Shown: positions 1 to 64,000 of the stretch, one piece after another
Layout: each line of letters opens with the position of its first letter
How positions within the stretch are numbered: position 1 is the stretch's first letter
DNA from: Spirochaetia bacterium
Lineage (GTDB): Bacteria; Spirochaetota; Spirochaetia; CAKZLE01
Direction of reading: 5' to 3'
Assembly: GCA_963677595.1 (NCBI GenBank)
Contig: OY782041.1
Span: 1,248,001 to 1,312,000, forward strand
DNA length: 64,000 nt
Made by a program: the position numbers and the translations under genes
The notes under the pieces: model-generated
The model's database searches: none
The model's input: the letters and a program-made list of their open reading frames with translations, nothing else
What the model was told of the DNA's origin: nothing

Positions 1-75
1 GCCTTACTTGCTCCATTCTGTCTGATCGTCTCCTATTTCAGGATCAGGGAAGTGGAGGCGAAGGATGCAGTTTAA
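1..75 (+). CDS. 3' end of a membrane protein, probably an ABC transporter permease (partial)
   Basis: Frame 1 reads ALLAPFCLIVSYFRIREVEAKDAV*. The hydrophobic helix plus 'YFRIRE' tail resembles permeases of YtrA/GntR-ABC operons, and it overlaps the GntR start. Confidence 0.55.
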   Translation, partial: ALLAPFCLIVSYFRIREVEAKDAV

Positions 76-442
76 GGAAAAACGTTCGATCTACCGACAG
101 ATCGCTGACTACATATATACCCAGATCCTGGCCGGGACCTGGACGGACGGGTCGAGGATCCCCTCCATCAGGGATATGTCGATACAGATGGAGGTGAACC
201 CCAACACCATGACACGGGCATACGGCCTGCTGCAGGATGAGGGGATCATCTACAACCAGAGGGGCATCGGGTACTTCACTTCGGAGAATGCCTCCGAACT
301 TACCCTGGCCATGAAGAAACAGGAGTTCATCACGAGCAGGCTGCCTGAGATGTTCTCGACCATGCAGAGCCTGAAGATGGACATTGAGGAACTCCAGGCA
401 CTATTCACGGAATTCAAGGAGCGCAACCATGAAAATGAGTAA
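65..442 (+). CDS. GntR family transcriptional regulator, YtrA subfamily
   Basis: IYRQI...RIPSIR...VNPNTMTRAY...RGIGYF wHTH with a short C-terminus; SD GGAGG upstream. Confidence 0.93.
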   Translation: MQFKEKRSIYRQIADYIYTQILAGTWTDGSRIPSIRDMSIQMEVNPNTMTRAYGLLQDEGIIYNQRGIGYFTSENASELTLAMKKQEFITSRLPEMFSTMQSLKMDIEELQALFTEFKERNHENE

Positions 443-593
443 TAGACTGTTATTGATCGCCTTCGCGGTACTGTTGGTGATGATGCTTGCCGTACTGATC
501 GTCCTCCGGCCGATCACCGATGAGATCATGCAGGGGACTGTACGGCAGTCATCCCTTTATATAGAAACGGCTATACACCGATTACCTGTCTGA
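429..593 (+). CDS. small single-TM membrane protein (54 aa)
   Basis: MKMSNRLLLIAFAVLLVMMLAVLIVLR...; SD AAGGAG upstream; overlaps the gntR 3' end. Confidence 0.6.
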   Translation: MKMSNRLLLIAFAVLLVMMLAVLIVLRPITDEIMQGTVRQSSLYIETAIHRLPV

Positions 594-643
594 CAGACCG
601 CATCTTGCCTGTCTCCCGCCCCGCCTTTTACCAAGAGCGGACC

Positions 644-678
644 GCCCCGCCTTTTACCAAGGCGGGGCTTTGTGTTTT
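644..678 (+). terminator. intrinsic terminator
   Basis: GCCCCGCCTT-ttacc-AAGGCGGGGC followed by TTTGTGTTTT. Confidence 0.8.
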
Positions 679-731
679 CCCATATATGCCCTATACTGTA
701 AGGCGGTCAACCCAAGACAGGAGGCATCAGC

Positions 732-1766
732 ATGCAGCATGAAGTGAAGGAGAAGCAGGACCTGCTCGATTCGAACGGTATCATCACAGAACCCGGCTGG
801 GCTCGGAGCCCCCTCTGGATATACGACCGGAGTGCCGTCAGGGCAAGCTGGATCCGCATCAAGGAGTGGGATTACTACTACGTCCTCTCGCATGACAAGA
901 GGATTGGCCTCTCGGTGACCGTGAGCGACCTCGGGTATATCGGGCTCATGGCGATCTGCTTCCTCGATTTCGAGACGGGCTTCTCCGTCCAGGATGACTC
1001 CCTCGTCCTGCTGCCCAAGGGGAAGATCGGGCTCCCACCCAACTCGGGAGACAGTATTGTGGAGTTCAAGAACAGCAAGCTCTCCATCTCAATCACTACT
1101 GCGGGGAACACCAGGAGGCTGCAGCTCGCTGCAGAGAGCATGGTCCTTCCCGACGGCACCGGGCTGAATGCAGATGTAACCCTGAGGCGGGTAGAAGAGG
1201 ATGAGAGTATCAATATCGCAACGGTATGGAAGGAGAGACCGACGGCTTTCTACCTCAATGAGAAGATCGCCTGCATGGGTGCTTCCGGGACCATAACGGC
1301 CGGAAACAAGACCTACACGCTCGACCCATCGACTGACCTGGGAGGGCTGGACTGGGGCCGGGGTCGATGGACCTACCGGAACCGATGGTACTGGGGGTCG
1401 ACATCAGCGATCGTTGACGGGGTCCCCTTCGGCTTCAACTTCGGCTACGGGTTCAGTGACCGGAGGCCGGCCAGCGAAAACGTCATCTTCCATGGCCATA
1501 GGATCCACAAGCTTGAGGAGGTCGAGTTCATCATCGACACCGACGATTATATGAAGCCCTGGAAGGTGACCAGCTCGGACGGCAGATGCGAGCTCGATTT
1601 CACCCCGGCGCTGGACCGGCATTCTGAGACGAAGGTACTCATGATCAAGTCACTGCAGCACCAGGTCTTCGGGTACTTCAATGGGTTCGTGGTCCTGGAT
1701 GATGGTACACGGGTGGACGTGAAGGACCTTCTCGGGTTCGCGGAGGATGTCTTCAACCAGTGGTGA
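732..1766 (+). CDS. DUF2804 family protein
   Basis: RIKEWDYY, LDWGRGRW..WYW and HQVFGYFNG motifs. Confidence 0.85.
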   Translation: MQHEVKEKQDLLDSNGIITEPGWARSPLWIYDRSAVRASWIRIKEWDYYYVLSHDKRIGLSVTVSDLGYIGLMAICFLDFETGFSVQDDSLVLLPKGKIGLPPNSGDSIVEFKNSKLSISITTAGNTRRLQLAAESMVLPDGTGLNADVTLRRVEEDESINIATVWKERPTAFYLNEKIACMGASGTITAGNKTYTLDPSTDLGGLDWGRGRWTYRNRWYWGSTSAIVDGVPFGFNFGYGFSDRRPASENVIFHGHRIHKLEEVEFIIDTDDYMKPWKVTSSDGRCELDFTPALDRHSETKVLMIKSLQHQVFGYFNGFVVLDDGTRVDVKDLLGFAEDVFNQW

Positions 1767-1769
1767 TGA

Positions 1770-2144
1770 TCACTCCGCCGCTACCTCTGCGACCGCTCTC
1801 AGGAGGACCTTCCGCATGACCGGTTTCTGGAGGTAGCGCGACACCCCGGCCTCAAGGGCCTCCTTGAGGTCGCACTCCCTGCCGTACCCGCTCAGGAGGA
1901 TCGCCTTCACCCCCGGGTTCAGCTGCTTCAGCTCGATGAAGAGCTCCTTCCCCGACATCTCAGGCATGATCATGTCAAGGATGACCAGGTCGTACGAAGC
2001 ACCCCGTTCCCGGTAGATCCCCAGGGCTTCGGAGGGCAGTGCGGCTGGAGTCACGGTATGGCCGCCGCTCATCAGGAGATGAGCCGCCACTTCCCGGCTG
2101 ATCCGTTCATCGTCAACGAGCAGAATTGACAAGGATGTACCCAT
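1770..2144 (-). CDS. single-domain response regulator (receiver)
   Basis: ILLVDD, VILDMIMPEMSG, LLSG and KP motifs. Confidence 0.9.
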   Translation of the reverse strand: MGTSLSILLVDDERISREVAAHLLMSGGHTVTPAALPSEALGIYRERGASYDLVILDMIMPEMSGKELFIELKQLNPGVKAILLSGYGRECDLKEALEAGVSRYLQKPVMRKVLLRAVAEVAAE

Positions 2145-2184
2145 GTGATCTCCCCCTGGTTGTGATACTACCAGTATATAGGAA

Positions 2185-2218
2185 GAAGCTGCTCTTTCCT
2201 AGCAGAAAGAACAGCTTC
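2185..2218 (-). terminator. hairpin downstream of the malic enzyme gene
   Basis: 14-bp inverted repeat whose single mismatch is a G-U pair only on the minus strand. Confidence 0.6.
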
Positions 2219-2262
2219 AACGAGAAACCAGGCACACAGTGAGTCTACGGGATCGACCCCGA

Positions 2263-3549
2263 TCAATCCCAGTAGGGCTCCATTCTCTTCTTCAATGATT
2301 CCCGGTACGCATCCCAATCTTCGATGGGATACTTAGCCAGTCCTTCATCACAGGCAGCCTTGGCGACTGCGACAGCTTCATATTCGATGACCCTCGGGTC
2401 AAATGGTTTGGGGACGATATAATTTCTTCCGAATGCGAAGTCCTGACCGCCGTAAGCGCCCTTGACTGATTCAGGAACTGGTTCCTTGGCAAGTGCTGCC
2501 AGCGCGTATGCGGCAGCGAGCTTCATGCCTTCGGAGATCTTCGATGACCGTACATCGAGAGCCCCGCGGAAGATGAAGGGGAACCCGAGCACATTATTGA
2601 TCTGGTTCGGGTAGTCAGACCGGCCGGTAGCCATGATCAGGTCATCCCTGGTATCCATGGCCAGCTTGTAGTCGATCTCAGGATCCGGGTTGCTCATGGC
2701 GAACACGATCGGGTCCTTTGCCATCGACAGGAGCATCTCCGGGGTCACGCAGTTCGCAACCGAGAGGCCCATGAAGACATCGGCCCCGTCCATGGCTTCT
2801 GCCAGGGTCCTGGCTTCGGTGTCATTTGCCATATCCTCTTTCTCCGGAGTCATGCGCTCAGTACGTCCCTGGTAGATGACGCCCTTGCTGTCGCACATGA
2901 TCACGTTCTCTTTCTTCACCCCGCAGGCGATGAACATCTTCGCACAGGACATCCCGGCTGAACCGGCGCCGTTGACGACGAGCTTCAGGTCTTCCATCTT
3001 CTTGCCGACGATCTCAGCTGCGTTCAGCAGGCCGGCAGTCGATACGATAGCCGTCCCGTGCTGGTCGTCGTGGAAGATGGGGATGTCGCACATCTCGATG
3101 AGGGTCTGCTCGATCTTGAAGCACTCCGGTGCCTTGATATCCTCGAGGTTCACCCCGCCGAAGGTCGGCTCGAGCATCTTGACCACCTCGATGATCTTAT
3201 CAGGGTCGAGGGTATCGAGTTCCAGGTCGAACACGTCCACATCAGCGAACCTCTTGAAGAGAACGCCCTTCCCCTCCATGACCGGCTTGGAAGCAAGCGC
3301 ACCCCTGTTCCCGAGCCCGAGGATGGCTGTACCGTTCGAGATGACTGCTACAAGGTTTCCCTTTGATGTATACTGGTAGGCAGTCTCGGGGTTTTCAGCG
3401 ATCTCAAGGACCGGCTTGGCAACACCAGGGGTATAAGCCAGTGAGAGATCATCAGCAGTCGCACATGGTTTTGTGGGAACCACTGATACTTTTCCAGGCT
3501 TGCCGTCCATCGTGTGGTAGGCAAGAGCTTTCTTCTTCAATTCATCCAT
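2263..3549 (-). CDS. NAD(P)-dependent malic enzyme (MaeB N-terminal type, no PTA domain)
   Basis: [32 protein letters not shown] and [13 protein letters not shown] motifs. Confidence 0.93.
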
Positions 3550-3642
3550 TCGAACCCTCCAAAAATATTCGCATTCCTGCGAACACTGTTTCTATTTTTT
3601 CCCCCGGATGTGTATGCAAATCCGGGGGTTTATTCCTGGATT

Positions 3643-4770
3643 CTAGTTCTCGAAATCGAAGGTGTACCCGAGATCGTACCGATCACGAAGCTCGACCATC
3701 ACCTTCTGGAGCGACTCGGGAACCGGGCAGCCGTGTTCCTTCCGGTACTGCCATGCGATATGCTCCTTCTCGCCGGCAGTATAGATCCTCTCCGCATCCG
3801 GGGCCACAGTTGAGTTCCTGACCTCCCGGCAGATGTTCCCGGCTATCCTTTTGAGCGTATCGAGTCCCATGAACCGTTCCGGGTCGATCGCTATGAAGAA
3901 ATGGCCGAGCGGATAGGGGATCCTCTTCCCGTCAGCATCGAAACCGTTCAGGGCCTTGAGGTAGCTCCCGTCCTGGAGCGCTGCCGAGAGGATCTCGACG
4001 ACCATCGAGTAGCCGAATCCCTTGTACCCTCCGGTGCTCTCCCCCAGCCCGCCGAGCGGGGCGAGGGCTGCCTTGCCCTTGGTCAGGTCTACGAGGATCT
4101 GCTTCGTATCGGTACGGGTCTTGCCGTCATTGCCGATGACCCAGCCCGGGGGAAGCTCCTTCCCTGCCCGGCCGTATACCTCGATCTTCCCCCGCTGTGA
4201 GACCGATGTCGCACAGTCGAGCACGAAGGGGAACTCCTCGTCGGTCGGGATCCCGAAGGTCAGCGGGTTGGTGCCGAGCATGTTCTCCACCCCAAAGGTC
4301 GGGGCGATCGAAGGCCTGGCATTGGTCCCGGTGATACCGATCATCCCGGCTTCAGTCGCCATGAGGTTATAGTAGCCGGCAATACCGTAATGGGTCGAGT
4401 TTCGTACTGCGACCATACCCATGCCGTACTCTTTCGCCTTCTCGATCGCCATCTCCATCGCCTTCTTGCCGACGACATGGCCCATCCCGTTATTCCCGTC
4501 AAGGACTGCAGCCGTCATGTCATCCTTTACCACATCGATCTTCGTGACCGGGTTCAGGATCCCGGCATCGATACGGTCGATGTAGATCGGCTTCAGCCGA
4601 CCGATCCCATGTGAATCTATCCCTCTCTTGTCAGAGGTGATGAGGATCTCCGTAACGACTTCTGCATCCGCTGCCGGGATCCCCGCCCCGATCAGGGCAT
4701 CGTACATGAACCTCTCGAGCACCTCGAAATCTACCCAAACACAATCCTTGTAAGCATCCTCATAAGCCAT
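3643..4770 (-). CDS. Ldh_2 family oxidoreductase (malate/L-lactate dehydrogenase type 2)
   Basis: RGIDSHG, NSTHYG, GTNP and GYKGFG motifs; start chosen at MAYED after SD AGGAGG. Confidence 0.9.
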   Translation of the reverse strand: MAYEDAYKDCVWVDFEVLERFMYDALIGAGIPAADAEVVTEILITSDKRGIDSHGIGRLKPIYIDRIDAGILNPVTKIDVVKDDMTAAVLDGNNGMGHVVGKKAMEMAIEKAKEYGMGMVAVRNSTHYGIAGYYNLMATEAGMIGITGTNARPSIAPTFGVENMLGTNPLTFGIPTDEEFPFVLDCATSVSQRGKIEVYGRAGKELPPGWVIGNDGKTRTDTKQILVDLTKGKAALAPLGGLGESTGGYKGFGYSMVVEILSAALQDGSYLKALNGFDADGKRIPYPLGHFFIAIDPERFMGLDTLKRIAGNICREVRNSTVAPDAERIYTAGEKEHIAWQYRKEHGCPVPESLQKVMVELRDRYDLGYTFDFEN

Positions 4771-4824
4771 AAACCGCCTCCTTGACTTATTCATTATCCT
4801 ATTCTATGTCTCACATGACTCCTG

Positions 4825-5598
4825 TCATGCTATTACCAGCTGTATCCCCGCCTTCTGCAGCTCCTGGTCGGTGAGGAAATCCCCGGCAGCCCGGTCAGTG
4901 ACCAGGCAGTCGATCCGTTCCACCGATGCCGTCTTGAAGTTGGATACGATCCCCATCTTGCTGCTCGCCGCCACCACGATCACCTTCCCCACTGTCTTAT
5001 CGATCATAGCCCGGGTGATCTCCGCCTCCTGCATGATCGGGGTCGTCAGCCCATGTGAGAAGCTGAACCCGTCGACACCGATGATCAGCTTGTTCGCGTA
5101 GACCCGCTCCAGGGCCAGCTGGGCGAAATTCCCGGCGACCGAGTGTGACTGGGTCCGGTAGTTCCCCCCGAGGAACACGATATCGAAGGCAGCTTCCTCG
5201 GCGACGAGGGCTGCCGCTATATTATTGGTGATGATCGTGACGTTCTTGTCCCGGAGGGCCCTGATCACCTGGAGGGTCGTGGACCCGCTGTTGATGAGGA
5301 CCATGTCTCCTTCGTCGATCATGGAGGCAGCTGCAATACCGATCCGTTCCTTCTCCTCACGCTGCTGCCGCTCCTTCTGCGAGAAGAGCGGCTCCACGGA
5401 CATGCTCTGCCTCAGGACTGCCCCGCCGTGGGAACGTTCAAGGATACCGAGCTGCTCAAGGGCATCGAGATCACGCCTGATCGTGAGGACGGAGACCTGG
5501 AACAGGTCACTCAACTCATTGACCCGTACCACCCCGTTCTGTGTGATCATCTCCCGTATCTTCTGCTGTCGATCCGCTGGGATCAGCCCGGCTGACAT
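4825..5598 (-). CDS. DeoR/GlpR family transcriptional regulator
   Basis: VSVLTIRRDL HTH, RSHGGA, and a sugar-phosphate-binding domain (INSGSTT, ITNN). Confidence 0.93.
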   Translation of the reverse strand: MSAGLIPADRQQKIREMITQNGVVRVNELSDLFQVSVLTIRRDLDALEQLGILERSHGGAVLRQSMSVEPLFSQKERQQREEKERIGIAAASMIDEGDMVLINSGSTTLQVIRALRDKNVTIITNNIAAALVAEEAAFDIVFLGGNYRTQSHSVAGNFAQLALERVYANKLIIGVDGFSFSHGLTTPIMQEAEITRAMIDKTVGKVIVVAASSKMGIVSNFKTASVERIDCLVTDRAAGDFLTDQELQKAGIQLVIA

Positions 5599-5610
5599 AT
5601 ATGCCCCTTT

Positions 5611-5710
5611 TTGAACCTTTCATGTTCGTTTTATGAACGTTTATGAATGTATTTGCATATTATAGTCACTTACTCATGATGTCAAGAGAGATATTTGAAC
5701 TTTTTTGAAC
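5611..5710. promoter_or_regulatory. putative DeoR/GlpR operator repeats in the divergent promoter
   Basis: WTGAAY at 5611, 5633, 5643, 5695 and 5705 (two pairs 10 bp apart), plus the imperfect palindrome ATGTTCG-TTTTA-TGAACGT resembling a GlpR site. Confidence 0.6.
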
Positions 5711-5755
5711 TTTTACTATCTTCTCATATCAGAATGAATCAGGTATAGTGAAGAT

Positions 5756-7219
5756 ATGGAACCATACGACCTCATCATCATAGGGGCAGGGGTCATCGGG
5801 GCAGCCATTGCCCGTGAGCTGTCTGCCTACACCCTCCGCACAGCAGTCCTTGAAGCCGAGGCGGATGTCGGGTTCGGCATCAGCTGCCGAAACAGCGGGG
5901 TAGTCCACTCAGGCATCCATTACCAGCCGGGATCAGGCAGGGCGTACCATGCCGTACGGGGAAACAGGATGCTCGAAGGACTCTGTGACGAACTCGGAGT
6001 CCCCTTCAGGAGACTCGGGAAGCTGACCGTCTCCTTCACGGAAGAGCAGACTCATACCCTTGAAGGGCTCTTTCGGCAGGGGACGGAGAACGGTGTTCCC
6101 GGCCTCGAGATCATAGGCAAAGATCGGATGCAGGAGCTGCAGCCAGGTGTAGGCGGCACCAGGGCTCTCTACTCCCCCTCCACCGGGATCGTCAGCCCCT
6201 ATGAGCTCACGATCGCCCTGGCTGAGCACGCCCACGCGAACGGTGTGGAGTTCCACTTCGAAAAGCAGGTTGCCTCGATCACGAAGGGGCAGGAGCTCTT
6301 CACCGTCACCACGACGAATGGGTCGACCTTCCAGGGCAGGGTCATCATCGATGCCGCCGGGCTCAACTCCGATAAGATCGCTAACATGGCCGGGATCAAT
6401 GGACACACGATCTACCCCTGCCGGGGGGAGTACTATGTCCTCGACAAGCGTCTTGGGGATGAACTCAACCTGCTCGTCTATCCGGTGCCCGGACACCACA
6501 GCGGCGGACTCGGGATCCATCTCACCAATACCGTGGACGGGAACATCCTCATCGGGCCGAGCAGCGAATATATTGATGACCCGGAAGACCTTTCGACGAC
6601 GGTAGACGTCCTCGCCCAGCTCCGGGAAGAGGGGCATGCCCTGCTTCCCTCCCTGACCGAGGGGGACTTCATCCGCTCCTTTGCCGGCCTCCGCCCGAAA
6701 CTCACCCCTCCGGAGATCGGGGGCTACCGTGACTTCATCATAGAGGACCATGACCGGTTCATCCTGCTCTCCGGCATCGAGAGCCCGGGCCTTACCGCCT
6801 CCCCCTCGATCGCGGAACAGGTCAGAGATATGGTCGGGGAGCACCTCCCCCTTACCTGGAAGGAACAGCTGGTTCCCCCAGTGCGCCGACCGCAGCGGTT
6901 CCTCGACCTGTCGGAAGCAGCACAGGAGCAGCTGCTCAGGGAGGACCCTGCCTACGGCTCCATCGCCTGCCGGTGCGAGGGGATCACGAAGGCGGAGGTC
7001 CTAGATGCGGCGGACAGGATCCTGGGACCGGTCACCTATACCGGCATCAAGCTGCGGTGCCGGGCGATGATGGGCCGCTGCCAGGGAGGGTTCTGCATCC
7101 CGAGGATCGCGGAGATCCTCCAGGAGGAGCGGGGGATCGAGATCACGGACCAGTTCTACAAGGGAGGATCCTCTCCCATGTTCTCCTCCCCGATGCGGAG
7201 GGATTCATATGAAGCATGA
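5756..7219 (+). CDS. FAD-dependent oxidoreductase with C-terminal BFD-like [2Fe-2S] domain (GlpA/LhgO-like)
   Basis: GAGVIG, SCRNSGVVHSG, GIESPGLTAS and CRCE...GRCQGGFC motifs. Confidence 0.88.
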   Translation: MEPYDLIIIGAGVIGAAIARELSAYTLRTAVLEAEADVGFGISCRNSGVVHSGIHYQPGSGRAYHAVRGNRMLEGLCDELGVPFRRLGKLTVSFTEEQTHTLEGLFRQGTENGVPGLEIIGKDRMQELQPGVGGTRALYSPSTGIVSPYELTIALAEHAHANGVEFHFEKQVASITKGQELFTVTTTNGSTFQGRVIIDAAGLNSDKIANMAGINGHTIYPCRGEYYVLDKRLGDELNLLVYPVPGHHSGGLGIHLTNTVDGNILIGPSSEYIDDPEDLSTTVDVLAQLREEGHALLPSLTEGDFIRSFAGLRPKLTPPEIGGYRDFIIEDHDRFILLSGIESPGLTASPSIAEQVRDMVGEHLPLTWKEQLVPPVRRPQRFLDLSEAAQEQLLREDPAYGSIACRCEGITKAEVLDAADRILGPVTYTGIKLRCRAMMGRCQGGFCIPRIAEILQEERGIEITDQFYKGGSSPMFSSPMRRDSYEA

Positions 7220-8456
7220 CTACCGTATCGTCATCATCGGTGCCGGCCCTGCAGGCACGGCTGCCGCAATTGGAGCGAAGGCTGCGGGGGAGGACTCCAT
7301 CCTCGTCATCGACCGGGACGACCGCGCCGGCGGCATCCTCAACCAGTGCATCCATGACGGGTTCGGGCTTACCCGGTACCGCAAGGCCCTCTCAGGCCCG
7401 GAATATGCGCAGATCGATATCGACCGGTGCGCAGAGCATTCGATCCCCATCATTACGGGGACCTATGTCCATTCGATCGAGAAGGACGGGGAGCGCTTCA
7501 TCATCAGGGCGATGACGGAAGGCCGTCTCTATATAATCACCGCCTTCGCGGTGATCCTAGCCATGGGGTGCAGGGAGCGGACCGCGGGGGCGATCAGCCT
7601 GCCGGGGACCAGGCCTGCCGGGATCTATACCGCGGGGACTGCGCAGAGACTGCTGAACATGCAGAACACCATGGTAGGGAGGAGGTGCGTCATCATAGGC
7701 TCCGGCGATATCGGGCTCATCATGGCCAGGAGGATGACCCTCGAAGGTGCTGAAGTGAAGGCAGTCACGGAGATCCAGCGATGGCCGGGCGGGCTGGACC
7801 GGAACATCAGGCAGTGCCTTGATGATTTCTCGATCCCGCTCTTCCTGGGCACAGGGATCGTTTCCGTCCACGGGAAGGACCGTGTCACCGGTGTGACCAT
7901 CGCCCCGGTGAAGGAGGACAGATCACTCGATCTGGAACACTCCCAGCGGATCGCCTGCGACACGGTCCTGCTCTCGGTCGGGCTCATCCCGGAGAACGAG
8001 CTCTCCCGGGCGATCGACGTTGCCATCGACCCGGTCACGCAGGGACCGATCGTCTCCGACGGGCTCATGACCTCGGTACCCGGGGTGTTCGCCTGCGGGA
8101 ATGTCCTGCAGGTCCATGACATCGTGGACCTGGTATCTGAGGAGGCGGAACGGGCCGGGAGGGCGGCAGCGGCCTTTCTCCAGGGAAGCCCCTCACGAAC
8201 AGATCTCCAGCCGGTGTTCGCCGGTAGGAATATACGCTACTGTGTCCCCCAGGTCGTGAGCCCGGGGAGGCGGGTGATCATCAGCTGCAGGGTCTCCGAG
8301 CCGCTTGAGCAGGTAAAGATCATCATCGCCGATGGGGAGAGGCGGATCACCCAGAAGCGCTTCGACTTCATCGCCCCCTCGGAGATGGTCCAGCTGCGGG
8401 TCTCGATCCCCCAAGAGATCACCGGCTCACTGGAGGTATATGTTGAACAGCAGTGA
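7209..8456 (+). CDS. NAD(P)/FAD-dependent pyridine nucleotide-disulfide oxidoreductase
   Basis: GAGPAG, GGILNQCIH, MGCRER, GSGDIG and FACGN motifs; usual partner of the upstream gene. Confidence 0.88.
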   Translation: MKHDYRIVIIGAGPAGTAAAIGAKAAGEDSILVIDRDDRAGGILNQCIHDGFGLTRYRKALSGPEYAQIDIDRCAEHSIPIITGTYVHSIEKDGERFIIRAMTEGRLYIITAFAVILAMGCRERTAGAISLPGTRPAGIYTAGTAQRLLNMQNTMVGRRCVIIGSGDIGLIMARRMTLEGAEVKAVTEIQRWPGGLDRNIRQCLDDFSIPLFLGTGIVSVHGKDRVTGVTIAPVKEDRSLDLEHSQRIACDTVLLSVGLIPENELSRAIDVAIDPVTQGPIVSDGLMTSVPGVFACGNVLQVHDIVDLVSEEAERAGRAAAAFLQGSPSRTDLQPVFAGRNIRYCVPQVVSPGRRVIISCRVSEPLEQVKIIIADGERRITQKRFDFIAPSEMVQLRVSIPQEITGSLEVYVEQQ

Positions 8457-8829
8457 GAAATGCATACAGCTCACCTGCATCGTCTGCCCCAACAGCTGCA
8501 GGATGGAAGTCATCCAGGATGCTGGTTCAGGGGAGATCCTCTCGGTCACCGGCCACCTCTGCAACCGAGGGAAGATTTGGGCTGAGCAGGAGCTCCTCGA
8601 TCCGCACCGGACGCTCTGCACGAGCATAGCTGTATACGGCGGGAGTGAACCCCTGACCAGTGTCCGCACGACTGCTCTGGTGCCGAGATCAAGGATCCCG
8701 GAACTCATGGAGCTGCTCAAGGCTATCTCGCTGCCCGCCCCGGTCAGGATCGGCCAGGTCGTGATCCAGGGACCCCTGGGACTCGATTGCGACGTGATCG
8801 TGACACGGGACGTGAAACAAAGCCGCTAG
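8440..8829 (+). CDS. DUF1667 domain metal-binding protein
   Basis: CIVCPNSC...C.RG..WAEQE..DP.RTL motif; SD GGAGG before ATG 8440. Confidence 0.88.
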   Translation: MLNSSEKCIQLTCIVCPNSCRMEVIQDAGSGEILSVTGHLCNRGKIWAEQELLDPHRTLCTSIAVYGGSEPLTSVRTTALVPRSRIPELMELLKAISLPAPVRIGQVVIQGPLGLDCDVIVTRDVKQSR

Positions 8830-8892
8830 CCTGTGAGTTTACAAAACCATGACCATACGCTACACTATGGCTACAGCAGAAAAGGAGTCCTT

Positions 8893-9357
8893 ATGGCGAG
8901 ACCGAGAAAGAACCGAAAGATATTAGGCAAACCGCCGCATAACCTCTACAAACCAGCCGGTGTTCCCAGCACCGAGCTTGAGACGATCACCCTGACACTC
9001 GATGAGCTGGAAGCCCTCCGGCTTGCGGATTACGAGGCCCTCTACCAGGAGGATGCTGCCAAGGTCATGAACATCTCCCGGCAGACATTCGGAAATATAG
9101 TCATCAGCGCCAGGCAGAAGTGCGCGGAAGCACTGCTCCAGGGTAAGATGCTCCTGATCGAAGGCGGTGATTTCGAGATCGATGAGGGCCGGAAGGTGAT
9201 CTGTGACGGCTGCGGCCGATCCTGGAGATCCATCCTCGAGGACGGCAGGAGTGAGAGCTGCCCGATCGCCCAACCACCAGGCCGGAGAGGCAGAGGCAGG
9301 GGATACGGCCGGGGACAGGGTCGGTCAGCCAAGCCTGAGGACACCCCTACCGAGTAG
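8893..9357 (+). CDS. DUF134 domain DNA-binding protein
   Basis: MARPRK...ELEALRLAD...ISRQTF..ARQK; C-terminal CxxC and a Gly/Arg tail. Confidence 0.88.
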   Translation: MARPRKNRKILGKPPHNLYKPAGVPSTELETITLTLDELEALRLADYEALYQEDAAKVMNISRQTFGNIVISARQKCAEALLQGKMLLIEGGDFEIDEGRKVICDGCGRSWRSILEDGRSESCPIAQPPGRRGRGRGYGRGQGRSAKPEDTPTE

Positions 9358-10672
9358 CCCTCGCCATCAGTTTCAATGCATGCATATCATCACGCGTGAG
9401 CCCTTCCCAGGCAGTTATATGAAGGCTGTTGTTATGAAACAGCGGTTCTTCTTCCAGCGGGAAGGGACTCTCCTTCACGACCTGCTCCCAGGCAGGCGTT
9501 CCCGGTACAGGCGAGTACTCGGCGATCGAGACGGAGACACCCGATTGAGAGGCACTGATGATCGAGTGTTCCACCTCCTCCCTCCGCTGACCCGGCAGCC
9601 CTGCCAGGATATAGACCGGCAGCTGCCGTTTCGTGAACCCTGCACCATATAATGCATCAACTGCCGTAGAGAACTCATCGTCGGTGAACTTACCGTCATG
9701 CAGGTCATGGAATTCCGAAAGTGATGATTCATAGCCCATACGTATCTCCCCGAACCCTGCACGGTACATCAGATCAGCGGCAGTCCGGTCGATGAGGCGC
9801 ACATGGACGGCATTCGGTGTATAGAACTTCCATACCCTACTGTCTGCGATGACACGCCGAAGGAAGGGAAAGAGTACCTGCTCCTTCCTCATCAGCAGTG
9901 CATCGTCATAGAACGCGACATGCGAGATCCCGAACGTCTCCTCGAGGTCAGAGAGGAACTCGAACCCCCCTTCCGGGTCCCCCTCCCTGAACGCCGGCGA
10001 GATACAGGCAGAGGCGCAGTAGTCGCAGCGGAGCGGACAGCCCGTGTTCAGCCGGATCGCACCGGCACTGCCCTTCCAGGCATCCGGTACCAGCAGGGGG
10101 AACGGGGGAACCGGCCCCGACGGGACAGGGAACCCGTACGAACCAAGCAGGGTCCTCATCTGCCCCTCGCCGTCTCCCGTCACCACGGCATCAGCCCCGG
10201 TCACCCGCAGGGCATGTTCGCTCATGAGGCTCGCATAGACGCCCCCCAGGACGACCTTCGCAGCAGGAGTGTGCTCACGCACGGCGGCAACAGCCTCCAC
10301 GACTCCCTCGTACCAGTAGGTCATCCCGGTGGTGATGAAGACGATATGGGGAGCGGCAGCAGCAATGGTTTGAGCTATGACGGACCTGCAGATCCCGTAC
10401 CGCGAGTACTGTCTGGGAATGTGGGGGAGTCCGGCGGGGAGTTCCGCCGGCTGACGGAAGAACTTGCCGGTCCCGTTGGCTCTCCTCTTCACCTCCCCGA
10501 ACTGCCGGATGGAGACCGGGTCAGTCGGGTCGAGTGCATTGAGGTACGATAGCTCAAATCCTGCAGACTGCAGCCACTTCCCGATACGCAGCAGCCCGTA
10601 CGGCTTGAAGAAGAGGTCGAACGCAGCGAAATCATAGATGGGAGGCTGGAACAGGAGTACTCTCGGTCTCAT
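9347..10672 (-). CDS. B12-binding domain radical SAM protein
   Basis: N-terminal cobalamin-binding region (LGGVYASL), then GCPLRCDYC, FYDDAL and TPNAVH. Confidence 0.88.
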   Translation of the reverse strand: MRPRVLLFQPPIYDFAAFDLFFKPYGLLRIGKWLQSAGFELSYLNALDPTDPVSIRQFGEVKRRANGTGKFFRQPAELPAGLPHIPRQYSRYGICRSVIAQTIAAAAPHIVFITTGMTYWYEGVVEAVAAVREHTPAAKVVLGGVYASLMSEHALRVTGADAVVTGDGEGQMRTLLGSYGFPVPSGPVPPFPLLVPDAWKGSAGAIRLNTGCPLRCDYCASACISPAFREGDPEGGFEFLSDLEETFGISHVAFYDDALLMRKEQVLFPFLRRVIADSRVWKFYTPNAVHVRLIDRTAADLMYRAGFGEIRMGYESSLSEFHDLHDGKFTDDEFSTAVDALYGAGFTKRQLPVYILAGLPGQRREEVEHSIISASQSGVSVSIAEYSPVPGTPAWEQVVKESPFPLEEEPLFHNNSLHITAWEGLTRDDMHALKLMARATR

Positions 10673-10739
10673 ATACCACAAAACATAGCACACTATCTTG
10701 AACTAAAAAAGCTTTTCTGATAAGTTAGTAACCCGATAT

Positions 10740-10811
10740 GGTGCCGTACCCAAGTGGTAAGGGAGAGGTCTGCAAAACCTCGATGCACCGGTTCGAATCC
10801 GGTCGGCACCT
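10740..10811 (+). tRNA. tRNA-Cys (GCA); CCA end not encoded
   Basis: Acceptor GGTGCCG/CGGCACC, anticodon arm GAGGT-CTGCAAA-ACCTC, T-arm ACCGG-TTCGAAT-CCGGT, discriminator U. Confidence 0.97.
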
Positions 10812-10812
10812 C

Positions 10813-10851
10813 AAGAGCCGTTATCTGTCATGGATAACGGCTCTTCTTTTT
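10813..10851 (+). terminator. intrinsic terminator between tRNA-Cys and hom (possibly bidirectional)
   Basis: AAGAGCCGTTATC-7nt-GATAACGGCTCTT followed by CTTTTT. Confidence 0.85.
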
Positions 10852-10862
10852 CGGAACGCAAG

Positions 10863-12164
10863 CTACTCGAAATCCTCGATCCTCATGCTTACCGGATCTG
10901 ATCCCGATACATCCAGTTTCGCGATCTCAGCTATGGCAGCGGTGAAATCTTGTTCCTTGACCTTGTGGGTCAGGATCACCACCGGGGCGTACCCGCCCTT
11001 GAACCGTTCGTTCTGCACGACCGACGCGATACTGATGCTGTTCCTGCCCATGACCTCCATCACCTTTGCCAGGGACCCTGGCTGGTCGAAGAGGCTCAGC
11101 CGGAGGTAATAGCGCTTGATGCTCCGGTCCGCCGTACAGTAGGTGAGTTCATCCCGCTGCAGCATCATGGTCACGCCGACGGGGACCCCTGCATCGTTCA
11201 TACGGTCCTCGGCAGCTTCCATGATGTCACCGATGACGGCGCTCCCGGTCGGGAGCTTGCCTGCCCCTCGTCCGTAGTACATCGTATCATCAACGATGTC
11301 TCCGCGAACGAAGACCGCGTTGAAGGAGTCGTGGACCGAGGCGATCATATGGTCTATAGGGACGAGGGAGGGCTCTACCGACAGTTCGACATCCCCGTCA
11401 TTGTCCTTGATGATCGCAAGCAGCTTGATACGGTACCCGAGTCTCTCGGCATTGAGGATCTCCTGGCTTGAGAGGCCGCGGATACCTGAAGCAGCACATG
11501 CCGACATGGGTACGGGCGACCCGTAAGCCATGGATGCGAGGATCACCGCCTTATGGGCGGTATCGATCCCGTCGATATCGAGGTCTGGAGGCGTCTCCGC
11601 ATACCCGAGGGCCTGGGCATCCGCAAGGATCTCATCGAAGGGGAGCCCCTCTCGCTCCATCCTGGTGAGGATGTAGTTACAGGTACCATTGAGTACCCCA
11701 TAGATGGATTCTATCCGGTTCCCGATGAGCCCCGCCCGCTGGGAACGGAGCACCGGAATACCGCCGCCCACTGCCGCCTCATAGTAGATGCCTACATGGT
11801 TCTTTCTGGCAGTCTGGTAGATCTCACCCCCGTATTCTGCAAGCAGGGCCTTGTTCGCCGTGACGACCCGCTTGCCTGCTTCGAGTGCACGCAGCACGAA
11901 CTGTTTGGCTATAGTCGTCCCCCCGATGAGTTCGACGATCACATCGATCTCCGGGTCATCGATGACGGAGAACGCATCACTGGTAAGGACCCCGGGGGGA
12001 AGTGACACACCCCGGTCTGTCTCGGTATCGAGGTCGGCGATCCTCTTCACGACCGGCAGGATGCCTGTACGCTCCCTGATCAGTTCCCCGTTTCTCTGCA
12101 GGCCTTCCACTACTCCGGTACCTACCGTACCGAAACCTAGAATACCGATCCTCACCTCTTGCAT
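10863..12164 (-). CDS. hom: homoserine dehydrogenase with ACT domain
   Basis: GFGTVG, VVTANK, YEAAVGGGIP, NGTCNYIL, YGRGAG, plus a C-terminal ACT domain; SD GAGGGG before 12164. Confidence 0.95.
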   Translation of the reverse strand: MQEVRIGILGFGTVGTGVVEGLQRNGELIRERTGILPVVKRIADLDTETDRGVSLPPGVLTSDAFSVIDDPEIDVIVELIGGTTIAKQFVLRALEAGKRVVTANKALLAEYGGEIYQTARKNHVGIYYEAAVGGGIPVLRSQRAGLIGNRIESIYGVLNGTCNYILTRMEREGLPFDEILADAQALGYAETPPDLDIDGIDTAHKAVILASMAYGSPVPMSACAASGIRGLSSQEILNAERLGYRIKLLAIIKDNDGDVELSVEPSLVPIDHMIASVHDSFNAVFVRGDIVDDTMYYGRGAGKLPTGSAVIGDIMEAAEDRMNDAGVPVGVTMMLQRDELTYCTADRSIKRYYLRLSLFDQPGSLAKVMEVMGRNSISIASVVQNERFKGGYAPVVILTHKVKEQDFTAAIAEIAKLDVSGSDPVSMRIEDFE

Positions 12165-12472
12165 GGTACACCCCTCTGTCTCTTGATTGCTGTTCATGAG
12201 TATGATAGGTAGAGCCGATAAATGCAAGAAGCCAGCAGCAGACCTCCTGCATCTTTCACTGGGATACGGCTGGATCTGCCGTTCCCGCTGGCGGGATGGC
12301 TCTCCCGGACCTCCGTGCGATATTGGCACAAGCCAAATCTAACAAGTCGGTTACGGTGGATTGTATTCACCCTGCGGGTATGGTACGATCGATGTGGGGA
12401 TCTCCCGCAGTGATGATGCAGGTCTTCCCTGACTGCAGGTTCTGCAGGTACAGTCGCAATACCGAGGTGCTT

Positions 12473-14965
12473 GTGTTCATAACAGGTAGTATCTATATAT
12501 TAGCCAGCGTCGCATACCTGCTCATGGGTGTGGAGACCTTCCGTACCGAACGGAAGCAGCGGGCGAACCTGCTCTTCTTCCTGACCTGTATAGCCCTTGC
12601 CCTCTGGTCATTCTCCGTTGCCGGCGTCATGCTGTCAGAGAGCCTGGCACAGGCACTCTTCTTCCGCAGGATAGCCGTCCTCTTCTGGAGTGTCATCTAC
12701 AGCATCTATTTTCACTTCATCGTCGTCCTGACACGAAGCAGTGAGGAACCAACACGATGGTCGAACTGGTCGAGCAGGATCACCATGGCCCTGAAGATGA
12801 TCATCGTCTATACTCCCGCCCTCTTCTCCATCTACCTCTACTTCTTCCGCGAACCCTCCACGGCGGAGGAGATGGTCCGGACCTCCTTCGGCTGGGCATA
12901 CCTCAACCTGCCGAGGAACTTCCTCTGGGACAACTACTTCCTCCTCCTCTATCTCTTCTTCATCCTTGCCAGTATCATCGCCCTGCTCTTCTGGGGCCGG
13001 AGGACTCGACTCAGGAGGATCAAGTACCTGGTCCGGGTGATCGTGGGATCGACGATCATCGCCCTGGCTGTCGGGACGATCACGGACTTCCTCCTCCCGC
13101 TCACGACCGGGAACCTCTTCCCCCCGCTCGGGGTACTCGTCTCGATGATACCGATCATCGGGGTAAGGTTCGCATCGGTACGGTACCGGATGCTCCAGCT
13201 CAACCCCTTCGGCACTGCCCGGGAGATCCTGCAGAACATGCAGGAGGGACTTATGCTCATAACCCTCAATAACCGGATCGTCAATGCGAACCGGGAAGCG
13301 GAACGACTCCTCCTGTATGGCCAGGATGAGCTGGACGGCCTCCAGTACTGCGATCTGTTTCCAGAGGGCTGTATGGAAGGGATCATCAGCATCAACGGCT
13401 CCAGGGAGGGGAGACTGCTCAGGAAGGATGGAAGCACCCTCCCCGTCATGCTCACGATCGAGACCCTCCGGGACCGGTGGGAGGACCCGATAGGAACCCT
13501 CATGCTCTTCCAGGACCTCACCGACCTGAAGAACATCCAGAGTGAACTGGAAGCATCCCGGGACCTCCTCAAGCAGCGAGTCAAGGAGCGGACATCCAGG
13601 TTGTCAGCCATCAACCAGGACCTGGAGAACGAGATCGTGAACCGGATCCAGATGGAGAACAAGATCAGGTCATTTGCCTACAATGACCAGCTGACCGGCC
13701 TGGCGAACCGGAAGCTCTTCACGGACCGCCTGGAACAGGCGATCTTCGATGCAGAGAAGTCCCAGACCAACCTGGCGGTCTTCTTCCTGAATCTTGATGC
13801 GTTCAAGGTGGTCAATGATACCTTCGGTCACCTCCTCGGCGACAGCCTCCTCTCAGAGATCGCACGACGGCTGAAGGGGTTCTTCGGGGAGACCAAGACG
13901 ATAGCGCGATCTGGAAGCGACCATTTCCTGCTCCTTTCCCGCTTCACGGGGAATGCTGAGCTCCTCTACCATGAGGTGAACGAGATCCGTTCCATCTTCA
14001 AGGAACCTTTTGTCCTGAACGGCAGGGATCTCCTCCTCACGACCACCCTGGGGATCAGTATCTATCCTGGGGATGGGGAGCATGCCGCAGAATTGATCAA
14101 GAATGCTGAACTGGCCATGTTCGAAGCCAAGTCAGCGGGACATAACACCTTCGAGTTCTTCACCTCTGAGCTGAATGCCGCGATCACCGAGGAGATGGAG
14201 ATCTCCAATGACCTCTATCTCGCCCTGGAACGAGATGAGTTCGAGCTCTATTACCAGCCGCAGGTCAACCCTCTCAGGGAGCAGATCGCCGGGGTAGAGG
14301 CGCTGATACGGTGGAACCATCCGGTCAGGGGGTTGTTATCACCGGACAAGTTCATCGGTATCGCGGAGAAGAGCAACCTCATCCTGAGGATCGGGGAATG
14401 GGTTCTCAGGGAAGCCTGCATGCAGTTGAGGAAGTGGCATGACGCGGGGCATACCGACCTGCTGATGGCAGTGAACCTCTCGATCAACCAGCTGACCAAC
14501 GGGGGGCTGGAAGGCATCATCCGGCAGGTGATCGATGAGGCAGGGATACACCCTGCCTCCCTGGAGATCGAACTCACAGAGAGCATCCTCATCACGAAGA
14601 CGGAAACAGCGATCAGAGATCTCTCTAAGATCAGGGAGATGGGGGTCCAGATTGCCATCGATGATTTCGGGACCGTCTACTCGTCCCTCAGCTACCTGAG
14701 GAAGCTGCCTCTCGACCGCATGAAGATAGCGCGTGAGTTCGTCATGGGGATCGGGAAGCATACCGTTGATGAGGCGATCATCTCGGCGATCATCGTCATG
14801 GGTCGCAGCATGGACCTGGAGATCATTGCCGAGGGGGTCGAGTACCAGGAACAGCTCGAGTTCCTCAAAGCCCGTTCCTGCGACATCATCCAGGGATTTT
14901 ACTACAGCAGGCCGGTACCGTCTGAGGCCCTGACAGCCATGCTGGAGAGTGGACAACCCCGGTGA
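12473..14965 (+). CDS. membrane 7TM(HisKA_7TM-like)-PAS-GGDEF(degenerate)-EAL protein, probable c-di-GMP phosphodiesterase
   Basis: About 7 TM helices, then PAS; GGDEF site reads SGSDHF; EAL, DDFGTVYSS and EGVE present. The start (GTG after GAGG) is uncertain. Confidence 0.85.
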   Translation: MFITGSIYILASVAYLLMGVETFRTERKQRANLLFFLTCIALALWSFSVAGVMLSESLAQALFFRRIAVLFWSVIYSIYFHFIVVLTRSSEEPTRWSNWSSRITMALKMIIVYTPALFSIYLYFFREPSTAEEMVRTSFGWAYLNLPRNFLWDNYFLLLYLFFILASIIALLFWGRRTRLRRIKYLVRVIVGSTIIALAVGTITDFLLPLTTGNLFPPLGVLVSMIPIIGVRFASVRYRMLQLNPFGTAREILQNMQEGLMLITLNNRIVNANREAERLLLYGQDELDGLQYCDLFPEGCMEGIISINGSREGRLLRKDGSTLPVMLTIETLRDRWEDPIGTLMLFQDLTDLKNIQSELEASRDLLKQRVKERTSRLSAINQDLENEIVNRIQMENKIRSFAYNDQLTGLANRKLFTDRLEQAIFDAEKSQTNLAVFFLNLDAFKVVNDTFGHLLGDSLLSEIARRLKGFFGETKTIARSGSDHFLLLSRFTGNAELLYHEVNEIRSIFKEPFVLNGRDLLLTTTLGISIYPGDGEHAAELIKNAELAMFEAKSAGHNTFEFFTSELNAAITEEMEISNDLYLALERDEFELYYQPQVNPLREQIAGVEALIRWNHPVRGLLSPDKFIGIAEKSNLILRIGEWVLREACMQLRKWHDAGHTDLLMAVNLSINQLTNGGLEGIIRQVIDEAGIHPASLEIELTESILITKTETAIRDLSKIREMGVQIAIDDFGTVYSSLSYLRKLPLDRMKIAREFVMGIGKHTVDEAIISAIIVMGRSMDLEIIAEGVEYQEQLEFLKARSCDIIQGFYYSRPVPSEALTAMLESGQPR

Positions 14966-14971
14966 ACGGGT

Positions 14972-15913
14972 TCAGAGGGATACCACACAGTCCCTGCCCC
15001 GGTCCTTCCCCGTGAGCAAAGCCTGGTCGACCCTGGCAACAAGACTCTTGACCGGCATCTTCTCCGTATGGTAGCTGACACCGCAGGTGATGGTGACCTT
15101 CTGATCAGGGGAGAGCCCTGCATGGCCGTCAGCGCTGACATCCCTGCGGATCCGCTCAGCCACTGCTGCAGCTTCTTCCCCCGATGCCTCGGGGAGCAGG
15201 ATGAGGAACTCATCACCTCCCCACCGGGCGACATAATCCTGCTTCCGGCAGGACTTCTGGATCTGGTTCGCTATCTCCTTCAGGACGGTATCACCCTGCA
15301 GGTGCCCGTAGGTGTCGTTAATCTCCTTGAAGAGGTCCACATCGACCATGATCAGGGAGAACTCATGCCGGCTGATCTCGGTACGGTAGATCTCATATTC
15401 GAAGATCCGCTCGATCTCGCGCCGGTTGAGGAGGCCGGTCAGGTCATCGGTCCGTGCCACAGCCTCGAGCTTGCTCAGCGATTTCTCAAGCTGGCTGTTC
15501 CGCATCTCCATCTCTGCCCGCAGTTTTCTCAGTTCCGCATGGGTCCGGACCCGGATCTTCAGTTCCTGCGGATTGAACGGTTTCCTGATATAGTCCACCG
15601 CACCCATCTCGAACCCCTTGATGAGGCTGTCGATATCGATCCGGGCCGTGAGGAAGATGATCGGCACTGAATCATAGTGCGGCAGCTTCCTGATATTGGC
15701 ACAGGTCGTGAACCCGTCCTGCTGCGGCATCATGACATCGAGCAGGATGAGGTCCAGCGGGACCGAAGCTGCAATACGCTCAGCATCCATCCCGGTAGGC
15801 GCGATATAGAGGTCGTAACCCTCCTCTTCAAGGATGCTCCCAACGATCATGAGATTATCGGCAGTATCATCGACGATGAGGACTTTCACGTTCTGTGGGT
15901 TATATTCAGCCAT
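14972..15913 (-). CDS. response regulator diguanylate cyclase (REC-GGDEF)
   Basis: REC domain (VDD, LLDVMMP, KP) plus ARWGGDEF with an RxxD I-site (RKQD); start MAEYN after SD GGAGG. Confidence 0.92.
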   Translation of the reverse strand: MAEYNPQNVKVLIVDDTADNLMIVGSILEEEGYDLYIAPTGMDAERIAASVPLDLILLDVMMPQQDGFTTCANIRKLPHYDSVPIIFLTARIDIDSLIKGFEMGAVDYIRKPFNPQELKIRVRTHAELRKLRAEMEMRNSQLEKSLSKLEAVARTDDLTGLLNRREIERIFEYEIYRTEISRHEFSLIMVDVDLFKEINDTYGHLQGDTVLKEIANQIQKSCRKQDYVARWGGDEFLILLPEASGEEAAAVAERIRRDVSADGHAGLSPDQKVTITCGVSYHTEKMPVKSLVARVDQALLTGKDRGRDCVVSL

Positions 15914-18428
15914 CCGTACCTCCCGACGGGAGCTTCTTACCAAGCTCCATGACCTCTTGGACCAAACGTTGGAACAACACGATATCGAAACTCTCAGCAG
16001 CCTGCTGGAGCGTCTTGGCAAACGATATGAGGGAACCTGCATCATGCCGGTCCCCGATAGCGAGCAGGCCAAGCGCGATCTCATGGAAATCCCTGATCCG
16101 GTTGGAATCAAGGGCCTTTGCGCACAGCTCACTGCAGAAGGAGGAGAACTCCACCTGGAGTGCGTCGTTCTCCCTGAGCCCTTTCCCTGCCAGGTTGGCA
16201 ATGATCATCGGGAGGTCGCGTATCCCGGAGTCAGGCTGTCCCACAGGGTCCACCGGGGCAGGTACTTCAGGGGACTCCCCTGCATCGATAGAGGCCAGTC
16301 CCAATCCCACGACCGGGACATCGGGCAGGTCGATCGTGAAGGTGGCACCCTGACCAACGATGCTCTCCAGAGTCACCTGGCCGTTCATCAGCTCGACGAA
16401 CCGCTTCACGATCGCCAGCCCGAGACCGGTACCCCCGTATTTCCTGACATTCTGGTTCTCGGTCTGGATAAAGGGTTCGAAGATCCTCTGCTGCTGCAGC
16501 TCCTCGATCCCGATCCCGGTATCCTGGACTGCGAGCCTGAGGTTCACCGACCCGGGGACAGTCCCCGGTCCCTGTTTCCAGGCTGATATGCTGATCGTAC
16601 CGCTCTCGGTGAACTTGAACGCATTCCCCACGAGGTTCAGCAGGATCTGCCGGACCCTGATCCCGTCAAGGACCAGGAGTTTCGGGAGCTGCGGGTCAAG
16701 GTGGATCTCCATGCCTATCGATTTCCGCTGCTGCTCATACCGATAGAGCTCTTCGATATTCCTGAGCTCCTCACCGAGTTCCACTGGTTCGAGGTGGAGG
16801 GAGACCCCTCCTGCATCCAGCTTCGAGAGGTCGAGGATATCATTGATGATCGTGAGCAGGGTATTGCAGGCTTTCCGGATCGTCTGCAGGTGCTGTTTCT
16901 GCAGCGGGTCGCTGATCTGCTTGTCCAGGATCATGGAGAAGCCGAGTATGGCATTGACCGGTGTCCTGATCTCATGCGACATGTTCGCTATGAACTCGCT
17001 CTTCAGCGCATTCGCCGATTTGAGGAGGCTGTTGCTGCTCAATGCCTCCTGGAGCTCCTTACCCATGTCGACGATCTGGGCAGCCGTCTCATTGAGCTCC
17101 TCGACCTGGAACCCTACCTGTTTCTGGTCATAGTATCCCTCACCGACCTTCCTGAGCATGAGGTTCATGGCTTTGAGGGGTTCGGCTATGCGGCTGCTGA
17201 ACCGCCTTGCCAGGATCGTGATCAGGATGAAGATGAGGAGGAGGCTGATCCCCAGCCCAAGCCCGAACAGGAGCCCGATCCTCACCATCCGTGCAGCCAG
17301 CGTCTGTGAGATCATGAAGATCTCATCCTTCGGCACGAAGATGACCAGCTTCCAGCCGGTACCCTCGATCGAGGACCAGGCTGCCACCTGCTCACGTTCG
17401 CCGAGGGTGAGTTCCGTATAGCCGTTCTCCCTGCTCCGTATCGCATCCGCGAGCCCTGCGGTATCAGCCCGGTTGTTTATGTTGAACTGCTCGGGCTTGA
17501 AGGTATCCTGGAAGATCGCCTCCGAATAGGCATGTGTGGTCATCTCATCAAGGCCGAAATCGACCTCGCCCTGGCGGGGCATCGCCATGATGGTCCCGTC
17601 CTTACTCAGGAGGATGCCATAGCCGTTCCAGGGGATGTCCATCTGAAGGATCTCGTTCGCGATGGTGTCGACCGTCACATCGATACCGACGACCCCCTCG
17701 AGGAACTCATCCCGGTAGACCGGGGCGATCGAGGATGCCATCCAGCCGTGCCCTGCAGGATCGAGGTAGACATCAGTCCATACCGTCTCCCTTCCGGGGT
17801 TGTACTCGGCATCCGCCTCATAATAGAAATTGTAAGACGGTATATCGATATCATTCGGGTACTGGCTGGCCGTATCAAAATAGGGATAGATGATATTCAG
17901 GGAATCGAAGGTATTGAAATAGATCGAGACAGCCAGGGGAGTACTGGCCAGGATATCCTTCATTGATGCCTCGGAAGCGAAGAGGGAGGCAAGTTTTGAC
18001 AGCTCAGCATCCCTAAGCGGGGTCAGATTGCTGTAGATGACTGCCATACCGCCTGAGGGTTTGTCTGATGTGGTGACATACGCCCCTTCCTCACTGTAGC
18101 CGAGCCTCGCCGCATCCTCAGGCAAAAACCCGGTCCCCGACTCAAGGGCCCTGCCGGTCTCAAGCCGATAGAGCTCCGTGGCATTCTCGATACTCTCGAG
18201 CTGCTTCTCCACGGTTGCGGACTCCTGTATCGTCAGGTTGGTAAGGTTCGTCCGGGCATCCGCTGCAAGGTAGGTCTCAGTCTCCCTGATCTGCCAACGG
18301 TTGGTCAGCACGAAGAAGAGGATGAACATGACGGCTATGATACCAAGGGGGACCAGAATCGTCTTCAGGTAGGAACGGATGATCCAGTCATAGAGTTTTA
18401 CCCTGCCCCTTCCCGGGATCTCACTCAT
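15906..18428 (-). CDS. sensor histidine kinase (TM-dCache-TM-HAMP-like-HisKA-HATPase)
   Basis: WTDVYLDP (Cache), MSHEIRTP, NLVGNAFKFT, DTGIGI and GGTGLGL motifs. Confidence 0.92.
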   Translation of the reverse strand: MSEIPGRGRVKLYDWIIRSYLKTILVPLGIIAVMFILFFVLTNRWQIRETETYLAADARTNLTNLTIQESATVEKQLESIENATELYRLETGRALESGTGFLPEDAARLGYSEEGAYVTTSDKPSGGMAVIYSNLTPLRDAELSKLASLFASEASMKDILASTPLAVSIYFNTFDSLNIIYPYFDTASQYPNDIDIPSYNFYYEADAEYNPGRETVWTDVYLDPAGHGWMASSIAPVYRDEFLEGVVGIDVTVDTIANEILQMDIPWNGYGILLSKDGTIMAMPRQGEVDFGLDEMTTHAYSEAIFQDTFKPEQFNINNRADTAGLADAIRSRENGYTELTLGEREQVAAWSSIEGTGWKLVIFVPKDEIFMISQTLAARMVRIGLLFGLGLGISLLLIFILITILARRFSSRIAEPLKAMNLMLRKVGEGYYDQKQVGFQVEELNETAAQIVDMGKELQEALSSNSLLKSANALKSEFIANMSHEIRTPVNAILGFSMILDKQISDPLQKQHLQTIRKACNTLLTIINDILDLSKLDAGGVSLHLEPVELGEELRNIEELYRYEQQRKSIGMEIHLDPQLPKLLVLDGIRVRQILLNLVGNAFKFTESGTISISAWKQGPGTVPGSVNLRLAVQDTGIGIEELQQQRIFEPFIQTENQNVRKYGGTGLGLAIVKRFVELMNGQVTLESIVGQGATFTIDLPDVPVVGLGLASIDAGESPEVPAPVDPVGQPDSGIRDLPMIIANLAGKGLRENDALQVEFSSFCSELCAKALDSNRIRDFHEIALGLLAIGDRHDAGSLISFAKTLQQAAESFDIVLFQRLVQEVMELGKKLPSGGTDG

Positions 18429-18678
18429 AATATAATCCTCTGCTTCTCAAGGAGACCGGAGGAGTCACGTGCCGTGGGTACGTTCAAGGATCATCGCAGG
18501 AAGTGCAGGCGAACCAGGCATTCGGTCTCTTATAAGATTTATTTGGCGTCATGCCGCCTCTAGTATATGTGACTATACCGAAAAATAACAGCCCAGGCAG
18601 GTGCTGTCAAGGTCAAAACCCTACGACAGGATGTATCAAAATCTACAGCCCACCGGCAGCATCCCCTCCATCAAAGGG

Positions 18679-18718
18679 TTGACATATATTTTACACTATT
18701 ATATTTTGCACAATATAA
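18679..18718 (+). promoter_or_regulatory. promoter with an OhrR-type operator
   Basis: TTGACA at 18679; near-perfect palindrome TTATATTTTGCACAATATAA (18699-18718) over the -10 region, upstream of gpx-marR. Confidence 0.65.
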
Positions 18719-18744
18719 CAATCATGATAACAGGTGGTATATCA

Positions 18745-19224
18745 ATGATAACTTCGTTCTATGATCTACAGGCAGAGAAGAATACAGGAGAGCCCTTCCC
18801 ATTTAGCGACCTCAAGGGGAGCCCCGTGCTCATCGTCAATACCGCAAGCAAGTGCGGCTTCACCCCCCAATACGAGGGTCTCGAGCAGCTTTACAAAGAG
18901 TTTGGACCTAAGGGACTTGTGATCATCGCATTCCCCAGTGACCAGTTCGCCCATCAGGAACCGGGCAGCGATGAGGAGATCGAAGCATTCTGCAGGATGA
19001 ACTACGGGGTCTCCTTCCCGATCATGGCAAAGACCCTGGTAAATGGGAACGAGACACACCCGGTATTCGTGTGGCTCAAGAAACAGGCCCCCGGTGTTCT
19101 TGGCAGCATGATCAAGTGGAATTTCACGAAGTTCCTGGTCAGCAGTGACGGCATGCGTGTCACCCGTTTCGCTCCCACGGTAAAACCGATACAGCTGAGA
19201 GATGCAATTGAGAGATTGCTATGA
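18745..19224 (+). CDS. glutathione peroxidase family (Cys-type)
   Basis: VNTASKCGFTPQY, FPSDQF..QEPG and IKWNFTKF motifs. Confidence 0.93.
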   Translation: MITSFYDLQAEKNTGEPFPFSDLKGSPVLIVNTASKCGFTPQYEGLEQLYKEFGPKGLVIIAFPSDQFAHQEPGSDEEIEAFCRMNYGVSFPIMAKTLVNGNETHPVFVWLKKQAPGVLGSMIKWNFTKFLVSSDGMRVTRFAPTVKPIQLRDAIERLL

Positions 19225-19742
19225 GTGCCGAGAACGCTTCCACCAGGACAGAGGAGGCCCTGCTGCTCAGCAATCAGATCTGCTTTCGGGTCTACTCGCT
19301 TGAGCGGGCGATCACCGCAGCCTACAAGCCGCTGCTTCAGGATCTCGGTCTCACCTACCCGCAGTATCTTGTGATGCTGCTGCTGTGGGAATATGAGAGG
19401 GAAGTGGAGCAGGTGACCACCGTGGGGAGGCTCTGCGAAGCCCTCTCCCTCGATACGGGGACCGTATCCCCGCTCCTCAAACGCATGGCTTCCCGCGGCC
19501 TCCTTACCAGGCGCCGCCTGAAAGAAGACGAACGCACGGTCGTCATCTCACTCACTGCAGCAGGAAGGGCATTGAAACAACAGGCCCTTGATGTCCCCGG
19601 GAAACTTGCACAGTGCCTGTTCGCACATGACGGGACATTCGACGCTGAGCGCTACCTGCACCTCAAAAGTATACTTGATGAAGCCCTCAGCACCCTGAAA
19701 GAGAGCTGCCAACCTCCTGGCAGCTCAGGAGCTGCGCTGTAG
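19221..19742 (+). CDS. ohrR: MarR family regulator, OhrR-like
   Basis: QICFRVY (sensing Cys), GLTYPQYLV, LDTGTVSPLLKR and DERTV motifs. Confidence 0.85.
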   Translation: MSAENASTRTEEALLLSNQICFRVYSLERAITAAYKPLLQDLGLTYPQYLVMLLLWEYEREVEQVTTVGRLCEALSLDTGTVSPLLKRMASRGLLTRRRLKEDERTVVISLTAAGRALKQQALDVPGKLAQCLFAHDGTFDAERYLHLKSILDEALSTLKESCQPPGSSGAAL

Positions 19743-19744
19743 AG

Positions 19745-19766
19745 CCGCAGGCGGCGCCGCCTGCGG
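19745..19766. repeat. perfect 22-bp GC-rich palindrome after ohrR
   Basis: CCGCAGGCGGC|GCCGCCTGCGG with no U-tract. Confidence 0.6.
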
Positions 19767-19868
19767 GCCTCTGCTCCCAGCATCCGTACCCGAAACACTT
19801 CATAATGTATTGAAAAATATACTTAACATTCATTTACACATTTTCATGATGCATGGTATACTTGTCCT

Positions 19869-20849
19869 ATGGAAGATTTCACAGTTTTAGACCTCCTCGA
19901 TCTGGATCTGAAAGAGAATAATGTTCTTAACCTGAAATGCATCGGGGGACGCCCAGGGTTATCCCGTACAATAACGACCTCCAAGGTCAACAGGCCGGGT
20001 CTTACCCTGAGCGGGTTCTTCGAGGAGTTCTCGTATAACAGCATCCAGCTCTTCGGCAAGGGGGAGCAGGCATACCTGAAGAAACTCGAGAGCCAGGACA
20101 ACTATGACACGATCCAGCGTATGTTCTCATTCCCGGTACCGACCTGCATCTTCTGTGAGGACGAGACCCCGAGCGAGAAGTTCATCCAGATCGCCGAGAC
20201 TTCCGGCTGCCCGATCCTGAAGACAGCCCTCGCCTCAGGCGAGTTCGCCCTGCGGCTCTACCAGACTCTTGATGATGTCTTCTCCCCGAAACAGACCATC
20301 CACGGGGTTCTCGTGGAGGTGTTCGGCGTCGGGGTCCTCATCGCAGGGGACAGCGGGGTCGGGAAGAGCGAGACAGCCCTGGAGCTGATCGAGCGCGGCC
20401 ATCGTCTCATCAGCGATGACACGGTCAAACTCAGCTGCGTCAACGGCAACATCCTCATCGGTACCGGTGAGAACGAGTTCCTCGCTCACCATATGGAGAT
20501 ACGCGGCCTCGGGATCGTCAATGTGGCGAACCTCTTCGGGGTCCGGGCCATCAGGGACAAGAAGCGGGTCCAGCTCTTCGCACAGCTTGAGGAGTGGGAT
20601 TCCAACAAGGCTTATGACCGGGTGGGGGGCGACCTCACGACTGACATCCTCGGGGTGACCATCCCGAAACTGGAGATACCGGTGAAGCCGGGAAGGAACA
20701 TCCCGATCATCATAGAGACCGCGGCGATGAATGAACGGCTCAAGAAGCTGGGTTACTCTTCATCCCATGAGTTCAACAAGAATGTGCTGAAGTGGCTGGA
20801 GAGTGAGTCAGCCAGGGACCTATATTACAACAACGAGGATACATTTTAG
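19869..20849 (+). CDS. hprK: HPr kinase/phosphorylase
   Basis: NRPGL, HGVLV, GDSGVGKSETALEL, EIRGLGI and PGRN motifs. Confidence 0.97.
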   Translation: MEDFTVLDLLDLDLKENNVLNLKCIGGRPGLSRTITTSKVNRPGLTLSGFFEEFSYNSIQLFGKGEQAYLKKLESQDNYDTIQRMFSFPVPTCIFCEDETPSEKFIQIAETSGCPILKTALASGEFALRLYQTLDDVFSPKQTIHGVLVEVFGVGVLIAGDSGVGKSETALELIERGHRLISDDTVKLSCVNGNILIGTGENEFLAHHMEIRGLGIVNVANLFGVRAIRDKKRVQLFAQLEEWDSNKAYDRVGGDLTTDILGVTIPKLEIPVKPGRNIPIIIETAAMNERLKKLGYSSSHEFNKNVLKWLESESARDLYYNNEDTF

Positions 20850-20852
20850 GAT

Positions 20853-21116
20853 ATGGTAGAGAAGATCGTTACGGTAAAACACCGGGCCGGGATACATGCA
20901 CGGCCAGCCGCGCTGATCGTGAAGACAGCGAACCAGTTCGCATCCGATTTCTTCATCGAGAAGGATACCATGAGGATCAATGGGAAATCCATCATGGGTA
21001 TCATCACCCTCGGGGCAAGCTACAAGACCGAGCTGAAGATCATGTGCGAGGGTGCTGATGAAGCAGAAGCTGCGAACGCTATCGAACAGCTATTCCTCAA
21101 CAGGTTCGAGGAATAG
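20853..21116 (+). CDS. ptsH: phosphocarrier protein HPr
   Basis: GIHARPA (His15) and GKSIMGI (Ser46). Confidence 0.95.
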   Translation: MVEKIVTVKHRAGIHARPAALIVKTANQFASDFFIEKDTMRINGKSIMGIITLGASYKTELKIMCEGADEAEAANAIEQLFLNRFEE

Positions 21117-21164
21117 GCTGGAGCACCGAATGATGCCTGTCAGGCATCAAGGACGGGAAAGAAC

Positions 21165-21773
21165 ATGAAAGGATTGACCAACCGGCAGACTGAGGTCATC
21201 AAGTTTATTCAGGAATTCATCATGGAGAACACCTATCCCCCGACGATTCGGGAGATAGCCTCCGAGTTCGACATCTCAGTGAAAGCCGCCTTCGACCACA
21301 TCAAGGCACTCGAGAAGAAGGGGATGCTCAAGAGCGGGAGCAACAAGTCACGCTCCCTCGAGATCATCGACAACCACTACAGCCCCAGCGTCGAGATGGT
21401 ACAGGTGCCGCTGCTCGGCAATGTCGCTGCGGGCTTGCCGCTGCTTGCCGAGGAGAACCTCGAGAGCACCCTCCCCTTCGCCGAGGAGGTGCTCGGGTCA
21501 GGCCAGTTCTTCGCACTCCATGTCCATGGCGACAGCATGATCGAGGCGGGGATCCGTGATGGGGACATCGCGATCATCCGGCAGGTCCAGGATGCTTCCA
21601 ACGGGGAGATCGTGGTTGCCAGGATCGCGGACGAGGCTGTCACCCTCAAGCGGTACTACCGTGAGAAGAACCGTGTCCGGCTACAGCCAGAGAACCCGGC
21701 ATACCAGCCGATCTTCACCCAGGACATGCGGATCCTCGGGAAGCTCCATATGATCGTGCGTAACTATGAATAG
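21165..21773 (+). CDS. lexA: SOS repressor LexA
   Basis: LTNRQ..YPPTIREI wHTH, VAAG cleavage site, GDSM catalytic Ser and VTLKR catalytic Lys. Confidence 0.95.
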   Translation: MKGLTNRQTEVIKFIQEFIMENTYPPTIREIASEFDISVKAAFDHIKALEKKGMLKSGSNKSRSLEIIDNHYSPSVEMVQVPLLGNVAAGLPLLAEENLESTLPFAEEVLGSGQFFALHVHGDSMIEAGIRDGDIAIIRQVQDASNGEIVVARIADEAVTLKRYYREKNRVRLQPENPAYQPIFTQDMRILGKLHMIVRNYE

Positions 21774-22833
21774 ACCAGAACCTGCCTACCTGCTCCTTGG
21801 ACCGGAATCAGGGAATAAATCACAGAGGATCAAGGAGATCAGGAGACTCTGCCATGAGCTGAACGGCGGCGAGGAGGCAGAACTCCACCGCTTCTACCCA
21901 TTCGAGACGGAGAACGGCGAGATCCTCGCCTCCCTCCAGAACGCCTCGCTCTTCTCTCCTCACCGACTGGTCATCCTCGCAGAGGCAGAGAACCTCAAGG
22001 CGGCACAGGCCCAGATGATCGCCGCCTACCTCAAGAACCCCTCCGATACGGCCACGCTCATCATCGTCAGTGCCCAGAACAGCGTACACCAGTCCCTGAT
22101 GAAGGCAGTGCCTGCAAAACAGCGGGAGATGTTCTGGGAGCTCTTCGACAACCAGAAGAACGACTGGATCAGGAACTACTTCAGGGCCAGGGGCATCAGG
22201 ATCACACAGGATGCCGTAGACCTCCTGCTTTCCATGATAGAGAACAACACACAGGACCTCAAGGTCGTATGCCAGCAGCTCGCTTCCCACCTCTCGACGA
22301 TGCGGGAGGAGCAGGGACTCCAGGAACAGATAGAGGTTACCGAGGACGAGATCGAGCAGTATATCTACCACAGCAAGACGGAGAGCGTCTTCACCCTCTT
22401 CGAGAAGATCGCGGCTAGGGACCTGGAAGCGACCCTCGACATCCTCAAGGCTTTGGAACTCAGCAGGGAAGCTGACCCCATCCAGCTCTTCGGCGGCATG
22501 CTGTGGCAGTTCAGGAGACTCTACTCCTTCATGTCGCTCATTGATGAGGGGGAATCAGAGACCGTCGCATTCAGCAAGGCGACCGTGCTGGGGAAGGCTG
22601 CCGCCATCCGCGGCAAGCACAACCAGAGGATCTACCGCCAGGCTTCCGGGAACTTCACCCTCATCGATATCCAGAACATCATATCCCATATCTGCACCAT
22701 CGATGCCGAGACACGGGAGATGGGCAGCACCCTGCAGCCCATCCTCTTCGAACGGCTGCTGCACACCATCATCTGCCGAGCCGGCGTCCCCGTGACCAGT
22801 GAGGAGTTTCTGCGCTCTCTTGTGACCCTATAG
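21766..22833 (+). CDS. holA: DNA polymerase III subunit delta
   Basis: YLLLGPE, SLFSPHRLVI and SVFTLFEKI motifs; typical length. Confidence 0.85.
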   Translation: MNRPEPAYLLLGPESGNKSQRIKEIRRLCHELNGGEEAELHRFYPFETENGEILASLQNASLFSPHRLVILAEAENLKAAQAQMIAAYLKNPSDTATLIIVSAQNSVHQSLMKAVPAKQREMFWELFDNQKNDWIRNYFRARGIRITQDAVDLLLSMIENNTQDLKVVCQQLASHLSTMREEQGLQEQIEVTEDEIEQYIYHSKTESVFTLFEKIAARDLEATLDILKALELSREADPIQLFGGMLWQFRRLYSFMSLIDEGESETVAFSKATVLGKAAAIRGKHNQRIYRQASGNFTLIDIQNIISHICTIDAETREMGSTLQPILFERLLHTIICRAGVPVTSEEFLRSLVTL

Positions 22834-24597
22834 CTGCTGTTTTATCGTCCGAACCAGCTCAACAGGCAGTGAACACCGTTTAGCGATGACCACCTCGTCT
22901 TCCATCTTCAGCGCCTCGATCGAGCCGAATTCCTGCATGATCCGCTTCGACCGTACCGGTCCGATGCCGGGTATCGACTCGAGGAGGGAGAACTTCGAGT
23001 CCTGTTCCCGCTTCTTCTGGTTCAGGGAGGTAGCGAAGCGATGGGTCTCATCCCGGACAGCCTGCAGCACTCGCAGGGCCTCGTGACCTTCAGGCAGCCG
23101 GATCGGTTCGGGCTGGTCATACCGGTGGATCTCCTCGAACTCTTTCGCAAGGCCAATGACCGGTATATGGTCGAGGCCGAGGGTCTGGAGGATCTCGCTC
23201 GCCGCATTGACCTGCCCCCTGCCCCCGTCGATCATGATGAGGTCTGGCTGCTCAAGCCCCTCATTCACCACCCGGGTATACCGCCTGGCTACCGCCTCGC
23301 GGATCGCCTCATAATCATCGATAGCACCATGGAGGCTCTTCAGGTGGAAGCGCCGGTACTGTTTCCTGTCAGGGACCCCTTCGTAGAAGGAGATGAGGGA
23401 GGCTACGGGGTACTTCCCGTGGAGCTGCGCGATATCGAAGCCCTCGATCCTCTTGGGGAGGGAAGGAAGCCCCAGGACCTGCTGCAACTCGATGAGTCCC
23501 TCGATGTTCTTCAGGCCGCGCTTCCTCCTCGTGACATCCTGCCTGGCGTTCTCGAGTGCCATCCTGATGATCTTGACGTGCTTCCCCTGTTTCGGGGTAT
23601 GGATCCTGACACTCTTGTTCAGCTCCCTGCTGAAATAGTCCTGGAGCAGCTCCCTGTCGACCTCATGGGATACATAGAGTTCCCTCGGGACCGTCTCCTC
23701 CTCGGTGTAGTACTGCATGATGAAGGAGTTCAGGGTCTGCCCCTCATCGGCGGATGACTCGGAGCGGATCATCTCCCTGCCGAGGAGTTTCCCCTCGACC
23801 ATCTGGAAGAGGGAGATGGAACAGAGCTGGTCGGTCATGACGCAGGCCGCATAATCCCGGTGGGCAAGGCTGAAGTCCTGGACCTTCTGCTGGGTATGCA
23901 CCGACTCGATCGCGGCGATTGTGTCCCGCACCTCGGCAGCCCGTTCGAAGGCGAGGTCAGCCGAGGCCTGCCGCATCTCCCCCTGCAGCCGTTTGAGCAG
24001 GTCCCCGGTCTTCCCCGAGAGGAACTCCTTCACCCGGTCCACCTGCTGCCGGTACTCCTCCTTCGAGATCTTCCCGGCACAGGGTGCGCTGCACTTCCCG
24101 ATATGGTAGTAGAGACAGGGGCTGTACCGCTTCTTCAGAGGTCCCCGGCATTTCCGCAGGGGAAAGAGCTTATCGATGAGCTCGAGGCAGGTGTCGAGCT
24201 TCCCGACATCCGCATAGGGACCGAAGTAGGTAGAACCATCCTTCACGACCCTCCGTGTCCGGAATATCCTGGGGTAATCCTCATTGGTGATGCGGATGAC
24301 GGGGAAGGTCTTGCCGTCCTTGAGGGAGATGTTGTACTTCGGGGTCCACCGCTTGATCAGGTTGTTCTCGAGGATGAGCGCCTCATACTCGTTGCTCGTG
24401 ATGATGTACTCGATATCTTCGATGTGGTTCACGAGCATCCTGGTCTTCAAGTCCCGGTTCTTCAGGAAATAGGAGGAGACGCGCTTCCGTAAGTCCTTCG
24501 CCTTCCCGACATAGATGATTTCGGCATTGCTGTCCTTCATCAGGTAGACGCCCGGGTTGTGGGGGATCTCTTTCACGATTCGGTCCAATCGGCTCAT
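22828..24597 (-). CDS. uvrC: excinuclease ABC subunit C
   Basis: PGVY..IIYVGKAK.LRKRV GIY-YIG domain, UVR domain, RIEGFDI, IDGGRGQ, RDETHRFA and HhH; start taken at 24597 from promoter geometry. Confidence 0.96.
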   Translation of the reverse strand: MSRLDRIVKEIPHNPGVYLMKDSNAEIIYVGKAKDLRKRVSSYFLKNRDLKTRMLVNHIEDIEYIITSNEYEALILENNLIKRWTPKYNISLKDGKTFPVIRITNEDYPRIFRTRRVVKDGSTYFGPYADVGKLDTCLELIDKLFPLRKCRGPLKKRYSPCLYYHIGKCSAPCAGKISKEEYRQQVDRVKEFLSGKTGDLLKRLQGEMRQASADLAFERAAEVRDTIAAIESVHTQQKVQDFSLAHRDYAACVMTDQLCSISLFQMVEGKLLGREMIRSESSADEGQTLNSFIMQYYTEEETVPRELYVSHEVDRELLQDYFSRELNKSVRIHTPKQGKHVKIIRMALENARQDVTRRKRGLKNIEGLIELQQVLGLPSLPKRIEGFDIAQLHGKYPVASLISFYEGVPDRKQYRRFHLKSLHGAIDDYEAIREAVARRYTRVVNEGLEQPDLIMIDGGRGQVNAASEILQTLGLDHIPVIGLAKEFEEIHRYDQPEPIRLPEGHEALRVLQAVRDETHRFATSLNQKKREQDSKFSLLESIPGIGPVRSKRIMQEFGSIEALKMEDEVVIAKRCSLPVELVRTIKQQL

Positions 24598-24689
24598 AGC
24601 CATACTATACTCGAATCAGGGGCCCTTTCCAATATCTTCCCTTGAAAACAGGACGAACAACCAATACAATCTCAAACGAGGAGCAGAAC

Positions 24690-25976
24690 GTGGAAGATCC
24701 AACCCCCTGGCAGGGGATACCCGGCTTCAGGGCTCTCCCTGAAGCAGAACAGCAGTTCATCATCGACGCAGCCGGCAGGCTGCGCCTCAGCTCGCAGCAC
24801 ACCAGGAAGCTGTGTGAGGCAGCCGTGGACCTCAACCTCTGGGAGGAACCCTCCATCCTCGAGCTCTGGGATGAGTCGGGGACCGAACGGCTGACGGGGA
24901 AGACAAAGTCTTCGAAGATCCTCTCCCGCCTCTTCGCACGGGTGGACGCCATCAGGAACCGGATCACGCGATACGATGACTTCACCCCTCCGCTTCTTGG
25001 GGAGCGGAAGGAGACCTCGGTAGAACCGATGGACCCGCATGCGAGACTGTTGGGGACCTGCCCTGTCGCAGGGAAGAAGACCAGGTGCTGCAACCTGGAG
25101 ACCCTCGATGCCGTGAAGCAGTGCGGGTTCGGCTGCAGCTACTGCTCCATCCAATCCTTCTATGACGAGGACCGGGTCTACTTCCATGAGGACCTTCACA
25201 GGAAACTGGAGGAGATCGAACTCGATCCCGGGACGATCTACCATATCGGGACGGGGCAGTCCTCAGACTCCCTCATGTGGGGAGACAGGAACGGCCTCTT
25301 AGGCGACCTCTTCTCCTTCGCCTCCGACAACCCGAACGTGATCCTCGAGCTGAAGACCAAGGCTGCCCGTACTGACTGGCTTGAGCTGGATTCGATCCCG
25401 AAGAATGTGATTGCTACCTGGTCATTGAACACACCAACAATTATCAAGGCTGAGGAACACTTGACGGCGCCATTAGAGGCAAGACTCAAGGCTGCCCGGG
25501 CGGCCGCGGACGCGGGGCTCCTCGTAGGGTTCCACTTCCATCCCATGGTCTGGTACGCCGGATGGGAGCAGGAGTACGCCGAGGTGATCGATACGGTCAC
25601 ATCACTGTTCCTTCCCTCGGAAGTCTGCATGGTATCGCTGGGGACCCTTACCTTCATCAGGCCGGTGATCAGGAAGCTGAGATCCTCAGGCAGGAAGACA
25701 CGGGTCACGGAGATCCCGCTCAACGATGCGGCCGGGAAGAGTTCCTATCCGAGGGATATCAAGCAAGCACTCTTCAGGCATGCCTATGATCGATTCTCTG
25801 ACGAGTGGAAGGAGGAGGTCTTCTTCTACCTCTGCATGGAGGATCCCGCCTTATGGGAGCCGGTATTCGGACGCTCTTATCATGACAACGGGGAGTTCGA
25901 GGCAGCCATGAAGCAGGCTTACATGACTAAAATTGACAGAATCAAAACTTGCGGCACCCCGGCAATCACGGTATAA
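24690..25976 (+). CDS. spore photoproduct lyase family radical SAM protein
   Basis: CGFGCSYC, GTGQSSDSL, LELKTK, WSLN, RLKAA..GFHFHP and YLCME motifs; GTG start after SD GAGGAG. Confidence 0.82.
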   Translation: MEDPTPWQGIPGFRALPEAEQQFIIDAAGRLRLSSQHTRKLCEAAVDLNLWEEPSILELWDESGTERLTGKTKSSKILSRLFARVDAIRNRITRYDDFTPPLLGERKETSVEPMDPHARLLGTCPVAGKKTRCCNLETLDAVKQCGFGCSYCSIQSFYDEDRVYFHEDLHRKLEEIELDPGTIYHIGTGQSSDSLMWGDRNGLLGDLFSFASDNPNVILELKTKAARTDWLELDSIPKNVIATWSLNTPTIIKAEEHLTAPLEARLKAARAAADAGLLVGFHFHPMVWYAGWEQEYAEVIDTVTSLFLPSEVCMVSLGTLTFIRPVIRKLRSSGRKTRVTEIPLNDAAGKSSYPRDIKQALFRHAYDRFSDEWKEEVFFYLCMEDPALWEPVFGRSYHDNGEFEAAMKQAYMTKIDRIKTCGTPAITV

Positions 25977-26029
25977 TCAGCATAACAAGGCACTGCCTGC
26001 AGTCAAAACATCAGCACAGGTCGGTTATT

Positions 26030-26884
26030 ATGGCAAGACGAAATGATGCTACCCGGGTAGATGATATCAAGATTTATAACAGGATGTTCCCCTACCTGAT
26101 GCCCCGCCGCAACGATTCCCTGGTCTTCTACACCCTGGAAGTGGAGATGACGAACGCCGTCAGCTACATCCGTGAGAAGAACCGGGCAGCCGGTTCGAAG
26201 CAGTACCGGCTCTTCGATGTGATCCTGGCAGCACTGGTCCGCACCGTTGCGCTGCGTCCCTCCCTCAACCGGTTCATCGCCGATTACGAGTACTGGCAGC
26301 GGGATGAGATCTCCTTCAACTTCGTCGTGAAGACATCCATGTCCCTCGATGCCCCGGAGCGGAATGCCATCGTGCGTTTCGAACCCGGGATGGCCTTCGA
26401 TGAGATCGCATCCATCACAAACGATGCGATCGACGAGGCACGGACCAGTGATGAGAGTGGCGACGAGACGGTGATCAAGGCCCTGCTCAAGCTCCCGAAA
26501 CCCCTGCTCAAGCTGGTGTTCCGCAACCTGAGAAGGCTGGACCGGAAGGGACGGTACCCGCACGCGCTCAGGGAGGTGGACGGGCTCCATGTCTCGGCGT
26601 TCATCGCGAACCTCGGGAGCATCAACATCGCGAACCCGCCGTTGCACCATCTCTACGAATGGGGGACCACGTCGATCTTCCTGACCATCGGGAAGATGCA
26701 CCGGAAGCGGCTGCTTGACGATGATGACCATGAGATCATCAAGGACACGCTGGAACTCGGGATAACGATCGATGAACGGATCGCAGAAGGGTTCTATTTC
26801 ATGCGGGCTATCAAGCTCTTTCAGCAGTGCCTGGAGCATCCGGAAGTATTGGATTCAGCCCCGGACCTCTCTGAGGCACGTTAG
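26030..26884 (+). CDS. stand-alone 2-oxoacid dehydrogenase E2 catalytic-domain-like protein
   Basis: P.LNRF, ANLGSI and TIDERIAEGFYF motifs; no lipoyl domain. Confidence 0.78.
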   Translation: MARRNDATRVDDIKIYNRMFPYLMPRRNDSLVFYTLEVEMTNAVSYIREKNRAAGSKQYRLFDVILAALVRTVALRPSLNRFIADYEYWQRDEISFNFVVKTSMSLDAPERNAIVRFEPGMAFDEIASITNDAIDEARTSDESGDETVIKALLKLPKPLLKLVFRNLRRLDRKGRYPHALREVDGLHVSAFIANLGSINIANPPLHHLYEWGTTSIFLTIGKMHRKRLLDDDDHEIIKDTLELGITIDERIAEGFYFMRAIKLFQQCLEHPEVLDSAPDLSEAR

Positions 26885-26887
26885 CGG

Positions 26888-27712
26888 CTACCGCTGGAAC
26901 TTTTCCAGAAAAATATCCTTCTCTCTTCCCTCAAGGGGTATTTCCTCACCTGAGAGGATACTCCTGACAGCATTTGCCTCAGATCCCGAGAGGGAGACCC
27001 CCTGGTGCACATGGTTCATGAATGCATCGCTGGCTATCGGGCAGACCTTGCTGGTGATCTCGAAGATCTGGTCCGCATAGGCACGGATCTCATACTGCGC
27101 ATGGGAATCCATCCTGAGCTTGAGGAAATGGAAGAGGTTATGGAGGTCCATCTGCCAGTACCACTGGGTATAGAGACTCAGGGGCAGGTTGATCCTTGCG
27201 AGCTCCCGCGCGATATCGAGGTCGAGCAGCTGTTCATAGGTCCCGTAGGCCCTCTCCTGGTCGGCCTGGAGCAGCTTCATGACCTTCTGCTGCAGCTCGG
27301 CAGGTACCGGCTCATCCTTCCTGCCCTGCTTGTTGTCCTCGCTCTGGAAGGAGATCTTCTCCCCTGCCGGTATGTAGCACTCATCAGACATGACGCTGTA
27401 CCGGCCAGAGATCTCGTTGAGCTTCGCCGTCCGGTGGCGTATCCACTGGCGAGCCACGAAGATCGGCATCTTCACATGGAAGGTGAGGTTCACCATCTCG
27501 AACGGGGAGGTATGCCCGTTACGCATGAGGTAGTTGATGAGCCCCTTGTCCTTCCGGTAGGTCTTCGTACCCCCGGCATAGGAGACACGCGCAGCCTGCA
27601 CGATCCTCTCGTCCGACCCGTTATAGTCGACGAGGCGGACGAACCCCTTGTCGAGTACGGGGTACTCCTGGTCGAGAATCGCTTCCGCTTCGGGAACAAA
27701 ACAATGCGCCAT
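26888..27712 (-). CDS. thyX: FAD-dependent thymidylate synthase
   Basis: AARVSY, GHTSPFE, RQWIRHR...EISGRY and HAQYEIR motifs. Confidence 0.96.
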   Translation of the reverse strand: MAHCFVPEAEAILDQEYPVLDKGFVRLVDYNGSDERIVQAARVSYAGGTKTYRKDKGLINYLMRNGHTSPFEMVNLTFHVKMPIFVARQWIRHRTAKLNEISGRYSVMSDECYIPAGEKISFQSEDNKQGRKDEPVPAELQQKVMKLLQADQERAYGTYEQLLDLDIARELARINLPLSLYTQWYWQMDLHNLFHFLKLRMDSHAQYEIRAYADQIFEITSKVCPIASDAFMNHVHQGVSLSGSEANAVRSILSGEEIPLEGREKDIFLEKFQR

Positions 27713-27736
27713 AACGCCTCCTTAGGGATAGACTGC

Positions 27737-27955
27737 TTACTTCGACAGGTTATCGAACCTGCGTTCCTTCTCAAGGTCGAAGAGGATCGTCTCAAGGTTC
27801 TTGATCCGTTCCTCCTGGGCATCGAGCTGTTTCCTGAGCTCCTCGATGACCTCTGCCGAGGCACCGCTCTCATGTCTTTTGTCGAGGTACGATTTCAACA
27901 CTCCGCTGAGTGACCCGACGACTACGATCAGGACGATTGCGAACCAAAAATCCAT
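27737..27955 (-). CDS. small TM plus coiled-coil protein (PspB-like shape)
   Basis: N-terminal TM helix, then RIKNLETIL coiled coil; SD GGAG. Confidence 0.7.
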   Translation of the reverse strand: MDFWFAIVLIVVVGSLSGVLKSYLDKRHESGASAEVIEELRKQLDAQEERIKNLETILFDLEKERRFDNLSK

Positions 27956-28018
27956 ACTGCACACTCCAACTCATAATGTAGCTAGAGTGTATCAAAGAAG
28001 GTTTCCCTGTTCAATAAG

Positions 28019-28729
28019 CTAAGAACGAGTCCTCAGCCTGCCGGTGACGATCCCAAGGCCGGCAGAACAGGCGGTCTCGGTGCGCAGCACCCGCTCCCCC
28101 ATACCGATGACCCTGAACCCCATTGCCCTGAACAGGTCGCGTTCCCGATCGCTCCAGCCCCGCTCGGGACCGATCGCAAGGACGACCGGCCCTGAGAACG
28201 GGACCTCCATGATGTCGCCTTCCGGTTCGATGTTGTCCAGCAGGAGGCGAGTCATGTCACTGCCGAGATCCAGGCTGCCGACCCCGGGGTAGAGGAGGCA
28301 CTCCGGGATGCAGGTACTCACCGCCTGCTGGGCGCCGTGGAGGAGGTATGAACGGTACTCACCCCTCGTCCAGAGATGGGCCTCCCCATAGGACTTCTCG
28401 GCAGTGTCGGCACCGACTACATGGATCTTCCGGACCCCGAGGCTCACCGCCTCCCTGAGGATCCGTTTCATGCAGATCGGCCTCACCTGGGCGACGACCA
28501 GCTCGACGGGAAGCATCGGCTTCTCGACCTCTCCCGGTTCCCAGGAGAACCGGATCCCCTCCTCCCGGACCTCCAGGACCTGGCCATATCCGGCAGGCCC
28601 GTTCACCAGGCCTATGCGGACCCGTTCACCCGGGGTTACCTTGAGCACCTTCCTCATATGCTTCGCACGTTCATCCGAGATCGGGAGGAACCCGTCAGGC
28701 GGCAGTTCATCGAACAGTATGATATTCAT
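28019..28729 (-). CDS. rsmE: 16S rRNA m3U1498 methyltransferase
   Basis: H..KVL, IGPERGWS and MGERVLRTETA SPOUT motifs. Confidence 0.92.
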   Translation of the reverse strand: MNIILFDELPPDGFLPISDERAKHMRKVLKVTPGERVRIGLVNGPAGYGQVLEVREEGIRFSWEPGEVEKPMLPVELVVAQVRPICMKRILREAVSLGVRKIHVVGADTAEKSYGEAHLWTRGEYRSYLLHGAQQAVSTCIPECLLYPGVGSLDLGSDMTRLLLDNIEPEGDIMEVPFSGPVVLAIGPERGWSDRERDLFRAMGFRVIGMGERVLRTETACSAGLGIVTGRLRTRS

Positions 28730-28854
28730 ACTGAGAGTTATACCATGTTTCCGCCATACCCTGAAAGCCGTCATGCCCGAGAAGCAGATCCTCTCTTGAC
28801 TTTTTCCTCAGCTGCTTTATCATAGGTGAATCATTCCGGGTAGAGAGGTGAGAT

Positions 28855-29877
28855 ATGAGTGATGTGAAAGTGTTTATCGCGAAGGAGTTCGATCCCTGGC
28901 TGAACCTTGCCACGGAGGACTGGCTCTACCATGATATGGATCCCTCACACCATGTGCTCTTTCTCTGGAGGAACAGCCCCACGGTCGTGATCGGGAGGTA
29001 CCAGAACCCCTGGCAGGAGTGCAACCTCGAGCAGATGGAGCAGGATGGGGTCAAGCTGGCCCGGCGTCAGAGCGGTGGCGGGGCTGTATACCATGACCTC
29101 GGGAACACCAACTTCACCTTCATGTCCAGCAGGGCTGAGTACAGCAAGGAGCGGAACAATTCCATCATCATCGGCGCCCTGCGCAGGCTCGGCCTCGAGG
29201 CTGAGGCTTCAGGTCGGAACGACCTGATCGTCGACGGGCGGAAGTTCTCAGGCAGTGCCTTCAAGCTCTCCAAGGACCGGGCTTTCCATCACGGCACCAT
29301 CCTCATCAATGCCGACATGTCCCGCCTCGGGGAGTACCTCACCCCTGACTCAGAGAAGCTGAAGGCCAAGGGGATCAAGTCGGTGAAATCCCGGGTGACG
29401 AACCTCATCGAGTACGTGCCGGAGATCACCCATGAGAACCTCATGCCGCTGATCATCGAGGAATTCTTCGCAACCTACGGGCAGCGCTGCGAGATCGAGG
29501 AGCTCTCCTATGAGACCATCTCCCGGATCCCCCACCTCAGGAACTACTTCGACACGATGCGTGACTGGGACTGGCGCTTCGGGAAGACCCCGGAGTTCGA
29601 GTATGAGATCTCCCAGCGGTTCGACTGGGGCAGGATGAGCTTCTGCTTCGACACGAAGCACGGGAGGATCGAGGAGGTCCAGATCCATTCTGACTCCCTC
29701 GTCCCGGAGATGATAGAGCAGATGATCATCTCGCTGAAGGGGGTACGGTTCTCCCCTGCTGACATCGCCATGGCCATGGCCGATATAGCAGCCCGCATGC
29801 CGGAGCATGCCGACCAGATCGGGGAGGCCTCGGCATTCCTCGGGGATGCGGTCACTTCCCTTTCGAGGGAATCCTGA
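28855..29877 (+). CDS. lplA: lipoate-protein ligase A
   Basis: VVIGRYQNPW, RRQSGGGAVYHDLGN, RKFSGSA and HHGT motifs. Confidence 0.95.
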   Translation: MSDVKVFIAKEFDPWLNLATEDWLYHDMDPSHHVLFLWRNSPTVVIGRYQNPWQECNLEQMEQDGVKLARRQSGGGAVYHDLGNTNFTFMSSRAEYSKERNNSIIIGALRRLGLEAEASGRNDLIVDGRKFSGSAFKLSKDRAFHHGTILINADMSRLGEYLTPDSEKLKAKGIKSVKSRVTNLIEYVPEITHENLMPLIIEEFFATYGQRCEIEELSYETISRIPHLRNYFDTMRDWDWRFGKTPEFEYEISQRFDWGRMSFCFDTKHGRIEEVQIHSDSLVPEMIEQMIISLKGVRFSPADIAMAMADIAARMPEHADQIGEASAFLGDAVTSLSRES

Positions 29878-30580
29878 AACCAGTCTCGCAGCCTATGGAA
29901 CGTTTATGAGCATCCTGGCAGCCTCTCCAATCCTTATCCCGGTTCTCTGACTTGTACATCTGTGTCATCCAGTGGACGTCATCGGTGATGGTGTCGAGCC
30001 GGGACTCCATGAGAGCGGCTATGGAGCGGATGAACTCCGCCTGCTGCGGAGCATCAAGGGCTTCCGAGGCCATGGCGAGCACCTCCGGGTAGTGGTGGAG
30101 GCAGATCCCCTTCGAACCTGCAACAGCTTCCCTGAACTCAGGATCACTCCCCCACAGGTAGACATAGGTGAAGGCATACCGCTTGAAGGTCATATCAAGG
30201 CTCTCGCAGATCAGGCAGCCGGAATCCCGGATCCCAAGGACCTGCCTCACCTGCTCGATGAGCTTCTTCGCCTTCCGGGGTTTATCGAGGCCCTTCAGGC
30301 TCTCCTGGACGGACTGCAGCGCCTTCCTCGTCTCCAACAGGTGCGTATGGGAGATCAGCGCAAGTCCCTGCGGTCTTGGTTCGGCTGCCAGCATCGCGTA
30401 GTGGTCAGGGCAGAAGCCTGTGGTGTTGACCTTCACCCGGGTCTCAGGGTTCATGACCGAGCTTCCCAGGTAAAAGTCGATATAACGGCGCTCTGCCTGC
30501 TTCAACAGCAGGCAGAACGGGCAGTCAGGCCCTGCATGCAGGGCATCCCAGACCGGTATGGTCTCTAGTTTATACTTCAT
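29852..30580 (-). CDS. DUF6062 family protein
   Basis: Two repeats of CxxC...GxCxxH; MKYKLETIPVWDA N-terminus. Confidence 0.75.
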   Translation of the reverse strand: MKYKLETIPVWDALHAGPDCPFCLLLKQAERRYIDFYLGSSVMNPETRVKVNTTGFCPDHYAMLAAEPRPQGLALISHTHLLETRKALQSVQESLKGLDKPRKAKKLIEQVRQVLGIRDSGCLICESLDMTFKRYAFTYVYLWGSDPEFREAVAGSKGICLHHYPEVLAMASEALDAPQQAEFIRSIAALMESRLDTITDDVHWMTQMYKSENRDKDWRGCQDAHKRSIGCETGFRIPSKGK

Positions 30581-30751
30581 GCATCTCTCCAGCAGTCCCA
30601 TTGTACAGGGAAACAGGTCAGCTAGTCAAAAGGCGTGTGTAGATGGGCCCAACGGGTATGGCCAGCCGTCATTGAGCGGCTCCACAGGCGTTTTCACCCT
30701 TCCATCATCGAGGAAAATAGCATATACTTGCAGGACAAAGGAGTGTTGACA

Positions 30752-32365
30752 ATGAAGAGAAGGCACAGGTGTCTCACCTTGCTGGTTCTTGTAACTACCC
30801 TATTCCCTCTGACTGCCGAGATCCCCGACAAACGTACGGATGCATCAGCACTGATCGATTCCAGGGAGCTTGTCGTCGCCTTTGATATGAATGAGGAGCC
30901 CGTCTCCTTCAACATCCATAAATCCACCAACATCAATTCCGCACAGCTGTTCACCGCCATCGCCGAGGGGATCGTGACCTATAATCCCGCTACCCTGGCC
31001 CCGGCCCCGGGGACAGCCGTCTCCATCATCCAGTCCGAGGATAATCTCGAGTGGACCATCAAGATCCGGCCTGACGCACGATTCAGCAACGGGGACAGGA
31101 TCACGGCAAAGACCTATCGCGATTCCTGGATGAGCCTCATCGACCCCTCAAGGCCGGGAGACCTCGCGAACCTCCTGGACATGATCAAGGGAGTCAAGGC
31201 CTTCAGGACAGGGAGGGACACGAACCCCGACCATGTCGGGATCCACCTCGTCGATACCACGACTCTGAAGCTTGAGCTCAACGCCCCCTCTCCCTACCTG
31301 CTCGAGATCCTTTGCCACCATGCCTTCGCCGCGATGCACCCGGCCAACCTGCAGAACCAGGGACGGCTCTCAGCCGGGACCTTCGTCAGCAGCGGACCGT
31401 ACCGGATCAGGGAGATGAGCACTGATGAGATCTACCTTGAGAAGAATCCCTACTACTGGGACAAAGAGGCTGTCTTGCTCGATACCATCAGGATCGAGCT
31501 CAGGGAGACCTCACTTGACCTGCTCTCCGAGTTCTCCGAGGGACTCGTCCACTGGTCAGAGGCGTACCTGCCGATCCAGATGATGCTTGATGAGTCCGAT
31601 TACACGGTCTTCCCCGAGTACTCGACGAGCTTCTTCTACTTCTCTGCGACGAAAGGTCCCTATGCCGACCCCGATATCAGGAGGGCACTGGCACTGATGA
31701 TCCCCTGGGACACGGTGCGGGAGGAATCAGCCTCCATCTATACGGCAGACACCCTGATCCCGCAGGACCTCTCCTACCATGGGAATACCGGCATCTCCGG
31801 AAGGGACCGGGAGGAGGCCCTGAGGATCCTCGACAATGCCGGGTATCCGCAGGGAGAAGGCCTTCCCATCATGGAGATCGCCATCTACCCCAACGCGAAG
31901 CTCGAGAAGATGACCGACATCATCACCGACATCTGGAGTGAGGAGCTCGGCATGATGATCATCATCGACGTCATCCCGTTCTCGCTCTATATCGACAACC
32001 CTGAGGACTCTCCCTATGCGATGGCGTACGTGACCTGGATCGGGGATTTCTATGACCCCTACAGCTTCCTGAGCCTCTGGACCTCGGACAGCGGGTTCAA
32101 CCCCAGCAGGTATGACAACCGGGAGTATGACCGGCTCATCGAGGACGCACTCGCACAGGAGACGGACGGCAAGCGGTTCGAACTCTTCAAGGAGGCTGAG
32201 CAGCTGCTGCTCGACACGGCAACGGTCATCCCGATATCGCACGGGGTCTCGGTGAACTTCGTGAAACAGGGGACACTGAAGGGGTGGTACCCCAACCTGC
32301 TGAATATCCACCCCTTCAAGTATATGAGCCTGAGCCATACTGACACGGCTACGAAATCCTACTGA
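30752..32365 (+). CDS. peptide ABC transporter substrate-binding protein (OppA family 5)
   Basis: Signal peptide, FSNGD.IT, SSGPY, KNPYYWD and WIGDFYDP motifs; no permease adjacent. Confidence 0.9.
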   Translation: MKRRHRCLTLLVLVTTLFPLTAEIPDKRTDASALIDSRELVVAFDMNEEPVSFNIHKSTNINSAQLFTAIAEGIVTYNPATLAPAPGTAVSIIQSEDNLEWTIKIRPDARFSNGDRITAKTYRDSWMSLIDPSRPGDLANLLDMIKGVKAFRTGRDTNPDHVGIHLVDTTTLKLELNAPSPYLLEILCHHAFAAMHPANLQNQGRLSAGTFVSSGPYRIREMSTDEIYLEKNPYYWDKEAVLLDTIRIELRETSLDLLSEFSEGLVHWSEAYLPIQMMLDESDYTVFPEYSTSFFYFSATKGPYADPDIRRALALMIPWDTVREESASIYTADTLIPQDLSYHGNTGISGRDREEALRILDNAGYPQGEGLPIMEIAIYPNAKLEKMTDIITDIWSEELGMMIIIDVIPFSLYIDNPEDSPYAMAYVTWIGDFYDPYSFLSLWTSDSGFNPSRYDNREYDRLIEDALAQETDGKRFELFKEAEQLLLDTATVIPISHGVSVNFVKQGTLKGWYPNLLNIHPFKYMSLSHTDTATKSY

Positions 32366-33909
32366 TCCTCTTCTATCCCCTCATCCTGGAGGTCGATCCT
32401 CCCATAGAGTTCTACCATCTCACGGAAACGACCGGAAACAGATGCTGTGAGGCTCCCCTCAGGCAGTCTCCAGCTCCAATTGTGGGGACCTGCCGTCGCA
32501 GGGGTGTTCATCCTGCTTCCCGAACCAAGGCTGAGCAGGTCCTGCATCGGGATGATGACATATTTCGCGACCGAACTCATCAATACCCTGATCATTGACC
32601 ATGCGATATCGTGGTCGTCACGGGCAAGGTACCGCCTGACGATATCGCGGTACTCCTCGGGGAGCTCCTCATACCAGCCGGCGGTGGTGTTATTATCATG
32701 GGTGCCGGTGTAGGCAACACAGTTGTATATATAGTTATGGGGGAGGAAATCATTCGTCGGGTCCAACCTCCCCGGCTTCAGGTAATCGAAGGAGAACTGG
32801 AACACCTTCATGCCAGGCAGGCCGTTGCTGTCACGGAGCTCCTCGACATCGGGCGTCATGACCCCGAGGTCCTCGGCGATGATGGGCACATCTCCCCGAT
32901 GGGCACGGACCGCATCGAAGAGTTCCTTCCCCGGGGCCTTCACCCAGGAGCCGTTCTCAGCCGTCCTCTCGCCAGCCGGGACCTCCCAGTAGGCAGCGAA
33001 GCCCCTGAAGTGGTCGATCCTGATGATATCGGTCAGCTCGAGCGCCGCATCGATCCGCTTCAGCCACCAGGAGAACCCGTCTGCCTGGTTCACCTCCCAG
33101 TCATACACCGGGGTACCCCACAGCTGGCCGGTCGCGCTGAAGAAATCGGGCGGGACCCCAGAGATCGCGGAGAACTTCCCCTCTTCATCGGTCTTGAAGA
33201 GGGGCAGGTTGGACCAGGTATCGACGCTGTCGGAGGCGACGAAGATCGGTATATCGCCGATGAGCTGGATACCCTTTTGGTTCGCATAATCCCTCACGGC
33301 CTTCCACTGTATGGAGAACAGGTACTGCAGTACCTTCCAGATACGGATCTCCGCCTGTTTCCTCATCGTCCAGGCCTCTATCGCTCCCGGTTCCCGGTAC
33401 CCGATGCCATGCTCCCAGACACTGTACCACCGGGAGTCCTGATACTCCTCATAGATGCTCATGAAGAGGGCATAATCATCGAGCCAGAAGGCCTGTGCCG
33501 TACAGAAACGGTCATAAGCCTCTTGGGAAGCGGGGTCGGCATCGGTGATGAACCTCCCTACAGCCCGCTTCAGGAGCCCCATCTTCCATACCGAGACATG
33601 CTCATAATCGACACGGCCCGTATCGAAGCCGGGATGACCTGTAAGTTCCTCCCCGCTGAGCAGTCCCTGCTCAGCAAGGGTGTCGAGGCTGATCAGCAGT
33701 TCGTTCCCCGCAAACGAGGAACGTGCTGAGTAGGGGGAGTTCCCATACCCCGTAGGCCCGAGTGGCAGTATCTGCCACAGCTTCGCACCGGCTTCGGAGA
33801 GGAAGTCTATGAAGGTGAATGCCCCAGCACCGAGGTCGCCGATACCATGGCGGTTCGGCAGCGACGTGGGATGGAACAGGATCCCTGATTGGCGTAAATT
33901 TTTCATCAT
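32359..33909 (-). CDS. malQ: 4-alpha-glucanotransferase (GH77)
   Basis: HPTSLP, WQILPL, GQLWG.P, RIDHFRGF, IAEDLG and YTGTHDN motifs. Confidence 0.96.
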   Translation of the reverse strand: MMKNLRQSGILFHPTSLPNRHGIGDLGAGAFTFIDFLSEAGAKLWQILPLGPTGYGNSPYSARSSFAGNELLISLDTLAEQGLLSGEELTGHPGFDTGRVDYEHVSVWKMGLLKRAVGRFITDADPASQEAYDRFCTAQAFWLDDYALFMSIYEEYQDSRWYSVWEHGIGYREPGAIEAWTMRKQAEIRIWKVLQYLFSIQWKAVRDYANQKGIQLIGDIPIFVASDSVDTWSNLPLFKTDEEGKFSAISGVPPDFFSATGQLWGTPVYDWEVNQADGFSWWLKRIDAALELTDIIRIDHFRGFAAYWEVPAGERTAENGSWVKAPGKELFDAVRAHRGDVPIIAEDLGVMTPDVEELRDSNGLPGMKVFQFSFDYLKPGRLDPTNDFLPHNYIYNCVAYTGTHDNNTTAGWYEELPEEYRDIVRRYLARDDHDIAWSMIRVLMSSVAKYVIIPMQDLLSLGSGSRMNTPATAGPHNWSWRLPEGSLTASVSGRFREMVELYGRIDLQDEGIEEDQ

Positions 33910-33972
33910 AGAGAAAGTATACGACAATACCAACCCTTTGACTATAGTGACAAATCGGAGTATAGTACTGTC
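33910..33972. promoter_or_regulatory. overlapping divergent leaderless promoters of malQ and carD
   Basis: Plus strand: TTGACT-17-TATAGT-6-ATG (carD). Minus strand: TATACT-6-ATG (malQ). Confidence 0.75.
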
Positions 33973-34497
33973 ATGAGTTCTGCAGAAAAAAAAACGAAGT
34001 CACCTGCTGTGAAACAGTTCGCAGTAGATGAACATGTGGTCTACCCGCTCCAGGGAGTCGGCCTTGTCAAAGAGATCCAAAGTAAGACATTCAAAGGCAA
34101 TGAAGTCCTCTACTACATCATATATCTTGAGATATCGGACATGACGGTCATGATCCCCGTAGAGAAAGCCGCTGAACTGGGGATCCGGGCTATCGTCAAG
34201 CCGAAAGAGGCAAAGGCTGCCCTCGAGACTATATCAAGCACCTATGAACCGGTCGCCATCGACTGGAAGATGCGATACCAGATGAACCTCGACCTCCTCA
34301 AGGAGGGTACCGTGACCTCGATAGCAAGTGTCGTCCAGACCCTCTATCACCGGAGCAAGATCAAGGAGCTGCCGGTACAGGAACGGAAGCTCTTCGACAA
34401 CGCCATGAAGATCCTCATAGATGAGATCTCCTTCTCCCTCAACAAACCCAAGAAAGAGGTTGAGAAGATGGTCTTCCTGAGGCTGGAGGCGGAGTAG
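33973..34497 (+). CDS. carD: CarD family RNA polymerase-binding factor
   Basis: VVYPLQGVG, IPV..A..LGIR and the conserved Trp (DWKMR). Confidence 0.92.
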   Translation: MSSAEKKTKSPAVKQFAVDEHVVYPLQGVGLVKEIQSKTFKGNEVLYYIIYLEISDMTVMIPVEKAAELGIRAIVKPKEAKAALETISSTYEPVAIDWKMRYQMNLDLLKEGTVTSIASVVQTLYHRSKIKELPVQERKLFDNAMKILIDEISFSLNKPKKEVEKMVFLRLEAE

Positions 34498-34500
34498 CGG

Positions 34501-35181
34501 ATGCAGGCTGCTGCACTGATCACCGCTGCAGGTTCGAGCACGAGATTCAACAGTTCAGAGGCTCCCGGGAAGAAGGAACTGATCCCGATCGACGGCAAGA
34601 GTTCGATAGAACGGTGTGTCCTCTCCTGCTCGGTCCTCCCCTACATCGAACTGATCGTCATCACCCACCCCGAGGGGGACTCGACCACGATTGACCATAT
34701 CAGCATGATCGCTGACAAATATGACATGAAGTTCATCTCAGCTCCCGGGGGAAGCACCCGGCAGCTCTCGGTCCTCAACGGCCTGAGAGCCATGGAAGCC
34801 TATGCCCCCGAGATGGTCATCATCCATGACGGGGCTCGTCCCTGGATCTCACCCGAGCTGATCGATACCGCCTACCGGAAGGCGCAGGAAGTCGGGGGAG
34901 CCGCCCCGGGACTGCCCTCTCGCAACGCACTCAAGCAGATCGATGAGCATGGCATGATCACCGGCCATTACCAGCGTGAACGCATCATCGAGATCCAGAC
35001 ACCACAGATATTCACCTACCGCGACATCCTCCAGGCACATCTTGCCGCATCTGAGGCGGACAAGCCCTATATCGACGACACGGAGATCTTCACCGATTTC
35101 GGGGGCCGGGTCGCCGTCATCCCGGGAGACCCGGACAACCTGAAGATCACCTATGCCGGGGACCTGAGGGGGAACCTGTGA
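34501..35181 (+). CDS. ispD: 2-C-methyl-D-erythritol 4-phosphate cytidylyltransferase
   Basis: AAGSSTRF, GGSTRQLSV, HDGARP, QTPQ and NLKITY motifs. Confidence 0.92.
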   Translation: MQAAALITAAGSSTRFNSSEAPGKKELIPIDGKSSIERCVLSCSVLPYIELIVITHPEGDSTTIDHISMIADKYDMKFISAPGGSTRQLSVLNGLRAMEAYAPEMVIIHDGARPWISPELIDTAYRKAQEVGGAAPGLPSRNALKQIDEHGMITGHYQRERIIEIQTPQIFTYRDILQAHLAASEADKPYIDDTEIFTDFGGRVAVIPGDPDNLKITYAGDLRGNL

Positions 35182-35675
35182 GGATTGGGAGCGGATGGGA
35201 CTCGCACCGGCTCGTGAGCGGCAGGCCGCTGCTGCTCGGGGGTGTCGTGATCGAGAGCTCCACCCTTGGCGAGGACGGTCACTCTGACGGGGATGTCCTC
35301 CTCCATGCGATCATCGATGCCCTGCTCGGTGCCGCGGCCCTGGGAGATATCGGGAAACTCTTCCCGCCTTCAGACCCGCAGTGGAAGGATGCCGACAGTT
35401 CCCAGCTTCTGAAGACAGCCTACCGCAAGGTGCGGGAGAGTTCAGGCATGGTCATCGCCAATATCGACACGACTGTCATCCTGCAGGAACCGAGACTCGC
35501 ACCCTATATCATGCAGATCAGGGAACGCATAGCCGACACCCTCAACCTCACGATCGATGCCGTCTCGGTGAAGGCCAAGAGTGCCGAGGGACTCGGGCCT
35601 GTCGGGAGAGGCGAAAGCATCGAGGCTCAGGCTGTCCTGCTGCTCGAGGAAGAGTCGATCGACCGGTGGGTGTAG
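35178..35675 (+). CDS. ispF: MECDP synthase
   Basis: MRIGSGWDSH, GHSDGDVLLHA and GDIG.LFP motifs. Confidence 0.95.
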   Translation: MRIGSGWDSHRLVSGRPLLLGGVVIESSTLGEDGHSDGDVLLHAIIDALLGAAALGDIGKLFPPSDPQWKDADSSQLLKTAYRKVRESSGMVIANIDTTVILQEPRLAPYIMQIRERIADTLNLTIDAVSVKAKSAEGLGPVGRGESIEAQAVLLLEEESIDRWV

Positions 35676-35686
35676 GGAACAGCCTG

Positions 35687-36898
35687 TCAGTGGAGAAGCT
35701 CCGGCTGCAGGAGAAAGTCCAGCAGCCTCAGGTGACGTATCCCATCACGATCGATACAGATCGGGTCCCGTGATATGACGAATCTCGGGAAATTATCTTC
35801 GATCGCCTCGAATGCCCCGAACTCCCTGTCTCGTACTGCACCAGTCTCCATCAGGTAAGCCACTTGGATATAACATTTCCATCCATCAGCCCGTTCAGCT
35901 ATGAAATCAACCTCCCCTTTATATACCTTGCCCACAAACACCCGGTAGGACCGAGAGACCAGCTCATTGAACACGATCGTCTCAGTACTATAGGAGAGCT
36001 CATCTTTGACCCTGTTCTTATACATCGAGAAGAGACCAAGATCACATGCATACACCTTTTCCTGAAAAGAGAGCATCCTCTTCCCCCGTATATCATAGCG
36101 GGGGATCATCTGCAGCAGTCCTGACTCCCTGAATCTTCTCAGGTACTCATAGAGGGTCGGAATGGTGATCTCCACCCCATCCTTTCTCAATGCAGCCACA
36201 ATATTCTTTGCTGATACCGTGGTCGATGAATGTGCTATCAAATAGTTCAGGATCGTTTCCACTATGACTGCAGAATGGTATCTGCTAGCCCGTATGATAT
36301 CCTTATATACGATTGAATCATAGAGGTTCTGCAGCTGTACATACTTGGCTTCCGGGGTCGTCTCCAGACACACAAGCGGGAATCCCCCGAACCTGAGGTA
36401 CTCCTGCAACAGGTCTTCATCAAGCTGTTCTGACCCTTTTACTTCTTTGAATTCACCGAAGGAGAACGGGAGCATCCTGAAGGCCACAGTCCTGCCGCCA
36501 AGATGTGTCGCAAGTTCTCCAGACAGGAGTTTCGTGTTCGAACCGGTAATGAATATACTCACATGGTCATGTGCAGCACGGAATGAGTTTATGACCAGCT
36601 CGAATGAAGCGACAACCTGTATCTCATCAAAGAACAGGTACATGGGTCTGTCGTCGGGGATCTTCGGTTCCACGAACTCATACAAAGCCTCAGCGGTCAA
36701 GAGATGACGGAATCTGAAATCTTCAAAATTCATGAAGAGGACCTGGCTTTCATCCAGTGACTTCTCTTTGCGCAGTTCATCGATGATCTGACGCAGGAGC
36801 GTGGATTTCCCACAGCGTCGTACGCCCATGATCACCTTGATCAGCTCGGAATCATAGAAGGGCCGGATCTGTTCCAGATATCTTTGACGTATCACCAT
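35687..36898 (-). CDS. AAA_14 ATPase with DUF4143 (PD-(D/E)xK-like) C-terminus
   Basis: GVRRCGKS Walker A, FFDEIQ, ITGS, GGFP, D.GL, E..V and EVDFI..IQV motifs. Confidence 0.88.
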   Translation of the reverse strand: MVIRQRYLEQIRPFYDSELIKVIMGVRRCGKSTLLRQIIDELRKEKSLDESQVLFMNFEDFRFRHLLTAEALYEFVEPKIPDDRPMYLFFDEIQVVASFELVINSFRAAHDHVSIFITGSNTKLLSGELATHLGGRTVAFRMLPFSFGEFKEVKGSEQLDEDLLQEYLRFGGFPLVCLETTPEAKYVQLQNLYDSIVYKDIIRASRYHSAVIVETILNYLIAHSSTTVSAKNIVAALRKDGVEITIPTLYEYLRRFRESGLLQMIPRYDIRGKRMLSFQEKVYACDLGLFSMYKNRVKDELSYSTETIVFNELVSRSYRVFVGKVYKGEVDFIAERADGWKCYIQVAYLMETGAVRDREFGAFEAIEDNFPRFVISRDPICIDRDGIRHLRLLDFLLQPELLH

Positions 36899-37027
36899 AG
36901 ATACAGCTTAGTACCTCATACCCGCTAAGTCAAGAGCATTAAAACTACTTTAACACTTTACCGGTATTTCACGATTTCATTAAAGCTGTCTTTATGCTGT
37001 ACACAGTTATCACTAACTCCAGATATG

Positions 37028-37061
37028 AAAAAGACCGCCACGACACTCAGGCCCGGCGGTC
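37028..37061 (-). terminator. intrinsic terminator
   Basis: GACCGCC/GGCGGTC stem followed by TTTTT on the minus strand. Confidence 0.6.
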
Positions 37062-37081
37062 CCCAATTATATTCAGGTATG

Positions 37082-37783
37082 TTACAGCGAGATCAGCATG
37101 GTGCCCGGATCGAGCTTGATGGACATCTTCTCAGGATTCGTCTGCCCATGGTCCTTGACCACGGTCATGACGACCTCTTCCCCATCGTACTTCATGCCGA
37201 TGAGCACATCCACGACATCCTCGATCTTCACGAGTGTCTCAGGGATCCCATACTCATCGAAGGCGACCCCATCCACGACCGGTGAGACGCTGAACCAGAG
37301 CTCAACATCGAGTTCTGCGGCGAGAGCCTTGAGCTGCTCGACAGCAGCATGCTCGACCGTCGTCATCTTGTACCCGTCGAAGAAGATCGCATCGGCCTTG
37401 AACCCGCCGTCGACGACCATCGCCTTGAGGGAACGGATGATCTGGTCCACCGTGACGTTCTCCTGGCTGAAATTCATGATCACACGATTCTTGATGATGG
37501 AGTCATGCACACCCATGGAATCCTCGAGCTCTCGCTTCGTGGAGATCTCCCTGAAGATGTCCTCATACCAGGCGATCACGTGGTTCACATTCTGGGAGAA
37601 TGAGATATGGATCACATGTTCATCCCGGAAGAGTTTATCTGTAGCCATATGTACGAGACATGCTGTCTTGCCGATCCCATGCCTCGAGGTGATGACCCCG
37701 ATATTACCCTTGCCCAATCCGCCATGAATCGAGTTCTCGAAGACTCGGAGCGGACTTCTTTTATTCAATTCAGTTTTAACCAT
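37082..37783 (-). CDS. RecA/KaiC-superfamily P-loop protein of unknown function
   Basis: GGLGKGNIGVITSRHGIGKT Walker A variant; AIFFDG Walker B. Confidence 0.75.
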   Translation of the reverse strand: MVKTELNKRSPLRVFENSIHGGLGKGNIGVITSRHGIGKTACLVHMATDKLFRDEHVIHISFSQNVNHVIAWYEDIFREISTKRELEDSMGVHDSIIKNRVIMNFSQENVTVDQIIRSLKAMVVDGGFKADAIFFDGYKMTTVEHAAVEQLKALAAELDVELWFSVSPVVDGVAFDEYGIPETLVKIEDVVDVLIGMKYDGEEVVMTVVKDHGQTNPEKMSIKLDPGTMLISL

Positions 37784-37846
37784 CTATGATTATCCTCCAG
37801 CTATGTTCTATAGTCATTGTACCACAACTTCTTTTACTACTCTAAC

Positions 37847-37876
37847 AAAAACCCCGGCGGGTCCCGCCGGAGTCTT
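37847..37876 (-). terminator. fusA terminator
   Basis: On the minus strand: AAGACUCCGGCGG-GAC-CCGCCGGGGUUUUU. Confidence 0.8.
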
Positions 37877-37886
37877 CATGGTAGTC

Positions 37887-39977
37887 CTACTTCTTTGCAG
37901 CTTCCGCTTTCCGCTTCTCTTCGTACTCTTTCTTGAGTTCCTCAGAAACAGACTGAGGAACCTTGCCGTACTTGTCCACTTCCATCGTGTATTCAGCCTT
38001 ACCCTGGGTAAGGGATCGGAGGACTGTCGAGTACCCGAACATCTCACTCAGGGGTACTTCAGCCTCGACCGTACAGAACTGGCCATCCTCAGCGGAACTC
38101 ACGATGATACCTCGTCTCTGGTTGATACTTGCGAAGATGTTACCCTGGAACTCAGTCGGGCCCTCTACGTTGACCTTCATGATCGGTTCGAGGATGATCG
38201 GCTTCGCCCTGGAGTACGCATCCCGGAATGCACCGAGAGCTGCAGTCTGGAACGCCTGGTCAGAGGAGTCGACCGAGTGGTACTGGCCATCGTTGATGGT
38301 CGCCTTGATGTTGACGATCGGGAACCCGATGAGCGTCCCCTTGACCATAGCGGTCTGGAAACCCTTGTCACAGGAGGGGATGTACTCGTTGGGGATCGAA
38401 CCACCCTTGATGCTGTTGACGAACTCGTAGTTTGCCTCTTCATTCGGCTCGATGAACCCAGCGACACGTCCGTACTGTCCGGAACCACCGGTCTGCTTCT
38501 TGTGGGTATAGTTGAACTCCGCCATCTTGCTGATCGTCTCACGGTAGGCAACCTGCGGCTGGCCGGTCACGACCTCCGCCTTGTACTCACGCTTCATTCG
38601 CTCGATATAGACTTCGAGGTGCAGCTCGCCCATTCCCTGGATGATGGTCTGGTTAGATTCAGGGTCAACATAGGTCCTGAAGGTCGGGTCCTCCTTGGTG
38701 AACCGGTTGAGGGCCTTTGCCATGTTGTCGGCAGCCTTCTTGTCTACCGGGTCGATGGCAAGGGTGATTACCGGGGTGGGGACGAACATCGAAGTCATCG
38801 AGTAGTTGAGGTCAGGATGACAGAAGGTGTCACCTGATGCACAGTCGACGCCGAAGAGCGCCGCGATATCGCCGGAACCAGCTTCCGTGATGTCCTCCAT
38901 GCTGCTTGCATGCATCTTGATCAGACGACCGACCTTGAACTTCTTCCGTGACCGGGTGTTGTAGAGCTCTGCACCTTTCTTGATCATACCCTGGTAGATC
39001 CTGATGTAGGTAAGCTGCCCATACTGACCGTCCTCGAGCTTGAATGCAAGGGCTACAGTCTTCTTCTCATCACCGGCGGAGATCTCTACCTCAGCCTCTT
39101 CGTTATCGAGGTCGAGGGCAACGTTCTTGACTTCAGTCGGGTTCGGCAGGTATTTGATGACCGCGTCCATGAGTGACTGGACACCCTTGTTCTTGTAGGC
39201 TGATCCCATATAGACAGGGGTCAGGTCAAGTGAGAGGGTACCGGTACGTACAGCGTCGTGGATCATCTCCTCGGAGATCTCTCCCTCGAGCATAGCCTCC
39301 ATCAGGTCATCGGAGAACATGGAGAGTGCATCGAGCATCTCCTCTCGCTTCTCCTCAGCCTGCTCCTGGAGCTCAGCAGGGATCTCAGCATACCTTATAT
39401 CATCACCGGACGGCCCTTCATAGTAGACAGCCTTCATAGTGATGAGGTCGACGATACCCTCGAGCCTGTCCTCGAGCCCGATGGGGATCTGCATCATGAC
39501 CGCATTGTGGCCAAGCTTTTCCCGCAGCTGCTGGGTGACCTTGAACGGGTTCGCACCGGTTCGGTCGCACTTGTTGATGAATGCCACACGGGGAACATTG
39601 TATCGTTTCATCTGCCTGTCTACGGTGATGGACTGTGACTGGACACCGCCGACTGAACAGAGAACGAGGACGGCTCCGTCAAGGACCCGAAGGGATCGCT
39701 CTACCTCAATGGTGAAGTCAACGTGCCCCGGGGTATCGATGATGTTGATATCATGCCCTTTCCAGCTTACGTTCGTAGCTGCAGAGGCGATGGTGATACC
39801 TCGTTCCTTCTCGAGTTCCATGGAGTCCATGGTCGCACCGACACCATCCTTACCGCGAACCTCGTGGATCGCATGGATCCTGTTGCAGTAATACAGGATA
39901 CGCTCTGTCAGAGTCGTCTTCCCGGAGTCGATATGCGCACTGATACCAATGTTTCTCATATTAGTCAATTCTGCCAT
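37887..39977 (-). CDS. fusA: elongation factor G (stand-alone, spirochete EF-G1 type)
   Basis: [37 protein letters not shown] and LEPIM motifs; not in the str operon. Confidence 0.97.
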
Positions 39978-40186
39978 ATGTTTCCTCTCATTCTCATGAA
40001 TAATAAATATCTACATACTATCTACATAGCATCTGTCCACTGCCTGAAGTCCCCTCTTGATCCGGGGTTTGAGGTCAGTGCTGCTGTTCGTATAAGATCG
40101 TGCAGACGGCAGGTGCTATACAACCAAATTCATCCTGGAATCCACTGAAGGACCCGTACCCACATAAAAAAGGGGTTCGAGTTGGG

Positions 40187-40215
40187 AGTGTAGTATAGTT
40201 CATCTTTTTTTTCAA
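40187..40215 (-). promoter_or_regulatory. putative fusA promoter giving a ~200-nt leader
   Basis: TTGAAA-17-TACACT on the minus strand. Confidence 0.6.
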
Positions 40216-40340
40216 TCCCTTTTATATTAAATATTTGCGTTTTTTCCCAATGGAAAAACCCCGTTTTTAGAAACTGTACGAAGATCCCGTTTGATGGTAT
40301 GATTCTCTCAACACAGAAGAAGAACTCAAAGGAGCTATGC

Positions 40341-40742
40341 ATGGCAACTCTCTTCACGAAGATAATCAACAAGGAGATCCCGTCAGTGACCATCTATGAG
40401 GACGAGGAGTGCATCGCCATCCTCGACCTCTTCCCGATCAACAAGGGACACGCCCTCGTGATCGCGCGGGAGGAGTATGAGACGATCTGCGACTGCCCGG
40501 ACGAGGCACTCTCGCATCTCATGTCCGTCGCCAAGCGCATAGCCGCGAAGATGGAAGAGGTCCTCGGGATCGACGGGTACAACATCATGATCAACAACCG
40601 GTCCGCCTCCGGCCAGGAGGTCCCCCATCTCCATGTCCACGTGATCCCGAGGTACGAGGGTGACGGGAAGACTCCCAAGATGCAGAAAGAGTCCTATGAC
40701 GAGGGGGAGATGGCCCGCTTCGGGGATCTGATCAGCCTGTAG
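40341..40742 (+). CDS. HIT family protein
   Basis: LFTKII, GHALV and GQEVPHLHVH histidine triad; SD AAGGAG. Confidence 0.93.
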   Translation: MATLFTKIINKEIPSVTIYEDEECIAILDLFPINKGHALVIAREEYETICDCPDEALSHLMSVAKRIAAKMEEVLGIDGYNIMINNRSASGQEVPHLHVHVIPRYEGDGKTPKMQKESYDEGEMARFGDLISL

Positions 40743-40743
40743 C

Positions 40744-42618
40744 TCACCTCTGGCAGACACCGGAGAGCATCGCCGACCTGCCGGGCGGCAGCGTCACGGC
40801 CAGGGTCCTGCCTTCCCATGCACAGACCCCATCCCCCATGACGAACTCACAGCCGGTGAGCCCGAGCAGGCCTGTCGGGATCCTGAAGGTCCTCTCCCGT
40901 GCCTCACGGTTCAGCAGGGTGATCACGGCCCGTTCTGCGGAGAACCTGGCGCAGCAGTAGTGGTCCTCCCCGGCAAGGAGTGTCCTGAACGCACCATAGG
41001 CAAAGAGATCCCTGTAGGTCTCACGCAATGCTCCGAGGCTGCTGTAGAGCTCGAAGAACCTCATATCCCAGGATGACTCATCCCAGTCCATCGGGTACCG
41101 CGACCCCTCGACCGAACGGGGATGGCCCCCGATACCGATCTCGTCGCCGTAGAAATAGGATACGGCCCCCGGCAGGGTAAAGAGGAGGTAGAGGGCACCG
41201 CAGTAGCGCTCCCAGTCCCAGATCGCCTCGTGGTGATGGAGCCTCGGGGTGTCATGGGAGTCGAAGAGGTTGAACTGGAAGAACTGCAGCTGGTTCGGCA
41301 GTCCCCTGATCCCCTGTTCCAAGTATGCCTGGAGCTCGACGCCTGAGCAGCTCCTCCCGGGCCTGGGGTCGTGTCCCCAGTTGTCCATGAGGAAGCGGTC
41401 AAGCTCACCGAGCCAGCTTCGGATGGGCCGTCCTGCACCGAAGTAGTTCATGCTCCCGTCCCACTGGTCCCCCTGCAGGTATGCTGAGGCATCCTCCCAG
41501 TGCTCCCCGATGATGTAGCTGTCGGGATCCTCCTCCTTCACGGCATCCCGCACCCCCTGCCAGATCTCATGGCAGAACTGGTCAGTCCCCCTCCTGCCGA
41601 CTTCATTGGCCACATCGAACCTCCAGCCGTCTATCGAGAAGGGCGGGCGCAGGTAGTGCCTCACCAGGGAGTCAGGGTCCTTCCAGATGGTCCTGCGCAG
41701 GGCCTCGGACCCGTAGTTGAGCTGCGGCAGCGTCGGGACATCGAACCAGCAGGCGAATCTGCCGTCCGGGTTCCGGTAGTAGTATCCAGCCTCCCGGGAC
41801 TCCGGGTCCGCCGATGCTGCCTGGTACCAGGTATGGTCGGTGCCGGTATGGTTGATCGAGACATCGATGATCACATGCATGCCGGCCTCATGGAGCCCCT
41901 CCGTCAGTGCACAGAGCGCCGCATCTCCCCCGAGGTGGTCATCGACATGGAAATAGTCGGTGCAGTCATACCGGTGGTTGGTCCGGGCACTGAAGATGGG
42001 GTTCAGGTAGAGGGCATCGGCATGGAGCCGCTTGAAATGGGGGATGGCATCCCGTATGCCGTAGAGGTCACCGTTGTAGAAATCGACACACCGGCCGATC
42101 TCGAACTCAGGCGGCGGGCTGCCCCAGGGGGTGACTGACGAGCCGGTCCCGTCGAACCGGTACTCTCCCGGTTTGACCCCAATGGAATCATCTCCGCTCC
42201 TGAATCGGTCTGGGAAGATCTGGTAGAACACCGCACCGGGAACCCACCCCGGGTACTTCATCCCGGTGATGATCCGAAATTCGTCTTGCCCCGCCACGGG
42301 GATGCGCTGCAGCCCCCGGTTCCCGAGATACCAGTACCCGTCTTCGGCCTCGATGACGAAATGGTAGGAGAGCCCTTCCCCCTTCATCGACAGCTCAGCC
42401 CGGAAGTAGGTGAACCGCTCATGCCCTTCTGCGGTATCGAGGGGGAGGGAGAACCGTTCCCCCCGCATCAGGCCGTTCAGTCTCGCCCCCTTCACGGGAG
42501 CTTCCCTGTCGGCACGGAAGGCGATGGTTATCGTCTCCCCTTCCGCGGGAAACACGTTGGAGACGAAATCAGGTGTCACGTCCGAACATGCGGAATCTAT
42601 CAAACGTATCTGCTTCAT
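40744..42618 (-). CDS. GH13 maltodextrin glucosidase/neopullulanase-like enzyme
   Basis: FYQIFPDRF, NHRYD, DGWRFDVA, IGEHW, SHD and YGDEIG motifs. Confidence 0.9.
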   Translation of the reverse strand: MKQIRLIDSACSDVTPDFVSNVFPAEGETITIAFRADREAPVKGARLNGLMRGERFSLPLDTAEGHERFTYFRAELSMKGEGLSYHFVIEAEDGYWYLGNRGLQRIPVAGQDEFRIITGMKYPGWVPGAVFYQIFPDRFRSGDDSIGVKPGEYRFDGTGSSVTPWGSPPPEFEIGRCVDFYNGDLYGIRDAIPHFKRLHADALYLNPIFSARTNHRYDCTDYFHVDDHLGGDAALCALTEGLHEAGMHVIIDVSINHTGTDHTWYQAASADPESREAGYYYRNPDGRFACWFDVPTLPQLNYGSEALRRTIWKDPDSLVRHYLRPPFSIDGWRFDVANEVGRRGTDQFCHEIWQGVRDAVKEEDPDSYIIGEHWEDASAYLQGDQWDGSMNYFGAGRPIRSWLGELDRFLMDNWGHDPRPGRSCSGVELQAYLEQGIRGLPNQLQFFQFNLFDSHDTPRLHHHEAIWDWERYCGALYLLFTLPGAVSYFYGDEIGIGGHPRSVEGSRYPMDWDESSWDMRFFELYSSLGALRETYRDLFAYGAFRTLLAGEDHYCCARFSAERAVITLLNREARERTFRIPTGLLGLTGCEFVMGDGVCAWEGRTLAVTLPPGRSAMLSGVCQR

Positions 42619-43658
42619 ACGGAATCTCTCCTGCTGAGCGTATGGGGGATGAGTATCTGGTACTCAGATGGGGTGTCGGACTCGATCAGGTCGAGAAGCA
42701 AGGAGGCAGCGGCCCTGCCCTTCGCCCTTCCCGGCTGGGATATCGTCGTCAGTGCCGGGGTCACGATCTCACCGGCATCGATCCCGTCGAACCCCATGAC
42801 CGCGACCCTCGAGGGAATCGCGATCCCGTTCGAGGCCAGCTCGAGCATACAGCCGATCGCCTGGATGTCACTCATACAGACGACCGCCTCAGGGAGGGAC
42901 GACCCTTCACGTATCATCCTCGCGACCCTGGTACCCTCCTCCCTGGTGCACTCCGCCTGGTAGCTGGAGATTCCGGTGGAGCTTAAGGTGAGACCATCCT
43001 CTGAAAGGGCCCTCCGGTACCCGTTGAGCCGCATGGAGGTGATGTCCTTCCGTGCAGGAGAGACCTCCTCCCCGCCGTAGGGCATGGTGAGCAGCGCGAT
43101 CCTGCGGTACCCCCGATCGAGGATGAACCGCAGCTGCTCGTATGCAGCCTGCTCGTCATCGATGATCACCCCCGGCATCTCCTTGGAGACGGTCCCGTCG
43201 ATGGTCACGAAGGGGATCCGCCTCAGCCGCATCAACTCGATCGACTGCTCCTCTGACTGCATGCCGAGGGTGATCATGCCGTCTACCGCGGCATGCCGGA
43301 CAGCCTCATCGACACTGCCGTGCCGCAGCGGGAGCATGGTCAGGGAGTAGCCTGACTCCTCGCATTCCCGTCCGATCCCCTGGATGATCTCCCCGATATA
43401 GGGGTTGAGCATGACCGTGTCGATCCTGTCTGGGAGCAGCAGCCCGATGGACTGGTGCCGCTGGAGGGAGAGATTCCTGGCCACCGGGTTGGGGATGTAC
43501 CCGATCTTCCGGGCAGTCTCCATGATGATCTCGTATGCCTGTGACGAGATCCTTCCCGGTGCATTGAAGGCGAACGAGACCGCCGTCTTGGAGTAGCCCG
43601 AGGCCTTCGCGAGATCCGAGATAGTCACCCTGTGCTGTTTCTGCTCATTACCTTCCAT
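42615..43658 (-). CDS. LacI family regulator (MalR-like)
   Basis: TISDLAKASGYSKTAVS HTH, Y.PN..AR.L, GFDG and PALTTI motifs. Confidence 0.93.
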   Translation of the reverse strand: MEGNEQKQHRVTISDLAKASGYSKTAVSFAFNAPGRISSQAYEIIMETARKIGYIPNPVARNLSLQRHQSIGLLLPDRIDTVMLNPYIGEIIQGIGRECEESGYSLTMLPLRHGSVDEAVRHAAVDGMITLGMQSEEQSIELMRLRRIPFVTIDGTVSKEMPGVIIDDEQAAYEQLRFILDRGYRRIALLTMPYGGEEVSPARKDITSMRLNGYRRALSEDGLTLSSTGISSYQAECTREEGTRVARMIREGSSLPEAVVCMSDIQAIGCMLELASNGIAIPSRVAVMGFDGIDAGEIVTPALTTISQPGRAKGRAAASLLLDLIESDTPSEYQILIPHTLSRRDSV

Positions 43659-43667
43659 ACTGCCGCC

Positions 43668-43679
43668 TAAACCGGTTTA
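43668..43679. promoter_or_regulatory. LacI-type operator (autoregulation)
   Basis: Perfect palindrome TAAACCGGTTTA 9 nt upstream of the lacI-family start. Confidence 0.75.
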
Positions 43680-43738
43680 CATCATATACCATAAAGTTCA
43701 AGATTGCAATTCATGAACGGTATGGGTACAATGCTCTT

Positions 43739-44029
43739 ATGGCTGATTGTTATTTTTGCGGGGCTTCGATCCCCGCTGACACGAAGATCTACCGGACGAC
43801 ACTCTGCAGGTCATGCAGCAACCCGCTGAAGATCTGCTATAACTGCAGGTTCTATGACCCACAGGCTCCTTATCAGTGCCTGGAACATATCCTGGAGCCG
43901 GTCGAGGATAAGGAGACCGCGAACTTCTGTGAGTACTTCACCCCTGCCCTGCGGTCATCCTCGAGGTCTTCGAATGAAGAGGCCCACCAGAAGGCAGTCG
44001 ATGCCTTCAACAGCCTCTTCTCCGACTGA
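43739..44029 (+). CDS. small Cys-rich putative Zn-binding protein
   Basis: CYFC, CRSC, CYNC, C and ANFCEYF; promoter TTGCAA-17-TACAAT-6-ATG. Confidence 0.8.
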   Translation: MADCYFCGASIPADTKIYRTTLCRSCSNPLKICYNCRFYDPQAPYQCLEHILEPVEDKETANFCEYFTPALRSSSRSSNEEAHQKAVDAFNSLFSD

Positions 44030-44052
44030 CCACGACCACCAAGGAGGCTCCC

Positions 44053-44517
44053 ATGCTTGAGATCGGTTCACCGGCACCTGGATTCACCCTGCCCGATGCT
44101 GACGGGATAACCCGGAGTCTTGAGGACTTCAGGGGATCCTACGTCATCCTCTATTTCTATCCCCGGGACAACACCCCCGGCTGTACGACTGAAGCCTGTA
44201 ACTTCAGGGATGATCATGACCTGATCACTGACCTGGATGGGGTGGTCATCGGCGTGAGCGGCGACTCACAAGCCAGCCACACCAGGTTCAGGGACAAGTT
44301 CGACCTGCCGTTCCTGCTCTTATCGGACCCGGACCACGAAATGATCGAGGCCTACGGGGCATGGCAGCTGAAGAAGAATTACGGGAAGGAGTATATGGGG
44401 ATCGTGAGGTCCACGGTGGTCATCGACAAAGAGGGCAACGTCCTCAAGGTCTATGAGAAGGTCTCCCCGAAAGAGCACGCCGAAGAGATCAAGACACTGC
44501 TGGAAGGGTTGAAATGA
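44053..44517 (+). CDS. bcp: thioredoxin-dependent peroxiredoxin Bcp
   Basis: YFYPRDNTPGCTTEACNFRD motif. Confidence 0.95.
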   Translation: MLEIGSPAPGFTLPDADGITRSLEDFRGSYVILYFYPRDNTPGCTTEACNFRDDHDLITDLDGVVIGVSGDSQASHTRFRDKFDLPFLLLSDPDHEMIEAYGAWQLKKNYGKEYMGIVRSTVVIDKEGNVLKVYEKVSPKEHAEEIKTLLEGLK

Positions 44518-45107
44518 GAAGAGTAACTTTCCCGGCAATCCTCCTCCTGGCCTTCCTCTTAGCCTCCTGTACCACCCCGAGCTATGTCATCGATAACTCA
44601 CGCCTGAAGTTCCAGGAGTTCGACCCCATGGTGGTCTCAGCCCTGGCCATCGAACTCGTTGACAACGGGAGCGACACAGACCTGGCGGCCATCCTCGCCG
44701 GCCTCTCCCCTGACATCGCGGTGATCAGGGCTGACCGGAAGACGATCGCCGGGCTCGTCGATACCATCCCCATGAACGTCGCGAAGGTATCGCCTACGGT
44801 GATCATCGCGACGACCGGCGAGATCTCCTCAAAAGATGAGCATGGGGCCATGGTCCTCTTCGATGAGACCTACGGACTGCAGGTACGCATCGAGTCATAC
44901 GAAGGACTCATCGAACCTGTGCTGGTCGCGGGAGGTGATGGGAACGGTATGGTGGAAGATATCTACCTGCAGACTCACGGCGGGGATACGGAAACGGTTC
45001 CCTTCACCATCTACCAGGCAGGGGTGCTCCCCCTGGGGAGCACCGACATACGGGATGCGTATGCCGGCTGCCAGGGGGTAAGCTGCACCTTCGCGGTTTC
45101 TGATTAG
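44514..45107 (+). CDS. putative lipoprotein
   Basis: MRR plus hydrophobic core plus lipobox LASC; ATGA overlap with bcp. Confidence 0.7.
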   Translation: MRRVTFPAILLLAFLLASCTTPSYVIDNSRLKFQEFDPMVVSALAIELVDNGSDTDLAAILAGLSPDIAVIRADRKTIAGLVDTIPMNVAKVSPTVIIATTGEISSKDEHGAMVLFDETYGLQVRIESYEGLIEPVLVAGGDGNGMVEDIYLQTHGGDTETVPFTIYQAGVLPLGSTDIRDAYAGCQGVSCTFAVSD

Positions 45108-46804
45108 TCCTTCATCAGGAGGTCGAGATCGATCTCGCACATGACTGACGGCATCCCGATGCCCCAGTTCTCCAGGACCACGGGATTGACCTCGCCGAAG
45201 ATACCGACTCGGGTATCCCCGCAGATGATCTCCCCGGCACGCCCGTCGATGAACCTCGAATCAGACACATCCTTGAGCACATACTCCTTGTTCAGGTAGA
45301 AGAGCAGGGCTGCGACGGTCGAGTTGACCTCGTTGAACCCGATCGCGGTATCGGCGGAGAAGAACCCGAGGGTATTCCTCGTCACGGTGCCTGAGTTGTC
45401 GGCTGCATCGAGGAAGGCCACCTTCCCGATCTCGAAGATGTTATGAGGATAGACCGCATGGGCGGACACGCTCTCGGATTGGAGCATGGACGGCATGATC
45501 GATGCCCTGACGTACTCATAGTTCTCCGTCATGGGGTTGGCGATGTGGATATACTCATCCCCGTCGACGTTCATCTTCTCGATGTAGTCCTTGTGGGAAC
45601 CGAGGTAGTTGTACATCATCTCCTGGAACCCGAGCCCGATCATGAGGTCCTTGACCTTCCTGCCGAAGGACTCTTCTGCAGTCAGCCGTCCCACGGTATA
45701 GTCGCTCGGCATCACCGGGGTGAACTTCCCGAGCCCGTGACCGATCATGACATCCTCGATGACATCCACCGGGTGAAGGAAGTCGTTCCGGTACTCAGGG
45801 ACCGTCACATAGACCGAATCCCCGTCAATGACCGAATAGGCTCCCATGTTCCTCAGGGCCGCGACCACCTGCTCCTCGGAGAGATCCTCACCGAGCAGCT
45901 TGTTGATATACCCCAGTTCTGCGGAGACCGGATCCTGGAAGTAATAGGGACAGACGAACTCCGTACCCAGCTCCGTCTCGAAGGGGTAGCTGACCTTCAC
46001 CGGGAGGATCGTGAACCCCTGGTCTGCCAGGTCGCAGGCCACGATGGAGGCAGCAAGGACGAGGTCTTTGAGCACGGTCCCGGTAAGCTCGATGAAGAGC
46101 TCCTCGTCACCGAGCTTGACGGCACCTATCTCGGCACTGTTAATAACCGGCGGGAAACTGAGCACCTTGCCATTCACGTCGGTGAGGAAGGGGAATGCCG
46201 GGAGGTCTGCCACGATGTGGCCGAACTCCTGCCCTTTCGGGTGCTTCTCGATGATCTCGCGCAGCGACATCTCCTCCTCACTCTGCAGCGGGACGAACCG
46301 GGTGGCATCCGGGTCGACGGCCGTGTACTGGACCGGGTACTCCATGATGTCGGATCGGTAGACCCCCATCGCGATAGACTTCCGCTTCCTGCCGAAATTC
46401 CAGCAGAGCTTCTCCTGCGTCTGGATGATGTCCTTGAGGACGGCATCGTCGATCTTCAGGCCGTTCACGGCGAACCCCACGATATAGGGGCGGATCTCCT
46501 GCACGTTCTCTGAGACCTCGATCACCCTGCCCTCGCAGTCGAACTCCTCCTCCGCCGTGGAGAAGAAGTCATAGAAGGGAGCATCTCCCCCCTGGTTGAC
46601 CCTAAGCTGCCGGGCAAGGCCCGCAGCCGACCAGAGGTCTGGGCGGTTGGTATCATTGAGCTCGATCTTGAGGAGGTCCTCCTCCACGTCATGGTCATCC
46701 AACTCGGCTTTCGCGGCCGGGAGGATCTCCTCGAGCTGTTCATCACTGTATCGGGTACCAAGAAGGTCGAAGAACTTCCTGGATGAAACTTCAATTTTAG
46801 GCAT
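45104..46804 (-). CDS. pheT: phenylalanyl-tRNA synthetase beta (short archaeal/eukaryal type)
   Basis: MPKIEV, NRPDLWS, SFPPVINS and RNDFLHPVDVIED motifs; about 566 aa with no B2/B8 domains. Confidence 0.93.
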   Translation of the reverse strand: MPKIEVSSRKFFDLLGTRYSDEQLEEILPAAKAELDDHDVEEDLLKIELNDTNRPDLWSAAGLARQLRVNQGGDAPFYDFFSTAEEEFDCEGRVIEVSENVQEIRPYIVGFAVNGLKIDDAVLKDIIQTQEKLCWNFGRKRKSIAMGVYRSDIMEYPVQYTAVDPDATRFVPLQSEEEMSLREIIEKHPKGQEFGHIVADLPAFPFLTDVNGKVLSFPPVINSAEIGAVKLGDEELFIELTGTVLKDLVLAASIVACDLADQGFTILPVKVSYPFETELGTEFVCPYYFQDPVSAELGYINKLLGEDLSEEQVVAALRNMGAYSVIDGDSVYVTVPEYRNDFLHPVDVIEDVMIGHGLGKFTPVMPSDYTVGRLTAEESFGRKVKDLMIGLGFQEMMYNYLGSHKDYIEKMNVDGDEYIHIANPMTENYEYVRASIMPSMLQSESVSAHAVYPHNIFEIGKVAFLDAADNSGTVTRNTLGFFSADTAIGFNEVNSTVAALLFYLNKEYVLKDVSDSRFIDGRAGEIICGDTRVGIFGEVNPVVLENWGIGMPSVMCEIDLDLLMKD

Positions 46805-46805
46805 C

Positions 46806-48344
46806 TTATCTTCCCCTTCTTGTTCGTACACTCTCGATGTCGGGAGTGAAGAGTTCTCTCAGGTCGTTCAGCCCGAGATGCATGAGCGCCATACGGTCGA
46901 TCCCGAGGCCCCAGGCAAGCACCGGCACATCGATGCCCATGGCCTTCGTCACTTCAGGGCGGAAGATACCCGAACCCCCGAGCTCGAACCAGCCGAGGAT
47001 CGGGTGCTTGATATGGACCTCGATCGAGGGCTCGGTGAACGGGAAGTACCCGGGCACATACTTGACCTCCTCGGCCCCGGCGACCTCTTCTGCGAACATC
47101 TTCAGCAGCCCGAGCAGGGTCTTGAGGTTGACGTCGTCACCGAGGACGATCCCCTCGGTCTGGTAGAAGTCGGCCCCATGGGTCGCATCCACCTGGTCAT
47201 ACCGGAAGCACCGGACGACCCCGAAGTACTTTCCCGGGATCTTGGCATTCGGCAGGGTCTTCGCGGAGAGGACCGTCCCCTGTGAGCGCATGACCTGCCG
47301 CCTGGTGAACTCATGGTCGAACGAATAGCCCCAGCCGCGTGAACCGGTATTCCATCCGTCCTCATGGACAGCAGCGACCTGGTCAAGGTAGGGCTGCTCG
47401 ATCTCCTTCGCATGGGAGGCGTTCTCGAGGTAGTAGACATCGTGGATATCACGGGCACTGTGGAACTGCGGCATGAACAGGGCATCCCCGTTCCAGAACT
47501 CCGTCTCCACGAGCGGGCCGTCGAACTCCTCGAAGCCGAGTGAGTTCAGCTTGTCCTTCACCCACTGGAGGTAGGCACCGTAGGGGTTGCGCCGGCCGAG
47601 CTGGAGCCTCCCGGGAGGGGTGCTCATGGAGTAGGCCCGGAAGTTCTTCTCCTTCCACTCACCTGAGGCAAGCATGGCTGGGGTAACCGCACCGAGCTCC
47701 TCGCCGGTGAGTCCCGCACTCTCGAGGGCAGTCTTCACTTCCGCACCGTTCCCGGTCAGCCTATAGTCGACCTCTTCCCGCTCGATGATCCTGAAGGGGA
47801 CACCTGAGGCACCGCGCTTCTTGCTGACCTTCCCGATCACCTTCCGTTCCTCATCCGAGAGGTCTGCATCGCTGAGCAGGGAGTCCGTCGACCGGTCAAG
47901 CAGGTCCCTGATCATGAGGAACATGTCAGGGAGCCGGTCGGCCTTCAGGACCGCCTTCTTCTCATCGTTCATGCCGAACACGCCGACTTTCGAGAGCTGC
48001 CCGAACGCAGACCCGATATCACGCTGCTCGAGGCCGAGGGCCTGCGCGAGTTCGGGGAGCGAATGGGGTGCGTTCTCACTGAGCAGTTTGAAGATCCGCT
48101 CGGCGGGAAGCCCGATCTGCTGCTGGACCTTCCCGAGGTCCGTCAGTTCATAATAGACTTTTGCCTGGCGGCCGGACTCTTCGATCAGCCCCTTGGCTGT
48201 GAGCCAGCTGAACGCCTGGTTGCATTGGCCAAGCTTGTATTCGAGTTCTTCGATGATCCTGTCAGCCGTGATCACCTCGCCCAAAGCCACATGCCTCAGC
48301 AGGCGTACTTCAAGGGGATGAAGACTCTTTAATTCAATATCCAT
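46806..48344 (-). CDS. pheS: phenylalanyl-tRNA synthetase alpha (long archaeal/eukaryal type)
   Basis: N-terminal wHTH extensions, FWNGDALFMPQFHSARD, YFPFTEPS, GIFRPE and GLGIDR motifs. Confidence 0.95.
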   Translation of the reverse strand: MDIELKSLHPLEVRLLRHVALGEVITADRIIEELEYKLGQCNQAFSWLTAKGLIEESGRQAKVYYELTDLGKVQQQIGLPAERIFKLLSENAPHSLPELAQALGLEQRDIGSAFGQLSKVGVFGMNDEKKAVLKADRLPDMFLMIRDLLDRSTDSLLSDADLSDEERKVIGKVSKKRGASGVPFRIIEREEVDYRLTGNGAEVKTALESAGLTGEELGAVTPAMLASGEWKEKNFRAYSMSTPPGRLQLGRRNPYGAYLQWVKDKLNSLGFEEFDGPLVETEFWNGDALFMPQFHSARDIHDVYYLENASHAKEIEQPYLDQVAAVHEDGWNTGSRGWGYSFDHEFTRRQVMRSQGTVLSAKTLPNAKIPGKYFGVVRCFRYDQVDATHGADFYQTEGIVLGDDVNLKTLLGLLKMFAEEVAGAEEVKYVPGYFPFTEPSIEVHIKHPILGWFELGGSGIFRPEVTKAMGIDVPVLAWGLGIDRMALMHLGLNDLRELFTPDIESVRTRRGR

Positions 48345-48556
48345 AAATCCTGTTTCTCCTGTACGAGGGTTACCTGTAGTGTCAAATCATTCTATAGAGT
48401 CGCAAGAAAAAATTAAAGTGCTATGGGACAATTCTTTGCTAAAAACAGGGCGTTTGTCTCCACGTGCCGTTCCTGCGCAGATTCCGCTGTCCCAGACTGC
48501 ATGATGCGGGTAATCCATGCTATAATAGGAAGATCCCGTATACAGGAGGATCCCGT

Positions 48557-48889
48557 ATGACTCAGGAACTGACCGAGTTCTCCAGGAGGGTGATCACCCT
48601 CATCCGACAGATCCCGGAGGGGCATGTCGCCACCTACGGCCAGATCGCACGCCTGGCAGGTTCCCCGCGAGGGGCTCGGCAGGTCGTCAGGCTGCTGCAC
48701 TCCTCCTCCCATACCTACAGCCTCCCCTGGCACCGCGTCATCAACCGGCAGGGACGGATCTCCCTGGCATCAGGGGAGGGACTCGAGGAACAGGCGGCCC
48801 TCCTGCAGTCCGAAGGCATCCTGGTCTCCCCGGAAGGGTCGATCAACCTGGCGGCATACCTCTATTCCTTCGCGGGGGAGGGGGGCTGA
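48557..48889 (+). CDS. alkyltransferase-like protein (Atl/YbaZ, MGMT family)
   Basis: IPEGHVATYGQIA, ARQV and PWHRV (Trp in place of the catalytic Cys). Confidence 0.92.
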   Translation: MTQELTEFSRRVITLIRQIPEGHVATYGQIARLAGSPRGARQVVRLLHSSSHTYSLPWHRVINRQGRISLASGEGLEEQAALLQSEGILVSPEGSINLAAYLYSFAGEGG

Positions 48890-49009
48890 TCCCAGGCCGT
48901 CTGGAGCGGGTTCGCACGGGCATCACAACCCGGTGTTGTCCTTTTTGCGACAGGCTGCAACACTATGGGAGTTTTCTTATCTTTTTCCCGATTTCATCCC
49001 GCACCCATG

Positions 49010-49038
49010 TTGCATTTTACCGACAAAATAAGTATAAC
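49010..49038 (+). promoter_or_regulatory. pur operon promoter
   Basis: TTGCAT-17-TATAAC; predicted TSS about 49045. Confidence 0.75.
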
Positions 49039-49044
49039 TTGCCT

Positions 49045-49324
49045 ATGATCAACAATATAGCGAATGGCGCTGTAACGTTGAGAAATCAAGAGGTTATAGT
49101 ACATTGAATCGCCCGATCTCTGTTACCATACAAATGCTGGAAGACGTAAGAATCCCCTTTTTTATGCGGGATCACCTGCATGCGGTCAAGAAATTACAAG
49201 ATCACATGCAGACTGCGCATGCACCTGCTTGAACTGCGGCCCCGGAATGATTCCGGGGTCTTACTGTTTTCAGGGGCCTCCGGCGGGATTCGGGCCAAGA
49301 GACTGATGAAAGAGGGAGACATCT
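49045..49324 (+). ncRNA. candidate cis-regulatory leader (attenuator/riboswitch-like) of the pur operon
   Basis: 280 nt with a GAAA-tetraloop hairpin, alternative helices and a terminator; no known family recognised. Confidence 0.55.
49238..49270 (+). terminator. leader terminator upstream of purL
   Basis: GGCCCCGGAA-TGA-TTCCGGGGTC followed by TTACTGTTTT (imperfect U-tract). Confidence 0.65.
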
Positions 49325-51646
49325 ATGTCAGAAACACATGTTCTTTCGTATGACCTTCAGCAGATGGATGACCAGGCGATCGGGTCCCTGCTGAACGAAC
49401 ATACCATAGGGCTGACGATCGACGAGGCGAAGAAGCTGCAGTTCGATATCCTGCACCGGGCACCTACCCTTGCCGAACTGATCCTGTTCGGGATCGAGGG
49501 CTCTGAGCACTGCTCGTACAAGAGCAGCAGGCCGTACCTGAAACTGTTCACGACCGACGGAAAGGACGTCATCCTCGGGGCCAAGGAGGATGCCGGGATC
49601 GTACGGATCGCCGATGATAAGAGCGGAAAATCCTACGGGATCATCATGAGCCATGAGTCCCACAACCACCCGAGCCAGCTAGTCCCCTATGAGGGAGCTG
49701 CCACCGGGGTCGGGGGCAATGTCAGGGATGTCTGCTGCATGGGCGGGCAGGTCATAGCCCAGGCGGATGACCTGCGCTTCGGTTCCATCGACAACCCGAA
49801 GAACAAGTGGATCTATGAGGGAGTCGTCTCAGGGATCGCCGGCTACGGCAACCCCATCGGGGTGCCGAACCTCGGCGGGGGCCTGCAGTTCGACCCCGGG
49901 TATGATGACAACTGCCTGGTGACCGTCGTGTCGCTGGGGCTGATCGATGCCGATGCCATCGTCCACTCCTTCGCACCGAAGGACGCGGTCGGCTACGACT
50001 TGATCCTCGTCGGGAAACCTACTGACAACAGCGGGTTCGGGGGTGCGAGCTTCGCGAGCTTCGAGCTCGAGGAAGACCAGCACGAGCAGAACAAGGGAGC
50101 CGTCCAGGAACCCAACGCCTTCCTCGGCCGCCATATGATCAAGTCCTCAGTCGAGCTCTTCGAGAAGCTCAAGGCGATGGATGCCATTGACCGGATCGGT
50201 TTCAAGGACCTCGGGGCCGGCGGTATCGCCTGCGCCAGTGTCGAGCTCGTGGATGAGGCAGGGTACGGCGCAGTCGTCGAGGTGGAGCGGATCCACATCG
50301 CGGACGGCGAGTACGAACCCCATGTCATCCTCTGCGCTGAGACACAGGAACGGTACATGTGGGTCTCCCCGAAAGACCTGACTCCCATGATCCTCGACCA
50401 TTACAACAAGGAATACGCACTGCCGGAGATCTCCAAGGGTGCGGCTGCGAAGGTGATCGGGTACGTCACCGAAGAGACCGATTATGTCGTGACCTACCAC
50501 GGGGCGAAGCTCGTAGACGCACCGGCATCAGAGGTCACGAAGGGATTCCTCTACTATAGGGAGGTCGGGGAGTTGAGAACCCCGCCGGAGGAGCCTTCGA
50601 TCCCGGCACCGGAAGACTACAACCAGGTGCTCCTCGACCTGCTCGCCTCCGAGAACATCGCATCACGTCACCCGCTCTATGAGCAGTATGACAAACAGGT
50701 CCAGGGAAGGACGGCTGTCGAGGCCGGTGCCGGGGATTCCGGCATCATGACCCCGTTCAATGACGCGGCCTACCCTGAGGAGCTCAGGAAGGTGGCAGTC
50801 ACCCTGACCACGGACCAGAACCCGAGGCAGAATCGGATCGATGCCTACCAGGGAGCCGTCAATGCGGTCGCCGAGGCCTACTGCAACACGGTAGCCTGCG
50901 GGGCTGTCCCTGTGGCACTCTCGGACTGCCTCTGCTACGGCAACCCTGAGAAGCCGGAGCAGATGCGGCTCTTCGTCGACGGCTGCAAGGGAGTGGCAGA
51001 CGCCTCCTCCTTCTTCAGCATCCCCGTGATCGCGGGGAACGTCTCCCTCTACAATGAATCGGGCAACGGCTCGATCCCACCGAGTCCGATGATCGCGGTG
51101 CTTGGCAGGATCGAGGACGTGACGACAGCGCTGGGCAGCCACATCCCCGAAGGGGAGTATGAGCTGCTCCTTGCAGGGAAGCGGAAACCCGAACTCGGGG
51201 GAAGCGTCTACTACCAGCTCGCGGGGAAGACCGGGAACTCGATCCCGAGACCGGACCTCAAGGAGCTCCAGTCTATCGGGACGGCGATCGGGGCATGTGC
51301 CGCAGAGCACCTGATCTCAGCCTGCCATGATATCTCGGAAGGGGGCCTGGCAGTAGCCCTGAGCGAGATGCTCTTTACCAGCGGGATCGGGGCACGTGTC
51401 TCGGTGACGGACGGGATCGACCCCGTATCATTCCTCTTCGGGGAATCATTCGGGTTCATCCTCGCTGTGAAGAAAGACGACCTGACAGCATGTACAGAAC
51501 AGTTCGCCGCAGAGGGAGTCTCCCTCATACCCCTGGGAACCACCACCCCTGGGAACGGGGAGATCGTGGTCGGGGAGCTCATCTCCCTGCCGGTGGAGAA
51601 AGCCAAGTACGAATGGCTGCATGGACTACGAAGGAGATTATCATGA
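49325..51646 (+). CDS. purL: FGAM synthase subunit PurL (small type)
   Basis: SEHCSYKSS, ESHNHPS, GAATGVGG, DLGAGG, GNVSLYN and HDISEGG motifs. Confidence 0.96.
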   Translation: MSETHVLSYDLQQMDDQAIGSLLNEHTIGLTIDEAKKLQFDILHRAPTLAELILFGIEGSEHCSYKSSRPYLKLFTTDGKDVILGAKEDAGIVRIADDKSGKSYGIIMSHESHNHPSQLVPYEGAATGVGGNVRDVCCMGGQVIAQADDLRFGSIDNPKNKWIYEGVVSGIAGYGNPIGVPNLGGGLQFDPGYDDNCLVTVVSLGLIDADAIVHSFAPKDAVGYDLILVGKPTDNSGFGGASFASFELEEDQHEQNKGAVQEPNAFLGRHMIKSSVELFEKLKAMDAIDRIGFKDLGAGGIACASVELVDEAGYGAVVEVERIHIADGEYEPHVILCAETQERYMWVSPKDLTPMILDHYNKEYALPEISKGAAAKVIGYVTEETDYVVTYHGAKLVDAPASEVTKGFLYYREVGELRTPPEEPSIPAPEDYNQVLLDLLASENIASRHPLYEQYDKQVQGRTAVEAGAGDSGIMTPFNDAAYPEELRKVAVTLTTDQNPRQNRIDAYQGAVNAVAEAYCNTVACGAVPVALSDCLCYGNPEKPEQMRLFVDGCKGVADASSFFSIPVIAGNVSLYNESGNGSIPPSPMIAVLGRIEDVTTALGSHIPEGEYELLLAGKRKPELGGSVYYQLAGKTGNSIPRPDLKELQSIGTAIGACAAEHLISACHDISEGGLAVALSEMLFTSGIGARVSVTDGIDPVSFLFGESFGFILAVKKDDLTACTEQFAAEGVSLIPLGTTTPGNGEIVVGELISLPVEKAKYEWLHGLRRRLS

Positions 51647-52719
51647 GTATCAGTTATAAATCAGCGGGCGTCGATATCGAGGCCGGTAACGAGACAGTGG
51701 AGAAGATCAAGGAGAGTGCGCTCTCGACCTTCTCGCCTGAGGTACTGACAGGCCTCGGGAGCTTCGGCTCCTTCTATGACCTGAAGCAGGTCGTCAATGA
51801 GTACGACCATCCGGTCATGGTCCAGAGCATCGACGGTGTCGGGACCAAGATCATGGTGGCATCCATGCTCGATGACTACTCCACGATCGGCAGGGACCTG
51901 CTGAGCGCCTGCTGCAACGATATCATCGTGCACGGCGCCAAGCCGGTGACCTTCCTCGACTATATCGCCAATGACAAGCTCATCCCCGAGGTGGTCGCAC
52001 AGATGGTCCGAGGCATGGCTGACGGCTGCATCGAGGCCGGGGTGAGCCTGGTAGGCGGTGAGACTGCCGAGATGCCGGGCACCTACCGGGAGGGCGAGCA
52101 TGACCTCGTCGGGATCGTGACGGGCTTCGTCGAGAAGGACGGGATCATCAACGGCCAGGATGTCGTCCCCGGGGACCTCATCTTCGGCATCCCCTCGAGC
52201 GGGCTCCATACCAACGGCTACTCACTCGCACGGAAGGTACTCTTCGACCATGCGGGGCTCACGGTTGACGATACCGTACCTGCCTCGTTCGGCGAGACCG
52301 GCGGGAAGACCATCGGGCAGATCCTCCTCGAGCCGCACACCAACTATGCCGCGGCAGTCCTCAGGATGCTCGAGTCCGGCCTCACGGTGAAGAGCATGTC
52401 CCATATCACGGGAGGGGGGCTCATCGAGAACGTCCCGAGGACCCTGCCTAAGGATGTTTCAGCCGTGATCGACCCGGAGAGCTGGGAGACACCGGCTATC
52501 TTCGCCTACATGGCAGAACTCGGGTCCATCCCCGCAGTCGAGATGTTCCATGCCTTCAATATGGGGATCGGGTACACTATCGTCGTCCCGGCAGAAGAGA
52601 AGGATACGGCACTGCAGGTCATCGGTGACAGCTTCGGCTGTGAGCCGGTACTGCTCGGCACGATAGAACGGGGGGACGGGCAGACCGTCATCACCGGCAT
52701 CACAGGAGGAGAGGCATGA
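51643..52719 (+). CDS. purM: AIR synthase
   Basis: YKSAGVD, DGVGTK, GGETAEMPG, HTNGYSL, HITGGG and FNMG motifs; ATGA overlap with purL. Confidence 0.96.
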   Translation: MSISYKSAGVDIEAGNETVEKIKESALSTFSPEVLTGLGSFGSFYDLKQVVNEYDHPVMVQSIDGVGTKIMVASMLDDYSTIGRDLLSACCNDIIVHGAKPVTFLDYIANDKLIPEVVAQMVRGMADGCIEAGVSLVGGETAEMPGTYREGEHDLVGIVTGFVEKDGIINGQDVVPGDLIFGIPSSGLHTNGYSLARKVLFDHAGLTVDDTVPASFGETGGKTIGQILLEPHTNYAAAVLRMLESGLTVKSMSHITGGGLIENVPRTLPKDVSAVIDPESWETPAIFAYMAELGSIPAVEMFHAFNMGIGYTIVVPAEEKDTALQVIGDSFGCEPVLLGTIERGDGQTVITGITGGEA

Positions 52720-54011
52720 AGATCGGAGTGATCCAGTTCCCGGGCACGAACTGTGAACGGGAGACTGCAGAGGCAGTCCGCAGGGCAGGCATGGAGCCGG
52801 TCGGACACCGATGGAACATGGACGAAGAGCTGCTCGGCACCTATGACGGGTTCATCATCGCCGGCGGGTTCTCCTATGAGGACCGGAGCCGTTCGGGCAT
52901 CATCGCGGCCCAAGACCCGATCATGGACCGGATCAAGGCAGAGAGCGCAAAGGGCAAGCCCGTCCTCGGCATCTGCAACGGGGCGCAGATCCTCGTGGAG
53001 TCGGGACTGGTTCCCGGTGCCCCCGGGTACAGACAGGCAGTCGCCCTGTCAACGAACCAGCGGACCGAAGGAGGCGAAGTCCTCGGTACCGGCTTCTACA
53101 ATGCGTGGATCAATATAAAGCATGACGGTTCACCGAAGCAGTGCGCGTTCACCTCGGAACTCACGGACGGGGAGATGATGAGGATCCCTGCCGCCCATGC
53201 GGAAGGCAGGTTCCTGATCCCGGAAGAGCTCCTCTCCTATATGATCGACCATAAGATGACCGTGTTCAGGTATGCCGATGATGACGGCAGCTATGACCCT
53301 GACTTCCCGGTCAACCCCAACGGCTCGGTCTACAATATCGCGGGGATCACCAATGAGACAGGTTCGGTCCTGGCCCTCATGCCCCACCCGGAGCGGACTC
53401 CGGCCGGTGACGGGATCTTCTCCTCGATGCGGAAGTACATCGAGGAGCATCGACCCTTCTCCGGGGAGACCGGGACTTCGATCCCGCCAGAACTCGCCGC
53501 CGTCGCCCATGCCCCTGAGGCCTATACACCAGCTGCCGAAGCAGAACAGGTCACCGTTGGCCTCGTCATCACCGATAACGAGGCGGTCTCAGTGGAGAAC
53601 GCCCTCAGGCTGCGGGGGATCCCTGCAGCAGTCCGCAGGCATGTCCACTGGGAGATCGCACTCGATGAGACCCTCACCGCAGAACAGCGTACGGCAGTCC
53701 TGGAGCAGATCGATGCGAGCGGGGAGCTCTACAACTCGAACAAGGAGTTCGTCATCACCTCCCCGCTGTCGACCGAAACCCATGCAGTCTCGTTCCTCGT
53801 ACGGGAGAATGATGACTGCGTCGGGGACCATACGACCCATGCCCTGAAGAGCTGGTTCTCGATCGATGGGATCGAGCAGCTGCGGCACGGTGTCATCTGG
53901 ACGATCATCCCCGATCGTGCAGATGATGCAGAGGAAGTCATAGCGCAGGTCGAGGCGACCCACCTGCTTGCCAACCCCATAGCCCACAGGAGGATGACCT
54001 ATGAGAGCTGA
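52716..54011 (+). CDS. purQ: FGAM synthase glutaminase PurQ fused to two C-terminal PurS-like domains
   Basis: FPGTNC, GGFSYED, GICNG (Cys) and MPHPER, plus ~160 extra aa ending LLANPIAH. Confidence 0.9.
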   Translation: MKIGVIQFPGTNCERETAEAVRRAGMEPVGHRWNMDEELLGTYDGFIIAGGFSYEDRSRSGIIAAQDPIMDRIKAESAKGKPVLGICNGAQILVESGLVPGAPGYRQAVALSTNQRTEGGEVLGTGFYNAWINIKHDGSPKQCAFTSELTDGEMMRIPAAHAEGRFLIPEELLSYMIDHKMTVFRYADDDGSYDPDFPVNPNGSVYNIAGITNETGSVLALMPHPERTPAGDGIFSSMRKYIEEHRPFSGETGTSIPPELAAVAHAPEAYTPAAEAEQVTVGLVITDNEAVSVENALRLRGIPAAVRRHVHWEIALDETLTAEQRTAVLEQIDASGELYNSNKEFVITSPLSTETHAVSFLVRENDDCVGDHTTHALKSWFSIDGIEQLRHGVIWTIIPDRADDAEEVIAQVEATHLLANPIAHRRMTYES

Positions 54012-54993
54012 CCAGAAGGATTACCGAGACATCATCGCGAGGCACCTCGACAACTGCCTCACCGAGACCGACCTCTCCCTGCCGAACAAGAAGCGCGGGA
54101 AGGTCCGCGACAGCTACAGCCTCGACGGGAAGATGGTGTTCGTCACCACTGATCGGCAGAGTGCCTTCGACCGGATCCTGGCATCCGTCCCCTTCAAGGG
54201 ACAGGTCCTGAACCTCACCAGCGCCTGGTGGTTCGCTAACACCTCGCATATCGTGCCCAACCACCTGGTCGAGGTCCCGGACCCCAATACCACGGTAGGG
54301 AAGACCTGCACCGTCTTCCCCATCGAGTTCGTCATGCGCGGCTATATCACGGGGACGACCGATACGTCGTTATGGACCCAATACAACAATGGGGTACGGA
54401 ACTACTGCGGGATCGACTTCCCGGAGGGCCTCTCCAAGAACCAGAAGCTCGATACGCCGGTGATCACCCCGACGACCAAGGAGGAGCACCATGACCGCCC
54501 CATCTCCCCGAAGGAGATCGTGGAAGAGGGGTGGATGAGTGCATCAGACTGGGAAGCCGCGAGCACCTATGCCTACAACCTCTTCACCTACGGCCAGAAA
54601 GTCGCCGCCGAGCACGGCCTCATCCTCGTGGACACGAAATACGAGATGGGTAAGGATGCCGACGGAAACATCATGGTGATCGATGAGATCCATACCCCTG
54701 ATTCCAGCCGGTACTGGCTCGCAGACTCCTATGAGAAGCGGATCGCCGAAGGACTGGAGCCGAAGAACATCGACAAGGAGTTCCTCCGCCTCTGGTTCAG
54801 GGAACACTGCGACCCCTACCATGACGAGGTCCTGCCGAAGGCCCCGGACGAGCTCATCATCGAGCTCTCTGCGCGGTACATCCAGCTGTACGAACAGATC
54901 ACGGGAGAGCAGTTCGAGTTTCCCGGTGAAGATGAACAGGACGTCCCGGCCGCCCAGCGGCTGGTGAAGAACCTCGAAGCGTATATCGACTGA
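54001..54993 (+). CDS. purC: SAICAR synthetase (long type)
   Basis: GKVRD, TDRQSAFD, TPTTK, DTKYE and DEIHTPDSSRYW motifs. Confidence 0.95.
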   Translation: MRADQKDYRDIIARHLDNCLTETDLSLPNKKRGKVRDSYSLDGKMVFVTTDRQSAFDRILASVPFKGQVLNLTSAWWFANTSHIVPNHLVEVPDPNTTVGKTCTVFPIEFVMRGYITGTTDTSLWTQYNNGVRNYCGIDFPEGLSKNQKLDTPVITPTTKEEHHDRPISPKEIVEEGWMSASDWEAASTYAYNLFTYGQKVAAEHGLILVDTKYEMGKDADGNIMVIDEIHTPDSSRYWLADSYEKRIAEGLEPKNIDKEFLRLWFREHCDPYHDEVLPKAPDELIIELSARYIQLYEQITGEQFEFPGEDEQDVPAAQRLVKNLEAYID

Positions 54994-55009
54994 AGGAATG
55001 GAGTGAGTA

Positions 55010-55435
55010 ATGAAGAAAATCGTAATTATCATGGGATCGTCATCTGACAAACCGCATGCTGACAAGATCATCGATGGGCTCCAGAAGGCAGAGGGATACG
55101 ACATGTCAGAGTACTCGATCGATGTCTATACCGCTTCAGCCCATAAGGAACCGCTGAAGGTCTTAGGTGTCCTCGATGCCCACAAGGAGCTTGAGGCTGT
55201 CGTCTACATCACGATCGCGGGCCGCTCGAACGCCCTCTCTGGCTTCTGTGCCGCGAACTGCACCTTCCCCGTCATCGCCTGCCCACCTTTCGCAGACAAG
55301 GTCGACATGATGGTGAACATCAACTCGACATTGCAGATGCCGAGCAGGACACCGGTACTGACGGTCATCGATCCCGGCAATGCCGCCCTTGCGGCAATGC
55401 GGATCCTCTCACTCGCCGACGGGAGTGATGCCTAG
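55010..55435 (+). CDS. purE: AIR carboxylase, probably class II
   Basis: MGSSSD, SAHK, IAGRSNALSG and S.LQMP motifs; no purK in the operon. Confidence 0.9.
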   Translation: MKKIVIIMGSSSDKPHADKIIDGLQKAEGYDMSEYSIDVYTASAHKEPLKVLGVLDAHKELEAVVYITIAGRSNALSGFCAANCTFPVIACPPFADKVDMMVNINSTLQMPSRTPVLTVIDPGNAALAAMRILSLADGSDA

Positions 55436-56881
55436 ATGTGCGGCGTAGTCGGCATCATCGGGGAGAGCCCGGTCGCCACGGAGATCTATGACTCCCTGGT
55501 ACAGCTGCAGCACCGAGGACAGGACGCTGCCGGTATCATCACCTGCAATGACAGCCTCCATATAAAGAAGGGGGCCGGCTTGGTCCGCGATATCTTCCAG
55601 GCACGCCATATGGAACGGCTCCAGGGGAATATGGGTATCGGCCATACCCGGTACCCCACTGCCGGGGCGAAAAGCAACGATGAGGTCCAGCCGTTCGTGA
55701 CCAGCGTCCCCAACGGCATCGCCTTTGCCCATAACGGGAACATCGTGAACTACCTGGAGCTGCGCAATGAAGTCATCTCCAACCGGAAACGCTATCTCAA
55801 CTCCTACAGCGACTCCGAGATGCTCATGCAGCTCTTCGCTGACGTCCTGCAGCGGTGCATCGGCCACAACCCCGCACACCTGATCAGCGACAATACCTTC
55901 TTCGACGGGCTGTGTATATCGGCCTCCGAACTCTTCGGGGCAGCACAGGGCTCGATCTCAGCCGTCTCGGTCATCAAGGACCGCGGCTTGATCGCCTTCA
56001 GGGATCCCCACGGGATCCGCCCCCTGGTCATGGGCGAACGGCTGAGTGCGAGCGGGAGGAAGGAGTATATCTTCGCCTCCGAGGATTCCATGTTCTATAT
56101 GCTTGGCTACACCCTAGTACGGGACGTGGCTCCCGGTGAGATCATCTACATCAATGAGAAGGGGGACTTCTTCTCCCGGGTCGTCCAGCATGACAAGTTC
56201 ACCCCCTGCATCTTCGAGTATGTCTACTTCGCGAGACCTGACACCTGGATGAACAACATCAACATCTACCGGTCCCGCCTGAGGATGGGGGAGAACCTCG
56301 GGAACCTCTGGATCAGGAAGTACGGGGAGCTCCGGCCTGATGTCATCATCCCGGCCCCCTCGACCTCCAATACCATGGCGCTCTCCATGGCAAAGAAGCT
56401 GGGAGTGAACTACTCCGAGGGACTCTACAAGAACACCTTCATCGGCAGGACCTTCATCATGGCCGACCAGAAGCAGCGGCGCCAGTCGGTACGCTACAAG
56501 CTGGTGCCCCAGAGACTGGAGATCCAGGGGAAGGACGTGATGATCGTCGACGACAGCATCGTCAGGGGTACGACCAGCAGAGAGATCGTCCGGATGGTCA
56601 AGGAGTTCGGGGCGAACAAGGTCTACTTCGTCTCTGCCTGCCCCCCGGTCACCAACCCCTGCTTCTACGGGGTCGACATCCCCACCTCGGAGGAGCTGAT
56701 CGCCTCCAACAAGAGCGTAGAGGAGATCAGAACCTTCCTCGAGGCGGAGATCCTCCTCTACCAGGAGATCGACGACCTGATCGAGGCCGTGACCAGGAAG
56801 GGTGACCACCATATCGACACACCCTGCTATGCCTGTCTCGGCGGGACCTATATCCACAAGGAGAAAGAGGCCAGAACATGA
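55436..56881 (+). CDS. purF: amidophosphoribosyltransferase
   Basis: MCG N-terminal Cys, QHRGQD, GHTRYPT, CIFEYVYFARPD and VDDSIVRGTT motifs. Confidence 0.97.
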   Translation: MCGVVGIIGESPVATEIYDSLVQLQHRGQDAAGIITCNDSLHIKKGAGLVRDIFQARHMERLQGNMGIGHTRYPTAGAKSNDEVQPFVTSVPNGIAFAHNGNIVNYLELRNEVISNRKRYLNSYSDSEMLMQLFADVLQRCIGHNPAHLISDNTFFDGLCISASELFGAAQGSISAVSVIKDRGLIAFRDPHGIRPLVMGERLSASGRKEYIFASEDSMFYMLGYTLVRDVAPGEIIYINEKGDFFSRVVQHDKFTPCIFEYVYFARPDTWMNNINIYRSRLRMGENLGNLWIRKYGELRPDVIIPAPSTSNTMALSMAKKLGVNYSEGLYKNTFIGRTFIMADQKQRRQSVRYKLVPQRLEIQGKDVMIVDDSIVRGTTSREIVRMVKEFGANKVYFVSACPPVTNPCFYGVDIPTSEELIASNKSVEEIRTFLEAEILLYQEIDDLIEAVTRKGDHHIDTPCYACLGGTYIHKEKEART

Positions 56882-58191
56882 AACAGATACTCATAGTAGG
56901 CTCAGGGGCACGTGAACATGCCCTTGCATACAGCCTGCATCGCTCACAGAGCACATCAGCACTCTACTGTATCGGCTCAGCAGTGAACCCCGCAGTCAGG
57001 GACCTCTGCGCGGGGTACACCGTCGGTGACATCACCGACGGGGAGTACATCCTCGAGACAGCAAAAGACTGGGGCATCGAGCTCGCGGTCATCGGGCCGG
57101 AAGCACCATTGAGCACCGGGGTAGCCGACATCCTGAGAGCCGGTGGGATCGACGTCTTCGGCCCGGATGAGGACCTTGCCCGGATCGAGACCAGCAAGTC
57201 CTATACGCGGGACCTCCTCTCCGGCTGCGTGCCTGATGCCAGCCCGGTCTACCGGGTAGTCCGGACCCATGAGGAGGCTGAGACGCTCCTCGAGGAACTC
57301 GGCGAGTTCTATGTCATCAAGGCAGACGGGCTGAAAGGCGGAAAGGGCGTCCAGGTCGCCGGGGACCATCTCCACAGCCATGGGGAAGCACTCAGCTTTG
57401 TCGACACCCTGCTCTCCGAGAGCGGGCAGTGCGTCATAGAGGAGAAGCTCATCGGGCAGGAGTTCTCCCTCATGACCATCACGGACGGGGAGACCTCGAT
57501 CCACCTCCCGGCCGTACAGGACCACAAGAGAGCCTTCAACGGTGACACCGGTCCCAATACCGGCGGGATGGGTAGCTACTCAGACCATGACGGGTCCCTC
57601 CCCTTCCTGAAGCCAGAAGACATCGAAGAGGCTCGCAGGCTCAATGAGGCAGTCATCGCAGCCCTTGCCGTCGATAACGGAAAACCCTACCGGGGAGTCC
57701 TCTACGGCGGCTTCATGGCAGTGAAGGAAGGCGTCAAGATCATCGAGTACAATGCCCGGTTCGGGGACCCCGAGGTCATGAACCTGGTATCGATCATACA
57801 GGCGGACTTCGTCGAGCTCTTCAGCCATGCAGCAGAAGGCACCCTCTCTGAGGCATCGATCGAGATCCTCGATAAGGCCTCCGTCTGCAAGTATGTCGTT
57901 CCGAACGGCTACCCCTCAGTATCGAACCGGGGAGCCGAGATAGACATCAGTGAGGTCGATGACTCCTGCAGGCTCTTCCTCGGGTCGGTAGACCTGAAGG
58001 ACGGGGTGCTCGTGACCGGCGGGTCCAGGACCGCGGCATGCATCGCCCTCGGGGAGACCATCGAGGAGGCTGAGCGTATCGCAGAGGCACAGATCGGGAG
58101 GATCAGGGGCGACCTCTTCCACCGGGATGACATCGGGACGAGCGAACTGGTCGCTTCCCGGGTCAAGGCCATGCGGGAGCTGCGTTCATGA
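56878..58191 (+). CDS. purD: phosphoribosylamine-glycine ligase
   Basis: GSGAREHA, GPEAPL, KADGL.GGKGV, QDHKR, GPNTGGMG and EYNARFGDPE motifs. Confidence 0.96.
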   Translation: MKQILIVGSGAREHALAYSLHRSQSTSALYCIGSAVNPAVRDLCAGYTVGDITDGEYILETAKDWGIELAVIGPEAPLSTGVADILRAGGIDVFGPDEDLARIETSKSYTRDLLSGCVPDASPVYRVVRTHEEAETLLEELGEFYVIKADGLKGGKGVQVAGDHLHSHGEALSFVDTLLSESGQCVIEEKLIGQEFSLMTITDGETSIHLPAVQDHKRAFNGDTGPNTGGMGSYSDHDGSLPFLKPEDIEEARRLNEAVIAALAVDNGKPYRGVLYGGFMAVKEGVKIIEYNARFGDPEVMNLVSIIQADFVELFSHAAEGTLSEASIEILDKASVCKYVVPNGYPSVSNRGAEIDISEVDDSCRLFLGSVDLKDGVLVTGGSRTAACIALGETIEEAERIAEAQIGRIRGDLFHRDDIGTSELVASRVKAMRELRS

Positions 58192-58796
58192 ACGTCCCCA
58201 GGCCGATCGCCGTCCTCGGCTCCACCCGGGGTACAGACATGCAGGCGATCATCGATGCCATCGCAGGGGGCTCGCTCTCCGCTGAGATCACGGTAGTGGT
58301 CTCGGACAGGAAGAGGGCCGGGATCCTCGAGCGGGCACGGGACCATATGATCGAGGCGGTACACATCCCGGCACGTTCGGGTGGTGTCCGTAAAGAACGC
58401 GAGGAGTATGACCGTGAAGTCGATGCAGTCCTGCAGCGACATAAACCGGAGATCATCCTCCTCATCGGCTACATGAGGATCGTATCGCCCTGGTTCTGCT
58501 CACAGTGGGCCGACCGCCTGGTCAATGTCCACCCCTCCCTGCTCCCCGACTTTGCCGGGGGCATGGACGGTGATGTCCATTCGGCAGTCATCGCTGCGGG
58601 CAGAAAGGAGACCGGCTGCACGGTCCACCTGGTGACTGAGGAGGTCGACGGGGGACCGATCCTGCTGCAGAAGCGATGTCCGGTCCTCCCCGGGGACACG
58701 CCGGACACGCTGAAAGCGAGAGTCCAGCAGCTTGAGGGAGAAGCCCTCATAGAAGTGATCAAGGAGTATGAGCCAGATTCCAGATTCACCTGTTGA
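58188..58796 (+). CDS. purN: GAR transformylase
   Basis: GYMRI, NVHPSLLP, GCTVH and VDGGPI motifs. Confidence 0.95.
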   Translation: MNVPRPIAVLGSTRGTDMQAIIDAIAGGSLSAEITVVVSDRKRAGILERARDHMIEAVHIPARSGGVRKEREEYDREVDAVLQRHKPEIILLIGYMRIVSPWFCSQWADRLVNVHPSLLPDFAGGMDGDVHSAVIAAGRKETGCTVHLVTEEVDGGPILLQKRCPVLPGDTPDTLKARVQQLEGEALIEVIKEYEPDSRFTC

Positions 58797-58872
58797 GAAT
58801 CTGGCCTTGGAAGTTTTTTTAAAGAGGATCTCATCGTGAGATTCCCTCGTGACAACCACAAAGAGGTAAGAG

Positions 58873-60423
58873 ATGAACAAACAACCGACAACGGTACGAC
58901 GGGCACTGCTGTCTGTCTCAGACAAGAGCGGCATCGTCGAATTCGCACGCGGACTCAGCGAGATGGGAGTCGAGCTGGTATCGACCGGCGGGACTAAGCG
59001 GGTACTCAAGGAGAATGGTATCCCCGTCCGCGGTGTATCGGAGCTGACCGGATTCCCTGAGATGATGGACGGAAGGGTCAAGACCCTCCATCCCCTCGTC
59101 CATGGGGGGATCCTCGGGCTGCGGGATGAACACGCACAGGCGGCGGAGGAACACGGCATTCCCTGGATCGACATGGTCGTCGTCAACCTCTACCCATTCG
59201 AGGCTACGATCCAGGACCCTGAGGTGAAGCTCGATGATGCGATCGAGCAGATCGATATCGGGGGACCGACGATGATCAGGTCAGCGGCGAAGAACGTCGG
59301 CTGGGTCTCGGTGATCGTGAACCCCTCGGACTACGAGGCTGTCCTCGGTGAGCTGAAGGACAACGGTACGGTAGCCTATGAGACCCGCAGCCGCCTCTGT
59401 GCAGCGGCATTCAGGCATACCGCGCAGTATGATGCACTGATCCAGGCCTACCTCACCGAGGAGGAGTACCCCGAGGAGGTGACCCTCACCTATCGGAAGT
59501 TCTCCCCCCTGCGATACGGAGAGAACCCCCACCAGCGTGCAGCTGCCTATAAAGAGATCGTCCCCCCTGCGAAGAAGGAGGCCCTCTCGATCCTCGATGC
59601 GGAGATCCTGAACGGGAAGGAACTCTCCTACAACAACCTCAATGATGCCACCGGCACCATCGAGACCCTCAGGGAGTTCACAGAACCCGCCTGCATCGTC
59701 GTGAAGCACGCAAATCCCTGCGGGGCAGCGACCGGGGAAGACCTCCTCGAGGTCACCAAAGCCGCATTCGAGGCGGACCGGCTCTCAGCCTTCGGGGGAC
59801 TCGTTGCCATCAACCGGACCTGCACTAAGGAGATTGCCCAGTACTTCAGGAAGATATTCTTTGAGATCTTCATGGCGCCCGACTATGAGCCCGAGGCGCT
59901 GGAGATCCTGAAGCAGAAGAAGAACCTCAGGGTCCTCAGGCTCGGGGACGTACCACCGCTCAACCCCATCAGGTTCAACAAGTTCGTCGGCGGCGGCCTG
60001 CTCCTCCAGGACAGGGACTGCTCTCTCATCAGCGAAGGAGACCTGAAGGTCGTGACCGATTCCGCCCCCTCAGACGGGGAGGTCAGCGACATGCTCTTCG
60101 CCTGGAAGGTCCTCAAGCATGTGAAGTCCAACGGCATCCTCACCGCGAAGGACCAGGTCACCCTCGGTATCGGGCCCGGACAGGTCTCGCGTGTCGATGC
60201 GGTCAAGATCGCGCTGGGCAAGTCGGCAGTGACCGAAGGGGCCGTCCTGGCCTCTGACGCCTTCTTCCCCTTCCGGGACAGCATCGATGAGATCGCACAG
60301 ACCGGCATCAGGGCGATCATCCAGCCGGGAGGCTCAGTCCGGGACCAGGAGGTCATCGACGCCTGCAACGAGCACGGGATCGCGATGGTCTTCACCGGCA
60401 CACGCTGCTTCAACCACGGCTAA
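58873..60423 (+). CDS. purH: bifunctional AICAR transformylase/IMP cyclohydrolase
   Basis: ALLSVSDK, GRVKTLHP, IDIGGP, LRYGENPHQ, KHANPCG, SDAFFPF and IIQPGGS motifs. Confidence 0.97.
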   Translation: MNKQPTTVRRALLSVSDKSGIVEFARGLSEMGVELVSTGGTKRVLKENGIPVRGVSELTGFPEMMDGRVKTLHPLVHGGILGLRDEHAQAAEEHGIPWIDMVVVNLYPFEATIQDPEVKLDDAIEQIDIGGPTMIRSAAKNVGWVSVIVNPSDYEAVLGELKDNGTVAYETRSRLCAAAFRHTAQYDALIQAYLTEEEYPEEVTLTYRKFSPLRYGENPHQRAAAYKEIVPPAKKEALSILDAEILNGKELSYNNLNDATGTIETLREFTEPACIVVKHANPCGAATGEDLLEVTKAAFEADRLSAFGGLVAINRTCTKEIAQYFRKIFFEIFMAPDYEPEALEILKQKKNLRVLRLGDVPPLNPIRFNKFVGGGLLLQDRDCSLISEGDLKVVTDSAPSDGEVSDMLFAWKVLKHVKSNGILTAKDQVTLGIGPGQVSRVDAVKIALGKSAVTEGAVLASDAFFPFRDSIDEIAQTGIRAIIQPGGSVRDQEVIDACNEHGIAMVFTGTRCFNHG

Positions 60424-60447
60424 GCCGGACCCGTTCCCACACACTGA

Positions 60448-60487
60448 AAGCCCTGGTTCATGAGGATAGGATCATGGATCAGGGCTT
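60448..60487 (+). terminator. pur operon 3' hairpin
   Basis: AAGCCCTGGTTCATGA...TCATGGATCAGGGCTT with G-U pairs on the plus strand. Confidence 0.65.
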
Positions 60488-60650
60488 GCTCCTGTTACGA
60501 ATCATCCCATGATTTGCCTAAGGCCCGATAAAGTGTTATAGTTATAGTACCTCATCACCATTAAGAAGTTGTCACAATTACCCTTATGATCTTTCTGCGC
60601 CTGATGCACCCGGGGACAACTGTCGATTTTAGGTAAAATGGAGCTTAACT

Positions 60651-62897
60651 ATGAACCAGGAAACAAAAGAGTCTATCGTCAAACTCATCATCGAGGAGAA
60701 CCCCGAGATCTACCAGATCCTCAAGGACCCGGCACTCGGACAGAGACAGGGACTGAACCGGATCTGGAAGGTGATCCTGAGGATGCTGCAGGAGCATCCC
60801 AAGGCATTCGGGTACTACACCGGGAAGGAACAGGGGGAGAAGGCGTTCTTCAAGCTCTCCTGGCGTGATTTTGCCTTCATCAGGGTCCTTGATTACCTCG
60901 AGTACGAAGGGGACTCCTTCCCAGATCAGAATCTCCACGGCGAGGAGGTCGTCTCCCGGCCGTTCGGCCTGATCAAGGAGGCTATCCAGACCGGCAGGTA
61001 TGAGGCCTCCATCGATTTCTATGAGGATATGCTCCACCTGCTCAGGCAGCTTAACGGGATAGAGCGGCCCGAGATACCCTCCAGGCAGAAGGTCATGGAC
61101 TGGATGGGCGGCCACCCATCAGGTCTCGATGAGGAGATCCGGCATATGCGGGAGCGCAACAAGCAGCGGATCATCCGGCTCATCTATGAAGATATACAGG
61201 GTGCCGAACAACAGAGCGGCAGGTTCACCCTCGATGAGGATATGGACTCGCACACAGCCCTCAACCAGCTGCAGGCATGGTGGGACAATGACATGTTCCA
61301 CCTCAAGTACGCCGTGAGAAGTGTCGAGGGACTGCAGCGCTACCTCGGCGGGTCGCTCTCCGACGAGACGATCACGGTGATGAGCGATGCAGTGAGCAAG
61401 GGGATCCCCATCTTCGTGACCCCCTACTTCCTCTCACTGCTGCTCATAGACCCCTACAAGAAGTACCAGTATGCCGATATAGCCATCAGGGACTATGTCC
61501 TCTACTCCCGGGAACTCGTCGATGAGTTCGGGTCCATATCAGCATGGGAGAAGGAGGATGTCATGGAGCCCGGCAAGCCGAATGCGGCAGGCTGGATACT
61601 CCCATCCAACAACATCCACCGCCGGTACCCCAATGTCGCCATCTTCATCCCCTCCACCATGGGCCGTGCCTGCGGTGGGCTGTGCGCATACTGCCAGAGG
61701 ATGTACGACTTCCAGAACGGCCGCTTCAACTTCGACCTCGAGAAGCTCAAGCCGAAGGAGAACTGGTCCTCACGGTTAGAGAAGCTGATGAAGTACTTCG
61801 AGGAGGACTCCCAGCTCCAGGATATCCTGATCACCGGTGGGGATGCCATGATGAGCTCTGTCGATGCCCTCAAGGAGGTCCTCGATGCAGTCTATACCAT
61901 GGCCGTGAACAAGATCGAGGCGAACAGGCTGCGCGAGGATGGTGAGAAGTATGCCGAGATCATTCGCGTCCGGCTCGGGACGAAGATTCCCATCTACCTG
62001 CCCCAGAGGATCTCAGACTGGAGGGTCGCGGTCCTCAAGGCCTTCAAGGAGAAGGCCGAGCAGGTGGGCATCAAGCAGTTCATCATCCAGACGCACTTCT
62101 CCACCGCCATGGAGATCACCCCGGAGGCAGCCCGTGCAGTATCGAGGCTGCTCGAGGCCGGGTGGACAGTGACCAACCAGGAGGTGTTCACCGTCGCTGC
62201 CTCCAGAAGGGGCCATACGGCGAAGCTCCGCCAGACCCTGAACACCATCGGTGTCCTGCCCTACTACACCTTCACGGTGAAGGGGTACCATGAGAACAAG
62301 CATTTCTTCGCAAATAACTCACGCTCCATCCAGGAGCAGATCGAGGAGAAATCGATCGGCAGGGTCGACCCCAAGTACTACAGCAAGATACGAAGCTTCA
62401 TGAAGACCCCCAACCATATGAAGGAGCAGATCGAGGAGCTCAGGAGTGCCGAGGAGATCCCATTCCTCGCTACCGACAGGAACACGATCAACCTCCCCGG
62501 GGTCGGGAAGAGCAATACCTACCGGACCATCGGGATCACGGCAGACGGCAGGAGGATCCTGGCCTTCAACCAGGACCACAGCCGGCCGCACAGCCCGATC
62601 GTGGACACGATGCAGGAAGTCATCATCATCGAGTCGAAGTCAGTCGCCTCCTACCTGAGGCAGCTCGAGACCATCGGGGAGAAACCTGATGAGTACCGGA
62701 GCATCTGGGGGTATTCAGCCGGCTACATCGAACCGAGGATCCCGATCTACGAGTACCCGGGGTATCCCTTCGCCACCACGAAGGAGTACACGAACCTCGA
62801 GCTCGCCCCTGAGCAGAAGGAAGAGATCAGGAGCAGGGCAACAGAGGTTCAGTTCACCGACATCGATACCGAGATCAACGAAGGCTACACGGACTGA
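60651..62897 (+). CDS. long KamA-family (lysine/glutamate 2,3-aminomutase-like) radical SAM protein
   Basis: CGGLCAYC, ILITGGD, QTHF, NQEV, PYY and NLPGVGK (PLP-Lys position), plus a ~300-aa N-terminal extension. Confidence 0.85.
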   Translation: MNQETKESIVKLIIEENPEIYQILKDPALGQRQGLNRIWKVILRMLQEHPKAFGYYTGKEQGEKAFFKLSWRDFAFIRVLDYLEYEGDSFPDQNLHGEEVVSRPFGLIKEAIQTGRYEASIDFYEDMLHLLRQLNGIERPEIPSRQKVMDWMGGHPSGLDEEIRHMRERNKQRIIRLIYEDIQGAEQQSGRFTLDEDMDSHTALNQLQAWWDNDMFHLKYAVRSVEGLQRYLGGSLSDETITVMSDAVSKGIPIFVTPYFLSLLLIDPYKKYQYADIAIRDYVLYSRELVDEFGSISAWEKEDVMEPGKPNAAGWILPSNNIHRRYPNVAIFIPSTMGRACGGLCAYCQRMYDFQNGRFNFDLEKLKPKENWSSRLEKLMKYFEEDSQLQDILITGGDAMMSSVDALKEVLDAVYTMAVNKIEANRLREDGEKYAEIIRVRLGTKIPIYLPQRISDWRVAVLKAFKEKAEQVGIKQFIIQTHFSTAMEITPEAARAVSRLLEAGWTVTNQEVFTVAASRRGHTAKLRQTLNTIGVLPYYTFTVKGYHENKHFFANNSRSIQEQIEEKSIGRVDPKYYSKIRSFMKTPNHMKEQIEELRSAEEIPFLATDRNTINLPGVGKSNTYRTIGITADGRRILAFNQDHSRPHSPIVDTMQEVIIIESKSVASYLRQLETIGEKPDEYRSIWGYSAGYIEPRIPIYEYPGYPFATTKEYTNLELAPEQKEEIRSRATEVQFTDIDTEINEGYTD

Positions 62898-64000
62898 GGG
62901 GCACCCCGCTTCTTCCTGATCTCCTCATCGGAGATCAGGGAGTCCACGAGGAACTCCATCCTGTTGGCCACATTCACCTCACTCATCCCTGAATCCATAT
63001 CGAGGAACAGCAGGTTCAGTTGTGGATAAAGTGTGCGTATCCTCTTCTCGACCCCTTTCGCGATGACGTGGTTCGCGATACAGCCGAAGGGCTGGAGGCA
63101 GACGATGGTGTTCACGCCCTCTTCGGCGAAGGTCACGATATCGCCGGAGAGGAGCCAGGTCTCACCGAACTGGTTGATCAGGTCGATGACGCTCTCTGCC
63201 CGATGTGCCATCTTCTTGATCGAGTGGAACGGGGTGATCTCTCCCTTGAACTGACCGAGAAGGTCGTTAGCACGTCCGAAGAAGCGGTCCATGAAGCCCT
63301 CTGCCCGTGAGAGCAGGTGGACGATGAACTGCTTGACCTCCTCGATATGGTTCTTTGCATTATACTGAGTGGAGACAAGGGGGATCAGGAAGAAGTCCAC
63401 CAGCGGCGGAACCTCCGGCTGGATGCCCCGCTTGATGAGCCAGTCCGTGGTATAGAGGTTCCCGAAGGGGTTGAACTTCACGTAGATCTCGCCGACGATC
63501 CCGACCTTCGGGACCTTCCCGAGATCGTGCATCGGGAGTTCGTTGAACTCAGCTATCACCTCCTCGAGCAGCTTGAACATCTTGTTCCTCGAGTGGTGGT
63601 TGATGACCTGCTTACCGAGGTTGAGGTACCGGTTGACGATCTTCAGGGCTGAACCCTTCTCCACCTCACGTACCGCAGCATAGTAGTAGAGCTTTGCCAG
63701 GACGTCACCGAAGACCATCCCGTAGAGTGCGGTGAGGGTGAACGGCAGCTTCCTCACGGCGAAGCCGGGCTGCTCGTTGAGCATCCTGCTCGACCGGTTG
63801 TTCGTGGAGGCGGTGACTACCGGGATATCATCATAGCCGGCACGGATCAGGGCCCGTTTCAGCAGTGAGACATAGCTCGATGCACGGCACTGGCCGCCCG
63901 TCTGGGTCAATCCAACAGCCACGTTGTTCAGATCGTATTTACCGCTGCGTAAAGCCTTTATGAGATCACCGATCACGATGGTCGCAGGGTAGCAGATATC
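62885..64000 (-). CDS. C-terminal part of a CoA-substrate-specific activase/2-hydroxyacyl-CoA dehydratase-like protein (truncated by the window end)
   Basis: DICYPA, QTGGQCRASSY, VGIVGEIYVK, GETWLL and QPFGCIANH motifs. Confidence 0.85.
   Translation of the reverse strand, partial: DICYPATIVIGDLIKALRSGKYDLNNVAVGLTQTGGQCRASSYVSLLKRALIRAGYDDIPVVTASTNNRSSRMLNEQPGFAVRKLPFTLTALYGMVFGDVLAKLYYYAAVREVEKGSALKIVNRYLNLGKQVINHHSRNKMFKLLEEVIAEFNELPMHDLGKVPKVGIVGEIYVKFNPFGNLYTTDWLIKRGIQPEVPPLVDFFLIPLVSTQYNAKNHIEEVKQFIVHLLSRAEGFMDRFFGRANDLLGQFKGEITPFHSIKKMAHRAESVIDLINQFGETWLLSGDIVTFAEEGVNTIVCLQPFGCIANHVIAKGVEKRIRTLYPQLNLLFLDMDSGMSEVNVANRMEFLVDSLISDEEIRKKRGAPQSV

Follow-up and report, generated by a model that had tools for sequence, protein, structure and literature searches.

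A candidate ribosome-coupled attenuator ahead of the de novo purine operon in Spirochaetia

Results

The purine operon and its relatives

The window, by which we mean the whole stretch of 64,000 nucleotides analysed here, comes from a spirochaete genome of 4.3 Mb in one contig (the host genome, G000). Its plus strand carries the de novo purine operon purL-M-Q-C-E-F-D-N-H (49325..60423), assigned from open reading frames (ORFs) and their NCBIfam and Pfam matches; the purE product scores below the NCBIfam cut-off and above that of Pfam AIRC. A Shine-Dalgarno (SD) sequence, GAGGGAG, is recognised ahead of purL (49312..49318, plus strand). The purQ ORF (52716-54011) encodes 431 residues, with family matches confined to residues 1-228 and zero NCBIfam or Pfam matches in the C-terminal 200. 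Because a separate purS or purK is not seen in the operon, these 200 residues may be fused, diverged PurS domains. On the upstream side, a gene for an Atl/ogt-like alkylated-DNA binding protein (48464-48889) precedes the pur promoter, similar sequence being found upstream in several relatives, and no plus-strand terminator was scored after it. On the downstream side, an ORF of 748 amino acids (60651-62897) has no Pfam match at E 0.001; its CxxxCxxC motif hints at a radical-SAM aminomutase.

The relatives of this purL are Spirochaetia MAGs. Of 401 genomes in the class, 23, belonging to five families, carry this type. Our sample comprises 24 distinct regions upstream of purL, metagenome loci included, of which 17 were examined first (training leaders) and seven later (held-out leaders). 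Loci with absent upstream DNA (L006, L043, L217) were left out before counting, and duplicates and near-duplicates (L127-L131, and repeats within L039-L056 and L212-L230) were removed. Non-spirochaete purL loci stand outside the counts; they were viewed by eye over 230 nt (L052-L118) or pattern-screened (L134-L206).

Promoter and terminator of the purL leader

A sigma70-type promoter is predicted before the operon (49010..49038, plus strand), with a -35 box TTGCAT (49010-15) and a -10 box TATAAC (49033-38) separated by 17 nt. An initial annotation of this DNA had proposed the same promoter, and both boxes are indeed present and conserved in alignment A1; the pair is absent from the output of a consensus scanner. 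From the sequence, we infer a transcription start near 49045. The intrinsic terminator proposed by the same annotation was scored as well and is predicted at 49238..49269 on the plus strand, with a stem of 10 pairs (49238-60), a CCGGGG 3' arm followed by TTACTGTTT, and the tail TTACTGTTTT.

In 22 of the 24 leaders, promoter and purL are separated by a terminator, which in 18 of the 22 is 23-75 nt from purL; this agrees with the earlier description of the region as an undescribed attenuator of the de novo purine operon. Since no -10-like word occurs after the terminator in 20 of these 22 leaders, purL expression likely needs read-through. The CCGG(G/A)G 3' arm is found in 21 of 23 leader hairpins and in 3 of 118 gene-end terminators, a count to be read with the fact that the training hairpins were found via CCGGGG; of the held-out hairpins, four of six have this arm. 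The hairpin of leader L226 is without a CCGG arm. The leader of the window also folds better than its shuffles (z -3.7, 0/200).

A putative translated leader ORF

A predicted ORF of 42 codons, missed by the initial annotation, lies in the leader (49104..49232, plus strand), running from a TTG start at 49104 to a TGA at 49230-32, with its stop 5 nt 5' of the terminator stem. Its SD sequence, AAGAGG (49088..49093, plus strand), is invariant in alignment A1 and binds the genome's own 16S tail at a predicted -7.0 kcal/mol, and leader L003 has ATG where the window has TTG. The peptide matches no NCBIfam or Pfam family. In 22 of the 24 leaders there is an ORF of 21-64 codons, which begins with a weak TTG or GTG in 11 of them. 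The stop falls between -2 and 13 nt ahead of the stem in 16 of these leaders, and in the other six the ORF continues through the stem. The exceptions in the sample are L231, which is without a terminator, and L233, which is without an ORF.

Two rules were applied to the leaders. A strict SD rule is passed by 16 of 17 training leaders, with a per-leader shuffle rate of 0.03-0.16, and by two of six held-out leaders against 0.6 expected. An energy rule, scoring the SD against the host genome's own 16S tail, is passed by 15 of 17 training leaders (2.8 expected) and five of six held-out leaders (1.4 expected). The counts under both rules overstate independence because the rules were fixed after the training leaders had been seen and because the leaders form about ten related groups; the training terminators had moreover been located by CCGGGG. 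As a control, the energy rule was applied to the other leader terminators of the host genome, where it is passed in 0 of 15 cases.

The stop codon of the purL leader sits in a zone of spacing that the gene-end terminators of the host genome shun: none of these 118 terminators lies within 6 nt of the stop and seven lie within 12, the median being 28. The reach of a ribosome along the transcript is put at 14-16 nt. In the part of PMC7858274 that bears on this point, short spacing between stop and terminator is a proxy for uncoupled transcription, with masking of the terminator where ribosomes trail the polymerase; the spacing of the gene-end terminators in the host genome is what such masking would lead one to expect. 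For E. coli, passages of PMC4824070 describe a stop 28 bp ahead of a terminator, with termination about 90% efficient; relocating the stop to 5 bp brought the efficiency below 10%. They also describe repression of the terminator at 5 bp, with none beyond 27 nt.

These spacings also bear on the idea that the ORF is a chance occurrence or a small gene, equipped with a terminator of its own, purL being expressed by leak or from another promoter. Individual shuffled leaders do pass the rule for the ORF 4-49% of the time, as this explanation would have it, but the stop spacing is one that gene-end terminators avoid, the gap between terminator and purL is short and nearly always free of a -10-like word (see the counts above), and the peptide is not conserved. 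We find this explanation hardly credible.

Comparison of the leaders indicates what is being conserved. Among the five closest leaders, spacings between anchors within the ORF (58, 9, 29/32/35, 18) differ by multiples of 3 only, which is not the case outside the ORF. Across 17 leaders, the two other frames contain 33 and 20 stops. Single-base codon differences have a synonymous to non-synonymous ratio of 29:85, and of 13:31 in a second group, where neutral change would give a ratio near 1:3. Since the frame stays open, the spacings shift in threes and the codon differences are near neutral, selection, as far as sequence comparison can tell, acts on translation and not on the peptide. In leader L005 (G005:C59), the TTG is out of frame, and the TGA of a 10-codon ORF overlaps the ATG of a 33-codon ORF that has its own SD, retains the old stop and reaches the terminator, an arrangement of two ORFs that looks like compensation for a slipped start.

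A sensing of the nascent peptide or of the release step, in which a metabolite would hold the ribosome at the leader stop and so block the terminator, could account for the final residue being Ala in 12 of the 16 ORFs that stop before the stem, six of them ending in Pro-Ala-stop. We give this little credence, as the peptide drifts neutrally, the six read-through leaders have no such ending and the Pro-Ala-stop is encoded by a conserved hairpin arm, CCUGCAUGA.

Outside the spirochaetes, the pattern screen of purL loci L134-L206 gave zero matches. The nearest non-spirochaete purL genes (L052-L118) belong to Marinimicrobia and Gammaproteobacteria and mostly lie directly 3' of another gene. By eye, they are without such a leader, which suggests that this type of operon moved between phyla and that the leader is a spirochaete addition.

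Other nucleotide genes were also inspected. The upstream regions of guaB and hpt/purA showed, by eye, no ORF-terminator design. A similar attenuator before an nrdD-like gene was considered and rejected, the GTG ORF and hairpin of the host genome not being kept in four relatives; a similar hairpin occurs in L271 only, there without an ORF with a good SD. In L268 (G000 C1:2162360-2162600, minus strand), the nrdD-like leader contains a hairpin of the form CCGG..CCGGGG together with a minimal ATG-TAG ORF whose SD is modest; over its promoter lies a conserved palindrome, which presumably resembles an NrdR box.

Leader folding and the question of a riboswitch

The initial annotation interpreted the leader as a candidate riboswitch responsive to purine, ZMP or PRPP, and proposed several pairing elements. 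Its first hairpin (49069..49100, plus strand) can be drawn from GCTGTAAC (49069-76) and GTTATAGT (49093-100), with the cap TTGA-GAAA-TCAA (49078-89) also present, but it is possible in the host genome only: the four closest relatives retain 10 of the 32 pairs of its stem and 8 of the 16 in its cap. It also competes with a hairpin over the leader SD, and buries part of that SD itself. The proposed switch between pairing of 49176-87 with 49200-11 and pairing of TGCATGCG (49177-84) with CGCATGCA (49216-23) exists on both sides in the window, but the alternative keeps only 22 of 32 pairs. Likewise, GTAAGA..CCCC (49146-57) is complementary to 49255-64 as described, but this pairing is not conserved (16/24 plus 14/16 pairs kept in the four closest relatives) and engages the 3' arm of the terminator. 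At the moment of the termination decision, the terminator 3' arm is still within the polymerase.

Other helices are better kept in the same four relatives. A hairpin over the leader-ORF SD, with the start codon in its loop (49080..49120, plus strand), keeps 43 of 44 pairs, and is confined to two genera of the family. An internal hairpin, ATCCC/GGGAT (49152..49172, plus strand), is a candidate pause hairpin and keeps 19 of 20 pairs. Just before the terminator on the same strand, three UGCA-type segments (49176-82, 49205-11, 49225-31) can pair as 1:2 or 2:3, again as candidate pause hairpins; helix 1:2 keeps 24 of 28 pairs, and helix 2:3, which the initial annotation had missed, 25 of 28.

In the alignment of the SD hairpin, 96% of cells are paired, with one A-U to U-A double change and invariant internal mismatches, and covariation is not beyond that of shuffles (44 of 500 as high). 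When 23 genomes were searched with a model of this hairpin, scoring 150 candidates per genome, five had a strong match, in each case a single-copy purL leader that had gone into the model; two further matches were weak (E 0.03 and 0.06). A multi-copy riboswitch was rejected on these matches. We read the SD hairpin as a probable delay on ribosome loading, yet, of what is left, it makes the strongest candidate for an aptamer or a protein site.

The covariance-model check of the leader against Rfam yielded no known family, among them guanine (RF00167), ZTP/pfl and ykkC-type PRPP/ppGpp, as the initial annotation had supposed: nothing reached the gathering score, and E<=10 gave unrelated chance matches only. 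The leaders of 20 relatives gave zero Rfam matches, and RF00167 was not found in the host genome, in which control families were detected. No antiterminator is shared across the leaders: folding without the terminator draws on different pairings each time, and even at its best costs 6-27 kcal/mol in 16 of the 17 leaders (the exception, L050, is at 0). A new riboswitch class would be expected to have an aptamer that covaries across lineages, as well as an expression platform able to pair with the terminator 5' arm. Neither was found, and the leaders have nothing in common beyond the terminator and ORF geometry.

A new riboswitch could still be envisaged, with an aptamer for purine, ZMP, PRPP or ppGpp acting on the terminator directly or, through the SD hairpin, on initiation at the leader ORF. 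The absence of Rfam matches, the double change and invariant mismatches of the SD hairpin, and the alternative pairings 1:2 and 2:3 kept within the family would fit such an element. Nevertheless, the SD hairpin is single copy and limited to two genera, whereas ORF and terminator extend across five families, its covariation does not exceed that of shuffles, and the energy penalty above leaves no shared antiterminator. Because there is neither a shared aptamer nor a conserved antiterminator, because the pairing with 49255-64 involves the terminator 3' arm and because the hairpin is single copy in two genera, the ligand-binding riboswitch of the initial annotation is unsupported, and we hold a riboswitch of either kind to be unlikely. 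From the sequences compared here, the conserved element of the switch is the leader ORF, predicted to be translated.

Operator-like repeats at pur and carAB

Two repeats missed by the initial annotation accompany the promoter, neither assigned to a strand. The inverted repeat TGTTG-N19-CAACA (48934..48962) is a candidate operator, and TGTTGCA over the -35 box (TGTTG-N8-CGACA, 49008..49025), recognised in the sequence, is a second candidate site. Both recur before carA in the host genome and, whole or in part, in four relatives, TGTTG-N19-CAACA being found there in G000, G001, G002, G003 and G005. A promoter pattern GTTGCA..TAnAA is present in 15 of 17 training leaders, and related half-site pairs precede a Bmp-family ABC transporter, an adenine deaminase/permease pair, a queuosine-precursor transporter and a ygfK cluster.

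In several genomes, TGTTGCA/TGCAACA sites lie at the pur and carAB promoters, with half-site pairs near genes of nucleoside/purine transport and catabolism. Those of the host genome are at C1:1434309 (L264), C1:426920 (L263), C1:3954386 (L265), C1:99387 (L266) and C1:3977188 (L267); others are at L255, L259, L260, L262 and L246, and one site precedes glutamate dehydrogenase in G003. Upstream of purL in L231 (G224), the terminator is lost, about five sites of this kind occur and an ORF overlaps the purL start.

These sites make up a candidate transcription-factor regulon covering pur and carAB, and an operator common to both suggests a second layer of control. In E. coli, PurR controls carAB; TGTTGCA/TGCAACA presumably matches neither the E. 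coli nor the B. subtilis PurR box. A B. subtilis-type PurR was not found, with 0 matches to its PuR_N domain in the host genome, which is 95.4% complete. The sequence AAAUCAAGAGGUU, which we take to resemble a PyrR binding loop, was also considered, and the idea was dropped: none of the 7 non-PurF PRTase matches scanned reaches the PyrR cut-off, and the Rfam PyrR element has no match in the leader.

The purine-NTP signal

TG and CA are 1.37-fold and 1.35-fold enriched in the leaders and TGCA occurs 50 times against 9.8 expected, where coding background gives 1.07, 1.06 and 1.19, and backgrounds are about 1.1-1.3. The five-fold excess of TGCA is equal in frames 1 and 2 and peaks 20-40 nt before the stem, and CG and TA steps are depleted in the leaders. 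The TG/CA excess could come from palindromic stems alone. Pyrimidine-then-G forms part of the elemental pause signal, according to the portion of PMC12288461 that concerns pausing.

Two other kinds of evidence were discarded. Purine-tract enrichment was not found, the A+G content of the leader ORF being 0.52 and five-purine runs numbering 102 against 80 (p about 0.05, and p 0.1 in lineage representatives). The consensus pause motif G-10/Y-1/G+1 is not enriched in the leaders (74 against 67), and is frequent in ordinary terminators, where 113 of 242 terminator-like matches carry it in their 3' arm. We infer a purine-NTP signal from the function of the operon, the CCGG(G/A)G arm and the excess of TG, CA and TGCA; that the polymerase senses purine NTPs directly is, in our judgement, an even bet.

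The same occlusion by the ribosome might depend on a pause made by a protein with a purine effector. This protein would be either the TGTTGCA-binding regulator, placed as a roadblock within the leader, or one that binds the RNA at the UGCA hairpins. Full TGTTGCA half-sites do lie inside the leader ORFs of L009, L010, L050, L133, L225 (twice) and L232, the candidate operator is also present at carAB and further nucleotide genes, and the enrichment, frame independence and position of TGCA just described would fit; but most TGCA copies are without a TGTT flank, 49 of the 50 copies are base-paired in the predicted structures, and this genome, 95% complete, has no PuR_N domain, while none of the scanned PRTase matches exceeds the cut-off for PyrR. 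We regard a protein-made pause as rather unlikely.

Finally, the attenuator might read general translation capacity (ribosome loading, ppGpp or formyl-Met-tRNA supply), with purine-specific control coming from the operator. The weak start of half of the ORFs (11/22), the absence of purine tracts and the separate candidate operator are compatible with this, but the conserved CCGG(G/A)G arm and the UG/CA bias would be left unexplained, and the design is found at none of the 15 other leader terminators of the genome, which makes such a readout improbable.

Discussion

The leader is a real, conserved regulatory element, and its terminator is, summed over the variants considered above, very probably controlled by a ribosome. 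It is likely to be a purine version of the attenuation of E. coli pyrimidine genes, and not a new riboswitch. Our main reading, to which we assign a probability of about 0.5, is that of a pyrBI/pyrE-type ribosome-coupled attenuator, which would turn the purine operon on at low GTP or ATP.

According to this proposal, ribosome loading would be slowed by the weak start codon and, in the window's family, by the SD hairpin. With ample purine NTPs, the polymerase would outrun the ribosome, the terminator hairpin would fold and transcription would end near 49268. When GTP or ATP drops, the polymerase would stall at the pyrimidine-to-purine steps of the UG/CA-rich hairpins and at the CCGG(G/A)G run of the terminator 3' arm, where the step falls between CC and GG. 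The ribosome would then catch up and either rest on the stop codon or run through it, and the terminator could not fold because its 5' arm would be covered, so that purL-H would be transcribed. A separate DNA-binding regulator at the TGTTGCA/TGCAACA sites would set initiation, as at carAB. The most inclusive form of the proposal, which we place slightly below even odds, is a riboswitch-free GTP/ATP sensor in which the polymerase reads the CCGG(G/A)G and UG/CA steps and the leader ribosome converts the delay into read-through, a purine mirror of pyrBI in five spirochaete families, placed beneath a new regulon of TGTTGCA operators that takes in carAB as well.

If true, this would provide a purine counterpart of pyrimidine NTP-sensing attenuation, show selected GTP/ATP-sensitive pause signals without homopolymer tracts, indicate functional transcription-translation coupling in the window's spirochaete group and warn that structure-based riboswitch searches miss such leaders. 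About 22 natural leader variants exist, one of which (L057) comes from the cultured Alkalispirochaeta alkalica DSM 8900.

Comparison with known systems

Coupled NTP-sensing attenuation is textbook knowledge for E. coli pyrimidine genes, and purine operons are described under PurR repressors or riboswitches. Among titles and abstract openings, a search outside of which most subscription papers fall, we found neither a published purine-operon attenuator of such design nor the leader of the window.

The guanine, ZTP (pfl) and PRPP (ykkC 2b) riboswitches also act by premature termination before de novo purine genes, as summarised in part of PMC7266159, whereas the leader of the window is without an Rfam match or conserved aptamer and is spanned by an ORF predicted to be translated. 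Attenuators of the trp/his type share with it a leader peptide, alternative helices 1:2 and 2:3 and a terminator. Nevertheless, helix 2:3 of the window does not overlap the terminator, regulatory codon runs are absent, and the stop is <14 nt from the terminator, where amino-acid attenuators keep >20 bp in the account given in a section of PMC4824070. Candidate operators at the pur promoter and carAB recall PurR repression, of either the LacI type of E. coli or the PRTase type of B. subtilis, but the host genome lacks the PuR_N domain of the latter.

The nearest precedent for a purine NTP is Salmonella mgtM (mgtCBR), which also has a non-conserved peptide and for which the pertinent passages of PMC3641672 propose that a purine NTP is read via polymerase-ribosome coupling. 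In contrast to the leader of the window, mgtM works with conserved A runs and alternative stem-loops, has no intrinsic terminator, is active at high ATP and has virulence and transport genes under its control; the purL leader possesses an intrinsic terminator, serves a biosynthetic operon and is predicted to respond with the opposite sign.

The closest likeness is to E. coli pyrBI (pyrL) and pyrE (rph), where, in the parts of PMC4824070, PMC5021804, PMC3641672 and PMC7818426 devoted to them, a leader ORF lets a coupled ribosome block the intrinsic terminator of a nucleotide-biosynthesis operon. Low UTP slows the polymerase there and the coupled ribosome prevents the terminator, as the same portions of PMC5021804, PMC3641672 and PMC7818426 describe. 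The corresponding features are predicted in the window, namely an intrinsic terminator before the first gene and an SD-led ORF that ends within ribosome reach or, in some relatives, reads through. As in pyrBI and pyrE, an RNA antiterminator would not be needed, and translation would matter while the peptide sequence does not; the 135-bp pyrL frame of the papers just cited is similar in size to the leader ORF of the window. Unlike both systems, the leader of the window controls purine genes, in Spirochaetia, with no sequence relation seen. It also has no tract of the limiting nucleotide to set beside the U-rich stretch of pyrBI, the conserved CCGG(G/A)G arm and the TG/CA excess being its candidate pause signals, and the leaders of its type differ from pyrBI and pyrE in having weak TTG starts and an additional candidate operator over the -35 box.
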